Program-made: the position numbers and the translations under genes
Shown: one piece after another, positions 1-64,000 of the stretch
Position numbering within the stretch: the first letter of the stretch is position 1
How the letters are laid out: each line of letters opens with the position of its first letter
The notes under the pieces: model-generated
The model's database searches: none
The model's input: only the letters and a program-made list of their open reading frames with translations
Told to the model about the DNA's origin: nothing
Assembly: GCA_021613535.1 (NCBI GenBank)
Contig: CP075495.1
Span: 372,001 to 436,000, forward strand
Length of the DNA stretch: 64,000 bases
From: Adineta vaga
Taxonomy: Eukaryota > Animalia > Rotifera
Direction: 5' to 3'

Positions 1-419
1 ATCAGATATTTGAATTTAATAAATATAGAAATAATATTGTGTTACGAGTCTGTGATCAATCACTTGACGATAAATTTCAATTTATGTTTAACTCTTCTAT
101 TAAGATATTATAAAGTCATGAAAAAGTAACATTTTATGTGAATATTGAGAAGCAAAAATCTCTATTTATTTATATCATTCATTTGTTCTCAACTTTATCA
201 GAATTTCATTCGACTTTTAAGGATTAAGACGATCTTCTCGGATAGTAGAAGGTGTCGGTTCGAGTTTCATGAAGGTCATATTTTTCGTCATTAATCTAAT
301 ATATAGTTAATCTATTGAACAAAAGTATGAAAATAAAATATTTATGATTAGAAATAGATCACTAAATGTAAATGATATGATGATGATGATTTATTTAACA
401 TTTTCTCTTTTTAAACAAA

Positions 420-2871
420 TCAATGTCTTATAGGTATTGTTGATATATATGTATTACCATCGGTATCTTCTTCTGTACTTGTGAATATTTCTTTACAAAT
501 AATACATTTTGGATTATGAATAGTTTGTTGAACTTGGAAAAGACATTCTTTACACATTGTCTTATGTCGACATGGTTTAGAATTAGATATTTGATCAGTA
601 ATTAATTCAAGTTGTACAACAACTTCTTTTGCTGTTGGTCGATCTTTTGGATTAGTATTAATACATTGAAGAATAAGTTGACGATAGGTTTCGGGAATTT
701 GATCAAGATTATTGATATGACCTTGAGTAATTTGAGTTGGTCGATCATAACGTGGTTTGGGTGTTACCATGTACATTAGTACACCAAGTGAATATATATC
801 AAAAGCTAAACCATCATATGAATATTGATGATCAATCGAAGAAGACGAATTTGTTGATCTTCATCAAGTACAACATTTGAAACTTTAATATCACGATAAA
901 CTAATTCTCGAACATGCATTTGTGCTATGATACGAGAAATATTCAGTGAAATTTGAATAGATTTATCCAGAGATATTTCATGAATATGATCGAGAAGATA
1001 ACGAAGTAATATAATTAGATTTTTCATAAAGATATTTCAATGGAACTATATGATTAATATTTAAACGAGTAACAGTTCGATGAAAATGAGCTTCCATATA
1101 ATCAATATTTTGATGAATAATAGGATCACATAATTCTTTGGCAACAAGACGTTTGTCAGATCCCCAAGAACATGGATGAACTAAAAAAAGACCACCTTTA
1201 CCTATCACTTCTTGTTTAATATCTGGAAGATGACCATTATGTTTGAATAAATCAAGATTGGCTATTAAACGACATTCTATACATGAGAATTGTGGAGCAA
1301 AAGTAGCGAGTTCATAAGCTTTTTGTCTATGTGCAATTGTATTAAGTACGAGTTGGTAGTAACGATTGATTTTTTCTATGAAATTATTTTTATTTTTAAT
1401 AACGAATTTCTTCATCTAATATTGATAATTTGTTTTCAAATTCTTGTAAAAACTCTCGAATATATCTTTTTTCATTCTCAATTTCGTTTTGTCTGACAAT
1501 TTCTCCCGGATTTTTGCCTTTAATTTTATTATACAGATAAATAGAACCAGGTATAGGAATAGTAATGACACTCAAAACAATAGAGAAAAGTCTGAATATC
1601 AACGAAGTTAAAACTTTGCCAACTGTGATTAATACGTCAGAATAACGGAGAAAAATGCTTATCTTACCACTATAAATTAACATTTCTCGACATCCTGCGC
1701 TCAATAACTCGATCTTGGTACTATGAATCGATAACAATTGTTGATTGACAATGAACATTGTATCCTTGTGAGCTGTACGTAAAGTTTCATAGAATACTGG
1801 TTTGAATACTTCATTCTCAACAGTTAATGCGAGAAATTCTCCACGAAGATACTCCGCAGCTTCTGTAGCGATAGATTTTCTCTCATTATCTACTCCATTA
1901 CCCTCAAAATTCACTCTATTTATCCCATTCATTTCGAGATCGTCGATTAGTAATAAGAACAAAATCAGAAAACGTATCAATAACTGTGAGAATAATTTCA
2001 CACACTTGTTTAGTACTTTGTAAGTCATATTTAGCGGTAAAAGAAACTAAAAATGTCGAAACAATCACAATTTTCCAGAGAAATACGCATTAACTTTGAG
2101 AAGTAAATTAAATCGTTTAATTCGTTCGTTTTCAAGTAGTGTTGTCTCATTCTCATCGCATCTTCGTGATCATTACGTATAGTTGCGGCATCAACTTTTG
2201 TATTGAGAAAAAAAATACCAATCCCGCGAAAATGACGACCAAGGGTAAGTTTCAATTGATCAAAACATTTTCGTGTATCATCAGATACAGTCGGATTATC
2301 ATAGAGAAATAAAAGACAAGGACGCATAGCTGTAATTAAGCCTGGTATATCATACACTTCTAAGCCAAGTTCAAGAATCGGTGATGGAAGACGAATATTT
2401 ATCACAATCAATTGGTCTCAATAAATGTTCTTTGACTTTCTCTTTTAACACTTTTACATTAACTTTTTTTTGTTAACGAATAGTCAATGAAATAGGATTT
2501 GGTACATAAGTAAATTTGACAATTCTTGCTGTTATCTGCTCCAATACTAGTCGGGAAAAATTTACCACATTCAAGTAATTCATGAAGAAAAGATGTTTTA
2601 CCTGATGAATTATATCCACAAATTGCTAATCGTACTTTTTCATTTGGTTTGTATTCTTCAATAATCTTTTGTTTCTCTTCACCGAGAAAAATCTGAGCTG
2701 TATCTTTTATTGTTGTCAGATTTTTGTAAACATCTGTAAGTTTTTCTAAAATATTGATTGAATAAGTTCAAGAAACTCACGTGTTATTGTTAATGTCAAT
2801 TTTTTAATTAAATTATTTGATTTAATTAATTCTGTAATGAATTCAGAGTTTCTTTCTATAATATTCGTCAT
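420..2871 (-). pseudogene. Frameshifted DSTYK-like gene: dynamin-like P-loop GTPase + protein kinase + partial RING
   Basis: Reverse strand ~2640-2550 reads VRLAICGYNSSGKTSFLHELL (P-loop). LEVYDIPG and FFLNTKVD (G3/G4) follow. Kinase motifs IGKGG, LVAKEL, YRDIKVSN, FDIYSLGVL and RPTAKEV, plus a Cys-rich tail PCRHKTMCKEC...CIIC, are split over several frames without clean introns. Confidence 0.65.
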
Positions 2872-3379
2872 TTTATCTTTGTTATAAAATGAATAAATGT
2901 TCGTTTAAAGATATTTTTACCTTTCTTGAGATAACTGATTCGATTTAAAAAAAAGAACATTTTGAAGTTTTTTCCAACTTTCGAATGACTCATTGAGCAG
3001 AAACTTTGAAGAAAAAAAATTCTTTTTCTTCTATGATTATTTTCCAGTACATATATAGTTGTTTTTTCTCTCTTTCATCAGTGTCTTTTGACTTCGATTT
3101 TGTCCTTATTCATTCCCAATAAACACGGTAGACTTGATTTATCACAGTGAAATTTCTCGAGATACCTTTTCAGCCTACGATTATATTGGAGGTTGGAGTC
3201 TACTTTTATATTCCCCATAAGGAGAACTTCACATTGATCATTCTGTTAATCTATTACTGATTATTCTAATATTTATTTTTAATAAACAGTTAAATGAGTC
3301 AATTTTATCTTGAGAATGTAGAAGAAGAATATATCTTCATTCACTTTGACATCTTCATCGTCAAGATAATGTGTTTATT

Positions 3380-3850
3380 TCAAATATTATTAACGTATTG
3401 ATCTCGAAGATTTCTTAATTGATTAATAAAATCTTCAAAACCTTTGATTAATTGTCCTTTTTCAAAATGAACACGTTTTGTTTTATTAAACCATTGAATT
3501 TCAATCCATTCTGCTCCACCATCAGCACAATCTGGACATCCAATTGTTTCATCTAACTGTTGAAAACTTTTTGGATCAACAAGACTAATCAACTGTTTCC
3601 ATTGATCTATTGAGAAAGAATATTGTTTTTCAACAGATGGATAATCAGTTTGAATATAATTTGGTTCTTTTAAAGTAATTAATTCATATTTTGGACTTGA
3701 TTTTATATTAATTGATCGTCGACAATAACCAACACATCTTCCAAATGATGTTCCACTTGATATTGATAAAATATCTTTTCGTATACATTTTCCATTGATT
3801 AAAATTAAACAATTAATCAAAAGAAAACAGAAAATGAATCGTCTTAACAT
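3380..3850 (-). CDS. Secreted Cys-containing protein of bacterial-like type (GTSFGxCxGYC / GCPDCADGGAEWIE motifs)
   Basis: Single-exon 156-aa ORF with a hydrophobic N-terminal signal peptide and two well-formed Cys/Gly motifs. Confidence 0.75.
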   Translation of the reverse strand: MLRRFIFCFLLINCLILINGKCIRKDILSISSGTSFGRCVGYCRRSINIKSSPKYELITLKEPNYIQTDYPSVEKQYSFSIDQWKQLISLVDPKSFQQLDETIGCPDCADGGAEWIEIQWFNKTKRVHFEKGQLIKGFEDFINQLRNLRDQYVNNI

Positions 3851-6441
3851 TTTTTGCTATTCTTTATTTGCTTTTCGCTCTTTCTTATATAGAAAATGAA
3901 ACGATATTAAATCGAACAGCTTGTTTTTATTATATTTACATATGTCGACAGATCACATGATTTGAAAAGTTTTCTGGGTACAAATTTAAAAAAAAACAAT
4001 TTTTTTCGATATCATATGAAAGAATTTGTTTTAATTAATAATAAAACGTCTTTGTATGAGTTAGGTACGCACTTTCTATTTGTCATGTTTACGTTCTCAA
4101 GTAAGAGATATTTGAGTGCGGTCAAAAGGTGTTATGAACTGTATGTGATTCCTTCACTTGAGCAGTTGGGAGTAGCGAATCCAAGGGACGTCGATAACCG
4201 ACTTTTGTAAAAAATTCTATTCAATTTTCATTAGAAAATTGATTCATTGATGTATTGAAATTTCAGCAGAACAATAATCCAACATAGATCTAGATTTTAT
4301 TAAATAATTTAATGATGATAAAAAATACATAATGTCAGTATAACGTTTATCTGTTGAAAGCAAATTTGTATTGTATTTTTATCAAATAATTTCCTTCCTC
4401 TTCATTGATTAATTTGATTTTAGATGAATAGATAATCATTGTTTCATTTTTGAGAGAATTCTTGTTTGAAATAATAAAGTTCTACAAATAAATGGTTGGG
4501 GTTTATTTGAAAAATATTTGATACGTTATTGTTTTTTAAAATCCTCTTTAGCTGTTGAATTCTTCTAACATATTTGTTGTTTTAAATATTTTCAATTGTA
4601 CGAGAAACAATTCGCTGGAATTGTGATTCTAAAAAATAATAAAATGAAAAATAATTCGATTCAACCTTGTTTTTATCGAATATAAAGAAATCGATTGTGG
4701 ATATATGTGTGCTTTCTTTTGTATCATATTATATCGAATTCAATCAAGTGTGACGAAAGCAAATATTCTCTTTGTTTGATTTTATTCTTTGTCGCTTGTC
4801 TTTCTAATTGGCTTTTTCAAAATCGAAATGATATTTTTACTTTAAATATTTGCATAATAATAATCATTTCTGTGCTTTTTTATTCTATGGATCTAATCTT
4901 GGTGGAATTAGTATTCCTTTTTCATTTTTTACAATAAATATTCAATCGATTTTGTTCATAAATGCATTGTAGAATTGACTATTTCATTACCATTTCTAAA
5001 TAAAAATGGTTCGCGGTAACTTTTTCTCTTATGGATATATTTATATTTATGTTCGATCCTCGACTCAACGTTTTCATTCGGAATCGATTTTCATGCAACG
5101 AATTCGAATTCATTGTCGAGATATTTTATTATTGGATGGACACCATTTTATTCGACTTTAATCATAAGCTGTTTCATTTCGATTAGATTTTTAGATTCTA
5201 GTCTAATTTAATAATACAATTTCTCTCACTAGAAATTGTCACGAAAATAAACAGGAAAACGTGATAAAAGAAAATTAATTTTTTAATAATAGAAGATGTC
5301 AAAGAATATGATCAGTTATGTAAATAGAAAAATGAATGTTCTTCATTGATATTTCGAATGATAGGACCGTCTCGACCCATTCGTTCATTCCTTTTAGGAA
5401 TTGTCTTATAATTAAATGCAACATTAATACTGATCTGCTTTTTGTCTATGCTCTCAACTGAATAATTACTGTGTTGTTCAGAGCATCCGATTTCATTATT
5501 TCAGTGTATAAACGTTTCCGAACAAACACGATGTTGTTAAGTTATTCATAAAATACAAGATATCTAAATACTCACGACTCAATTGAATTTCATATGAACA
5601 ATAATTTTCATTTATTTATTAAAACTCGTTCTTCGACTAAAGGTATATATGCTTCAGCATAAAATTCAACTACTGATCAATCGCGTAATATTAAGTAAAA
5701 TGTACATGTTTGAATAGCAGTCGTTCGTAGATTTTCTGAAACTTGTTGATAGCTCCATAAACTTTCCTTTCCTTTCTCATTGATAGAATCTTCTTCTAAA
5801 CTTGTAATTAGAAATATTATTTTTATTGATTTAACAAGAAAGTTAAGATTATTTATAAACACATCTATCAAATGTTCTCAATAGTATTCTTAAAACTGTA
5901 TTAGATCATAAGTTGTTATCTGATATTTAACATTATCAATTGCAAAATGTCAAATATTAAACACAAATCTTACAAATGAGAATGAAATGACTAATTTAAT
6001 CCAACTAAAATTAAAAGAAATTGATTTGAATATCAATGATATTGAACATGTCGAACAATATTAATATTATTTTCTATTCCGCGATATTGAATATTACATA
6101 ATCAGTTTCTATCCGGAGCTCACTCACTCGATAATCGAGTTCTGTCGACTTCAAAAACGTCCTTGACGAAATCACATTCTCATGTTTTCTTATATATATA
6201 TTGATATAAACACAACTAGAATTTCTAAAACTATAGTTCGACAAATGATTAATATCACGAAATTGAATGATTATACATCTACTTTTTTGATGATCATATG
6301 ATGTTAAGATGAGTAATACACTATATGAATTAAATGACATTAAAATATGGGGAAAAAACCAAGTTTGTTTAGTGAAGCGAGAATAATGAGAAGTTACGTC
6401 GTATAAAATAAAAAAATAACATTTGGAGAACATTGCCAATA

Positions 6442-7116
6442 ATGTCTGTCGAAGAAAATCATCATTCTGACGTATCCGTTCCTATTGAAAATTCGCTTCC
6501 ACAACCATCAGTTGATAGCAATCAGAAAGATCAAATCGATACAAATCTATCAGTTGGATCACGATCAGAAATTATTTTACAACCTATTTTTCAATCAAAT
6601 GTTCCTTCAGAAGCACAAGTTTCATTTCCAAGAGTATCATTGAATTCTTCCAATCGACATCGTTCTCTTTTATCTACTTGTAGTATCACAATCGGTTGTA
6701 TTCTTTTTCTTATTATAATAGTATTATCTATTCCAATAGCTCAACTTGTAATCGGTATAAAATATCTTCATCAATGTCCTATTCAATCTAATATTCCAAT
6801 TTATCTTATTGTTTCTGCGAGTGTTTGTATTTTCGCCTTGTTTTTCGGATTTCTGCATTTCGTGTTTGCTGAGAGAGACTTTCCAAAATATCTAAAATGG
6901 TTTTCACGAATTATTATTGGACTTCTCTCACTATTTGGATTTATCTGGCTTATCATTGGAAGTGTCTGGACATATTCTATCGCTAATAGAGTTCAACATA
7001 TAGATCCTAATGGTTCGAATTATTGTCATGAAGTTCTTTATCGATTTTCATACGCTATTACAATTCTATTTTATATTTCAAGTTTTTTCTCATGTTGTCA
7101 ACGATGTTTTCAATGA
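6442..7116 (+). CDS. Multi-pass membrane protein, TMEM272-like
   Basis: Four hydrophobic segments with IG..YLHQCPIQSNIPIYLIV, WLIIGSVWTY and YCHEVLYRFSY patterns; first ATG at 6442. Confidence 0.7.
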   Translation: MSVEENHHSDVSVPIENSLPQPSVDSNQKDQIDTNLSVGSRSEIILQPIFQSNVPSEAQVSFPRVSLNSSNRHRSLLSTCSITIGCILFLIIIVLSIPIAQLVIGIKYLHQCPIQSNIPIYLIVSASVCIFALFFGFLHFVFAERDFPKYLKWFSRIIIGLLSLFGFIWLIIGSVWTYSIANRVQHIDPNGSNYCHEVLYRFSYAITILFYISSFFSCCQRCFQ

Positions 7117-7627
7117 GAAACTTTCAACGAAAAAATTTTACCTATTGAATAAAAGATAAATTAAGTCGATTAAATCATCAAACATTTTTACTCTCATTTA
7201 ATGTAACGTGTTCTTCTTATTCATAAAATGTAATTACCTTGTGGGTAAAATATCATATTTTATGAAAAGAAAAAGGAAGAGATAAACATCGATGAAATAT
7301 TTTATTTCAATGATTCACTTGTTGTATTCGTATCAGTTCTTGGAAAGTGCTTCTTTTGCGCTTTTATATTCGATTTCATCATTTTTCATTTGTGATATTT
7401 TCATATTAAATATATATCGAATTGACAATAAGTTAAATCGAAATAGTCAATCTTAGATCGAATTATGTTTACTTTCGAATCATAAAAACAAATCATCTGA
7501 TGAGACTTTGAAATAATCTAAAATCAATCATGATGATTATATAACTTATTCAAACTCACAATCAAAAAGAGTTTATGATTTAAAGAAATTTTCGGATAAA
7601 ATAAAATGTTTGTCTTAAAGTAATTAG

Positions 7628-8895
7628 TTAAATCAATTGATAAACTTCAATATCATCGCATTTGAATTCTTTTCCTCCAGTGAACGTCGCATTTCCAAAA
7701 CCAAGTGTATCTATATAAGCTTGGGGAAAATCGATAGAAGAGTTGATTACATCACATCGGTCTTGAATACAAATATCTGCAGAAAGACAACTAGCAGCCG
7801 CACCATATAAACCATACGCAGAAAAACCAAGAGCAAGACCGCCAGACAAAAGACCAAGTGTAACACCACCAAAAATCGGTCCACCACGATTGTAATGATA
7901 AGCAGAAAATTTTTTCTGAGTGGCTTAAATATAAAAGAGAATATAATAATTATTTAGGAAAATAAATGAAATCAATATATATGGAACAGTTCTCTCATGA
8001 AAATCAATAGTGTGTAGAGCTGTTTCGTAAGATACCGATGCGAAAATCAATTCAAAGTTTCGACCATACTCTTTTCGTCCTGTTTGACAAAATACTCGAT
8101 AGTTTTTCAGTTTTCGTATTCTCAAGTCTTGAATACTAAATCCTTAACAAAAAAAGTGTTGATTTTAGAATAATTGACTTTTCCTTTTTCTTTCTCCTTT
8201 TCACTTTGAATATCGATTCAATGATCTTTCTGATGTATTCTTAATTACTCTTTTATACGAATATACTCATTAATTCAGCTTGCCTTTTTGATTAACATAA
8301 AAACTAATCCTTCATATTATTGTTTTTACTTACGACTTGAATGCTCGCCGATAAAAAATTTTGTCATCGGTTTTCCATGTGGGTTTGTTAGTGTGAATAA
8401 AAAGGCTGTTGAATCTGTTCTTCGTCCATTATCTGAACTCCATGGAGGGACCGTATATCCACCAAACAAGTAACCACCAGCTTGTGATTTAATAATTGTC
8501 ATTGTTGGACCTTTTCTATCGCATTGACGATGAAAATCTGTACCACGAAAACCATCTCTTTTTGCTTTGTAGAGCAATTGCCATTGTGCCTCGTTCTTTC
8601 CATAAAATTCATTTAATTTCTGTTGTTGTTCAAGATTCAATAAGTTTCCACCATGAAAATAATTTTCATCTTTAGAATCTAAGGTATTCGATTTCTGATT
8701 GTTATTACCTGTGTCTTCTCGAGGTTTATGAATAATATCTAAAACAAAATTATCATCAATAAGTTCTGTTCGAGTATGCTGAGAAGGGAAATAGAATATC
8801 TTTGAATTCAATAAACATAACTGTTTATACCGAGAAAGTTGAATATTTGAATCTGCTTTTATAGTAAATGATGCTTGATGAATATAAATAGCCAT
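7628..8895 (-). CDS. TLDc domain protein (2 exons: 8895-8334, 7923-7628)
   Basis: WQLLYKAKRDGF, FHRQCD.KGPT, YLFGGYT, AFLFTL, GPIFGG and FTGGKEFKCDDIEVY. GTAAGT donor at 8333 and AG acceptor at 7925-7924 keep the frame. Confidence 0.85.
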
Positions 8896-9180
8896 CTTGC
8901 ACCTTTGACTATCACGGATTATGAAAAGTGTAGAAAGAATTCGTCAGTACAATCGCATACTTTTTAAAACTCCGAATGAACTTTAAGTAAAAAATTTGAA
9001 AATTCTCGGTTTATGACTAGGTACTAATCGAATACTAACATATCTCTCCGATAAATAGAAAGTGTTGCTTATATCTTGTTTTACTTACTGACTTCGATTG
9101 GTAAGAATGCCACACACAAATTATAATTTCCTTTAAGACTAAAAGAAAAAAAGGTTTGTTTTTATTTCAAGAAATTGTTG

Positions 9181-11538
9181 TTATTTTGAAAGTATACACT
9201 GAGAAATAAGTTCTTCTTTTGTTATCTTATCATCCTTTTCTCTTTTATCAAATTTCATAATTGTTTTGGCAATTAACGAAGAAGAACTTGAATCATCACC
9301 TTTTAATTCTGCTATAGCTTCCAAAAGTTGCACCAATTCTTCACTACTGACTTGTTCTTGATCATTATAATCACACATTTGAAAAGTCTTTCGAAAAATA
9401 AATAAACAAAATGAATCGAAAATTCGTTAGTGCAATCCTTGCAGAATTCAAATATATCGGTGTATCTATATATACATACGAGTGCAAGTTGATGTTCTAT
9501 ATCACCAGGCAACGTTAAAGCAATAATTGACATATATTCATCAAAACTAATAGTACCACTGTTATTTCTGTCGAGCGTCTTAAACGCATAATTACAATAA
9601 CATCATGGTTCACCACTAATTACAACAGATATAAAGTATGTCTAATCATAATTGCAGTGTTTTAGAAGCAAAATATACCGTGGGAAAAGTCGCTGAAGTT
9701 CAGCAATAAACTCTTCTTTATTCATTTCACCACTCGGACTAAAAACGTATCATAGAACAAGTGAATCATTTCAAAACCACGGCTTACTGTGCAGCAATGA
9801 ATTCTTTATGTCTTTTTACTATTTCCGAAGTTGTTATAGTTGAGAGTTTATTTTCTGTTCGAATTGTTCGAATTTGATCTTCCGATAAAGTGACTATAGA
9901 AAGAAAAAGATTTGTTTATATAATAATAAAGAATCTGACTACATTTACTTCGGGAAGTATGATAATAATCTTTTCCTTCATCGATTTTTCCACGAAAAGC
10001 ATGATAGATAACACATCGATCAGGTTTATCATCCAAATTCTCAAGTAAATCATGATCAATCAAACGAAAGATGGATTTTTTCGTTTCATTTTTCATTCGA
10101 GATTTATATAAATTACTAAAAAATCTTATTTGTCTATACCAATTTTCAATATCGTTTATTTTCCATTGATTTGAAATATGTAATAGATAAACATCATGAT
10201 CATGATATTGATTAATAAAACCATGAATTGATGTTGTTTTAGGAAAAAGAAGATTTGAATCTCGTCCTTTCAATTGTTTATTTTCTCCTTCAACATCTTC
10301 TAAACATTGACGAATTTCATTTAATGAATCAATTTTAGTTTTATTCTTCGAATTTTCTTCTAAAAATTGTCGAATTGATCTAATAGAACATGGATTATTT
10401 TGATCAAAATTGTTTAATAATCCGATCATTTTCTGTTCATCATCTTCACCTCGTCGTATCTTTTCAAGTAATGATGCTAATTCATGTTGTGTATCTGATT
10501 GTATTACTTTTAAATTCGATTGTTTATCAGTAATAATTTCAATCCAATTTGATGGAATCCAATCTTTCCATGGTTTAATATTATCAAGAAAATCATTGAC
10601 CATTCTTTTACCTTGAATTATTTGTTCAAAAACATCTTCAAAACGATTTAAAAGATAAATTGAAGCAGTTTTAATCATTCTAAAATAAAGAATATATTCT
10701 CTTATTTTATAATTCAATATTAAATGAACTTATACCGATCAATAGATAATTCATATTTGAAAATTTCAGCCATTCGTTTCAATGGATATAATTCAAATTC
10801 AAGTTGTTGTCCTTTTCCATCATTTAATTTTTCTAATTCAGATGGAACTTTTCGGAAAATATTAAAAACATCTTCAACTGTATGTGGTACATCTTTAATT
10901 AAAACATCACCAGAAAAACTAATCTTTAATGAACGAAATTTTGAATTTGCTTGATCAGCATGTTCCAATTTTGCTTCACCACTAATGTTAATTGTTGGTT
11001 TCTTTAAATATGCTGTTAATTGACCTTGAATTTCTTCGGCTGCCTCTGAAGTATCTAAAGTTTCTTCAAATGTTGCTGCAATATTTGCACCCCAAGTAAT
11101 TCCAATAACACAATGTGTTGCATTTGGATTTTCCAATGCATCAGATGAAAAATAATTACATAAATCAGCCATACTAATATGTAAATGTTGTTTTTTTGTT
11201 TTCATTTGAAGAATATGTGTTACTCGAACTGTTCGACTATCTGTTTTTGTTTGATTTAAATATTTAGCTGAACCTTCAACATTAATCAGACCAGCCATAA
11301 GACTAACTTTCATTGCTGCATCAATATGTAGTTTGTTCAATGTTTCTTTTTGAGATTCATTTTCATCGAAAATATAATTTGTATACGCACAATCCGTTGT
11401 TGAAACATATGATGATGGTAATTCTCGATTAAATAAATTTCTACCTTCAAAACGATCACTACGAATATCATACAAACTTCCAATAAACTCATGTCGACCA
11501 ATGGCATGGCTTCCAATAGCTTCATTATTTGCGCTCAT
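9181..11538 (-). CDS. Stonustoxin/verrucotoxin-like (MACPF-related) N-terminal domain spliced to a neuronal-calcium-sensor (recoverin-family) EF-hand domain; one in-frame TGA at 9605-9603
   Basis: AIGRHEFIGSLYDIRSDRF, VEGSAKYL and ATHCVIGITWGANIAATFE are SNTX-type motifs. Five short GT-AG introns join, in frame, LSEDQIRTIR...HKEFIAAHPSGEMNKEEF...FPRGEP*CYCNYAFKTLDRNNSGTISFDEY...TFQMCDYNDQEQVSSEEL...FDKREKDDKITKEE. Confidence 0.75.
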
Positions 11539-12367
11539 CTTTCAATTGTCAATAACGAAGAATGAAAATATAATAATACGTGTAATTTCAAATCTATAAA
11601 TAAAGAGATATATCTCTTGAAGATGTGGATGTGAATGAGTACTGTGTATGTCTTCTGTTCACCCACAACTTCATCTAAGATGAGCGAAAAGAGATTAGAG
11701 CGATATCGTATACATAGAATATATTGAGTGGCAACTGAATCGTATTCATTGTGCATCTTAGTTGACTAGATGACGAACTACGAAGTAATGCAGTAATTTA
11801 CATGTTTAGATTATCATCCCAACACTCGCGTTGCCACAGATTGCGCTACGATTTGAGTCTTCTTAGCAACGAGAAAAAGAACTTTTTATATATGGTATTA
11901 GATAAGACAGAGAAATCTCCCATAATTTGTTTTAAAACGAGAGAATGGTTTATGTCTTTGTTTTTGATAATAAAAGAAAAATGGTTATGTAGGTGCTTTG
12001 GAATGAAAAAAAAGGTTTATATCTGTATGAGTCCTTCGGTAAGAAGAAAAAGTCCTGTATATCTGTGTTTCTAAACGAGAAAAAGAATCGTCTGTATGTG
12101 CTTTTTGATAAGAATAAAGGTGTCCCGAGTGTCCGAAGATTGGGAAGAAGGAGAGGAGATACTTAGAAAAAATTTACCTAAAGTAGTAAAACTTTATCTT
12201 TCTAGGATACATTTCAAGGTTATTTTGACAATGTTTATTCGAACATTTTTATTCAAAAAATATACCACTAAACACAAGTTCAATTCATCATAAATTAAAA
12301 CACGTATTAAAAAATTACAAATTTGACATCTCGTCTGTTCTTTAACCATAATCATTGTTCAGCTAAG

Positions 12368-12448
12368 TTGAGGATATGGGTGAGGCTATGCGTGAAGGTA
12401 TATGGGAATAACGATAAAAGATCAAATACCCACACCCACCCTGAAGAT
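12368..12448 (-). repeat. Short telomere-repeat-tipped inverted-repeat element
   Basis: Reverse complement reads ATCTTCAGGGTGGGTGTGGGT...CCTCACCCATATCCTCAA, matching the copy at 16214. Confidence 0.6.
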
Positions 12449-12768
12449 ATTTTTTTAATGAATAAAATTTTTAAGAGAAAAATAAAATAAATTTCGAATC
12501 TAAATAAAAATAATATCTATTAGAAATAATTTATTAACATTTGTGATAAATACAACAACAACAAAGTCAGATGTTTGATAAAAACAATTAAATTTCTTTT
12601 TACATAAGCTTTGTAAATCAACAGAATAATATTTTCTAACAAAAAAAATCATGGAAATGGTCGATTTTTATCAACATCTGACGTTATATTTTATTGATAA
12701 AAAAGAGAAGAACATATCTGTGAAACAATATTACATTTTAATCGTCAGTTTTAACATCAATCGTGATC

Positions 12769-15700
12769 ATGAATTCGAATAAAAAGACAAAAGTAATAAC
12801 ACAAGATAATTATTCTGATATTAAACTGATATCTATTCGATGTATTGATGAAGATAAAAATAATCATTCTTATATATCAGATACAATCGGTAATTTACAA
12901 GATCAAAAATTAACATCTCATCGTAATGTTTCAAGAAAAACAAATTCTCGACTTGTAGAAACAACATCCGAATCATTACCATCACCAAAATCACATATAA
13001 TTCATCAGATTGAGACAAATCTTAATCATCTACAAGGATATTCTCAACAACCACTCTTACCATTATCTAAAGCTTGTGAACCACTCAATGATATTTTTCA
13101 GAATTTATCATTTTATGTTCAACAAGCATTAAATGAAACATCTGAACAACCAAAAGATGGATTAACCATCGATGAAAGTGCTTCAATTCGTCTTTATACA
13201 TTAGAATGGCAAAGTGCACATCAAAGTCTTTATTCATTACTTAATTTTACTTTAAAGAATGGAAATCGTGATGATCTTTTACCATATTTTAAATATCTTA
13301 AACTATTGTTAACTGCTCTAGTTAAATTACCATGTGTTCCATCATCAACAGTTTGGCGAGGAGTAACGAGAAATTTAAGTTCTGATTTTCCTCCTGGTAC
13401 TGAAATAACATGGTGGTCATTTTCATCATGTACAAATGAAATGACTGTACTTGAAAATAATATGTTTTTGGGTAATCAAGGTGATCGAACATTATTTTCT
13501 GTTGAAACAATAAATTGTCGAACAATTCGTGAACATTCACATTTTATTACTGAAGATGAAGTTCTTCTTTTACCTGGAACACAAATGATTGTTCAATCAC
13601 AATTATCTCCAGCACCTGATCTTTATATAATTCATTTAAAACAAATTCTACCTAAACAAATTTTATTAGAACTTCCTTTTGAAGGTAAAACTAATGATAA
13701 AATTTATAGATAAATTAAATTAGATTTAATTCCTATAGGTGCCCATCTTTATCCTAAACCTGAGTAAGTTTGATCTGTGTGATTGATTTCTGACGTGAGC
13801 ATATTTTCTATGAATATTATAGACGTCAATGGTATCGAAAGAAAAGATTTCTTATTCCAATAAGTTTTTTGATGATTCTAATGATTGGTAGTATCATCAT
13901 TGGTTCTATTCTTGGAACAAAATCGAAGAAAAATTTAGAAGGTATGCGAGTTTTATTAAGTAACTACATCTATAATGTTGATTATTTTAGTATTGAAATG
14001 CGATAAACCATTTCTATCGTCTCTCTACTATCGAACTGGAAGAAGTCCAGAATTTGTCACAGTTGGATACTTTGATGACAACAATGAATTAGATGTGGCA
14101 GTAGTTAATTATGTCGATAGTAGTGTTATGTTATTTCTTGGTAATGGTGATGGATCACTTCATGTTCCAGGAGTTAATAAAGTTGGGAAATCTCCGTCTT
14201 CTATAACTAAAGGTGATTTCAATAGTGATAATCAAACAGATCTGGTAGTAACCAATAACAAAGATGGCACAATTAGTATATTATTTGGACGAGGTAATGG
14301 AATTTTCCAAACTTCAGTCAATTATTATATTGGAACAAGTATTCTTTACTTAATATCAGCTGATTTCAACAATGATCACAAAGCAGATTTAGCAATATGT
14401 GCTGGACGTCAGAACCAAATTTATGTATTATTTGGAAATGGAAATGGTAGTTTCCCAATTGCAACGACCTATGCAGTTGGTAAAGGTGTAGGATCGATTA
14501 CATCAGATGATTTTAATCAAGATGGAAATCTTGATCTCGCAGTAACGAATTATAATGAAAATAGTATCAGTATATTGTTTGGCAATAGAGATGGAATATT
14601 TCAAAATCAATTAAAGTATTATGTTGGTGAAAAACCATCACGTATAATATCTGGTAATTTCAATTACGATAATATACTCGATCTCGTAGTAGTGAATAGT
14701 GATGAGGAAACGATTACTGTTTTGTTAGGAAATGGAAACGGATCTTTTCAGATTGGAATAAATTATATCGTTGGTGAAGAACCTCGTCATGTTGTATCAG
14801 GTGATTTTAATAAAGATGATAATCTTGATCTTGCAATAGCTGTTAGTTTAGAAAACAGTATTATTGTGTTACATGGTAATAGGAATGGTTCATTTAAGTT
14901 TTCGATGAATTATTCAGTTGGTACCTTTCCAATCGCTATCGTGTCAGATGATTTCGATCAGGACGGTTATCTCGATCTTATAGTATCTAACTTTGATGAC
15001 CACACTATTAGTATTCTATTGGGTAATGTTAATGGACTATTTCAAGTGTCTACGTTCTATGCTGTTGGTAGGGGACCACTTTCATTAATTATAGCTGATT
15101 TTGATCATGATTATAAATTGGATATAGCGATACTTTGTAGTGATGATAATCATGTTATAATACTTGTAGGAAAAGAAAATGGTACATTTCAAACTCCCAT
15201 GAATTATAATGTTGGTAAAAATCCTAGTTTCATCATATCGAAAGATTTCAACAATGACAATAAAGCTGATCTTGCTATAGTCAACATATGGGGAGACTCA
15301 ACCTTAAGAGTATTGATTGGAAAAGGAAATGCAATGTTTCATAAACCAATGAACTATTTCATTGGTGGTTCATCAAATTTGATAGAATTAGGAGATTTTA
15401 ATAATGATAATATACTAGATCTAGTAATATCTGACGAATTTGAAAATGTCACTAATATGTCCATTGGTAATGGCGATGGTACTTTTCAGACTTCACTAAG
15501 TTCATCTGCTGGTCCTTTACCACGTCATATCATATCTGGTGATTTCAACAAAGATGCTAAACTGGATATAGTAGTTGTAAATTACGGAATAGGTTTCAGT
15601 ATTTTACTTGGTTTTGGTAATGGTACCTTTCAAGTTCCAAGATCGTTTACTACTGATTATAAACCAATACGTTTAATAGCAGGTGATTTTAATAATGATA

Positions 15701-16068
15701 AAAAACTCGATCTTATTATAGGTAATGATATAGATGGTACTATTAGTGTTTTGTTGGGTAAGGAAAATGAACGATTTGAGATATTGATACATTATCAAAT
15801 TGGTTTATCAATTTGGTTTATGATATCAAATGATTTTAATAATGATAATATATTAGATCTGATAGTAATTTGTAATGATGATAATACTATAAGATTATTT
15901 CTTGGTTATGGAAATGGAACTTTTCGTAATCCATTATTATATACGATTGAAGGTAAAGTATCATTTGTTACGGCAGGTGATCTTAATCATGACAAGAAAT
16001 TAGATCTTATTGTAACAGGTAGAGATTCTTCAAGATTATATACTTTTTTAAATACTTGTCAAGATTAA
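12769..16068 (+). CDS. Type II membrane protein: cytoplasmic ARTC-type (R-S-E) ADP-ribosyltransferase + TM helix + 14 FG-GAP/VCBS repeats (4 exons)
   Basis: TVWRG, WWSFSSCT and TEDEVLLLPG catalytic motifs. Small exons at ~13739-13763 and ~13823-13941 encode GAHLYPKPE and RQWYRKKRFLIPISFLMILMIGSIIIGSILG (TM). Last exon has 14 DFNxDxxxD repeats. Confidence 0.85.
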
Positions 16069-16213
16069 TAATTTATATTAGAAATACATTTCAGAACAAT
16101 TAATTGACCAACAAATCATTATCATTTCTGATTTTTTTATTTCTTTTTCAATATTCAATTGAATAAATCAATAAATAATTGCTCCTAATCGATATATAAT
16201 CTATGTTTAGATT

Positions 16214-16278
16214 ATCTTGAGGGTGTGGGTGAGATCGAGGATTGAATTTAAGAGTATACCCTCACTCACATCCTCAAC
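16214..16278 (+). repeat. Short telomere-repeat-tipped inverted-repeat element
   Basis: ATCTTGAGGGTGTGGGTGAG...CTCACTCACATCCTCAA forms an imperfect hairpin. Confidence 0.65.
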
Positions 16279-16703
16279 GACGTTATCATCTTTCAAATAA
16301 AGATGAAAAGAAAACTTAAGTTTACTTGTACTCTATCTCAGAGTAAATGTGAGTAAAGCTACGATATCTATAAATTGCGTTATATATTTGTAGTCATATA
16401 CAATATAAAAATATTTTGACTCGAAAATATCAGTACTCGAACTCGTACTTTAAGAATTATTGAGAGGTAACGAACGTAGACTGTGCTATCATGAGCACGT
16501 AAAGTACGTTGAAGTGCGAAAGGATAATACTTTTCTACATTAAAAACATGACCTATCTCTCTTTTGTTTATGTCCTTTTCTTTTTCCACAGAACGAGAAA
16601 AAAAAAGGTTACCTGTCGCTAATCATATATAAAGAATCGGACGAAACAAATAAAAGCATACAATATATTCCATCGATATATTCTCTCTTCTCTTCAAGAC
16701 AAT

Positions 16704-18477
16704 ATGTTCTTTCTACCAATAATCTTATTTATAATATTGATTTTATTATTAATATATTATGTATTTTTACTTCAACAACGTTATGAATATTTTAATCAAC
16801 GTCATATACCAACACCACCATTTCAATTCTTCTTTGGTCATTTTAAAACATTATGGAATAGTTCATCTTATCATCGTCAACTTGAAAATTGGACAAAAGA
16901 ATATGGAAAGATTTTTGGAATATATGAAGGTAGTCTTCCTATATTTGTTGTAAGTGATCCAGATTTTCTTCAAGAAGCTTTTATCAAACAATTCTCCATA
17001 TTTCATGCACGAAAGAAAACTATATTAGATAGTTCAAGTCATGATATTGTTTTCAGTTCTGGTACAAAATGGAGACGTCAACGTCATGTGATTAATCCAA
17101 CATTTACTGCAGCTAAATTAAAAACAATGAGTCCATTAATGAATGCATGTATTACTGATTTAATGAAAAAAATACCTAATCATGTAGAAAATGGTGAAGA
17201 ATTTAATATTTATTCGTATTATAAACGAATGACAATGGATGTTATATGTAATTAAATATATAATTTAATCTTTTCTTAATATTAATTATATATATATATA
17301 TATATGTTTATTTATAGGTCGTTGTGCATTTGGAATTGATACTGATTTACAAAATAATCGTGATAATATTTATTTCAAAAAAATTCGAGAATTATTTTCT
17401 AGTAATACTATTGGTAAAAGTTGGTTATTTAGATCTGGTCAACTTTTACCTGAAATTCATAATATTCTTTCAAAAGTCTTTTCTCTTAATAATAATTTTC
17501 GTCTTTTTATTAATACTCAATTTTTACCATTATTTTCATCAACATTACAAATAAATGAAATGCCAATTATGTGGCTTCTTAATCGATTAAAATCAATTGT
17601 TGAACATCGTCAACAAATAAACATTTCTCGAAATGATCTTTTACAACTTATGTTACAAGTGATGACTAAAGAAACAATTAATGTAAATTAAATAATATTT
17701 TATTAATTAGAAAATTTTAATATTTATTTTTTATAGGATATTATAGATAATAATAAAACTAATTATCAACTAACAGAACAAGAAGTTATTGGAAATATCT
17801 TTGCTTTTATGGCAGCTGGTTATGAAACAACATCAACTGCTTTAGCATGTGCGACATATGTTCTCGCTACACATCCAGATATTCTTGAAAAACTTCAAGC
17901 TGAAATTGATCAACTACCATTGAGTACAGATAATAATAATGATGATGATGATGAAATGAAGAAATATCCTGATTATGATGTTGTTGCACAATTATCTTAT
18001 ATGGATATGTTCGTTTCAGAAGTATTGAGAATGTATCCTATCGTTCCTGGAATTATTCAAAGACGTGCGATGGAAGATACAATTGTCAAAGGAATTAAGA
18101 TTGATAAAGGTATAATTTTGAATGATAAGAATGTATATTTATATTTTCTATTTGTTTAAGGTTCCATAATACAAACTTCTGTTTATGCAATTCATTTTGA
18201 TTCTGAACTTTGGGGTCCAGAAGATCCGTATTTATTTGTACCTGAACGTCATCAGATCAAACGTCATCCAATGGCATATTTACCGTTTGGAGCAGGTCCA
18301 CGACATTGTGTTGGTATGCGATTTGCACTTATTGAAATAAAAATTTTATTAGTAAGAATACTTCGTGAATATAATATTTTACCTGGTGAAAATCTTGAAA
18401 ATAAATTCAAGATACTCGATCAAGCTGTTGTTGCACCGGAAGAAGTTTGGGTGAAATTAGTAAAACGAGACAATTAA
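16704..18477 (+). CDS. Cytochrome P450, CYP3 clan (4 exons)
   Basis: N-terminal anchor plus PTPP, WRRQR, AGYETTS, EVLR, PER and heme motif PFGAGPRHCVG; GT-AG introns near 17248, 17683 and 18110. Confidence 0.95.
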
Positions 18478-18916
18478 CTTTTTTTAAATATCAACGATAT
18501 ATTATTATTTTATCGTTATTAGAAGAGATATTAAAAGTGGATTGATTCTCAATCTTGTAAGGATGAGTTGAGAAAACATGGAAATTCGTCTGATTAGTCA
18601 GGTTTTTTTTTTACCATTTTGATTCATAAAAATTTTTTTATCGTAAATCTGTAATTCAATTATATAAAATAATTCTCTTTGATAATTAAAAAAGAAGAAA
18701 AGATAATTTATGTAATCTATTTTTTAAGCTTTAAATTTATTCTCTAATTATATTTTTCAATAATTATAAAGATAAAATTTTTATCTCATATAATTAAAGA
18801 AAATGGAAATGATTCGTCAATTTATTCTTAAAAAGAATTCTTTTTCTCTTCAATTAAAAAAAATACGATGAACATTCTTAAAAAAACAAAGACAAGAATA
18901 TTATAAGATATTTCAT

Positions 18917-19960
18917 ATGAATACCGATTATATCACTTCACTTTATTTTATACGATCTAAATTTGCTATTTATGTTTCAATTCCAATTTGTTTAATAAGT
19001 ATTATTGGTGAATTATTTAGTATATTTGTTTTTCTTAGTTTAAAAACATTTCGAGAAAATTCCTGTGGATTTTATTTAATGTCAATGTCATTATTTAATT
19101 TAATTCGTTTTATTTTCAGTACATCATTTATTACAATATCAATGGCATTTCCAGTTAATTTTACCTCAATTCTTTTATTTTATTGTCGAATTCGAAGTTT
19201 TATTGTTGGAATATGTAATCTATCTGCTATAACATGTTTATGTTTAGCTATAATTGATCAATATTTAGCAACATGTTCTCATCTTCGATTACCACAATGG
19301 TCAAATATTCGTATAGCTCATCGTCTTACAATAATAATAACAATTATATGGATTTGTCATGGAATACCATTTATTCTTTATTTTAATCAATTATCACCAA
19401 TAAATCCAGCTATTTGTATTTTATCTCAATCAAATTTTCTTCAATATAATGTTTACGTTTATTTTATAACATATGGAAATTTATTTCCATTAATTGCAAT
19501 TATTTTTGGTTTATTAGCTTTTCGAAATGCACGAAGTTTAACAATGAGAACAAATCCAATTGTTCGACGTGAATTAGATAAACAATTAACAACAATGGTT
19601 CTTGTTGAAATTTGTGTTTATGTTTGTACTTATACACCATTTTCAATAACAAATTCAATTTCATCATTAAATACAAATTTAAATCCAATATTTCTTGCAC
19701 AATTAAGTTTAATCAATGCAATTACATTAACATTATCTTTTCTAAGCAATGGTGTAAGAAAGGCGGTTTTTGTTTAATCAAAAATTAAAATTTTATTCTT
19801 TTTTTGTTTTCTTTAGAATTCATTTTATACATATATTTGTGTATCAAAAAGATTTCGTCGTCAAGCTAAATATGTTTTATATGATTTACATATGAATAGA
19901 TGTCGACAAAATCGAATTATTCCAAATAATATAGAAATTCAAACAATGACAATGAAATAA
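18917..19960 (+). CDS. Class A (rhodopsin-like) GPCR, 2 exons
   Basis: Seven hydrophobic segments, CLAIIDQYLATC, RRELDKQLTTMVL; the last exon from 19817 encodes FYTYICVSKRFRRQ. Confidence 0.9.
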
Positions 19961-21094
19961 AACGAAATCTTGTTTCAATTCAATAAAATTGTACTTTATT
20001 AAATGAATTTTGTGTATAATATATTGATCTAATTATTATAATAAAACAATCCAATGTTTATTTTGAGAAGAGAATCAGTCTGACATATTATTTCTTATTA
20101 TTAACTGAAGAGATTTCTTTTGAAGTTAATGAAGATATAATTATATCAAACAAAACGTATAAGTTCTGAATATACCCATACTATGTTGTCGAAAATGACT
20201 TGAAAAGATTTCTTAAAAATGTTGTTAACATTTTATGCTCAAGTTAAATATAATATCTTATTAGATTTCTATGATTGGCTGAGCCGCGACCGTGAAAGGG
20301 TCTGCGAGAAAACGTCGGTAAGGACTAAAATTATTTTCTAACTTCAAATATATGGTTTGAAAGATCATTTAGTTTTATAATCAAATCCAAAACTTTTCTA
20401 TAAAAATTTCAATCTGAACCAATCTTTTCTCATCTCTTTATGATCATGTTATATTTTAGATATATTTCGACTAAAATTAGTATTTTAAAGTTTTCTCTTG
20501 AACGGATAGAGCTATCATACTGGTTCAACTTCTATTTAATAGATCTTGATACATCAACAGAAAAAATAAAAATTATCAGGTTTATGTATTATTCTTCTTC
20601 GAAACTGGATAGTCGCGAAGATAGAAAATGGAGATGTACAAGTGTGCATTTTTCTCAATTTAGATTCTCTCTCTCGATCCTGGTCTGGAAACCATCAAAG
20701 ATGTTTTTCCTTCACCTTCTAGAGCTTTTCAAACTGCATCTAACCATATAAAACTGTTAATACCAATTTAACACAATTCTATGCAACAAAATTTACAAAT
20801 GTTTCCTTCAATATTATTTCATATTTTAAAAATACAATATCTCAACAATAACAGAGTTTGGAGATGAACCATTTTAGAACTTTTGTTTACACTATGAGCT
20901 GTTTTGATCAAAGATAGGCGATTTATTACTCATCTTCAAGTTGGGAAATACCTGATCATTAATTAATAGAAGAAAACAAAAACGAAAAGGAAGAAACACC
21001 TGTACGGAAAAAACCAAGGAAGTGTAGACGGGCAATTCAAATATATACCTTAAGTAACAACGTTTTCTTTTATAGAAACAAGACGAAGAAGATT

Positions 21095-21802
21095 ATGAAT
21101 CGTATTGAAAGATTGACTACTAATCAAACTCATAGTGAATTATTTCAATGTTCAAATTGTACAGGAAAAACATCGATATTAGAAAATGAAATATGTGATT
21201 TTTGTTGGTATGATTTTGAAGCAACAGAAGATGAACGTCAAATTGTAAATAAATCAAATGAATTTCGTGAATTATCGGTTCATCAATGGTTTGAAAAATT
21301 CCAAGTGATAAAAGTTTCATCAAGATTATTTTCATCAATAAGTATAATGCATATCTTACACGATTATTTTCGTTCATCATCAAAAAAAATCGAAAGTTGT
21401 GATTGTTTACGTGTTGCAATGACAATATTTCCTGATGGTGTTCATTGGTTACGACGACTTTTAGGAGGTTTTTTAACAATTGACAAAAAACCAACATCAA
21501 ACGAACGAATTTATAAATTTCATTCAACACATGGGAGAACACCAATTTGGTATAAAATAACAAAAAATGAAATTGATTCGAAAATTAAATGGTCATGGAC
21601 ACCTTATAATCCATTAAAAACAAAAGATAATTCAATATGGATATCATGTCCACAATTACTTGTTTCTCATGGTATTTATGAAAATGAAATACCAATTTCT
21701 GATCATGTTTTTATTATTATGTTTTTACATATTTATCGACCTAATCTACGATTTAATGATTGGGATAATCAATCAATTGAAGATTATAAATTATATATAT
21801 AA
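21095..21802 (+). CDS. Hypothetical protein with N-terminal CxxC...CxxC
   Basis: 235-aa ATG-initiated ORF, too long to be random at this AT content; no family recognised. Confidence 0.6.
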   Translation: MNRIERLTTNQTHSELFQCSNCTGKTSILENEICDFCWYDFEATEDERQIVNKSNEFRELSVHQWFEKFQVIKVSSRLFSSISIMHILHDYFRSSSKKIESCDCLRVAMTIFPDGVHWLRRLLGGFLTIDKKPTSNERIYKFHSTHGRTPIWYKITKNEIDSKIKWSWTPYNPLKTKDNSIWISCPQLLVSHGIYENEIPISDHVFIIMFLHIYRPNLRFNDWDNQSIEDYKLYI

Positions 21803-21999
21803 AATTATTTCATCATAATCAACATTTATTTAAATTACAATTTTATAATAAAAAATAATCAATGATTAAATAATTGATTTTCACGTCTCAGAAACCAAAT
21901 AAATGTATGTCAAACAGATTTCGTCAAGTACGAATGAGAATGTCGGTAGAAATTGAAATTTTTAGAATAAAGAAGTCTTCATTTTTCTAATTATAATCA

Positions 22000-22738
22000 C
22001 CTTTTTTGATCGATAGAAATCATAGAATAAAAGCTACTCTTGTTTTTGTGTTATACGACAAAATCATTTTGAAAAATACGAGATGAAAAACATTGTCATG
22101 ATCAATTTAAACAAAAGAAAAAGATAATTCATGTTCAAGTTCGATCAAATAAAAAGAAGAAAAATTCAAAATCTTCAATAATAATTCGAAGTGAAAGTTA
22201 TACCGAAGAGAAAAACAATCAAAAATATAATTCAAAAGTAAGAATTATTCATTCAATTTTGATGGATGATTTTGAATTATTTTTGTAGAAAAGTTTTGAA
22301 CTTCCCAATGATCATCATCGAAAACAGAAGAAAAAGTAAATAAATCATTCTATTCTCTCGATAGTCAGGATTGATCTTCCTTTAAAACAAAAAAAACGTG
22401 ACGGTACATCTCTAATCGATGAAGATCGAGTGTATCTGTCTTATCACGGAGTAATATAATTTTTCTATTGAATTAGATTTACAAAACAACATCTATTGAT
22501 TGTTTCAATAATTTCACTAATTCTTCTACTTAGTTTATTTCTTCCATTAATTTTAATTAAATCAAAAACAATTTCTAAGAGTAACAAATCTCGTTTCTTT
22601 TTTTATCAATAATCAAATTTCATTGTCTTTTTTAATTTAGTTTCAACACCTGTTTTACGATGGAATTCAACTGGTATAACCATCTTGAGGGGTGTGGGTG
22701 AGGGGTGGGTGTGGGTGGGTGTGGGTGTGGGTTGGTGA
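22000..22738 (+). pseudogene. 5' part of a type II membrane NHL-repeat-type gene, truncated
   Basis: Spliced exons give a TM helix (HLLIVSIISLILLLSLFLPLILI), then ISTPVLRWNSTGITI, which runs directly into G-rich repeats. The 5' boundary is approximate. Confidence 0.6.
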
Positions 22739-22891
22739 ACGTGGGTGGATTTAGTATATTAATTCATCGTGAAAGATCTGTTCTCTCTATTTATTTTAGT
22801 TATCAAGCTCTTGCTATCTCATTTTCATTACTGTAAAGATGTGTGAGAGATGAAGATGATACCTATCCTCATTCTCACTCACATCCACACC
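22682..22891 (+). repeat. Interstitial telomere-like tract (TGTGGG/TGAGGG variants) with an inverted C-rich end
   Basis: ATCTTGAGGGGTGTGGGTGAGGGGTGGGTGTGGGTGGGTGTGGGTGTGGG at 22682-22731; CTCACTCACATCCACACCCT at ~22874-22893. Confidence 0.75.
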
Positions 22892-23477
22892 CTTATTCTT
22901 AATGTTTAGTTGATAGCTGAATATAAAAACTGATATGTAAGAGTATTTTATCAGTCTCTTTGTCTCGTTATCGAACAAACATGAGAGAAAAGAGACGCGA
23001 GAAGACAAAGATCGGAATGTCAGTGCTTTTGAATAGTATAATTAACTTTCTTCTTATCATCTTATGAGTAGAGAAAAAAAGAAATATAGTTTCATTTTTT
23101 TGCTTACTTTAATATATTTGTTTTTGTTGATAAAAACAGCGATATAAAAGTGCTACAATTCACATGAAGTATTTCATTTCATCAGATATCGTCCGGTGAA
23201 ACTAAAAGGTATGTGACTCCTTTTGCTGCGCAGGATCTCAAGACATTTTTTCTTACTAATGAATTTTCTGTATGGTCGATCTATAGAATCAAATTCTCAT
23301 ATAATCTATTCTTGAGTATATTTATAGAACATTTTCCAGCTTTAGAATCCAACGCTTTTAAAAGCCTAAAATACTTAAATTTGCTTTGACAAAAAGTGAC
23401 AATGATTAATTGAAACCTTTTGATCTAATACTTTGTTTTGTAATGTCTTTAGAAAATTGTTTTCATTATCGAAGATA

Positions 23478-26400
23478 ATGAGCGTCGAAAACGTGCTAAA
23501 GTCAAACGATAATTCGATTGGCGTGGAAGATGATCAGAAAAATGATATTACAAATAAAGCAAATCAATTCGAAGAAGGTAAGGACAAATAATTTGCTATC
23601 AAGAGTTCGAGGAAACATTCTTCTTTTCTAATGATGACTTTGAAAAATGATGCCGAGATCAATTTATCCATTTTGATCTTTATTTATAGGATTTCCGAAC
23701 GATGTCATTGGCGAAGATGAAAATACACGACGGACCTTAGTAAATCGATTACATTTAGCAAGTCAACTCGAACATTGTTTATTGAATGCTTATATTTACA
23801 CAGCCTGTTCGATTAAAAGTATTCCAGAAGAATTCGACGAACTCATCGATGGTCATCGAAATAGGCGTATGTCTATTCAATTTGAACGCGCACGTGAATG
23901 GAAACAAAGTGTGCTGATGGTAGCTCATGAAGAAATGATTCATCTCCATTATGTTCAATGTATGCTACGAGCACTCGGTGAAAGACCCTACTTTCAATTA
24001 CCACAAAAGAACGAAAAACATCATTGGTGGATCCCTAATTGGAAACCTAAGATTGGAGAAATTTTGGTAAATGATGGCAAAGGCACAATCGTTCCAATTG
24101 AATCGTGTACGCTTGAAAGTATAAAGCATTTCGTTCTATACGAATCGAGCGATCCTCTTCAAGTCATGGATCCTTTTGGCCAAGAAGCAACAAAATTATT
24201 TGAAAGATTATTCAATTTCGAAATTCGTCTTCGCATCGAAAGCATGTTAGCCGATATTGATGATACAATGCGCAACGATTTGGCTGAGAAACTGTTCAAA
24301 ATCTATACAGAGTTACCACCATTAGTGGAAACAGTACAAAAAATCCAAGCAGTTTCCTACGCCGCCGAGCTGCAGATCGACAAGGATGAATTTCATTTTC
24401 AATCAATTGGCGATTTCTATAATAATGGAATAGAACCATTGTACGACATAGCATTTGAAAAAAAATGGGTTAAATACAACAATATAGATCTTTTGGGTGA
24501 ACAACTTAATCCCAATATTGGTGCTGAAGGTTTTCTACCAGTTGGACCCATCTATCGATCTAAGAATTTTGAAAAAGAAGTTCATTCACCGAATTCAAAA
24601 GATCCTTATGATAATCGAAAGAATATAAGTAGAATTATCAAAGAAATAGTTGAAGAAGGTGAAGGATTCAATGAATTCAAGCAGAAAGCGGAATACATGC
24701 TGGATATAGTCGAAAAACCCGATGGTGCTCGCAATTATTTACTGGCATTATCTGCAGATATAAATAAAAAGAGTACTGAAACATCAGAATTTCTGCCAAC
24801 ATGCCAAAATGTAAGACAATCACATTTGTATCGTTTTGCTATGATAATGACGGCTTTTAAACAAGAAAAAAAACTAGCTAATCAAGTGAATACAACATTT
24901 GAAGTACATCGACAGCCGATAGATGTCAACGAAAATATCGAACTTAAACATATTTGCGAACAATTGCCACTCTATTTTAATGCTTGCTATCTTGTTATGA
25001 TTATGTGGCTTTCAAGAATGTATGAAGTCAAAGGATGGCAATTCGACAAATCTCGACGTCAAGCAATCGAAATGATTGCCACATGGCCTATAATGTCAAT
25101 TGGTGTTCGTCCTTTTCTGGAATTAGCCTCTTTTTTTCCAATTGATAAGATCAAATTGTTTTCAATCTGCTTGGATGATCTTCCTTCGTTGCCTGATAAT
25201 GCTCGTCAACTGTTTAAAATATACAGTGAAAGTGAAAGATCGGAAGAGATTAATGAAAAATTGGACGAATTTGCTTTGAACACATTGAAAGATATTGCTA
25301 AATGGGCAGAAGAAAAGCATAAGATCATAGAGAATTTGGCCATTACTGGTCATGAAAAAAAAATGATTCTCGCACGTCTAACTGGTCTCACCGTACTCAA
25401 AGAATTTGAACCGCAATTCACATTTCGGGAACATGGTGGCTATTCAAATAAACCGCCAGATCTCAGCTATCAATGGCAACATACTGACAGCAGCAAGTAC
25501 GAAGAAAATCCAGCGAGAACAGATGAAAATGATGATCCAATTAAAGTCTTTGAGAATATACTGTTACTACGTCTGCGTTTCTCAGGCTGGGGACACGCAC
25601 AACTGGCGACTGATCCAGATCCTCCGAACGATGAAAGTGGTTGTACAGGTACACATATGATACATGCAGCAGATGGAGAACGAGTCTTAAATCGTGCTCT
25701 TGTATGGCAAAAACATTTGAACGATCCTACTGAATTTGCTCGCGAACCCACCAATAATTTGCCGAAAATCGGTGTCAACTGCGTCAACATTTCTCTGATG
25801 GCTTCTGGTGAACATACAAAAGTGGGGTACATACCTTTATCAGTTATGCAATCGACGGGAGCCGTACAGACCAGCGGTACACAAATGGAACTTAGTATAC
25901 AGGGTCTAAACGAAGTCTTGCGATATACGCCGAATGATATTATTGAACAACCAGAAACACAAATACGCATCGATCTGTTGGACAAAGATGGAAAGAAACC
26001 ATTTCTGCTAGGAGAAAATCATTTGATTTGGAAGGATGGCGAACCGATCGATCCCTTTATTCTCTCCATCTCAAGTGTTCCAAACGAAACATCGAGTCAA
26101 GATATGAAATTGGAATTTCAACGAGAAATCTTTAATGAAAACAAATCTATGACCAATATGATGCCATTAGAACGTCTTCTTACAGCGCGTGGACCGGTAG
26201 GATTTGATAATGTATCAAATATACCAGCATGGGCTAAACTTCATTTCTTCAATGATGAAACAAAAATGTTAACACAAAACGAATATCCAAAGAATTATCT
26301 ACAAAAACGGGCACATCATCTGTTCAAGGTAATGCACGAAAAACTAGACACACACATTGAACAATTGACGGCTGAACAGGTGACTGATATTATTTCATTT

Positions 26401-27126
26401 GCTGAACGCATGAAATTAGTATCATTTCCACGTAATACTACCGTAGGATGGCTTTCAGCTCTTCTTCACTATGGTCATACAATTAGTGGAAAACTAGACA
26501 ATGGTCAAAACAGTCGAATACTTAAAACCATTTGTGATAAAACAGGTCTTTCTTGTTCAATCTTTGATGACGAAAATCGAAATGCAACTAATTCACGTTG
26601 GCTTATCAAATATACTTTAGGTATGATGGATACAGATGCTTTATCTTCTTTTGTTTTTGGTGAATTATATGTACCACTAAATATCGCCAAACCAAATAAA
26701 CAAATCAAATTCAGTAAAGAATGGCTCTATAATATTGATCTGTATCAAGCAATTGCAAGTTTTGGTTGTAGTTTTACGAAGCCTTTCTGGCGCAGTGATT
26801 ATATTATACAAGATAAACAAACTCGTACTCTCGCTATTAAAATTAATAAAAAAGATGAAATTATATTGATTGAAAGATGCGTCCAGGATTTTGGAACGTC
26901 TGGTTACGAATATACACAGGAGGGCTTTAAAGGTATAAAAAATTGTCATCAATACATTAAACTCGAACATGATATTCACAATAAGACCAAGTTTACATGG
27001 ATGATTATATTTGAAGCTGAAAATGCGGAGAGTGTTGTGTATATGACGAACTTTTTTGGCGAACAGAGTGCCATGGTCAATGAAGCACTTCAAAATAATT
27101 TTACACCCGATATTCTTGATTCATAA
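23478..27126 (+). CDS. Ferritin-like (VioB/RebD/StaD-type) domain + VioB-N-like region + C-terminal SRPBCC/polyketide-cyclase-like domain; probable horizontal acquisition
   Basis: Exon 1 23478-23577, intron 23578-23689, then LHLASQLEHCLLNAYIYTACSIK, AHEEMIHL..MLRALG, FQSIGDFY, IVEEGEG and SHLYRF. Central LRLRFSGW...LATDPDP. C-terminal RTL...IER...YEYT...TKFTW..FE. Confidence 0.8.
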
Positions 27127-27557
27127 GAATTATTTAAAATATTGCACGCATATTAAAAAAAAACTCTTTCTTTTTTTTCATTTTACGACATTTTTCAGCG
27201 ACGAACGTCTATATTTTTTCTTTCTTTCTTCTTATTAATCATGTATCGTTGATTTTATTTTTCTTTATGTAGTAAGTTGTAGTGAAACCATGTTAAATTG
27301 AAGGCTAATTTGAGGAACATTCTTCGCAATAGAATCTATTACAGTACTGATAAATAACGTCAATACATTCGAAGCGATTCTGTTTTCGTACAGAAACTGA
27401 TCGAGATACTCGCCTCTTCATAAAGAATAAACGTTAATAAATCATTTTTATGTTTAGGACATGGCGCATGTTTAGCCAATGATTCTCGAAAATTACATCT
27501 ACGACATAATAAATTTATTGATTAAAATACACAAAAAAAGAGAACGAATTTTTTAGT

Positions 27558-30500
27558 CTATTGAAGTATCATTTGTGAAATCAATGATATGAAGAGTAAA
27601 ATGAATGAACAGATAAATGAAGAAGCACAATTCTGTTTGATATCGAAAACAATTTCATAAGTTGATGTTAAATTATAGATTGAATCTTGTGCACTAACTC
27701 GAACAGAAGTTGTAGTTGTACGATTATCGATTTTCTTTGGTACATTCCATTTAAATTCTCCAGTCAATTCATTAAGAGATGAATCATTTGGACTACGAAG
27801 AGATTTGTAAATAATATTCGAACTAAATTCACTTGTAGCTTGAAAAGAAATGTGTACTTGTTCACCAGTACGTACTGTTTGAGTGAGATTAAGATTAGAA
27901 TTGAATTTTGGAGGATTACGTATTGATTCTCGTTGTTGAATTTGTTCTTCTGCTGCTTGACGAGAATTAAGACCGAAAGCTGTATCACCAGTTACAAGAA
28001 TATCATAATAACATGTATGTTGATTTGGCGACCATAATGTTGAATTTGTAGAATTGAAATTAATTCCACAAGTTTCACGAGCATTTGTATCCAAAATACC
28101 ATTTGTAGAAACATCATAAGTTGGTCGATAATTTCGATTTTGTAATGAATAAAATGATGCATTATCATTTGAATCATAATAGAATAATGATCGATTAGGA
28201 TTAATTGCCCATGTCATACCGAATAACTATAAAAACAAAATTCAGATTTGATAATTATTTCTATAAAAGATAAAACTTACTTCATGTATTTGTTGTGCTG
28301 AAAGTGTATCAATAGTACCAATAATTGTACCAGAACTATTTCGTAAATCATTCGAACGATTACCATCGTAACCTCCAATTAATCCTAATGTCCAATTTCC
28401 TTTGAATTCTGCACTAATTGCAACATTAATATTCAATACTAATGTTGAGATTGTTGTTATATAGATTGGAGTTATTTGAATATTAACACCAATTGAATAT
28501 GAAAGTATCAATTGATTGTTACTAAGATTTTTTGAAATGGAAAAATCTTCAAAACGTAATGTAATTGTATTGAAAATTGTTTGTGAATCAGTGTCAAATG
28601 TAAGTTCATTACCATTGAGATGAATGAGAAGTTGATTTCGTCGAGATACTGTGATGCTCATATTATTTTGAGAACCAATTTTAGCAGCAAAAGCTTTGAT
28701 AGCTGTTGCATTGTTTGTACCTATTCCTATTGGTGTCGTACGAATTTGTGATTCGAATTGAAAAGGAATATTTGTATTAAATGAAATAGATGGTTGAGAT
28801 GGAATTGCCTATGAAGAAATGATATAATATGAATTTTTTTCAAATAAAATATTTTACATACGAGATATGTATATTCTCCATAACCATTAAAAGTATATGA
28901 AGTGCCATCGAGTGTAATAAAATGAGGATCACCTCAAGCACCACCAAATTGACCCATTGTATCACTTCCTATTCGTGATGGTCGCTTTCGAAGATATTTA
29001 TTACATTGTTCTGAATCAGATTGAAATTTACAACAAGAAATAAATGTTAAAACATCATGCAATTGATGATTCCAAAATGCTCGATCACTATGATAACGAT
29101 CATCACTTCCAGCACCAGTTCCTCGAGTTATAATTTGACCAGCTTGATTATAACAACACTGAGCACCGGCATTAAATTCATTCGATCGAATAGATCGAAA
29201 ACATGCTGATGCACTCTCTTCATTAAACTCTGATCGTCCTTGTTCCATGCAAGCAGGATCAGGTACGTATTGACCTCGTGCTACTTGAGCTTGCCGAAAA
29301 GTGTTTGGACAAGGTGGAAGATTTTGATTCCATGTCGAAGGATCTGGTTCATTATTACTCCAAACATCACAATTCAGATTTGGTGCTCCTTCAATTATCT
29401 TAATCACATTTTTGACCATTTGATAACCTGAATACGCTCCTGTTGATACTACTGCTACACGAATAAGTCCAATAAAAATATCAGTTAAAGGTAAAAGACG
29501 AGTTTGTTGATGAGCAATTGTTGATAAATCAATTTGTAAAGTTTGACGACCCAATTGTGGTTGAATATTTGAAGCAAGTGGAATAACAGTATCAACTTTA
29601 ATATTCACATCAGAATTCAATGATCGTTGTCGACGACTCATTCGTTCTTCGTCAGGTTTTAATATAACATATTCAATATTAATAGAAGAATTAGGTAAAA
29701 GTCCAGATAATGATGCTGATGAAAACATCCATTCAAGTTCAATTGTATCATTCCAATAAACAGCGTGTGTAACCGTACCATTCTGACGTAGAATAATATC
29801 TTCATTTGCCCAAATATCATTTGTCATTGGCATATATGTAAATGAACCCAAAGATATGGAAGTATTACCACCATCAAAAGACACATTTAATTGAATATTA
29901 CCAGTATATGCTGCAAGTGGCGAAACACATGAAGCTCGATATTGATTACGAACTAAACCCCGAACAGTACCGAATTCACCAAAATAACAGAGAATCTCCG
30001 TTGAATTTGAATCAAAACAGAGACCTTGTAAATTAATTGTTGTGCCACCAATTTGAGGACCACGTACAGGAAAATGAGTAAGACTTTCATACTCACTACA
30101 TCCACCTGCTTCGATATCCGTAGTATCAATACGAAAAACAAAGAGACCAGGAACATTAACATTACTTTCATTGACGAGTAATGTAATGTTACTTGTACGA
30201 GAGTATTGAAGCATTCTTGATACAACTCCATCACCTGCATTAAAACCTGCTTGGCCGTATGGTCCGTTCGGATTTTTACTAGCCCACTGAAGATCATTGT
30301 ATAAAAAGAATGCAAAACTACGTGACTCATCAGTAACTAATACCATTTGTAAAGTATTCAAACGATCTATTCTAGTAGGAAAATATCCAACTTGATACCA
30401 TGTACCTGTGATAATCATTAATGGTTCAAATGTTGACTCTCGTGGAAAATATTGACGAACGAATTGTGTAGCCTTATTAAATACTTCCGTTGCTACATTA

Positions 30501-30910
30501 CTTGAATTGCCATTGGTCATATTTCTAAGATAAACCTGATGATAAACACTATTATCAGATGAATTACTCGTATTTCCACGTGTGTCAATATCAGACCAAA
30601 ATGGAGTAATCAAACGTTGATTGTTACCAATAGGAAATTCAATTGGAGTGTAAGTAGATATACCACTCAAGAAAGAGAAAAGACCATTATTTGCTTGATA
30701 AATTTGACGATGATTATTATCAAAATATGGAAATATGTAAGGTAATGATATCGGACCAAGACTTTCATCATCATTACGTACCATCATTGTATCCCCCACA
30801 CCCAAACCAAAGGGAAAGAAATCATTGAGAGATTGAATTGCTTGAATAACATGTTGTTCTCCAATGTTATTGAGAAGGCATACAATGAAAATGAATGTTC
30901 TTTGAAACAT
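27558..30910 (-). CDS. NIDO-IPT-AMOP-VWD surface protein (SUSD2/Mesh/MUC4-like), with an in-frame TGA immediately before GDPH
   Basis: Signal peptide; NIDO (LITPFWSDIDTRG, AGFNAGDG, SNVNVPG), IPT (GPQIGGT), AMOP (LPPCP, GAQCCYN), then GGA*GDPHFITLDG. Downstream exons are intact (GLIGGYDGN) and end in a hydrophobic tail. Confidence 0.85.
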
Positions 30911-31089
30911 TTTGTGTTCTTCCTATACACGATCGAGTATAAATAGTCTACAATGCTGACATAGCTTTCATGATTTTATTGAAAAATGTTTATGAGTAAT
31001 TGTGAGGTGTGTCAATATTATAGACGATGATTTAAAAAGAAAAAGGAAGTAAATATTATTTATTTATTTATTTATTATGTCTTAGATTT

Positions 31090-32496
31090 ATTTTCAGATG
31101 AAAATATCGATGAATAATCATGTTTTAACCAAGGAATTCCGAGTAAATATAATAAATGTGAATTATGGCACTCTATCGATTACTCATATTTCTACTCAGT
31201 CTATGTATGAATAAATTGTTTGCTTTCAAGTTTCAAATGAACTACCCTATTTGAAAACTCTTCGAAGCACGATGCATATTTAATCGTATCTCATAATGAT
31301 CTATTTACAGTATTACTTCCACATCATACAATGCATATGTACGAAAATGTTGTTTGAGAAAAATTCAAGAAGTTGTCATGGCTATTTATGAATAGAATGG
31401 ATAAAAAGAGATTATAGTTAATTTTAGTCAAAATTTATTCAAGGAATAAATAATATGAACAAGATAATATTGGTTTTTCTAATGAATATCGTGATTTTTT
31501 ACTTGACTCAATACATCATAAAACATTACAAATCATTTTAACTTCATTGAATACTTTTCTTCAATCATCGGCGACCTATTCTGGATTAAATGAATCAATC
31601 ATGTGGTGGAATATATACATAACTTTTAATCAATATTCTTTGTTTGAAAGAATTCATCTAGGATTAAATAAAAATATGGAGAAACAGTATCCACATCAAT
31701 ATTCTTCAACACTACGTCAGAAAACACCATTATAAATTCGATTAAAACACATCTTAATTATTTCTCATTATTAATGGGTAACATATCTATACAAGAATGG
31801 ATTAAAATATTTTGTGGATTATCATTTCATCCATTAATGTGAAAATATCGTAAAGAAAAGGACAATATTTGTAAATAACATCTTATGGACACTTGGAGAT
31901 CATGTAGGTGTAGCAAATACAAAGCAATTAGCGAAAAGACGACATAAAAATGGAAAATTTCCAATATAAAGTTATTCTTACTGTCAGTAGTAATGATCGT
32001 GAAACGAGTGAAAAGATTTCAAATCATTTATGTATTAATGGATTTCGTCTTTTATGTCATCTATGTATTTCTCCATCACAATCAAATGAATTTGTTTTAT
32101 GAAAAACTTCTCTAAAACACGATTTATCAATTTTACACAATTATCATTCATTGATACAATTATCATAGATAATATTGATGAATCGAAGAAAATTTCTCAA
32201 AATCTTTCACTGCGTTTAAAACAAACGATGTAAGAAAATATTTTGAAATATCAACAATTGATCAAATTAATCGAATCGATGATATGGATGGAAATACTGC
32301 ATTACATACTGAAACGAATTATGGAGAATTAAGAACACTTCGAAATCAATTAACAAATCGTACTGCATATGAAGAAGCTCATACCTTAGAAATTCAACAA
32401 CTTTTCCAACGTACAAATGATACAAATCGATTTGTTGTCGATTCATTTCCTGAACTTTTCGAATGGGTACTTGATTATGATGATTTAAGTTTATAA
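31090..32496 (+). pseudogene. Highly degraded coding remnants, including an ankyrin-like fragment
   Basis: Protein-like stretches broken by stops and frameshifts; DGNTALH...TAYEEA fragment at 32284-32496. Confidence 0.35.
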
Positions 32497-32687
32497 CGTT
32501 CACAATTTTGACGAAAAATATTAAATTCATTTAAAATTGATTGAAAAGATCTTCAATTATCAACAATTTTTTTGTAAAACATTAACCAAATTTTTCGAAC
32601 ATTTTTTCATGTCATTATCTTCAACAGAAATTATTTATCGATTGGCTTATTCAACAAGCAATGGAAAAAACGACTTCCATCTATATT

Positions 32688-33170
32688 CTAAGAGTTTACA
32701 ATTTCTTTAGGAAAAGTATTGTGCTGTACAATCAAATATTGAAGATTAAGTATATTCAAAATACTACTTGGAACATGAGTTATTTGTATATGAGACAATA
32801 GTAAAGAATAGACATTTTCAAGTTTATAAACCTCGGAAGAAATAATCGAAATCTTTGTTCCATTAAGTCGAATTTCTGATATATTAGTAAATAAAAGAAT
32901 ATTAGACATGTGTATAATTGGATTGCAATTCATATCAAGACGACGAAGTGTTTCACTTTCTGTCAGAGTTAGGATTTCAGTAAAGATATTTTTGTAAAGT
33001 GTTAATTAATTAAGTTTTGCTAAACTCAATAATTCACTAAGACTTGGTAAATGAGTAAGAGAATAAATAATCTTCGAACTTTTCGGAGAGTTGATAATTT
33101 ATTAGTCGTTTTTGTGATTGGAGTAATTGTTATACTGAGACTATGAAGTTTTTGAAGGTTAAATTGACTA
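32688..33170 (-). pseudogene. Leucine-rich-repeat gene fragment
   Basis: LxxLxLxx-type units (LRRLDMNCNPI, ISEIRLNGTKI, VYSLLLSHIQITHVP, LQYLIVQHN); the upstream part is frameshifted. Confidence 0.45.
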
Positions 33171-34388
33171 TCTGAGACAATGCAGAAAAGAAAAATTGTT
33201 ATATGGAATAATTATGAGATAATGATACCATTGGTGAATAACGTATTCATTATGTCTAAAGTTGTTATAAATTTTTCAAACAGAAAACATTTTCAGGGAC
33301 GATACTTTCAGCTTATCGAAGTTGAATCATAACTAACGAAGAGTCATTTGAATCTAAAATAGCTGTACGTTTATTCCGGTCCTTGTTGTCTGTAATCGAA
33401 CCTGATAGAAAATGGAAATTGAGAAAGAATATCCAAAGCATTGGTATATTGATCACATCGTACACTTCTCTTTTCTGATTTTCCACAATATTTCATTAGT
33501 GAACAACAGCAACAGAAAATAAAAAAAAAATAAACGATTTTAAATTTGATCTCTTTTGTTTCAAACACTGTTTTTAATCTTACTGAACGTTTTGACCTAA
33601 AAAATTTAAGTGAAGGTAAAAAGTCATACTTTCGTTCAAACCATTAGCCAATATGTTTATGGCAAATATTCGTTTTTAATTTCACAATGGATAAGATGAG
33701 TTAATAATTATCAAATAAAACAGAAGAGAAAATTACTTTGTGATATGAATGTATAATATCAATCACAAAACGTTTTGAACGATAATTAAAAGATATATTT
33801 GATGCATTAAATGAAATATTGATTAAGTTTATAATCATTTGATACATATTGAATCTAACTGAATAAAAGATTTTGCTATTATTTTTTCAAATATTGCATC
33901 TTGGTAGAAAATATGAAGAGACTCATGATTATTATCAAAGAACAATAGAAATACAAAAAGAGATATTTTATTCTCACACTTAAAATAGTATTTACTATAG
34001 TTCAGAAAACATTGGTTGTATGCATGTCTATCTGTCTGTATCAGGGTCAAAGGTCAAGGGTTAAAGAAAAAACTTTCCTTAAAAGAATCTCAAAGATTGA
34101 AAACTGAGAGCAGGGTGAGGTGGGAGACAAAGGTAAAGGGTAAACGATTAAAAGTTAAAGATCATACATACCCAAATTTTTAGAAGTTTTCTTTATTTTA
34201 ACGAAAAACTCGATAATTAAGACTTGTTTCTAGCAAGAAAAGCAACTCAAAATAAAAAAGCTTACAGCGTTGAGGAAAGCAAAGGAAAAACATAAACTTA
34301 ATGCAAAATATCATAAAACTTTCGATTCACCAAAACAATAGAAATTATAAAAAGAAACTGAAAAACAAAGTATTATGAAAACTCTCTT

Positions 34389-36162
34389 TTAAATATCATC
34401 TTCAGTTTCTCTTATCATTTTCAATAATTTTTGAATATACTTGGTTGGTACATGCTTTCCTTGACCTTGATTGCAATAGATACTGAAAGCAGCAATTCGG
34501 ACAACTCGGTCCGATTCCCAGACACTAAGATATTCTCGTTCTCTTGCCGTCATTGGTTCTTCTAGCCAATCTCTTAAAAGAAGATTACCTAAATTTTGAC
34601 CAGAAATAATATTATACAGTTTTGTCAATGGAACGGATGTTGAATTCAATTTCTGCTGAGCTCGACGATAAACTTGGGCGAACACATCCCGAGATTCAGC
34701 AGCATTTCCACTTATAGACCGAGCAGCGTAGTTCTTTTTCACTGCACGATCATAGTCGATTCCATAAGAGATACCATCATCAGGATTGTCTTTTTTCATT
34801 GCACGATCATAATCGATTCCATAAGAGATTCCATCATCACCATTTCCATTCAAAGACCGAGCAGCGTGGTTCTTTTTCATTGCACGATCATAATCAATTC
34901 CATAAGAGATTCCATCATCAGCATTTCCACCCACAGATTGAGCAGCATTGTTCTTTTTCACTGCACGATCATAGTCGATTCCATAAGAGATACCATCATC
35001 AGGATTGTCTTTTTTCATTGCACGATCATAATCAATGCCGTAAGAGATTCCGTCATCACCATTTCCATTCAAAGACCGAGCAGCGTGGTTCTTTTTCATT
35101 GCACGATCATAATCAATGCCGTAAGAGATTCCGTCATCAGCATTTCCACTTACCGACCGAGTAGCGTGGTTCTTTTTCATTGCACGATCATAATCAATGC
35201 CGTAAGAGATTCCATCATCAGCATTTCCACCCACAGATTGAGCAGCATTGTTCTTTTTCATAGCACGATCATAATCGACTGTATAAGTGATTTGATCATC
35301 ATGATTGTCTTTTTTCAATGCACGATTATAATCAATTCCATAAGAGATTCCATCATCAGCATTTCGACTGGAGCTTAAGTGTGGCTGTGCTACGCTGCCG
35401 ATATCGGTACAAATTGAAGATGGTTTCACACTGGAAAGAGTAGAAAAGTGAAGGTTTGATCTGAAGTCATTGAAATCAGTAGAGTGAAGTTTACCTGTAT
35501 TCTTTTTCCTTTTGATAAAATGCTAAAACACGCCGGGCTAAACGTCGACAATGCTCATAATGTGAATAATCGGCAACATTATCTAATTGTTTGCCTTCAG
35601 ATAGCTGTTGATTAAACATTTCAATCATATGCAAACAATGAGGTCCGTGTATTAACATAATTCCATTATTGTAAGGATCAGTTAGAGGCCATGGTAATCC
35701 ATCGTCATCTGTTGTAAACAATAGTCCTTTGCCATCTGAAATTTTTTAAAACAATAAGTTAGACACCTCAACAGGATCTTACATTTTGTGTCTCTTACCT
35801 TCTGTATTACTAGGCGTCGCGAATGATATATTTTGTGCCAGTTCTTTTCGTTCTCTTGAAACATAATGTTTCCATTTTTTTTCTGTCCATACTGAACAGT
35901 TAGCCAGTTTCTGATCACGTGCATATGCCAAGTCGACACTTGTACAAACACAATCATTCTGTGACAAATGTTGATCACAATCTGTAGTACAATAACATTT
36001 TCCTGTGGATCGACGTCGACTACAAAATCCTTTCAAAGCCTCCGATGAACCGTCCACTTGTTCGCAAACCAGTTTACGACCGCCGCTATAACTTTTGTTC
36101 TGAGCTAAAGAGATCGCCAGAAATAAGGAGAGTGTTACAACAATTAATAGTAACACTTTCAT
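34389..36162 (-). CDS. Secreted fusion protein: Cys-rich N-terminus + twin HxxHC (DUF3328/UstYa-like) domain + 9 KK-flanked Tyr-containing core repeats + C-terminal domain (3 exons, ~548 aa)
   Basis: Exons 36162-35799, 35735-35495 and 35430-34389 (1647 nt, in frame, GT-AG introns of 63 and 64 nt). Signal MKVLLLIVVTLSLFLAISLA; HGPHCL and HYEHC; repeats DDGISYGIDYDRA(M/V)KK. Confidence 0.85.
34735..35365 (-). repeat. Coding tandem repeat (57- and 81-nt units) encoding the core-peptide cassettes
   Basis: Recurrent + strand motif GCACGATCATAATC...TAAGAGATTCCATCATC, 9 units. Confidence 0.95.
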
Positions 36163-36883
36163 TTTCGATATCGATGCGTCGGTTGGAGAGGTAGTGTAGA
36201 AGAAACGAGTCAAAGCACAGATTATTTATAGTGTGAGTTCTAGACTAGGGCTGTTACATTATCTTTATTTTTCTGCGAAAGAACTGTAAAGATAATCTCT
36301 AAGTTCAAGAATAAAATCAATATAAAGATTAAGGATTTTTTTGTTATCATCAGAAATTAATTCCTTTTGGACTGTTTGCTCTTTGATTTCAAATAAAAAA
36401 AACACACACGTATATATACTTATCTTAATAATCTCAGAAAGAGAAAAAGAGATGTATTTATTTAAATATTTATAAGAGATCACAGAGTTGAAGTCACATA
36501 CATCACGTGAGACAAAAGAAATATTTAAGAGAAGAGAGACAATTGGTGATGACTGTAACAATTATTCTTACAGAGAAATAGAATATGTTTTTAAATACTA
36601 GCAGATTATTGTCGCGATGTGGCGCGACAGCGGTCAATTTTCTACCGCGATGGACAACTCTGGCTGAAAGAAGATCGAGCATAAATATCAACAGATTAAA
36701 CGAAGAATCTATTCACCATTTTATAAAATGCTGTACTGATTGTTACATGAAAATCAGGAATCAACAACAATAAATAGACGTCAGTAATGCGTGGCAACAA
36801 AGAACAATGGAAATTGTGTAGGTGTGAATGGGAGAAGAAAAAACACGCACCCACACCCAAAGAATATATGTAATTAGAATTGT

Positions 36884-37932
36884 TTATTCAAGTTCTATAT
36901 TTGAATTGTTTGTACTTATAATTCCAGGTAGAACTTTATTTCTTGATACCGAACAGAAATATTTGAATTTTTGCCAATATTTTCTTATTAAAAGATATTT
37001 CACTTGACGACGATACCGTGATGATGTGATCATAAAGACATAACAACTAATCTATAATAAATTAAAATATTCAATTTGAATCAAATAAAAAAAGAATAAA
37101 TATCTACCGAAAAGTTTAGAGAAACTAAAGATAGTAAAATTGATAGAATTAATTGTCTTATTGCGTAGTTTAACGGTTGATTTTGTGTAACAGGAACATT
37201 AACAGCATAAATACGAAAAATTGTATATGGTAATAAAAGACAAACTAACATTACAACACGTATAAGAACCATTGCTGTCATTTGTTGATCTAATCGACGT
37301 CGAGTTATTTGAATTTGTCGACGAATAATATGACGAACATTTCGATAAGCTAAAATATTAAACAATGATGCAATAATAATAGGTAATAAACCAATTAAAA
37401 CTGGATAAAAGAAGTATGTTGAATATTTCACCCATACTGGATTTATTATAATACAGCCAATTGATGGTTGAATATAAAAAAATAGAACAAATATAATACT
37501 ATGAATTGACCAAATACATATTGATATACTGATAAGATATCGAGCCAATCTAATTGTACATATTTCTCTTAAATTGAAATAATAATTTGTTGAAAGAAAT
37601 TGATCACAAGCACCAAAACATATTGTGTATGATGTGGTCAGTGTAATTGTTTGACTTAACATATATCGAAATCGACACCAAATAAGATTTCTTCCAGTTG
37701 CATCATCTCCATATACTATTGTTAAAATCATTATACTAATATTAAGAAATTGATTAGAAAAACTTGAAATTGATTCAACAGTTAAATAAAAAGAAGATCG
37801 ATTATTATGAAAAAGTTTTAATTGAGTAAAGACAAGAATATTTAAAATATTACCAATCACACCGATAAAGATTGTGATATACTTTACGTAAAGAGAATAA
37901 TTTATTGAAAATTCTAAGATTTGTTCAGACAT
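36884..37932 (-). CDS. Class A (rhodopsin-like) GPCR, 2 exons
   Basis: GNILNILVF, CFGACDQFLST, RRRLDQQMTAMVL; the last exon encodes YVFMITSSRYRRQVK. Confidence 0.9.
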
Positions 37933-38518
37933 TATAATGATGAAATTGTCAATTAACTATGATGATACTAAGAATATTATTCGCTTTTTTTCCTATTTGC
38001 CTCATGAGTTAATTTTGAATATTAAAATGACGTAGACAAAAAAATCAAATAAACTGTTCGATCTTCTTAATAAAATGTCGATACCTTTGAGGAAAAGTAC
38101 TTTATATAGATAATTATATTTTACTAGTGACGAGCTGACTTGATGATACGGCATGACAACTACGCACAATAACAAACGCTAATTCTTTGCATTCGCAAAG
38201 CTTTTTATGAATGAATGAGAAGAACGTCTAGTCGGTCGGCCACTTACGATCACTCGTTTTGCACGTTTTACTTCAATATATTGTTCTCTCAAAACATATG
38301 AGAACTCAAATAGACCTCTCATAAAACGCATTTCCAGTGTTTTGCGTATCATCTTCCTTTCAGTCGAAAGAATAACAATTAACCTTCAGGTTTTTATTTA
38401 TATTTACAATCAATGATGAAAATTCTAAAGAACGAACGAAAAAAAAGAAAGACGTGATTGTAACTTTGAATTTTTTGATGTCACATTTTTGTTAATATTT
38501 ACATGTCCTTCGAAATCA

Positions 38519-40117
38519 ATGGTAGTCGAAACAAATAAAAATGATACATTGACGAAATATTTTATAATAGTAATTGTAATTTTAATTAGTTTAATATATA
38601 TTATTTATAATATTTATCCAATTTTACAATTAAATCAAATAAAAATAAAATATTCTGATAATTATCAACGCGATAATATATCTACATTATTAAATTCTTA
38701 TATAATAACTCGAAATCGTACATTTAATAAAATAGAAAAACGTATATTTATTAAAAATGAAACAGCATATTCATTACCAATGAATTATGATTATATTGAA
38801 TTTGTTAAAGATAATAATTCCATAATTTATCCATATTCAACATGGAAATGTTCCAATACATCAAATACAATTGAAACTAGTCGTGAATATTGTATATTAA
38901 CAAATATTTATTATAATTCAAAAATAGATCGATATTATTTTTATGAAAATCCTTTATTAAATCAAACAAATTCATATCGACATTTTTTTCAAATAACAGC
39001 TGAAGAACTTCAAATACATCGTATAACTAATTTAAAAGAATTAAATGATAAAATATCTTCTATATTAATTCGACCAATATTAGTTGGTGATCCACCTGAT
39101 TTAAATTATATGCATGGTTTTCTTGAAGTTTGTGGTCCAAGATTTTGGGTTTTATCTGAATGTCAATATCATGAATCATATATAAATCCTTCTAAAATTC
39201 AAATTTATTATACATCAACAATGTTTAATATTCATAATGAAAATTGGAATCGATATGAACAACAATCAGATAAAACATATCGTCCAAAACGACAATGGGA
39301 ACAAATTATTCATTCAATGTTTTCAATTTATCCATTATTAATTTATCGTTCATTTAATGAAACAATAATTATGTTTAAATATATGATTTTTCCTGGTCAA
39401 CAATCAAGTCGATCAGTAACATGGGGTTATACACATCTTGCTCGACAATTTCAATCCTATCCATTTTCAACAGAATATTATCGTCGAGCTTATTTAAATT
39501 ATTCTGAATGGATTTTATTTCATTTAAATTTAAAATCAAAATTTGAAGAAAATTATCAAAATGAATGGATTGTTGTTTTAAATCGTTATGATACAAATAT
39601 TCGTCGAATAAATAATGCTAAATATTTAATAAAAAGTTTATTAAAACATTTTCCTAATCATTTAAATCCATATTTACGTGTTTGGCCAAAAGAATATGAT
39701 TTTAATGAAAATTTTTATCAATCTGTTCGAATGGCACGATCAATTCGTTTATTAATTGCTGTTCATGGTGCTGGTTTAGCAAATACATTATTTATGAGAC
39801 CAGGAACTATTGTTTATGAAATAAATCCATATGGTTGTCGTCATTTATCTTTTTATTATCGTCGTTGGATTGAAATATTTAATCTTCAATATGCTTTATG
39901 GATTCCATCATTTGGTGAACGTAAACAACAAGATGATGTATGTGGAAGAAATAATGCAATAACATTAAATATTCAAGAAATTATTGATGAAATTAAAAAT
40001 TTATTAAAAAATGAACAAGAATATCGAAATGGTTATTTACAAAGAGCATTTAATATTATTAATGATTTATCATTTGTCGATTCTCCACCACTCGGATATG
40101 AAGATATTTTATCATAA
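38519..40117 (+). CDS. Glycosyltransferase family 61 (type II membrane)
   Basis: N-terminal TM helix, NYMHGF, VVLNR...RRINN and the diagnostic LIAVHGAGLANTLFMRPGTIVYEI. Confidence 0.85.
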   Translation: MVVETNKNDTLTKYFIIVIVILISLIYIIYNIYPILQLNQIKIKYSDNYQRDNISTLLNSYIITRNRTFNKIEKRIFIKNETAYSLPMNYDYIEFVKDNNSIIYPYSTWKCSNTSNTIETSREYCILTNIYYNSKIDRYYFYENPLLNQTNSYRHFFQITAEELQIHRITNLKELNDKISSILIRPILVGDPPDLNYMHGFLEVCGPRFWVLSECQYHESYINPSKIQIYYTSTMFNIHNENWNRYEQQSDKTYRPKRQWEQIIHSMFSIYPLLIYRSFNETIIMFKYMIFPGQQSSRSVTWGYTHLARQFQSYPFSTEYYRRAYLNYSEWILFHLNLKSKFEENYQNEWIVVLNRYDTNIRRINNAKYLIKSLLKHFPNHLNPYLRVWPKEYDFNENFYQSVRMARSIRLLIAVHGAGLANTLFMRPGTIVYEINPYGCRHLSFYYRRWIEIFNLQYALWIPSFGERKQQDDVCGRNNAITLNIQEIIDEIKNLLKNEQEYRNGYLQRAFNIINDLSFVDSPPLGYEDILS

Positions 40118-40297
40118 TTTATTAACATTTCCAGGAATCATAGGTGACTATTTCGGATGTTTTTCCCTCTCTCTCTCTCGCGCGTTCTTTTTATATATCA
40201 AATTCAATTTTACTTAAAAAAAGGTGTCGAATTTCTTTTCCGATTTGTTCTTCATTATTATAAAAAAAGAAAGAAAGTTATTTAGTATATTGATATT

Positions 40298-41200
40298 ATG
40301 TTATTATTCTTATTCTTAATAATTCCATTGAAAATTAATGTTGGATTTGAAATTGGAAAGATTTCAAATGGTTATTGGAATCAATCTGAATTAATTATTG
40401 AAAATAATATAAAATCATGTGATCAATGTATTTGTAAAATGTTATTGTCTTCATCAACAATTGTTGGATTAAATTGTTTAATAAATAATCAAATATGTCA
40501 TTTATTTACAAATTATTCAAATGGTTTTATGACAAATAATTCAAATAATATATTTTATTTTCGTATTTTACCATTTAAAAATCAATTTATTGAAATTATT
40601 TGGTATTTTAATAATAATACAAATGATTTTTATAATATTTATAATGGAATTGGTATAAATAATATTTCCTATTCATCTCTAAGTTTAATTAATAATAGTT
40701 TATCTCTTTATCTTCAATCAAAATTTTATCAATATGTTGAAATTCTTTCACCTTCTCTTGATTTAAATAATCGTAGTTTTACATTTGAATTATTAATTAA
40801 TCCATTTATATTAAATAATTCATATTTTTATGGTTTAATTGGTCAATGTACAACTTCATCAACTAATCAATGTCTTCATTTAGCTATACGTAATTCATAT
40901 CTTTTTTTTGGTTTTTTTCAAAATGATTGTGTTGGTCAAACAATTCTTAATTCTTCAACATGGTATCATGTTGCTTTTGTTTATTCTTATGAATTACGTC
41001 GACAAATAATTTATCTTAATGGTTTAATTGATGGAGAAAGATATTCAGTTGATCCTTATCAAGGAAATTCTTCAACATCATTAACAATTGGAATGATTTT
41101 ACCACAAGATAAACAATGGTCATTTGATGGTTTAATTGATCAAATTTCATTTATTAATCAAGCTAAAACAAATTCACAAATATATGATGATGCAATATGA
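40298..41200 (+). CDS. Secreted LamG/concanavalin-A-like domain protein
   Basis: Signal peptide, Cys-rich N-terminus, SFTFEL, WYHVAFVY, IYLNG and FDGLIDQI. Confidence 0.8.
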   Translation: MLLFLFLIIPLKINVGFEIGKISNGYWNQSELIIENNIKSCDQCICKMLLSSSTIVGLNCLINNQICHLFTNYSNGFMTNNSNNIFYFRILPFKNQFIEIIWYFNNNTNDFYNIYNGIGINNISYSSLSLINNSLSLYLQSKFYQYVEILSPSLDLNNRSFTFELLINPFILNNSYFYGLIGQCTTSSTNQCLHLAIRNSYLFFGFFQNDCVGQTILNSSTWYHVAFVYSYELRRQIIYLNGLIDGERYSVDPYQGNSSTSLTIGMILPQDKQWSFDGLIDQISFINQAKTNSQIYDDAI

Positions 41201-41312
41201 ATCATTTTTAACATTAAAATAAACAATGATTCATTTTCATTTCTTTTTTCTTTTTTTCACATTGACGTAGATAAAAACACACACACACGTTTTTGTTTCT
41301 ATTCTTATCGAC

Positions 41313-42429
41313 ATGAGTAGTAAAATCTTTTTGACATTACCAGTAGAAATTGTCTATCGAATATTGGATAATTTGAGTATTTATTCGATTTTATATTCAA
41401 TGAGAAATGTTTGTACACGTTTTAATTCAATTATTGAGATTTATGATCGATATCAAGTAAATTATTATTATTTCGTTTTCTTCTATTAATAAATGAAATT
41501 ATATATAGACACTTACAATATTAAATCTTCGATATGAACAAATGACTTTAGAAAAAATCAAATATCTCGATTCTTTTCTTCAAAAAAATCAAGTAATTAT
41601 ACTTTTTTTTATCTACAAATTAGAAAATGATTTGTTTATTATCTAATAGACAATTACTACATTATTTCTTCATAATAATCAAATTGGTTTTCAAGGAACT
41701 AAATATCTTGCAAATGCTTTACAACAAAATCAAGTAATCTTTCTTATTTCTTCAAATTAAATCAATTGTTTTCTATTTTATAGACACTTCGAATATTAAA
41801 TCTTCATGGTAATCAAATTGGTTCACAAGGAGCACAATATCTTGCAAATGCTTTGGAAAAAAATAATGTAATATTTATTTTTAATTTCTATTTTATCATT
41901 ATTTATTCTATAAAAGACTTTAACAAATATCGATTTATGGGATAATCAAATTAGTGATGAAGGTACACGATATTTAGCTAATAGTTTAATAAAAAATCAA
42001 GTATATCTTAAATAATTATTGTTTCATCTTTAAATTTATTCATTTCATACATAGACTTTAACTACACTTGATATTGGTAAAAATCAACTTAGTGATCAAA
42101 GTGCTAAATATTTTCTTAGTGTTTTATTAAATAATAAAGTAATATTAATTTCTTTTTTTTTTCTTTCTTATATTTCTCGTTGATTTATAGACATTAATGA
42201 ATTTATATTTAAGTCATAATGAAATAACTGATCAAGGAGCTCTTTATTTATGTATGGGTTTACAAAATAATCAAGTAGAATTTACAATTGATTTCATTGA
42301 ATCTTTATTGTTATTTTAATTTAGACACTTATTATATTAAATCTTCGATTTACTCAAATAACTGATATTGGAAAAAAAGATTTCAATAAACTTCATGAAA
42401 CTAATCCTGAACTTGAATTAATTCTTTAA
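41313..42429 (+). CDS. F-box + ribonuclease-inhibitor-type LRR protein (8 exons; absent from the ORF track)
   Basis: Exon 1 LTLPVEIVYRILDNL...RNVCTRF. Six 84-nt phase-0 exons (e.g. TLRILNLHGNQIGSQGAQYLANALEKNN) and a terminal LRR exon ending TAA at 42427-42429. Confidence 0.9.
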
Positions 42430-42781
42430 TAATTATTTCTTTTAACATATAAGATAAATATGAATTGTTTTTGTTTTTTATTTCAAAATAAAGATTTAAA
42501 AAATAAAATTTGATTAATGATCGAAGAACATAAATAAATTTCTATTATTTATTTATTTTTTGATTAAATCTATATGAATATTTTCTTGTCAAGGATAACA
42601 AATAAATATTGAGATTATATTTTTCAAGTAAAGTCGTATAAGTCATGTTCATTTATAAACTTTAAATATAGAGTAAATATTGATTATATTAGGATATGAA
42701 TAGAGAATGAAGATAGATTAATTGAGGAAAGAGAAAGAAAGACGAGATAAAGAGAATTATTCTGTTTTTTTTATCTCTAAA

Positions 42782-45033
42782 ATGAGAATTTGTCGTCGTT
42801 GTCGATGTATTCATCAAAAATTTCTAATTTTAATAATAATAATATTATTAATAATTTTATTAAATTCAAAATCAAATCCAAATGTTTTAATTAATAATAT
42901 CGATTCAAAAATTAATTTTAATGAAACATATTTATCTTGTCAATATCCTGAATTAACTATCGATAATCCTCAAGTATGGAAATATCTTAATCCTGTTAAA
43001 GAATCTCAACCGACATGTCATCAAGATATCAATTGGATTTTTACTCAAAATGGTTTGTTCGTTTTATTCATTTAGAATTCTATTGAAAATTATTTTAAAG
43101 AAAACAAAAAATACTCTCAATTAGAATGTTTAGGGTAGATTCGATCTATTGAGAAATTTTTCTAATATTATTTCATATTCACGTTTTGACAACACTCATT
43201 CATTGTCATCTAAACTTTCATTTTGATTGAAGATGAGAAATGATTTGAATTGTTTTATTAAAGGTACATTTCATATAAGAAATGAATCAATAAATAAACA
43301 TGGATCAATTCAATGTGGTTATCGATCAATAATTCGTGAATCAAAAAATGATTTTAAAAAAATGACAGGTGAAAGAATTTATCCATTTAATGATAAAACT
43401 TCTTTAATATCCGATTTCTTTCATGTGGATTGTCAAGCTAAAGATGGAACAAAATATGAAAATTATCATATGTCAATTAAATCAAATCCATCATTATTAA
43501 CAAAGTATGTTCTTCTTCTTTTAAAAAAAGAAATTCTTTACTTATCGATATTAATGAAAAACCCTATTAAAGATCTTCAAAACTCTCAGATAAACAAGAA
43601 ACACATCTTGAATATAATGTTCTTATGTTTGGTTTTGATTCAACATCTCGAATGACATTTATGAGATTTTTACCAAAAACTTATTCATTTTTAATTAAAG
43701 AACTTGGTGCAATTGTAATGAAAGGTTTAATTCATTGATTTAGTTTTAAATTAAACAAAATTTTCTTTTTTAAGGATATAATATTGTTGGTGATGGAACA
43801 CCTGCTGCACTTTTTCCTATTTTAACAGGACAAACAGAAAAAGAATTACCTGAATCAAGAAGAGGTTATCCAAATGCAACAACTGTTGATGATTTTCCTT
43901 GGATTTGGAAACAATTTAAAAGTATGAAATTTCAATTCGAAACAAAATTTTTATTCATTGTAATATTGTTTTTAATTTAAGAAAATGGTTATATAACTCA
44001 ATGGGCAGAAGATATGTCTTATGTTGGTACATTTCAATATCGTTTAAAAGGATTTCATGATCCACCTGTTGATTATTATGGTCGTCCATTTTATTTATAT
44101 GTTGAATCAGAAAAAGTATCAAAACCATTTTGTTTTGGTTCAATAACACGTCTTCAAGGAATGTTTCAATGGATTAAAGAATTCATAAATATTTATAAAA
44201 AAGAAAAGAAATTTTCATTTTTATTTCATTCTGATTATTCACATAATTCAAATAATAATTTACCATATGCTGATAATGAATTATATGAATTTCTTTTATT
44301 TTTAAAATCTTCTGGTTATCTTAATCAAACAATTTTATTTATAATAACTGATCATGGTGCAAGATATTCAACATTACGATCAACAAATCAAGGGAAATTA
44401 GAAGAACGATTACCATTTTTTGCTATTCGAATGCCTGAAAAATTTCAAAAAGAAAATCCATTAATTATGAAAAATTTACATTTAAATTCTGATCGTTTAA
44501 CAACACCATTTGATATTCATGAAACATTTGAACATATATTAAATTTTTATTCAAATAAAACATATAAATCAAAATTTAATCGTTCAATTAGTTTATTTCA
44601 TTTAATTCCATCAAATCGAACTTGTTTAGATGCAAATATATCTGAACATTGGTGTACATGTCTTCAATGGAAACCAATTTCAATTAATAATTCAATAATT
44701 CAATTATTTATTAAATATATTATTATTTATTTAAATAATTATTTATTAGATTATAAATATTTATGTGCAGAAATTCATTTGGATAAAATTATAAAAGCAA
44801 ATCAATTAATTAATAATGAAAAGATTTTTTATCAAATTCAATTTCAAACAAATCCAGGTAATGCACAATTTGAATTAACAAGTGAATTTAATTCAAAAAC
44901 AAATTTATTTCATATTCAAAAACGTTTTCTTAGTCGAATTAATAAATATGGACAATCAGCGAATTGTATTGCCAATATTAGACCAGATTTAAGAGAAATT
45001 TGTTTTTGTTTAAATTCAATGAAAAATTCATGA
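42782..45033 (+). CDS. DUF229 family (alkaline-phosphatase/sulfatase-fold) type II membrane protein, multi-exon
   Basis: NVLMFGFDSTSRMTFMRFLPKT, GYNIVGDGTP, WAED, TDHGARY, GKLEERLP, RLTTPFDIHET and RTCLDANISEHWCTC. Confidence 0.9.
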
Positions 45034-45626
45034 AACATTTTTCTTTCAATAGGAAAAATAATAAAATATTCATCTTTTGGATTTCTATCGTTGATACTTT
45101 TATCTTGAGAATGTGGGTGAAGAACAGAGACTTAATGGATAAGTCTCGCTTCCCCCTCCCCCCTTGGCGATTGTCTAATATGTTCATATCCAATTTCATC
45201 AATTAAAAGTAAATTATGATTGAAATAAACCATTTTTAATACTAAAACAATGAAGAAACACAAGAGTTTCTTTGGATTCATCGATATTTTGTGAAATTTG
45301 ATGATATGATACAGAAAAACTTGAAGATAAATGATTTTTTTCACATATTTATACGATCGTTACTTGAGATGTGATTTGACTTTATATTATGATCATAATC
45401 GTATAACTAACGAATGTTAGCGACTTATTGAGTCATGTAATTAATCACTTAGAATTTATATAACAAAGAATATTTTGTGTTCTCATCAAATTTCAAAATT
45501 TATTTAATTAAATAAGGAAAAAAAGAGAAAAAGGAAAATCTAATGATTAATGAGAAAAAGACTTCTATGAGGGAAATTAAAGGATTGAAATATTCGATGA
45601 GATGAAAAATGTTGTTGAAATTGAAA

Positions 45627-45896
45627 TTAAAAGAAGGAAACTCCATTGTAAATACTATCCGAAGCAGCTGCAAATCGACTTGCTTTTACTCGTGAAGCTC
45701 TAGCAGCATGTCGAGAATGACTTTCATTGATTCTAACAGTACCAAAAGATGTTGGAACTCTTAATGCAAGTTTATCTTTTGAACTTCGAGCTTCAGCTGA
45801 AGCTACTTCGAATTTTGAACCAATTGCTCGACTTGATCGTACTTTGGTTGAATGATGTACCAATGGGTAAAATCCACTATCAATATAAAGACTCAT
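45627..45896 (-). CDS. Small basic Ser/Ala/Arg-rich hypothetical protein
   Basis: 89-aa ATG ORF with higher GC and coding-like codon usage than its flanks; no family recognised. Confidence 0.45.
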   Translation of the reverse strand: MSLYIDSGFYPLVHHSTKVRSSRAIGSKFEVASAEARSSKDKLALRVPTSFGTVRINESHSRHAARASRVKASRFAAASDSIYNGVSFF

Positions 45897-46301
45897 TTTT
45901 TGTTGTACTTGTTAATCAATGAAGAAATGATGTTTTGAAACCAATGATGAAATATATTCGACATTTTCGTCTCTTTATATATCTTTTCAAAAACACCAAA
46001 ATTCAATTTCAACAAACAAACAATTATATTTTCTACTATGACATTAAATGATACGAATAGAAGAAGAAGAAAAAAACATGACAAAATAGTCTACTATATT
46101 GACGCATGAAATCAAATCAATTCAAAGTAAATATACAGAGTATATACCAGTCTGCTCTTTGACTTCTTTTTAACAATAAAGAACAACCGTATCAAAAAAA
46201 CATTGTTTTTCATAATGATACAAATGTCTTCAACTACCGCATTGACGTCATATTCAACGCAATCATATCATAACTAAATTTTTCTTTTTCAGGTATATAT
46301 T

Positions 46302-47544
46302 TTATTTATTCAGTATATCGGCAATTTTATTAAGCATTGGTTCTATACGACTATGAAGTCCTGATCCTGTTGCATCCATTCGATTCATAACATAAGCAAA
46401 TGAGAGATTATGTGATGGTGCAGCCAAACCAAAACTTCCACCTGCTCCTATAGAATAATACAAAAAAATATTGAAAAAACAAACTATGAATATTTAAATT
46501 ACCAAAATGACCAAAACTTCCTGGTCCTAATTTAGGAAGTAATTTATCCAAAAGCATAAAACCCATACCAAATGGTAAATGTGTTTGAGAAAATAAATCT
46601 AATTCTCCATCTGGTGTATTGGATTTCGTTGCTAATTTCATAATATCTTCATTTAATATTCGTTTATATTTTCCATTATCAATATCACCAATTAATAATG
46701 AATAAAATCGTGCTATTGAATAAGCATTTGAAATTCCATTTACAGCTGGAACTTCTGCTTGATGTAAACGAATATCATTGAAAAAGTTTAAAGCAGAATT
46801 TAATGATTGATTATTGAGATTTTGAGATATTTGATTAAATTCAAGTGGTGATACACGATATTCTTCGATTAATGGTAAACCAATATAAAATTCAAGATTT
46901 GATGGAATTGATATTTCATCTTGAATAAATTCTCCTACTGATCGTTGTTTTGGATCAACACGTCGAATAAGTTCACCAACAAGCCAACCGTATGTAAGTG
47001 AATGATAACTATGAGCCGATCCAGGTAACCAAGATGGTGATTGTTGTTCTAAAATATGTTTCATTGTTGTCCAATTAAGATATTCTTCAAATGAAGCAGC
47101 AACATCCGGTAGACCAGCACGATGAGAAAGAATATCACTTACTCTTGTATTTTCTTTTCCATTTTGTCCATATTCAGGCCAATAACGAGTAACTAATGCT
47201 GAATAATCGAGAAGATTACGTTGAACAGCAAGTGCTACAGCTGCAGCGACAATTCCTTTTGTTGTTGAAAACACTAATTGTAATGTATTGTCATCATACA
47301 GTTTTGTTCTTGATTCATCAAACCATCCACCTGATAGACTAATAACTAATTTACCTTGATGATAAACTGCTACTGATGCTCCTAAATCTTGATTTTCAAT
47401 GAAATTATTTTGAAATAGATCATAAATAAATTCCCAACCAGGTTCAATAGTTCCACGTATGTTATAATCAATAGTTTTACTATAACAAATCACTATTGAA
47501 GCAAGAATAAAGATTGAAAGATGTATTATTCGATAATAACTCAT
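46302..47544 (-). CDS. Secreted beta-lactamase-family serine hydrolase (class C/EstA-like), 2 exons
   Basis: FSTTK (SxxK), ILSHRAGL, YHSLTYGWL, EVPAVNG; FGHFG|GAGGS is split across an intron at ~46502-46449. Confidence 0.92.
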
Positions 47545-48007
47545 ATTTTTTAATTATAATACAGAATAGTACGATAGAATTGAATAAATATCAATATGTA
47601 AATTAGCAAATCTGATAATCTCAAAGGATTAAAGTAGAATGATATTTTGTTTCTTTGTAAGGTGCTGATATGTACCTGGTTTAACGTATACTGACGTCAA
47701 TACATACATGAATATGACATTCAAAGGCTTACAAATGACCATTTTGTTGAAAACGCGTTTCATCAGATAAGATCGATCTATTGTAATTATTGAAAAAAGT
47801 CGAATTTTGAAAATTATACCAATGATATTCGATATGAGTCATACGTAAAAAAGAAAAGACGAAATAATTCGACTGTATGTGTATAACTAACAATAAAAAA
47901 CGTGACCGACCTCTACAGATTTTTGTCTTTTCTTTTCTTCTTACCTTAATCAAAGAAAAAACCCACTGATGTAATCATTCTTGTCTGTATGATATTTATT
48001 TTCGACT

Positions 48008-49412
48008 ATGATGGAATCTTGTACAGCATTCAAATCAAATCCATGGAAACCAAATATTTGTCGTGATTGTAGAAAGAAAGAAGAAGATCATTTAACGATC
48101 GAAAATTCTTCTGAAATTCCAATAACAACAGCAATTGTTCTTCCAAAATGTAAATATGGACGTAATTGTTATCGACAAAATCCTGATCATTTACAATCAT
48201 ATTCTCATTTCGATGATTTTGAACAAAAATCAAAATCTAAACTTAAAAAACAAAAAGAAAAAGAACTTGAATTTATTCAACAAATGGAAATTCATGTAAA
48301 AGAATTAATAAAAACTAATCAACTTGAAAGAAATCAATATGAACAAAAATTCGAAGAAATTCTTGCTAAAACTCATGATGATGAAGAAAAACGTGAAATT
48401 GAACGTCAACGTACTTTATATATTTCCTTACAATCACCTTCCTATTGGGGTTCAAATGCTTTAAAAGAATTATATCGTGAAATTGATATATCAAATACAT
48501 CACCTGAATTTCATATTATCAATGAATTAATTAATTCAACAATAACAACACATGGAAATAAATATGGAACAATTTATGGACAAGATCCAACTGAATTTAT
48601 CATAACAAAAATTCAACGAATACAAAATACAACTTTATGGCATGAATATTGTTATAAAAAAGTAATCTTTTCTTTTAATTCAATATTTTCTTTTCTTTTT
48701 CTAAAAATATATTTTTATATAGCAAAGTATTATTGTTAAAAATCGTCAACGATTATCAGATTGTGAAAGTTCAAAATATTTGGAATTAAATCCAATTTTA
48801 ACACCTTTATTAGATAAACAATCAAATGAATATTGGCTTTTTCATGGTTGTAGTCATTATACAATAACTCAATTAGTATTAGCTGGTTATGATTCTCGTG
48901 TATCAAATTTAAAAGGAATGTTTGGTGGTGGATTTTATTTAGCTGAAAATTCATCAAAATCTAATCAATATATTCCTTGTCCTCGTTGTAATGAAAATGC
49001 AATTGGTACTCAAATTGGATGTACATGTAGTGGTCAAGAGACAATCAAATTTAAAATTATGCTTTATCGTGCAGTATTAGGTGATGTACATATAGCAAAA
49101 ATATATAATAGAGATAAATATTGTTATATTATTGATAATAAAAAGAGAAAAAATTATATACGTCGACCACCAATAAAAATAAATACTTTTGATGATTTAT
49201 ATGATTCTGTTATGGGTGAAAGTAAAACATATGGTGGTGATCAATTAGAATATAGAGAATTTATTTTATATGAAAATGGACAAGCATATCCTGAATATGT
49301 TATTGAATTTCAACGATCTATACAAAATATGCGACCACAAACAGATATTAAACGTGTTCAAGAGAAATGTCGACAATTTTTACTCAATACATTTCGAATT
49401 GTTCCTGAATAA
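48008..49412 (+). CDS. PARP catalytic (tankyrase-like, H-Y-E) protein with an N-terminal CCCH finger and a PBZ zinc finger, 2 exons
   Basis: CKYGRNCYRQNPDHLQSYSH (PBZ); LFHGC, FGGGFYLAENSSKSNQY, YREFILYENGQAYPEYVIEF; intron 48662-48722. Confidence 0.9.
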
Positions 49413-49586
49413 ACAATGTACTTTTATATTCTATTTTCTGTAGAATGTACCTCTTTCTCATGATGAGATTCTGTTCTTGTTTACTTTTATAAATAAACAC
49501 GATCATTTTCATACTGAGATTTATTCGAATTCTATTACCCTTTTTATATTCCTCATAACGAGAAGTTCACATATGAAATAAGTTTT

Positions 49587-50715
49587 TCAAATCAAAGCAG
49601 TACTATTTGTTAGAGGATGTTGAGCAATCCATTGATGTGTTGGTCGTCGATGAGGTTTCTTTTGTAAACAAGTTTGAAGAATATTTTGAACAAGTGAAGA
49701 ACGAGTTGGTGGAAGTGAAATTGGAGGTTGAGGTGAATTATAAATTGGTGCATTTCCATAAGTTAAAAAATAAAGAATTGCACCAAGTGACCAAATATCA
49801 GCTTTAGATGTAACAGGATATTGTCCTGTTAAACATTCAGGTCCACTATAATGAGGTGTACCACCACCACCTGGTCTTTGTTGATCACCCCATCTATATA
49901 TAATATAAAAATTTCTTTGAAAATATTATTAAAAATTGAATCTACCTTGACATTTCTTTTTGCGCAATACCTAAATCAATAACTTTTAATGTTGGTCCAA
50001 AAAATACGAAATTTGCTGGTTTTAAATCTCGATGAACCTAAGAAAAAAAAAACAGATTAAAAAAGAATAAAAATGAAATATTTTTTTTATACAATATTAA
50101 GTTGATGAAGAACAAGAAGAATATTAACTAATTGAATCCAAAATTGTTTTCGATCTCTTGCAGAAATAAATTCATCACCAATCATTGCTGATTTTAGATT
50201 TGTAAAATGAAGATTTATTGCACGATCTTGTAATGATTCACTACCTAATTCCATAGCTAATAATGCAACACGTCGATTTGAATCAAAATCAAAACCATAA
50301 ACACTAACAACATATTGTCGTGCACTACGCATTCGATAAATCATTTCAACTTCATCTTGAAATGATTGAACTATTCGCATTATATTCATTCCTGGTCGTA
50401 AACGATTTAAATCAAATACTTTAACAGCTGCACGTTGACCTAAAGAAAGAAATTTCATTTAAAAATAAATTAGTTTTTATTCAAATTTAACCTTGTGGTG
50501 TTGATGATGCCCAAACTGATCCAAATGATCCACCACCTCGTCGATCAATTAAAGTATAAACTTGACTATGAATACGAAATGTTTGATTTTGTAACCAGAC
50601 ATCTTCAGGAGGAATTGGTTTCGATCCAGATGAATCTAATTTAAATTAAATCAATCAATAAACAACAAAGAATGAGAGTCTTACTTGATGAACGACTACC
50701 AAATACGTTTCCCAT
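49587..50715 (-). CDS. Ser/Thr protein kinase (TTK/MPS1-like catalytic motifs), 5 exons, possible N-myristoylation
   Basis: MGNVFGS start; GGGSFGSV, AAVKVF, HRDLKPANF, IDLGIAQ, GTPHYSGPE and DIWSLG. Confidence 0.85.
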
Positions 50716-51498
50716 ATTGTGTATGTCTATGATTTATTTAATATTCATTACTAATATATTCGATAAGGTGAAAAAGGAAGTAATGTCATCGATTAATGAT
50801 AAACAAAAAAACATCAAATGTAGAAATAGAGTCATGAATAAAATGAATTAGTCAATATAACCATTGGTTTTTACCCGTCAATAATGAAAACTTAATATTT
50901 CATACGATATCAATCTTTTTTCTTTTCTGTACATTAAAAAAAAGAAAACATGTGTGTCAAATCACACCATACACCTTCAGATAACCATGATCGATAAGAA
51001 TATCAATTCGACAACATATATTTACAGTAAACAGAGTTATATTATTAACAAATACAATTTATTCTGACCTTTCTTAAGACAATCCTTCTTTTTTTTTTAT
51101 TTGTTAATGATATCGATCATTGTAAAACGATAAGATTTTGTTTATTTAAATGAAAATTTATTTCGAATTAAATCAGAGTCAAAAACAAAAAACAAAACTA
51201 ATTGTGATCTGATCGATTATCAGAAAGAAGAAGCGTTAATGAAAACCGAAAACATATGATATGATTTTTCGTTAGTTTTTGAATACCATAACACTTCACT
51301 TATTATTCATTAAGAAATAAAATCAAAAAGAAATTTTTACTTTTTTTTTTTTTGTTACATCGGAGAATATTATTCTATTCAGAATGATATAAGTGTATTT
51401 ACATAAGAGATATTTAAAGAGAAAGATAATGTTGATATAATAAACATTTCGTTTGTTTTTGTTTTTTTTTCATTGACGAAATAAATTTCATTTATATA

Positions 51499-52659
51499 AT
51501 GGAGAAGATTTTCATATCGAATCAATTTCAATTAGAAGAATTTCCTGATGAATTATTTCTTGAAATATTCCAATATATGAATTCTATTACATTACGTAGT
51601 TTCAAAGGACTTAATCAACGTATTAATTTTATATTAAATTCTATTCAAATAAGTTTTGTTATTCAATATGATGATGAATTCGAATATTTCTCTTTTTTTA
51701 ATCCAATACAAATTATTCGTTTGGAAATTTGTAAACATTGGTTAACATTCAATTTCATGACATTAACTAAACTTTCTTCATTAACACTTGATTGTTTATA
51801 TTTAACAACAAATCAATTAAATCAAGTAAATTTTTATTCGAAATAAATTTTAAAAAAACATTTAAATTAATTTATAGTTAGTCAAAGTTCATTTACCTTA
51901 TCTTCAACGATTTTCAATGAGAAATATTCCATTTTATTTTCAAGATATATTTTTTCATAAAATTATTCATGGTAAACATTTTCCATTATTAAAAGTTTGT
52001 CAAATAAAATGGACAAATATTAATGAAATAAAATTTAATTTTAATGAATTTTTATCAAATAATATTATTTATTCATTAATTATTAATCAATGGAAAACAA
52101 GAGAATTTAATTTTCTACTTGATCAATTTCCTTATTTACGTCAATTGAAATTGAATATGATTAGATCTAATGATTTATTAAATATTCCTATTCAATCTCA
52201 TTTATTATTGAAGGATTTAGAAATTAAATTTGATAATTGTTATATTATCGAGAAAATCTTACAATCAACACCGAATCTTCGTCATTTACGTATTTGTGGA
52301 AATCTTGGAAAAAATATTGCTTTAGTTTATTTTATAACAATGTCAAAATATCTTCGAAAATTTGTTCCTTTTCTGGAACATTTCAATTGTGAAATTTATT
52401 GTTATTCTTATGAAACAGAAAAATCGGAAGAAATTATACGAAAATATCATCCACTTTTCTTCAAAATCAAGTATCTCTGTGGACGATATGAAAATCGTTG
52501 TTATTCAACTGATTTGCAAATTTATCCAGATGGAAATAAATATCAAAGTAAAGATTCTTCACAAGACAACATTTTCTATATTTTATTTCTCATTTAGTTA
52601 TTCCAAAAGTCTTCTCTTATAAATCATATCGTAATAACAGACGTCAATACAATTATTAA
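51499..52659 (+). CDS. F-box/LRR-like protein, tandem copy 1
   Basis: LEEFPDELFLEIFQYM...FKGLNQRIN; same exon layout and clear similarity to copy 2. The 3' end is approximate. Confidence 0.8.
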
Positions 52660-53135
52660 GTTGATTCATATGATACAAACGATATTGTAATCATTTCTTT
52701 ATATAATAATTAAAGATATGCAGTTGCAATGCACATTTTCATCCGCGATGATCATCTCTGTTTTTATTATCCATTGTTTTTGTATGAAGTTTAAATATGT
52801 AGATAATAATAATAATAATAGAAAAGAAAGTCAAATTATTTTAAATATTTTATTCTTGTATAGAAACTTTAATAACATCGTTTAAATTAGAAAAGATTAT
52901 TTTATACTCATATCGATCATTTATGAATCATTATCAAAGAGAAACAACGCTCGGTTATCTGATGTTTTTCTTCCCTGATAGAATGTATACAAAGGTTACG
53001 TTGATGTTTTATCAGCAGAAAGAAAAGAAAAAAAACGAATTTTATTACGTAGGCAATAGGTTTTTTCCTACTTGTAAAATAGTATATAAATCATCGCACA
53101 ATCCATCAATTCTTATTTGAATTAATGATAATATC

Positions 53136-54645
53136 ATGAATGAAATAGTATCATCTCGATTGGAAATCTTTCCCAATGAACTTTTTATTGAAATATTTCA
53201 ATATATTCAACCAATTAATCTTCGATGTTTCAAAGGTCTTAATAAACGTCTTGATTCAATAATTCAAATTTTAAAAGTTAATTTTGTAATTCAATATCAA
53301 GATGATGATGAAATTAATTTTCTTGAAACATTTTCTTTCGAACAAATTTTTTCTTTAAAAATACAAGATTGTTGGTCATCAATGAATTTAATTCAATTAT
53401 GTGAACTTCGTTCACTTTCAATTAACTGTACTTATTTAACAAAACAACAATTAGATCAAGTAAATTTTACCATAAATCAATCTTAAAAAACAAAAGATTC
53501 TTTATTTAGATCCTGGAAATCCATTTACTTTATCTTGAACGATTGACAATTGAAAATATCGCCTATGATTTTCGAGAATTATTGATTTATAAAATTTTTC
53601 ATGGAAAACATTTTCCATCTTTGAATATATGTCAACTTAAATTAGGATATGGTTACAATTTAGAATTCGATGATAAAGAATCAATTCCAAATAATATTAT
53701 TCGTTCTTTTTCTATTGACAAATGGGAATGGTCAGAACTTGGTTTCTTGTTACATCAATTAACACATTTAAATCGATTAGAAATCAATTTCGAAGAATCA
53801 TTAACTACAATAATTGATCCTATTCAACCAAATTTCAATCTAAAATATTTACGAATTACACTCGATGATCCGATAAATAATTTAGAAAAAATACTCAAAT
53901 GGACGCCGAATCTTATTCGATTATATATTTGTGGAAATCTTATAAATGATGATATTAATGTTGAGTTCGAGAAAATGGCTAAATATCTTTCAATTCTCAC
54001 GCCTCATCTTCAACAATTCAATTGTGAACTTTATTTTCATACATCTGATCATAATGAAAATGAATTTATTATACAAAAACTTCATCGACTTTTCAAACAA
54101 ATTCGAGATCTTGATGGAGGAAATGGAAATCGATGTTTTGCAACAGATTTCAGCATCTATCCACATGACAACAAATATGAAAGTAAATATTACGATAAAT
54201 AAACATTCTCAGTTTCTTTAAGATAAGTAATGCGTGGTACAAGTACACTTTAATGATACCTTCACGTCGATTTTGTGTGCGATATGTTAATCGAATGTGA
54301 TGGTGTCGTCAAAGTGCAGTTGAACCGTTATACCTTTAGGGACCCATTTATTGCTTGATTTTATAATGCTGAAATCTATGTTTAGTTGAAAGATTGACCA
54401 ATCAGACGAATTTCCGTGTTCGCCCAACTCATTCTTATAGGATTAAGAATAAATTATATATTTATTTAGTTTTTCCACAACCAATTGCTCGCACAATCTC
54501 GTACAAGAGATACTCTGACCATGAATTTCATTGTGGTTATCGACGCTACTACGGTTATAATGACTTTGATTATGGTCTTGATGATTATTGTGGAGATTGC
54601 GAAGGAAATTGTGGATGTTCATCATGGTGTAGAACTTATTATTAA
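53136..54645 (+). CDS. F-box/LRR-like protein, tandem copy 2
   Basis: LEIFPNELFIEIFQYI...FKGLNKRLD; shares HGKHFP, TPNL..L.ICGNL, FNCE and NRC with copy 1. Probable last exon ~54469-54645 with a Cys/Tyr-rich tail. Confidence 0.8.
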
Positions 54646-55439
54646 GAATTTTTGATAAAGACAAAAGAACATAGATTTATATCGTAAAGAACTCATCTAA
54701 TAATTTAAAATAACAGTAAATAAATACAACATTGAATCGTTTTTATCATCATATTTCGTCATTTTCGATCATGCCCAAGACGAAAAAGAAAAATTGCTGA
54801 ATAATCCATCAAATCAAGTATTGAAAAGAAAATTTGTTCTTCGTTTCAGTACTACCATGAAATATCAGAGTAACATAAAATAATAATTAAAAATTTTCAA
54901 TCAATTAATGAACATGATTTTAGTTATTATGAAAAATATAATAGAAATGGAATCATTCAGATTTCTTGTATAAATGGTATTGCTTTTGGAATGGTTAAAT
55001 TAATTCGAAGAGTTATACCAAGAGATCTTCTAGGAGATAATGGAAAAAAATTACAAAATATCGATACAATTGTTCATATTTTTTATGAAATAGACGGTGT
55101 TAGTGAAAGATTTGCTACTGGTTTACGTTTAAAAAATAATTATTCATTTATTAAATAAATTCCTCATGAAAATAATCAAAATACTGATGATGATCAATCA
55201 AATAAAATTGTTTATTTTTAATGTAAAATCCCTTCCTCAATAGAAGACGCGAGTCAGTTTTTCTCACTGGGTATTTTTCCAATGAAATCAAAATACAATA
55301 TGACTCATACGTATGCGAATCGGGAATAAATTCTTTTTCTCTTTCTATACTAATGATGACGACGTCAGTGGGCTTTTTAACCTTATATATATATTTATTG
55401 AACGGAACTTTTATGCCATTATACTTTTCTATAGAAATT

Positions 55440-56192
55440 ATGATGGAAGAAGAAATTATGAAAATTAATCGGAATTTGACAAAAATGATTAACAAATCAG
55501 AAATCAATGAATCTTCTGTTCAAACATCACTTGTTCGTCTTCAAAAATTCGACATTACATTAATGATCTTACAAAGAACAGGTATTGGAAAAACTTTAAA
55601 TGAATTACGACGACTTAATATCAATGCAAATCTATTAACAATGGCGAAAAATCTTTTGAAGAAATGGAAAAACCTTCTATCAAATTCTTCAGACAAAGAA
55701 ATGGATACAATTCGACTGAAATCACGTGAATTATTGTCAAAAGCATTATCAATCGCCGAAATTCCTGAAGGGTCACGTATTCCAGAAGAATTATCTATTC
55801 ATATTGAAGAAGCAATTTTTAAACAAATCAAAAATACAAATGTTAAATATGGACGTCGTATTCGTAGTCGATTATTTAATTTAAAAGATTTAAAAAATCC
55901 AGATCTTCGTTCAAAAGTTCTTCTTGGTATTATAACACCGGAACAATTCGCTATAATGACTCCAGAAGAAATGACCAGTGATAATCTGAAGAAAGAAAAC
56001 GAAAAACTTAGAGAAATTACTTGTCGTGAAAGTTTTTTACCAATCGATGAAGGTTCTGGATGTGATCTAATTAAATGTGAACGATGTAAAACAAATAATT
56101 GTTCATATTCAGAACTACAAACACTTAGTGGAGATGAACCAATGACTCTATTCGTTTATTGTAGAAATTGTGGTCATCGATGGAGAGGATGA
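55440..56192 (+). CDS. Transcription elongation factor TFIIS (TCEA-like), intronless
   Basis: LQRTGIGKTLN (domain I), RIRSRLFNLKD.KNP.LR (domain II), Zn ribbon CERC...QTLSGDEPMT...CRNCGHRW. Confidence 0.92.
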   Translation: MMEEEIMKINRNLTKMINKSEINESSVQTSLVRLQKFDITLMILQRTGIGKTLNELRRLNINANLLTMAKNLLKKWKNLLSNSSDKEMDTIRLKSRELLSKALSIAEIPEGSRIPEELSIHIEEAIFKQIKNTNVKYGRRIRSRLFNLKDLKNPDLRSKVLLGIITPEQFAIMTPEEMTSDNLKKENEKLREITCRESFLPIDEGSGCDLIKCERCKTNNCSYSELQTLSGDEPMTLFVYCRNCGHRWRG

Positions 56193-57239
56193 TTCAACAA
56201 AATTCATTCATTTTCTTAATTCTTCTCAATTCTGTAAAGATGAATTGAGAATACGGAAGTTTGTGAGTGTGAAAGTCGTATTTTTAAAAGGGCTTGAAAC
56301 AGATTTTAAATGTTCATATGGATGTAAACAATATGAAGATAAACGTTGTTCTCCGCAAATACGATGTCTTTTATCAAATATTTTAATTTGTTGTCAAAGT
56401 TTTCCTTTTGCGGTTGTGATATTATCAAATCTTATGATAAATTAGAAAAACATCAATATCCATCTATCGTGGTGAAACGTGATAGAGTTCTTCTAATAAA
56501 ACTGTATTATACAGAAATCTCAGGCTTAAGTCGAATAGTTATTAGCATATTTTTTATGTTTTTCAACATTTATACTTAAAATCAAATATCAAAATCAAGA
56601 CGAAAAAATATATAGCTGCTATCTAACTGATACACCGATATATCAATTTTAACACGTAAAATTTAAATGGGGAAAGCTCAAAATGTAATGGGCAATTGTC
56701 CATTTGCCTCCCTATGGTTGCGCCACTGTTTCTGATAACCAGATATTGATTTATAACATGGAAGACGATCAGAGATGCGCAAATACAAATACAATAAGAA
56801 GTCCTGATTCAATTTGAATAATAAATTTGTCTGTAGGATGAAAATATGCTCTACAAAATGGCTTTTGATTGACCTCGCTATTTCATATCGTAAGAAAGTT
56901 ACAAGCTTCGAAATATGCTTAACAAAAAATAAAAACTAACTATCAATTTTTTCGAGTATTTCATAATCAATTTAATATTATTATTAAATAATTCATTTTA
57001 GGTGTATATGATAAGCTTTACTTTCAGTTAGATCATACAATGTTATTGTATTTGTTATCTCTCGAAGTATTCGATATATATCTTTCATTCTGTATGCATC
57101 CACTCTATATATTATGGATCTCTGTGTGTTTTATACCATAGGCACTTCATAAACGCGAAAAAAAGAGGGTGTGGGTAGGTGATGGAAGAGAAGACATCCA
57201 CACTCACACTGGCACGGTTCTCACAACCTCTACATCATT

Positions 57240-57413
57240 TTCGACCTATTTCATATCAACTCTACTCAATTCTTTGCCAATTCCATGCCAATCTGAACTA
57301 ATTCCATACCAGTTCTGTATCAATTCCGGACAATACTAGTCTATCTCGTCCAATACCAACCAATTCCAATTCCAAGAATTGGAACTGCAAGAATTGGGAT
57401 TGGTGCATCCCTA
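57240..57413 (-). mobile_element. Probable end fragment of a non-autonomous DNA transposon
   Basis: Degenerate CCAATT subrepeats ending in TGGTGCATCCCTA (reverse complement TAGGGATGCACCAAT, a hAT-like terminus); no partner end seen. Confidence 0.35.
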
Positions 57414-59088
57414 TTTTTTCTCAAATTTTCCACATTAGTCAACAAATTCTTCTGAATAAAAATATATTTGTTAAAAGTGTTTGATTAGGAACATCTAAGA
57501 AAGAAAGCGTCTTGTCCAATTTACCAATGAGCTTTATTCAAAGAGAGATCGAAATAAAAGAATTCACCAGTGATAATGTCAAACATTTTACAAGAAAAAG
57601 TCTGATGTGTTGAATATATTTATCTCTTCAAAAAAAAAGTCTTATAACTGAATGAAAACTATTTTTCTTCTAAAATGCTCATTATAGAAAATGATATGTT
57701 CTGATTCTTCAGTTTCATTTTTCTCTGCATATGGAATTATTATTTTTTTCTCGTCTATCTTTCTCTTCATTTTTGATAGAATTATCTTTGTACTTTATTA
57801 TAATCGTATGAACAGAGACAAACAAAGATTGTAATGAAAGGAAACAGTTACTTATGTTTACTGCACGTTCAAACGATCTGTTAATTAATAAAGGATTTTA
57901 TTTTGTTCAGAGCTCGGCCATGCCATCTGCCCATCGATTTTAGCTTCAGTGCAACAAACGCGTTAACAGTAAAAGAGAGAGAGAAAAGTAGATATCCGAT
58001 CTCCTTATATTCTGTTCCATTTCTCTGAATCTCATTGATTATTTCAATGAACATTGTTTATCATTCGTACTACACTATCACAAATCATTACTAGAATTTT
58101 CCATCTCGATATTTTCGTCTCGATGCTTTCAGTAAGTAGTGATTTGTTGTGTTTGAACATTTCTAGAAATTTAATCTAAAACTTGTAGAATCAATTTAAA
58201 TGGCAAAGAAAACAAAGTAATTTAAGAGATATTGTTTTACTATTACAAAGAATGTCTCTCACAGTTAGATAGATGAGTCCATATTTATAGGAATTCTTTT
58301 TTCTATTTTATATTGTACTCAGGATCGAATATCGGATATCAAATCAAATAAGAGCTAATAAAATTTTATGCAGAGAAAAGTCTTCGTCAGACACGATCAT
58401 CATATATTAATCGAAATCACAATGTTTATTGAACTCTTATAGAAATTCAGGCGAAAACCACTCAGAGATCATAACTCAGAATTTGTTCAGATATAATTAA
58501 CACATTCGATACGATGAGTCCTACCACGGTGATGGACCATATTTGAACAAGAAACTGAATAGAATACATTTTGACGGTACGGGTGCCGTAAATCACATAC
58601 CTATTCGATGTCTGCGTTTAATATATATTGGTTCCCAGGAAACTCATTTGGTACCAGGAAATATCTTTTATGTCCATTATGCCTACTCTAGGATCCTAGC
58701 CTATAGATGTGCTGAAAAATGAATTTCCCTGAAATCGCTATAACACATCGAATCATAGAACAACCCTTTCTTTTTCTTTTTTTCTCAGACAAAAGGTTAC
58801 ACATTTAGTGTGGGATCTGCTATCTGCCTCAGTAGTTTTTGAATTATGTATTGTATAGCATAATGCTTTTCGTTGAAACAATCAAGACAAAGATCACAAT
58901 ATGAACAGAAGGTTTTTATTTTCTTTGCTGTTGCATGAATTGCTTCTCTTGATTTTTGTCGTCTGATTTTGTCGTAGCAATCAGAACTGCATCTTCAAAC
59001 ATCGTGGTCATCAGCGAGTTTTTGCTTCGTTTGATTTTTTAATTGTTGTCTCATACCAGATGTTAGCTTTCGAAATGAGCAGTCATCG

Positions 59089-60021
59089 TATTCCGAAAAG
59101 TTACACATTCCGGAATTGTTTGACCCACTAAAGTGACTGCCATTCAATTCCGGAATTCATCTCATCCCATTCCGGAATTCCTTACACTCGATTATTACTG
59201 ATCCAATCTAATTCCTAGCAACTCCTGCCAATTCCGGAATTGTCTGACATATAGAAAAGGATTAACATGCAGATGGATGTGCAATCCTAGCATTGCACCC
59301 ACAAGAAATGACCAGAAATTCCTGTCTATTCCGGAATTGCAAATCTATATAGTATAATCACATAACCCTGCATAAGTAGCCATGAAAAGTAAAAGCGGAA
59401 TTCCGGAATTCCGCTCGGGATTTCGATCGATTGATGAAGTTGGCGTATTCTTCAACTAACATATCTTAGCAATTCCGGATTTACTAGGAAATGCAGGAAT
59501 TCCTACAAATTCCGGAATTGCAAATCTATATAGTATAACCAGATAATCATACATTAGTAGCCATGAAAAATAAAAGCGGAATTCCGGAATTCGTGCATAT
59601 CCGGAATAGGCAGGAATGTGCAGGAAATGCAGGAATTCCTGCCAAATCACAGTTACTCCGGATATGCATGAATTCCGGAATTCCGCTCGGGAATTCAGTT
59701 GAGCGTTTAGGATGATCTTTTCTTCAACTAATATATCTTAGCTATTCCGGAATAGGCAGGAAATGCAGGCATTCCTGCCATATCCTAGCTATTACGGATG
59801 TGCACGAATTCCGGAATTCCGTTCGGGATTTCGATCGATTGATGAGGGTGACGTATTCTTCAACTAATATATCTTAGCAATTCCGGAATAAGCAGGAATT
59901 TGATAGCATTTGTAGGAATGGAATCAAGCAGTTCCGGATTGGAATAAGAGGAATTCCGGAATTGAACTGTCATTAGTAGTGTGGATTAAGCGCATTCCGG
60001 AATGTGTAACTTTTGGGAATA
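59089..60021. mobile_element. MITE-like non-autonomous element with ~26-bp TIRs, flanked by TA
   Basis: Left TA|TTCCGAAAAGTTACACATTCCGGAAT; right ATTCCGGAATGTGTAACTTTTGGGAA|TA (1 mismatch). Interior is packed with ATTCCGGAAT palindromes and internal duplications. Confidence 0.85.
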
Positions 60022-60367
60022 GGAAATATTCTCGTGAAATATTCCAAAATTTTGGTTTCTTTTATACAAAAGGAGAGAGACAATAAATAAGATTCTACAA
60101 AGAAGAGAACGATAAATAGCCAGTAGAACATAATGCAAAGATCAGTCAGTACATTTATTAGAAGTTAAAAATGAATACCTTAAAGAAGTTTTCTAAGAAA
60201 ACTGAATCGGTTCAAATGTATTATGTTTTAACTAATTGCTTTTTTTTCTTTAATATTTTAAGTAATTGTGTATTGATCGTGATGTCCTTGGGAAGTTGAT
60301 GGTTTCAAAAGGTGTTTCCATTCCGAAACAAACTATTCTGATTGTTTAGCTCTATTTATATTTTATC

Positions 60368-63300
60368 ATGAATTTCAAAGCTGTACTTCATCGGCTCTAT
60401 GAATGGTTATCTACTTACAATCTTTTTATAACTGAATTAGATGTGAATGATGATGATCAAGAAGATTCAGTAGCTGTTGTTCGACATCAAAGATATACTA
60501 CTTGGTTCTACGTTCTTCTTCTTTTGAGTAAACAAAAAAATAATTCTATGATGATTTCAATGAATTTGACCGTTTCGTTTTTCTTTTAGTGTCACTCTAC
60601 GTTATTTTCTTCGTTTCTTTCACAAGACCTCATCCTCGAACGATTATTGTTACAGATGTGACACCATCCATCTTCAATGAATTACGTCTGAAATATCCCA
60701 CAACTCTTTCATGTCCATGTTCAAAAACTACAATATCATTTCAAACTTTTGTTTCTAATTCTTTTACATTTCATCCTATTTGTTCGAGTGTTTTCGTTGG
60801 TCAACAATGGATTGAAGGACTGTATTTAATCAATGCAAGTGACTTTGGAACATTAGATTTTCGTAAGACAGCTCATTCTCAGGTAAATGAACAGATGCTA
60901 TTAAAGAAATCTATATCTTCACTAGAAACAAGTTTTAATTACAACTGAATCGGAGTTTTAAATACCTGTCATCTATGACTACATCCAAAGGAATTTATAA
61001 TTAGAATTGTACTAAAAGATTAATTTATGAAAGACTTCACTAAAATTGTTTTCAGTGATAAATCTATGAGTTTTGATTAGCTCCAAATTGATAAGGACGT
61101 ATACATACTTTTATATCAAGTGTATTGTAAGGATTAATATGTTTACGTTATGGAGGGAGACCCCTCCCTATATAACCCCAGATATTAGAAGAAATCATAT
61201 TTTCGAATTTCGAGCTGAACATTTACCTGTCTGAGAAGTTTTTAACACGGTCTATTTAAGATATAAACTTGTACGATATAGATCCTTCTTTTTAATTTTT
61301 ATTTGCACCACATGTGATGTCTACAGACAAAAAAATCATTGAAATCGAGGGCATGGCAAATCTCAAATTGTAACCAGTTTTGAAAAAATTTCTGATAAGA
61401 TTTCTGCTTTTTCATCAGAAATTTAGTCAAACACTCTAAAACACTAGAATGAAAACTGCAGGAAATCAGAAATCTGCTTTTCAACTTTGAAAATTTTCAC
61501 ATCTCTTCTTGCATCTTTAAAGATATTTACATTGTCTAGACTATATGACCTGTTAGATTACATAGATAAGGAGAAATCAGAAATCTACTTTTCAAATTTT
61601 AAAATCTCTTGTATCATATTTAGAGATATTTGCCTTATCAATACTATGACCTGCTAGATTACATTGAGAAGAAGAAATCAGAAATCTACTTTTCAATTTT
61701 GAAAATTTTCACATCTCTTCTTGCATCTTTAAAGATATTTACATTGTCTAGACTATATGACCTGTTAGATTACATAGATAAGGAGAAATCAGAAATCTAC
61801 TTTTCAAATTTTAAAATCTCTTGTATCATATTTAGAGATATTTGCCTTATCAATACTATGACCTGCTAGATTACACTGAGAAGAAGAAATCAGAAATCTA
61901 CTTTTCAAATTTTAAAATCCATTCTATCATATATAAAGATATTTGCCTTATCTATACTATATGATGTGCTAGATCAGATAGAAAAGAAGAAATCAGAAAT
62001 CTACTTTTCATTTTTGAAAATTTCAAATTCCTCTTTTGTCACGAGGAATCTTATCATTCGTACAATGGTTTCAATGGACAGCAAAAATATATAAGCCAGA
62101 AAAGAGAAGGATTTGTTGGCAAAGAAAATGATGTTAACTGAAAAGATAATGTCGTTTTCCTATAAGTTAGCATCATTCAGTTGGCACGCTAGTCCTTTTT
62201 CTTCACAAATTTCACTTTCTGCTATTCATTTAAGTCATTTTATGAATGATAAAACGTTCTGTGTAGAGTACGGAAGAATTCTTCAAATTTTTCATATAAA
62301 ACTACATTTCTGATTTCTGCCTCTGCTAACCATTGAAGTTATTGCATAAATTATAAAAACTTTGAATAACAGAATTGAATAAATTTTAAAATTTTACATT
62401 GAGACGTAGATTTCTGATTTCTGGTTCCCTATAACTTATTAGCGTTATTTAATAAACGATGAAAATTTTCAAAATACTAGAACTTTTTGTCAAAATTTCG
62501 CATAGAAGAGTAAATTTCTGATTTCTAATTCATCTGTTTGAAGTCATGTAATTTAAAAATTTTCAAAAATTAAAATTTTCAAAAAATTAAATTTTCAAAA
62601 AATTAAATTTTCAAAAATTTTGACATGCTATTTCGAAAATTTGTATTCATTTGATATTTGCCACTCCATGTTGAAATCAGAAGAAGACGCCTATGAAGGT
62701 TCTCCCGTCAGTCATAGAGGAATTTAACAACGAATAATCAGCACTATCAAAAGATATCAAATGTCTATGTCCACCAATCTCGGATTGTGTCGTCTATGAT
62801 AAATTGATTTGAGCTCAACTGTCATATCGTCGTAAACCGCAGTTAAATCTAATGTTTAACTTTCTATCTAAAAAAATTTTCAAGTTTTCTACAAAAAAAT
62901 CATAACTTATAAGCAGAAAAGACACAGATACTAAGCAAATTAAAGTAAATAATTGAAAATTAGAGGTATACAAAAATGTATAGAATTTTTCCATTAAATC
63001 ATTGTGATACGCCGCGTATTCTATTTTAATATTTCTAATTCGAACTAATTCTTTTATTTGACTTTATTTTGATTTAGTTTAAACTTTTATCAAATCTTTG
63101 TTCATATTCTAAAGATACAATATCTCAAGTACAGAATGATCTTAACAATACAGAACTTGTCAGTGTTGATCTTATGTCTGAAGAAAAGATTCGAAATGAA
63201 ATCGATGCCATTGTTGAACTATTGAGGGACAATGTTGCCTCTCATATTCGTTCCTCCTTAACCTATTTAAAAATAATCAATCAAGCAAATTACTTAATTA

Positions 63301-63633
63301 CCTCTCTCAATACAAAAGTAATCATTTCATATGATAGTTCTATACGTGAAACTATCGGTCAATGGATAACTGATACTGATACTTCATTCGAATTAGAATG
63401 GAACACACCTGCTTGCATCGACATCGTTAAAATTCCAATTAGAAATGCTACTTTCATACGAACCACACCTCCTAGCCTAGTTTCGTTTGAACCTCTTCTT
63501 CATTTTGCAATTATCAACGGGTTCTTTGCAAGTTGCACCACACTTGAAGCACTTCTTCCAAGTACTCTCGATTGTTTATATGATATCAATTGTATTGAAT
63601 TATTGATCGAATACTTTCCATCACTCATTCAAG
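60368..63633 (+). CDS. Multi-exon membrane protein of unknown function (YNLF...CPCS...FHPICSS...DFR type); continues beyond the recognisable exons
   Basis: Exons ~60368-60526, ~60590-60882 and ~63078-63633 join across a ~2.2-kb intron (AHSQ|FKLLSNLCSYSKDTI); GFFASC...LLPSTLDCLYDINC. Confidence 0.7.
61340..62690. mobile_element. Foldback-like intronic element with a tandem subrepeat array
   Basis: GAAATCAGAAATCT(A/G)CTTTTC at 61462, 61573, 61674, 61785, 61886 and 61989 (near-perfect 212-bp dimer). Inverted copies (ATTTCTGATTTC) at ~62306, 62410 and 62514. TGGCAAATCTCAAAT (~61355) mirrors ATTTGATATTTGCCA (~62650). Confidence 0.6.
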
Positions 63634-64000
63634 TATGTATCCATATCGATGTATTCCAACGTCAAAAACGACGTCTTAAACGATGTGAAACGACTAGAAA
63701 TTGCTTCTGTGATTGGAGTGGGTGGTGATCTTTTGAAGCAGTTTTTCACCTTTTGTGATATCGTAAGCCGTGCGTAAATTGAACGATACAGTCTGTGTGT
63801 GACCTGCGTGAGAAATATTTTTGATCATGATCACTAATGTTACACTATTTATAGAGTAGAGATGTGCGAGACCAAGTTTTCCCCATTGTTCTCGATCTGA
63901 ATCTCGACAAATCTGATATAGTTCTGGTCTTGGTCTCGATAGTTGTAGTTTTTTTGAATATCTGACTCGATAATCATAATTGAGACCAAAAGAAAAAATG

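What the first reader, a model, noticed from the sequence alone, without database searches (positions are those of the whole stretch)
34389..36162. Candidate animal RiPP system: DUF3328/UstYa-like HxxHC oxidase fused in one gene to a KK-cleaved multi-core Tyr peptide precursor
Seen: three ORFs listed separately in the track splice through canonical GT-AG introns (35798-35736, 35494-35431) into one ~548-aa secreted protein. Exon 2 carries HGPHCL (35649-35632) and HYEHC (35562-35548), 29 residues apart. Exon 3 carries nine cassettes DDx-I-[ST]-Y-x-[IV]-D-Y-[DN]-R-A-[MLV]-K-K (8x ISYGIDY, 1x ITYTVDY). Established: paired HxxHC motifs are the signature of fungal DUF3328/UstYa copper-dependent oxidases. 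These macrocyclise Tyr-containing cores of dikaritins (ustiloxin YAIG, asperipin-2a FYYTGY), whose precursors are signal-peptide repeat proteins with acidic residues before the core and dibasic Kex2 sites. In fungi the enzyme and precursor are separate genes; fusion of a copper cyclase to its own core repeats is known for plant BURP-domain peptides. Inference: this gene is an autocatalytic precursor-cyclase producing Tyr-crosslinked cyclic peptides, possibly for defence, in a micro-animal. I know of no described case of this architecture.
Basis: partly seen in the sequence, partly recalled or inferred. Interest (0 to 1): 0.96.

Follow-up and report, generated by a model that had tools for sequence, protein, structure and literature searches.

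The report
Rotifer peptide precursor inside a four-histidine domain
A rotifer gene, with relatives in nematodes, encodes a secreted protein whose conserved four-histidine domain, reminiscent of fungal copper peptide cyclases, is split by nine copies of a small tyrosine peptide, so it may be an animal enzyme that makes modified peptides from itself.

Summary
Transcript contigs from two runs of one study skip both introns at the stated bases. Both HxxHC motifs and nine Tyr cassettes ending in KK are present.

New findings:
- This is a protein family of at least 46 clusters. Named members come from bdelloid rotifers and Meloidogyne nematodes; the rest come from unnamed environmental contigs.
- All four His are invariant.
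- The C-terminal tail (aa ~440-548) belongs to the same conserved helical domain. The cassettes are therefore a disordered insert inside the domain, not an appended tail.
- In relatives the insert is hypervariable, enriched in Tyr/Trp, often flanked by dibasic sites, and multiplied in several branches of the tree.

Membership of DUF3328/UstYa is not established. No Pfam hit reaches the cut-off. hhalign gives 82% probability over 62 columns, and most of that score comes from the motif itself. No fold match was found.

Best reading (about 0.45): a self-contained precursor plus copper-type oxidase that modifies its own aromatic cores before dibasic cleavage. It resembles fused BURP cyclases in layout and UstYa in motif. 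No description of it was found in the searched paper library. The chemistry is untested.

The parts
34389..36162 (-). Whole coding region of A. vaga I4U23_005774 (548 aa, 3 exons). Transcript contigs extend at least from 34300 to 36179.
35799..36162 (-). Exon 1: signal peptide (aa 1-21, 36162-36100) followed by a Cys-rich module (aa ~28-110, 36081-35833) found only in the bdelloid members.
   Evidence: AF2 pLDDT 47-70 for this module
35736..35798 (-). Intron 1 (63 nt, GT..AG, phase 1)
   Evidence: Skipped in transcript contigs of X1 and X4
35495..35735 (-). Exon 2: N-terminal half of the conserved domain, with invariant P138 and both HxxHC motifs
   Evidence: family profile hit of 90 bits
35509..35667 (-). 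Predicted helix-loop-helix (aa 145-197) carrying HGPHC (35649-35635) and HYEHC (35562-35548)
   Evidence: AF2 helices H145-167 and H175-197 with pLDDT >90; four His invariant
35431..35494 (-). Intron 2 (64 nt, GT..AG, phase 2)
   Evidence: Skipped in transcript contigs of X1 and X4
35409..35411 (-). Invariant Cys209, which closes the N-terminal half. A disulfide with the near-invariant Cys521 (34475-34477) is inferred.
   Evidence: invariant and near-invariant columns; the disulfide itself is inference
34734..35357 (-). Array of nine 16-aa cassettes of the form DDGISYGIDYDRAMKK (one variant, DDQITYTVDYDRAMKK), separated by 3- or 11-aa spacers. The array is predicted to be disordered.
   Evidence: pLDDT <50 for aa 219-430
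34392..34718 (-). C-terminal half of the conserved domain (aa ~440-548; GQNLG, conserved E499, C521)
   Evidence: Aligned in nearly all homologues; family profile hit of 77 bits; AF2 helices with pLDDT >90

Best explanation
The gene encodes a secreted protein in which one conserved helical domain is split into two halves, aa ~113-215 and ~440-548. Between the halves lies a disordered insert carrying nine Tyr-x-(Ile/Val)-x-Tyr peptide cassettes, each ending in Lys-Lys.

Shown here:
- The gene is transcribed and spliced as modelled.
- The domain defines a family in bdelloid rotifers, root-knot nematodes and unnamed environmental eukaryote contigs.
- Four His, arranged as HxxHC-(15-24 residues)-HxxHC on two consecutive predicted helices, are invariant.
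- The insert is the variable part. It is enriched in Tyr/Trp and in dibasic runs, and it occurs as 1 to 9 copies in different lineages.

Inferred:
- The four His bind copper, as in fungal DUF3328/UstYa enzymes.
- In the secretory pathway the domain oxidises the aromatic cores of its own insert. A Tyr side-chain cross-link to the aliphatic residue two positions on, as in ustiloxin and phomopsin, is the likeliest chemistry; hydroxylation is an alternative.
- A furin or prohormone-convertase type protease then cuts at the dibasic sites and releases the modified peptides.

Functionally this would be the animal counterpart of the fused, autocatalytic BURP cyclases of plants.
For: Gene model and expression.

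Family:
- phmmer of aa 1-215 against 1.84 billion representatives gives 46 hits.
- Named members are Rotaria, Didymodactylos and Meloidogyne hapla, enterolobii and floridensis.
- The M. hapla gene sits on a 3.2 Mb contig among genes carrying CUB, COesterase and DAO domains.

Conservation:
- H151, H154, H180, H183, P138 and C209 are invariant. C155, C184, E499 and C521 are at least 90% conserved across 39 sequences at 20-43% identity.
- Every member that covers the region has the double motif.
- One cluster has lost both motif Cys together (HGPHS and HQRHS), which fits a disulfide pair.

Structure: in AF2 the two halves are confidently folded (pLDDT >90) and the array is disordered (<50). A compact homologue folds as one helical domain with pLDDT 85.5 and pTM 0.79.

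Insert:
- Tyr+Trp content is twofold that of the rest of the protein in 35 of 43 members (p 1.6e-5). Dibasic runs are twofold enriched (p 0.001).
- Cores are multiplied in several branches of the tree: A. vaga 9x, Rotaria 3x, P0010 5x, P0042 3x.
- The dibasic site is kept among bdelloid orthologues while the residues change: KK, RR, KR.
- The nematode clade has RxRR-G-x-W...W...RKKR.
- Within the A. vaga cassettes, synonymous codon differences outnumber non-synonymous ones 114 to 60.

Link to UstYa:
- The four weak Pfam hits all map to profile positions 126-175, which is the double motif.
- hhalign against 20 genuine UstYa ORFs gives probability 82%, E 1e-5. The real score of 42.5 exceeds all 60 shuffles that kept the motif columns fixed (26.8 +/- 5.4).

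Background from papers:
- DUF3328 enzymes are binuclear-copper enzymes with the motif on helices (PMC12435403).
- UstYa-type enzymes cross-link Tyr to Ile in Kex2-processed multi-core precursors (PMC9233826).
- Fused autocatalytic BURP cyclases exist in plants (PMC12186524).
Against: - PF11807 does not reach its cut-off for any member, and the hhalign match vanishes without the six His/Cys columns. The motif may therefore be convergent.
- The rest of the domain differs from UstYa. There is a signal-peptide-like N-terminus instead of a membrane anchor. The conserved downstream Cys pattern of UstYa is absent. There is an extra C-terminal helical half.
- No fold relative was found.
- Many compact members have a single aromatic motif without dibasic sites, which could simply be a structural loop.
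- KK without a preceding Gly, and acidic Tyr peptides, also fit linear or sulfated secretory peptides.
- No peptide product, copper binding or activity has been observed.
Confidence: 0.45

Rival explanations
1. An ordinary prohormone or secretory-peptide precursor. The nine cassettes are released as linear (possibly Tyr-sulfated) peptides. The His/Cys helical domain is a carrier, sorting or metal-dependent packaging domain, comparable to neurophysin in vasopressin precursors, and performs no oxidative chemistry.
For: Signal peptide, tandem copies and dibasic sites. Furin-like RxRR and RKKR sites bracket a short peptide in nematodes. Acidic residues next to Tyr are typical of sulfation sites (my own knowledge). 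No enzyme family assignment passes its threshold.
Against: The invariance of four His in a UstYa-like double motif over very long branches (median terminal branch 0.86 changes per site) is more than a carrier role would usually need. There is no Gly for amidation. No known neuropeptide family is hit. Many members have no dibasic site at all.
Confidence: 0.25
2. The functional product is the folded two-half domain itself: a secreted metal-binding protein or an oxidase acting on other substrates. The insert is a disposable linker that is cut out, like the insulin C-peptide, leaving two chains held together by the C209-C521 disulfide.
For: The two halves are far better conserved than the insert. 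AF2 packs them confidently while the insert is disordered. Conserved Cys residues in both halves could tie the two chains together. Dibasic sites lie at both ends of the insert in the nematode clade.
Against: A disposable linker would not keep an aromatic motif (Tyr/Trp enriched in 35 of 43 members). It would not be multiplied as near-identical cassettes in several branches of the tree.
Confidence: 0.15
3. A self-modifying structural or adhesive protein. The copper domain converts the repeated Tyr residues to DOPA or dityrosine, so that the uncut protein cross-links, for example in gland secretion, egg shell or cuticle.
For: Tyr-rich tandem repeats with Lys are typical of DOPA adhesives, and binuclear copper enzymes oxidise Tyr (my own knowledge). 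The array is disordered.
Against: The nematode and compact members have a single short core, which is not a structural repeat. The dibasic sites are conserved as sites rather than as particular residues. Only 18 Tyr in 250 insert residues is low for an adhesive.
Confidence: 0.07
4. A genuine fungal DUF3328 gene acquired by horizontal transfer and later fused to a repeat region.
For: Bdelloids and root-knot nematodes both carry many foreign genes (PMC4632278, PMC3511272). The double motif and the hhalign probability of 82% point to UstYa.
Against: No member passes PF11807, whereas genuine UstYa ORFs score 96-178 bits. phmmer found no fungal protein among its 46 hits. The family is deeply diverged, with separate rotifer and nematode clades. 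The bdelloid genes have introns. UstYa's flanking regions are not shared.
Confidence: 0.05

Closest known systems
Fungal DUF3328/UstYa copper oxidases (UstYa/UstYb, AprY, CctR; Pfam PF11807) with their separate multi-core precursors (UstA type, dikaritins)
   Same: Both have an HxxHC-(x)n-HxxHC motif on helices with invariant His. Both are routed to the secretory pathway. Both use repeated Tyr cores followed by dibasic sites. The Tyr-x-Ile/Val spacing is that of the ustiloxin and phomopsin cross-link (PMC12435403, PMC9233826).
   Different: The Pfam cut-off is not reached, and the profile similarity is confined to 62 columns around the motif. The motif spacing is 15-24 residues here against 24-35 in UstYa. 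The N-terminus looks like a cleavable signal peptide rather than a membrane anchor. UstYa's downstream Cys pattern is missing. There is an additional C-terminal helical half. The cores lie inside the same polypeptide. The hosts are animals, whereas DUF3328 is reported as exclusively fungal (PMC12435403).
Plant fused (autocatalytic) BURP-domain peptide cyclases (burpitides)
   Same: One polypeptide carries both a four-His copper-type site and several core peptides with aromatic residues. Multi-core arrays are common (PMC12186524).
   Different: There is no BURP domain here. The predicted fold is all-helical. The cores sit inside the domain rather than N-terminal to it.
Fungal borosins (omphalotin type), in which a methyltransferase is fused to its own core
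   Same: The principle is the same: an enzyme modifies a core peptide encoded in its own chain (PMC7878506).
   Different: The chemistry (N-methylation) and the fold differ, the core is single and C-terminal, and there is no sequence relationship.
Animal multi-copy neuropeptide and prohormone precursors
   Same: Signal peptide and tandem peptide copies separated by dibasic sites.
   Different: Such precursors do not embed their peptides in a conserved four-His helical domain. There is no amidation Gly, and no known neuropeptide family is hit.

Membership tests
DUF3328 / UstYa (PF11807) | Match to the Pfam model at or above the gathering score (25 bits) | tested here: not met
   There is no hit for P0001 or its parts at E<=10. 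Four of 39 relatives score 10.5-16.3 bits. PF11807 finds nothing in the A. vaga genome. Genuine UstYa ORFs score 96-178 bits.
DUF3328 / UstYa (PF11807) | Conserved HxxHC(x)nHxxHC motif | tested here: met
   The four His are invariant and both Cys are at least 90% conserved in 39 sequences. Every member covering the region has the motif, with n = 15-24. UstYa ORFs have n = 24-35.
DUF3328 / UstYa (PF11807) | The two motifs lie on two helices of a helical domain | tested here: met
   AF2 places H151 and H154 in helix 145-167 and H180 and H183 in helix 175-197, with pLDDT >90. The same holds in the compact homologue. This is secondary structure only.
DUF3328 / UstYa (PF11807) | Profile-profile homology beyond the motif | tested here: inconclusive
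   hhalign gives probability 82%, E 1e-5 over 62 columns. Shuffles with the motif columns fixed score 26.8 +/- 5.4, with 0 of 60 reaching the real 42.5. With the motif removed, the score falls to 11.4.
DUF3328 / UstYa (PF11807) | N-terminal membrane anchor and a disulfide-linked homodimer (four-helix coiled coil) | not tested
   By inspection the N-terminus looks like a cleavable signal peptide. Dimerisation was not examined. UstYa's conserved downstream Cys columns have no counterpart in A1.
DUF3328 / UstYa (PF11807) | Binuclear copper site formed by the four His; copper- and O2-dependent activity | not testable with these tools
   Model coordinates are not returned and no Cu ligand is offered. 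This needs ICP-MS, EPR and an activity assay.
Dikaritin-type multi-core RiPP precursor | Signal peptide, tandem near-identical cores with a conserved aromatic residue, and a dibasic site after each core | tested here: met
   There are nine cassettes, each ending in KK, with Tyr at fixed positions. Orthologues use RR or KR. The signal peptide is judged by inspection.
Dikaritin-type multi-core RiPP precursor | Modified (cross-linked) peptide product | not testable with these tools
   Needs LC-MS/MS.
Fused BURP-domain peptide cyclases | BURP domain (PF03181) | tested here: not met
   No PF03181 hit in P0001. BURP matches do exist elsewhere in the genome.
Neuropeptide precursors | Homology to a known neuropeptide family, or amidation signals (Gly before the dibasic site) | tested here: not met
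   No Pfam family is hit. The cassettes end in ...RAMKK or ...RAVKK with no Gly.

The most novel reading that the evidence does not exclude
Rotifers, root-knot nematodes and other small soil eukaryotes share an undescribed family of self-contained RiPP synthases. In each, a copper-binding four-His helical domain carries its own aromatic core peptides in an internal loop, cross-links them (Tyr or Trp side-chain macrocycles), and is then cut at dibasic sites. This would be the first side-chain-macrocyclised RiPP class encoded by animal genomes. It would be either a very distant relative of fungal DUF3328 or an independent invention of it.
Probability: 0.35. Interest if true: 0.95.

Novelty: new variant of a known kind. 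Interest (0 to 1): 0.82.

Why it matters
DUF3328 copper enzymes were characterised biochemically only in 2025 and are reported as exclusively fungal (PMC12435403). Enzyme-plus-core fusions of copper cyclases are known only from plants (PMC12186524).

A conserved animal family with the same histidine signature wrapped around its own variable peptide cores would have three consequences:
- It would extend this chemistry to animals.
- It would provide a set of natural core variants (Tyr-, Trp- and Cys-containing, 1 to 9 copies) in one small soluble secreted protein. That is a more tractable model than the membrane-bound fungal enzymes.
- It would point to unknown bioactive peptides in rotifers and in plant-parasitic nematodes.

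If the chemistry does not hold, the family is still an unannotated, deeply conserved secreted four-His domain with no fold relative.

Tried and rejected
- **Kp4 killer-toxin assignment.** The Pfam Kp4 hit on the N-terminal Cys-rich module scores 16.6 bits against a cut-off of 27.8 and occurs in only 1 of 39 members. Rejected.
- **ESM Atlas by features.** Best score 0.76 for aa 22-215 and no usable hit for P0019. No lead.
- **Fold searches of the compact model.** Atlas TM <=0.29, PDB Foldseek E >=0.36, VIA wide Z <=3.3. No relative found. This does not show the fold is new, because no DUF3328 structure seems to be in these libraries.
- **Profile against PDB sequences.** Nothing below E 0.3.
- **Complex prediction.** The two domain halves were tested against a 41-aa two-core peptide. 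The result was no verdict (score 0.00, alignments not used, peptide disordered). This is no evidence either way.
- **The search for homologous proteins.** With exon 3 and with the family alignment it returned almost only self and a few members, because it is limited by its word index.
- **Paralogues.** There is none in the haploid A. vaga assembly.
- **Source organisms of the environmental contigs.** The 5' end of one contig shows no spliced leader that I recognise. One 7 kb contig looks like an intron-rich eukaryote. The source taxa remain unknown.
- **Joining the exons.** The exons were searched separately by reference. The full length was used only as the stored database protein P0001.
Full report
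**Observation.**
On the minus strand, three reading-frame pieces join through GT..AG introns at 35798-35736 and 35494-35431 into one 1647-nt coding sequence, 36162-34389. The exons were searched separately by reference. The search with exon 3 returned a stored database protein, P0001, "hypothetical protein I4U23_005774 [Adineta vaga]", 548 aa. The whole genome has 100.8 Mb in 6 contigs, and the window lies 0.37-0.44 Mb from the start of contig 2.

Contigs of two runs from one study (X1, X4) skip exactly 35431-35494 and 35736-35798, and one contig covers exon 1, exon 2 and exon 3. The gene is therefore transcribed and spliced as modelled. The evidence comes from assembled contigs of one study, so it says nothing about expression level or tissue.

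The nine cassettes, eight ISYGIDY and one ITYTVDY, each end in KK and lie at 35357-34734.

**The gene belongs to a family.**
phmmer with aa 1-215 against 1.84 billion representatives found 46 proteins. Three of them (P0002-P0004) match the whole N-terminal part. Most of the others are 200-270 aa long and match only aa ~113-212.

Named members are:
- Rotaria sp. Silwood1 and Silwood2 and Didymodactylos carnosus, all bdelloid rotifers.
- Meloidogyne hapla, M. enterolobii and M. floridensis.

The M. hapla gene is an intron-less ORF on a 3.2 Mb contig, among genes carrying CUB, carboxylesterase and DAO domains. The remaining members come from contigs of about 1 kb (JGI, Logan) whose organisms I could not identify. 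A maximum-likelihood tree puts the bdelloid sequences in one supported clade (97/91) and the nematode sequences in another. Branches are long, with a median terminal branch of 0.86 changes per site. In the haploid A. vaga assembly the locus is unique.

**Anatomy of the family.**
In the 39-sequence alignment, H151, H154, H180, H183, P138 and C209 are invariant. F128, C155, C184, E499 and C521 are at least 90% conserved, at 20-43% pairwise identity to the rotifer protein. Every member covering the region has two HxxH(C/S) motifs 15-24 residues apart. Only one cluster (P0010 and its members) lacks the motif Cys, and it lacks both at once. That fits a C155-C184 pair, although it is a single evolutionary event.

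The last ~110 residues of the rotifer protein align with the C-terminal part of nearly all members (GQNLG, LT..E, G.YC). The family profile hits the A. vaga locus in two pieces, exon 2 at 90 bits and the C-terminal tail at 77 bits.

AF2 with the family alignment gives pLDDT >90 for aa 100-215 and 445-540, and <50 for aa 219-430. The compact homologue P0019 folds as one helical domain (pLDDT 85.5, pTM 0.79), with its lowest confidence in the segment between the two halves. The cassettes are therefore a disordered insert inside one conserved domain, not a tail fused to an enzyme. The Cys-rich module at aa 28-110 occurs only in the bdelloid proteins.

**The insert.**
Between the invariant Cys and the C-terminal half, the sequence is unalignable across the family but has a common character:
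- Tyr+Trp content is twofold that of the rest of the protein. It is higher in 35 of 43 members (Wilcoxon p 1.6e-5, inflated by relatedness).
- Runs of two or more Lys/Arg are twofold enriched (Poisson p 0.001).

Cores are repeated in several branches of the tree:
- A. vaga: nine copies of ISYGIDY.
- Rotaria: GLDYNIRY-RR, GLDYGLRY-RR and ISYGLSY.
- Didymodactylos: one VTYTVAY...KR.
- P0010: five copies of GL(S/N/K)Y(S/N)IDY, without dibasic sites.
- P0042: three copies of WWYI(T/N)D.
- P0026: ISYGINYGINY.

Among the bdelloid orthologues the dibasic site is retained while its residues change (KK, RR, KR). In the nematode clade the insert reads FPGGR(I/V)RR-G-x-W-x-x-(x)-W ... R-x-K-R, a short two-Trp peptide bracketed by furin-type sites. 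Within the A. vaga array, synonymous codon differences between cassettes outnumber non-synonymous ones 114 to 60, and the Tyr, Ile, Asp, Arg and Lys positions never change.

The transcript contigs differ from the assembly at 15 coding positions, 7 synonymous and 8 not. The exon with the motifs carries a single synonymous change. The sample is small.

**Is it DUF3328/UstYa?**
PF11807 does not hit the rotifer protein or its parts even at E<=10, and it finds nothing in the genome. Four of 39 relatives give 10.5-16.3 bits against a cut-off of 25, all on profile positions 126-175, which is the double motif. No other Pfam family recurs.

To run a proper profile comparison I fetched genuine UstYa genes. 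A back-translated FHQLHCLN pattern was scanned over metagenome contigs and gave 40 ORFs with a second HxxHC 24-35 residues downstream. Twenty non-redundant ORFs were aligned (A4). The ten that I tested score 96-178 bits on PF11807. One caveat is that the set was chosen by this motif variant.

hhalign of the family against A4 gives probability 82%, E 1e-5 over 62 columns. The aligned stretch runs from about 20 residues before the first motif to just after the second. Controls:

| Comparison | hhalign score |
|---|---|
| Real alignment (gappy columns trimmed) | 42.5 |
| All columns shuffled | 13.0 +/- 3.1 |
| Six His/Cys columns fixed, rest shuffled | 26.8 +/- 5.4 (max 39.6; 0 of 60 reach the real score) |
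| Six His/Cys columns removed | 11.4 |

Most of the signal is therefore the motif. The surrounding columns add a modest amount (about 3 sd) but are not detectable on their own.

UstYa's other conserved features have no counterpart here: the ~125 profile positions upstream of the first motif and the conserved downstream Cys columns. Conversely, the C-terminal half of this family has none in UstYa. Fold searches found nothing, and no DUF3328 structure appears to be in those libraries. I could not measure His-His distances because model coordinates are not returned.

My conclusion is that this is a UstYa-like metal motif on a helix-loop-helix. Distant homology is possible, convergence is not excluded, and membership is not established.

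**How it most likely works.**
Shown: a protein with a signal-peptide-like N-terminus, a conserved four-His/Cys helical domain, a disordered aromatic insert, and dibasic sites.

From the literature:
- In DUF3328 enzymes the same motif, on helices, binds two coppers and supports O2-dependent hydroxylation, halogenation or macrocyclisation (PMC12435403).
- UstYa-type enzymes link a Tyr side chain to an Ile in Kex2-processed multi-core precursors (PMC9233826).
- Plants have BURP cyclases fused to their own cores (PMC12186524).

Inferred: the rotifer domain binds copper in the secretory pathway. It oxidises the Tyr-x-Ile/Val-x-Tyr cores of its own insert, either in cis or between molecules. A convertase then cuts after KK and releases nine peptides of 17-25 residues, which may be trimmed further. 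I put this at about 0.45.

The rivals are:
- A plain prohormone with a metal-binding carrier domain (0.25).
- A two-chain metalloprotein whose insert is a disposable linker (0.15).
- A self-cross-linking structural protein (0.07).
- A transferred genuine fungal DUF3328 (0.05).

A complex prediction of the domain halves with a two-core peptide gave no verdict and is not used as evidence.

**Novelty.**
Searches of the held papers for DUF3328, UstYa or HxxHC together with animals, rotifers or nematodes, for fused UstYa architectures, and for the peptide or the locus tag, found no description. The 2025 CctR paper states that DUF3328 proteins have so far been found only in fungi. All database members are unnamed or "hypothetical". 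One UniRef entry is labelled DUF19, which a Pfam scan does not support.

I rate this as a new variant of a known kind: a copper-type peptide-modifying enzyme carrying its own cores. It occurs in a new host group, in a new domain context, and with the cores inside the domain.

Noticed in passing
L129 (G000:C5:4396977-4397450, minus) and L130 (G000:C3:13634983-13635123): The Pfam BURP model (PF03181, the plant copper peptide-cyclase domain) hits the A. vaga genome above its cut-off, at 68.5 and 36.2 bits. This genome may therefore hold a second copper-cyclase-type gene. An earlier first-stage note (s1-505244) had flagged this.
   Followed up: partly
window 36081-35833 (aa 28-110 of P0001): An N-terminal module with 8 Cys is present only in the bdelloid members (P0001-P0004, P0009, P0054). 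AF2 confidence is only 47-70. A weak Kp4 hit occurs in a single member and is not credible. The function is unknown.
   Followed up: partly
P0010 cluster (L005, JGI contig Ga0210276_10919052): This member has five GL(S/N/K)Y(S/N)IDY cores without dibasic sites. Both motif Cys are replaced by Ser (HGPHS, HQRHS), while the four His are kept.
   Followed up: partly
P0016 and P0021 (environmental members): Both carry extra Cys-rich C-terminal tails (for example CRSCCQWCGGRC...CGCGCCY) after the conserved domain. This is possibly a further peptide or module.
   Followed up: no
L131 1-3130 (Rotaria sp. Silwood1 contig CAJOBT010006654.1): The Rotaria orthologue lies next to called genes with weak retroelement-type Pfam hits (RVP_2, Ty3_capsid, PEG10 capsid, zf-CCHC). 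I only observed this.
   Followed up: no
window 23782-27126 (+): A 1114-aa uninterrupted ORF lies about 7 kb from the gene. A first-stage note (s1-489990) reads it as a bacterial-type secondary-metabolism enzyme. I did not examine it.
   Followed up: no
window 37081-37932 (-) and 38489-40117 (+): The immediate upstream neighbours are a 283-aa ORF with the look of a seven-helix receptor and a 542-aa ORF of unknown type. There is no protease, tyrosinase or other obvious partner gene next to the locus.
   Followed up: no
window 34393-36130 (coding positions): Transcript contigs of runs X1 and X4 differ from the assembly at 15 coding positions (7 synonymous, 8 not), so they come from another haplotype or strain. 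Laying contigs on the repeat array is ambiguous, because 13-16 contigs fit two places.
   Followed up: partly
P0060 / UniRef A0A1I8BMN7 (Meloidogyne hapla): The source names this protein 'DUF19 domain-containing protein'. A Pfam scan of the identical-length P0030 shows no DUF19 hit at E<=1.
   Followed up: partly
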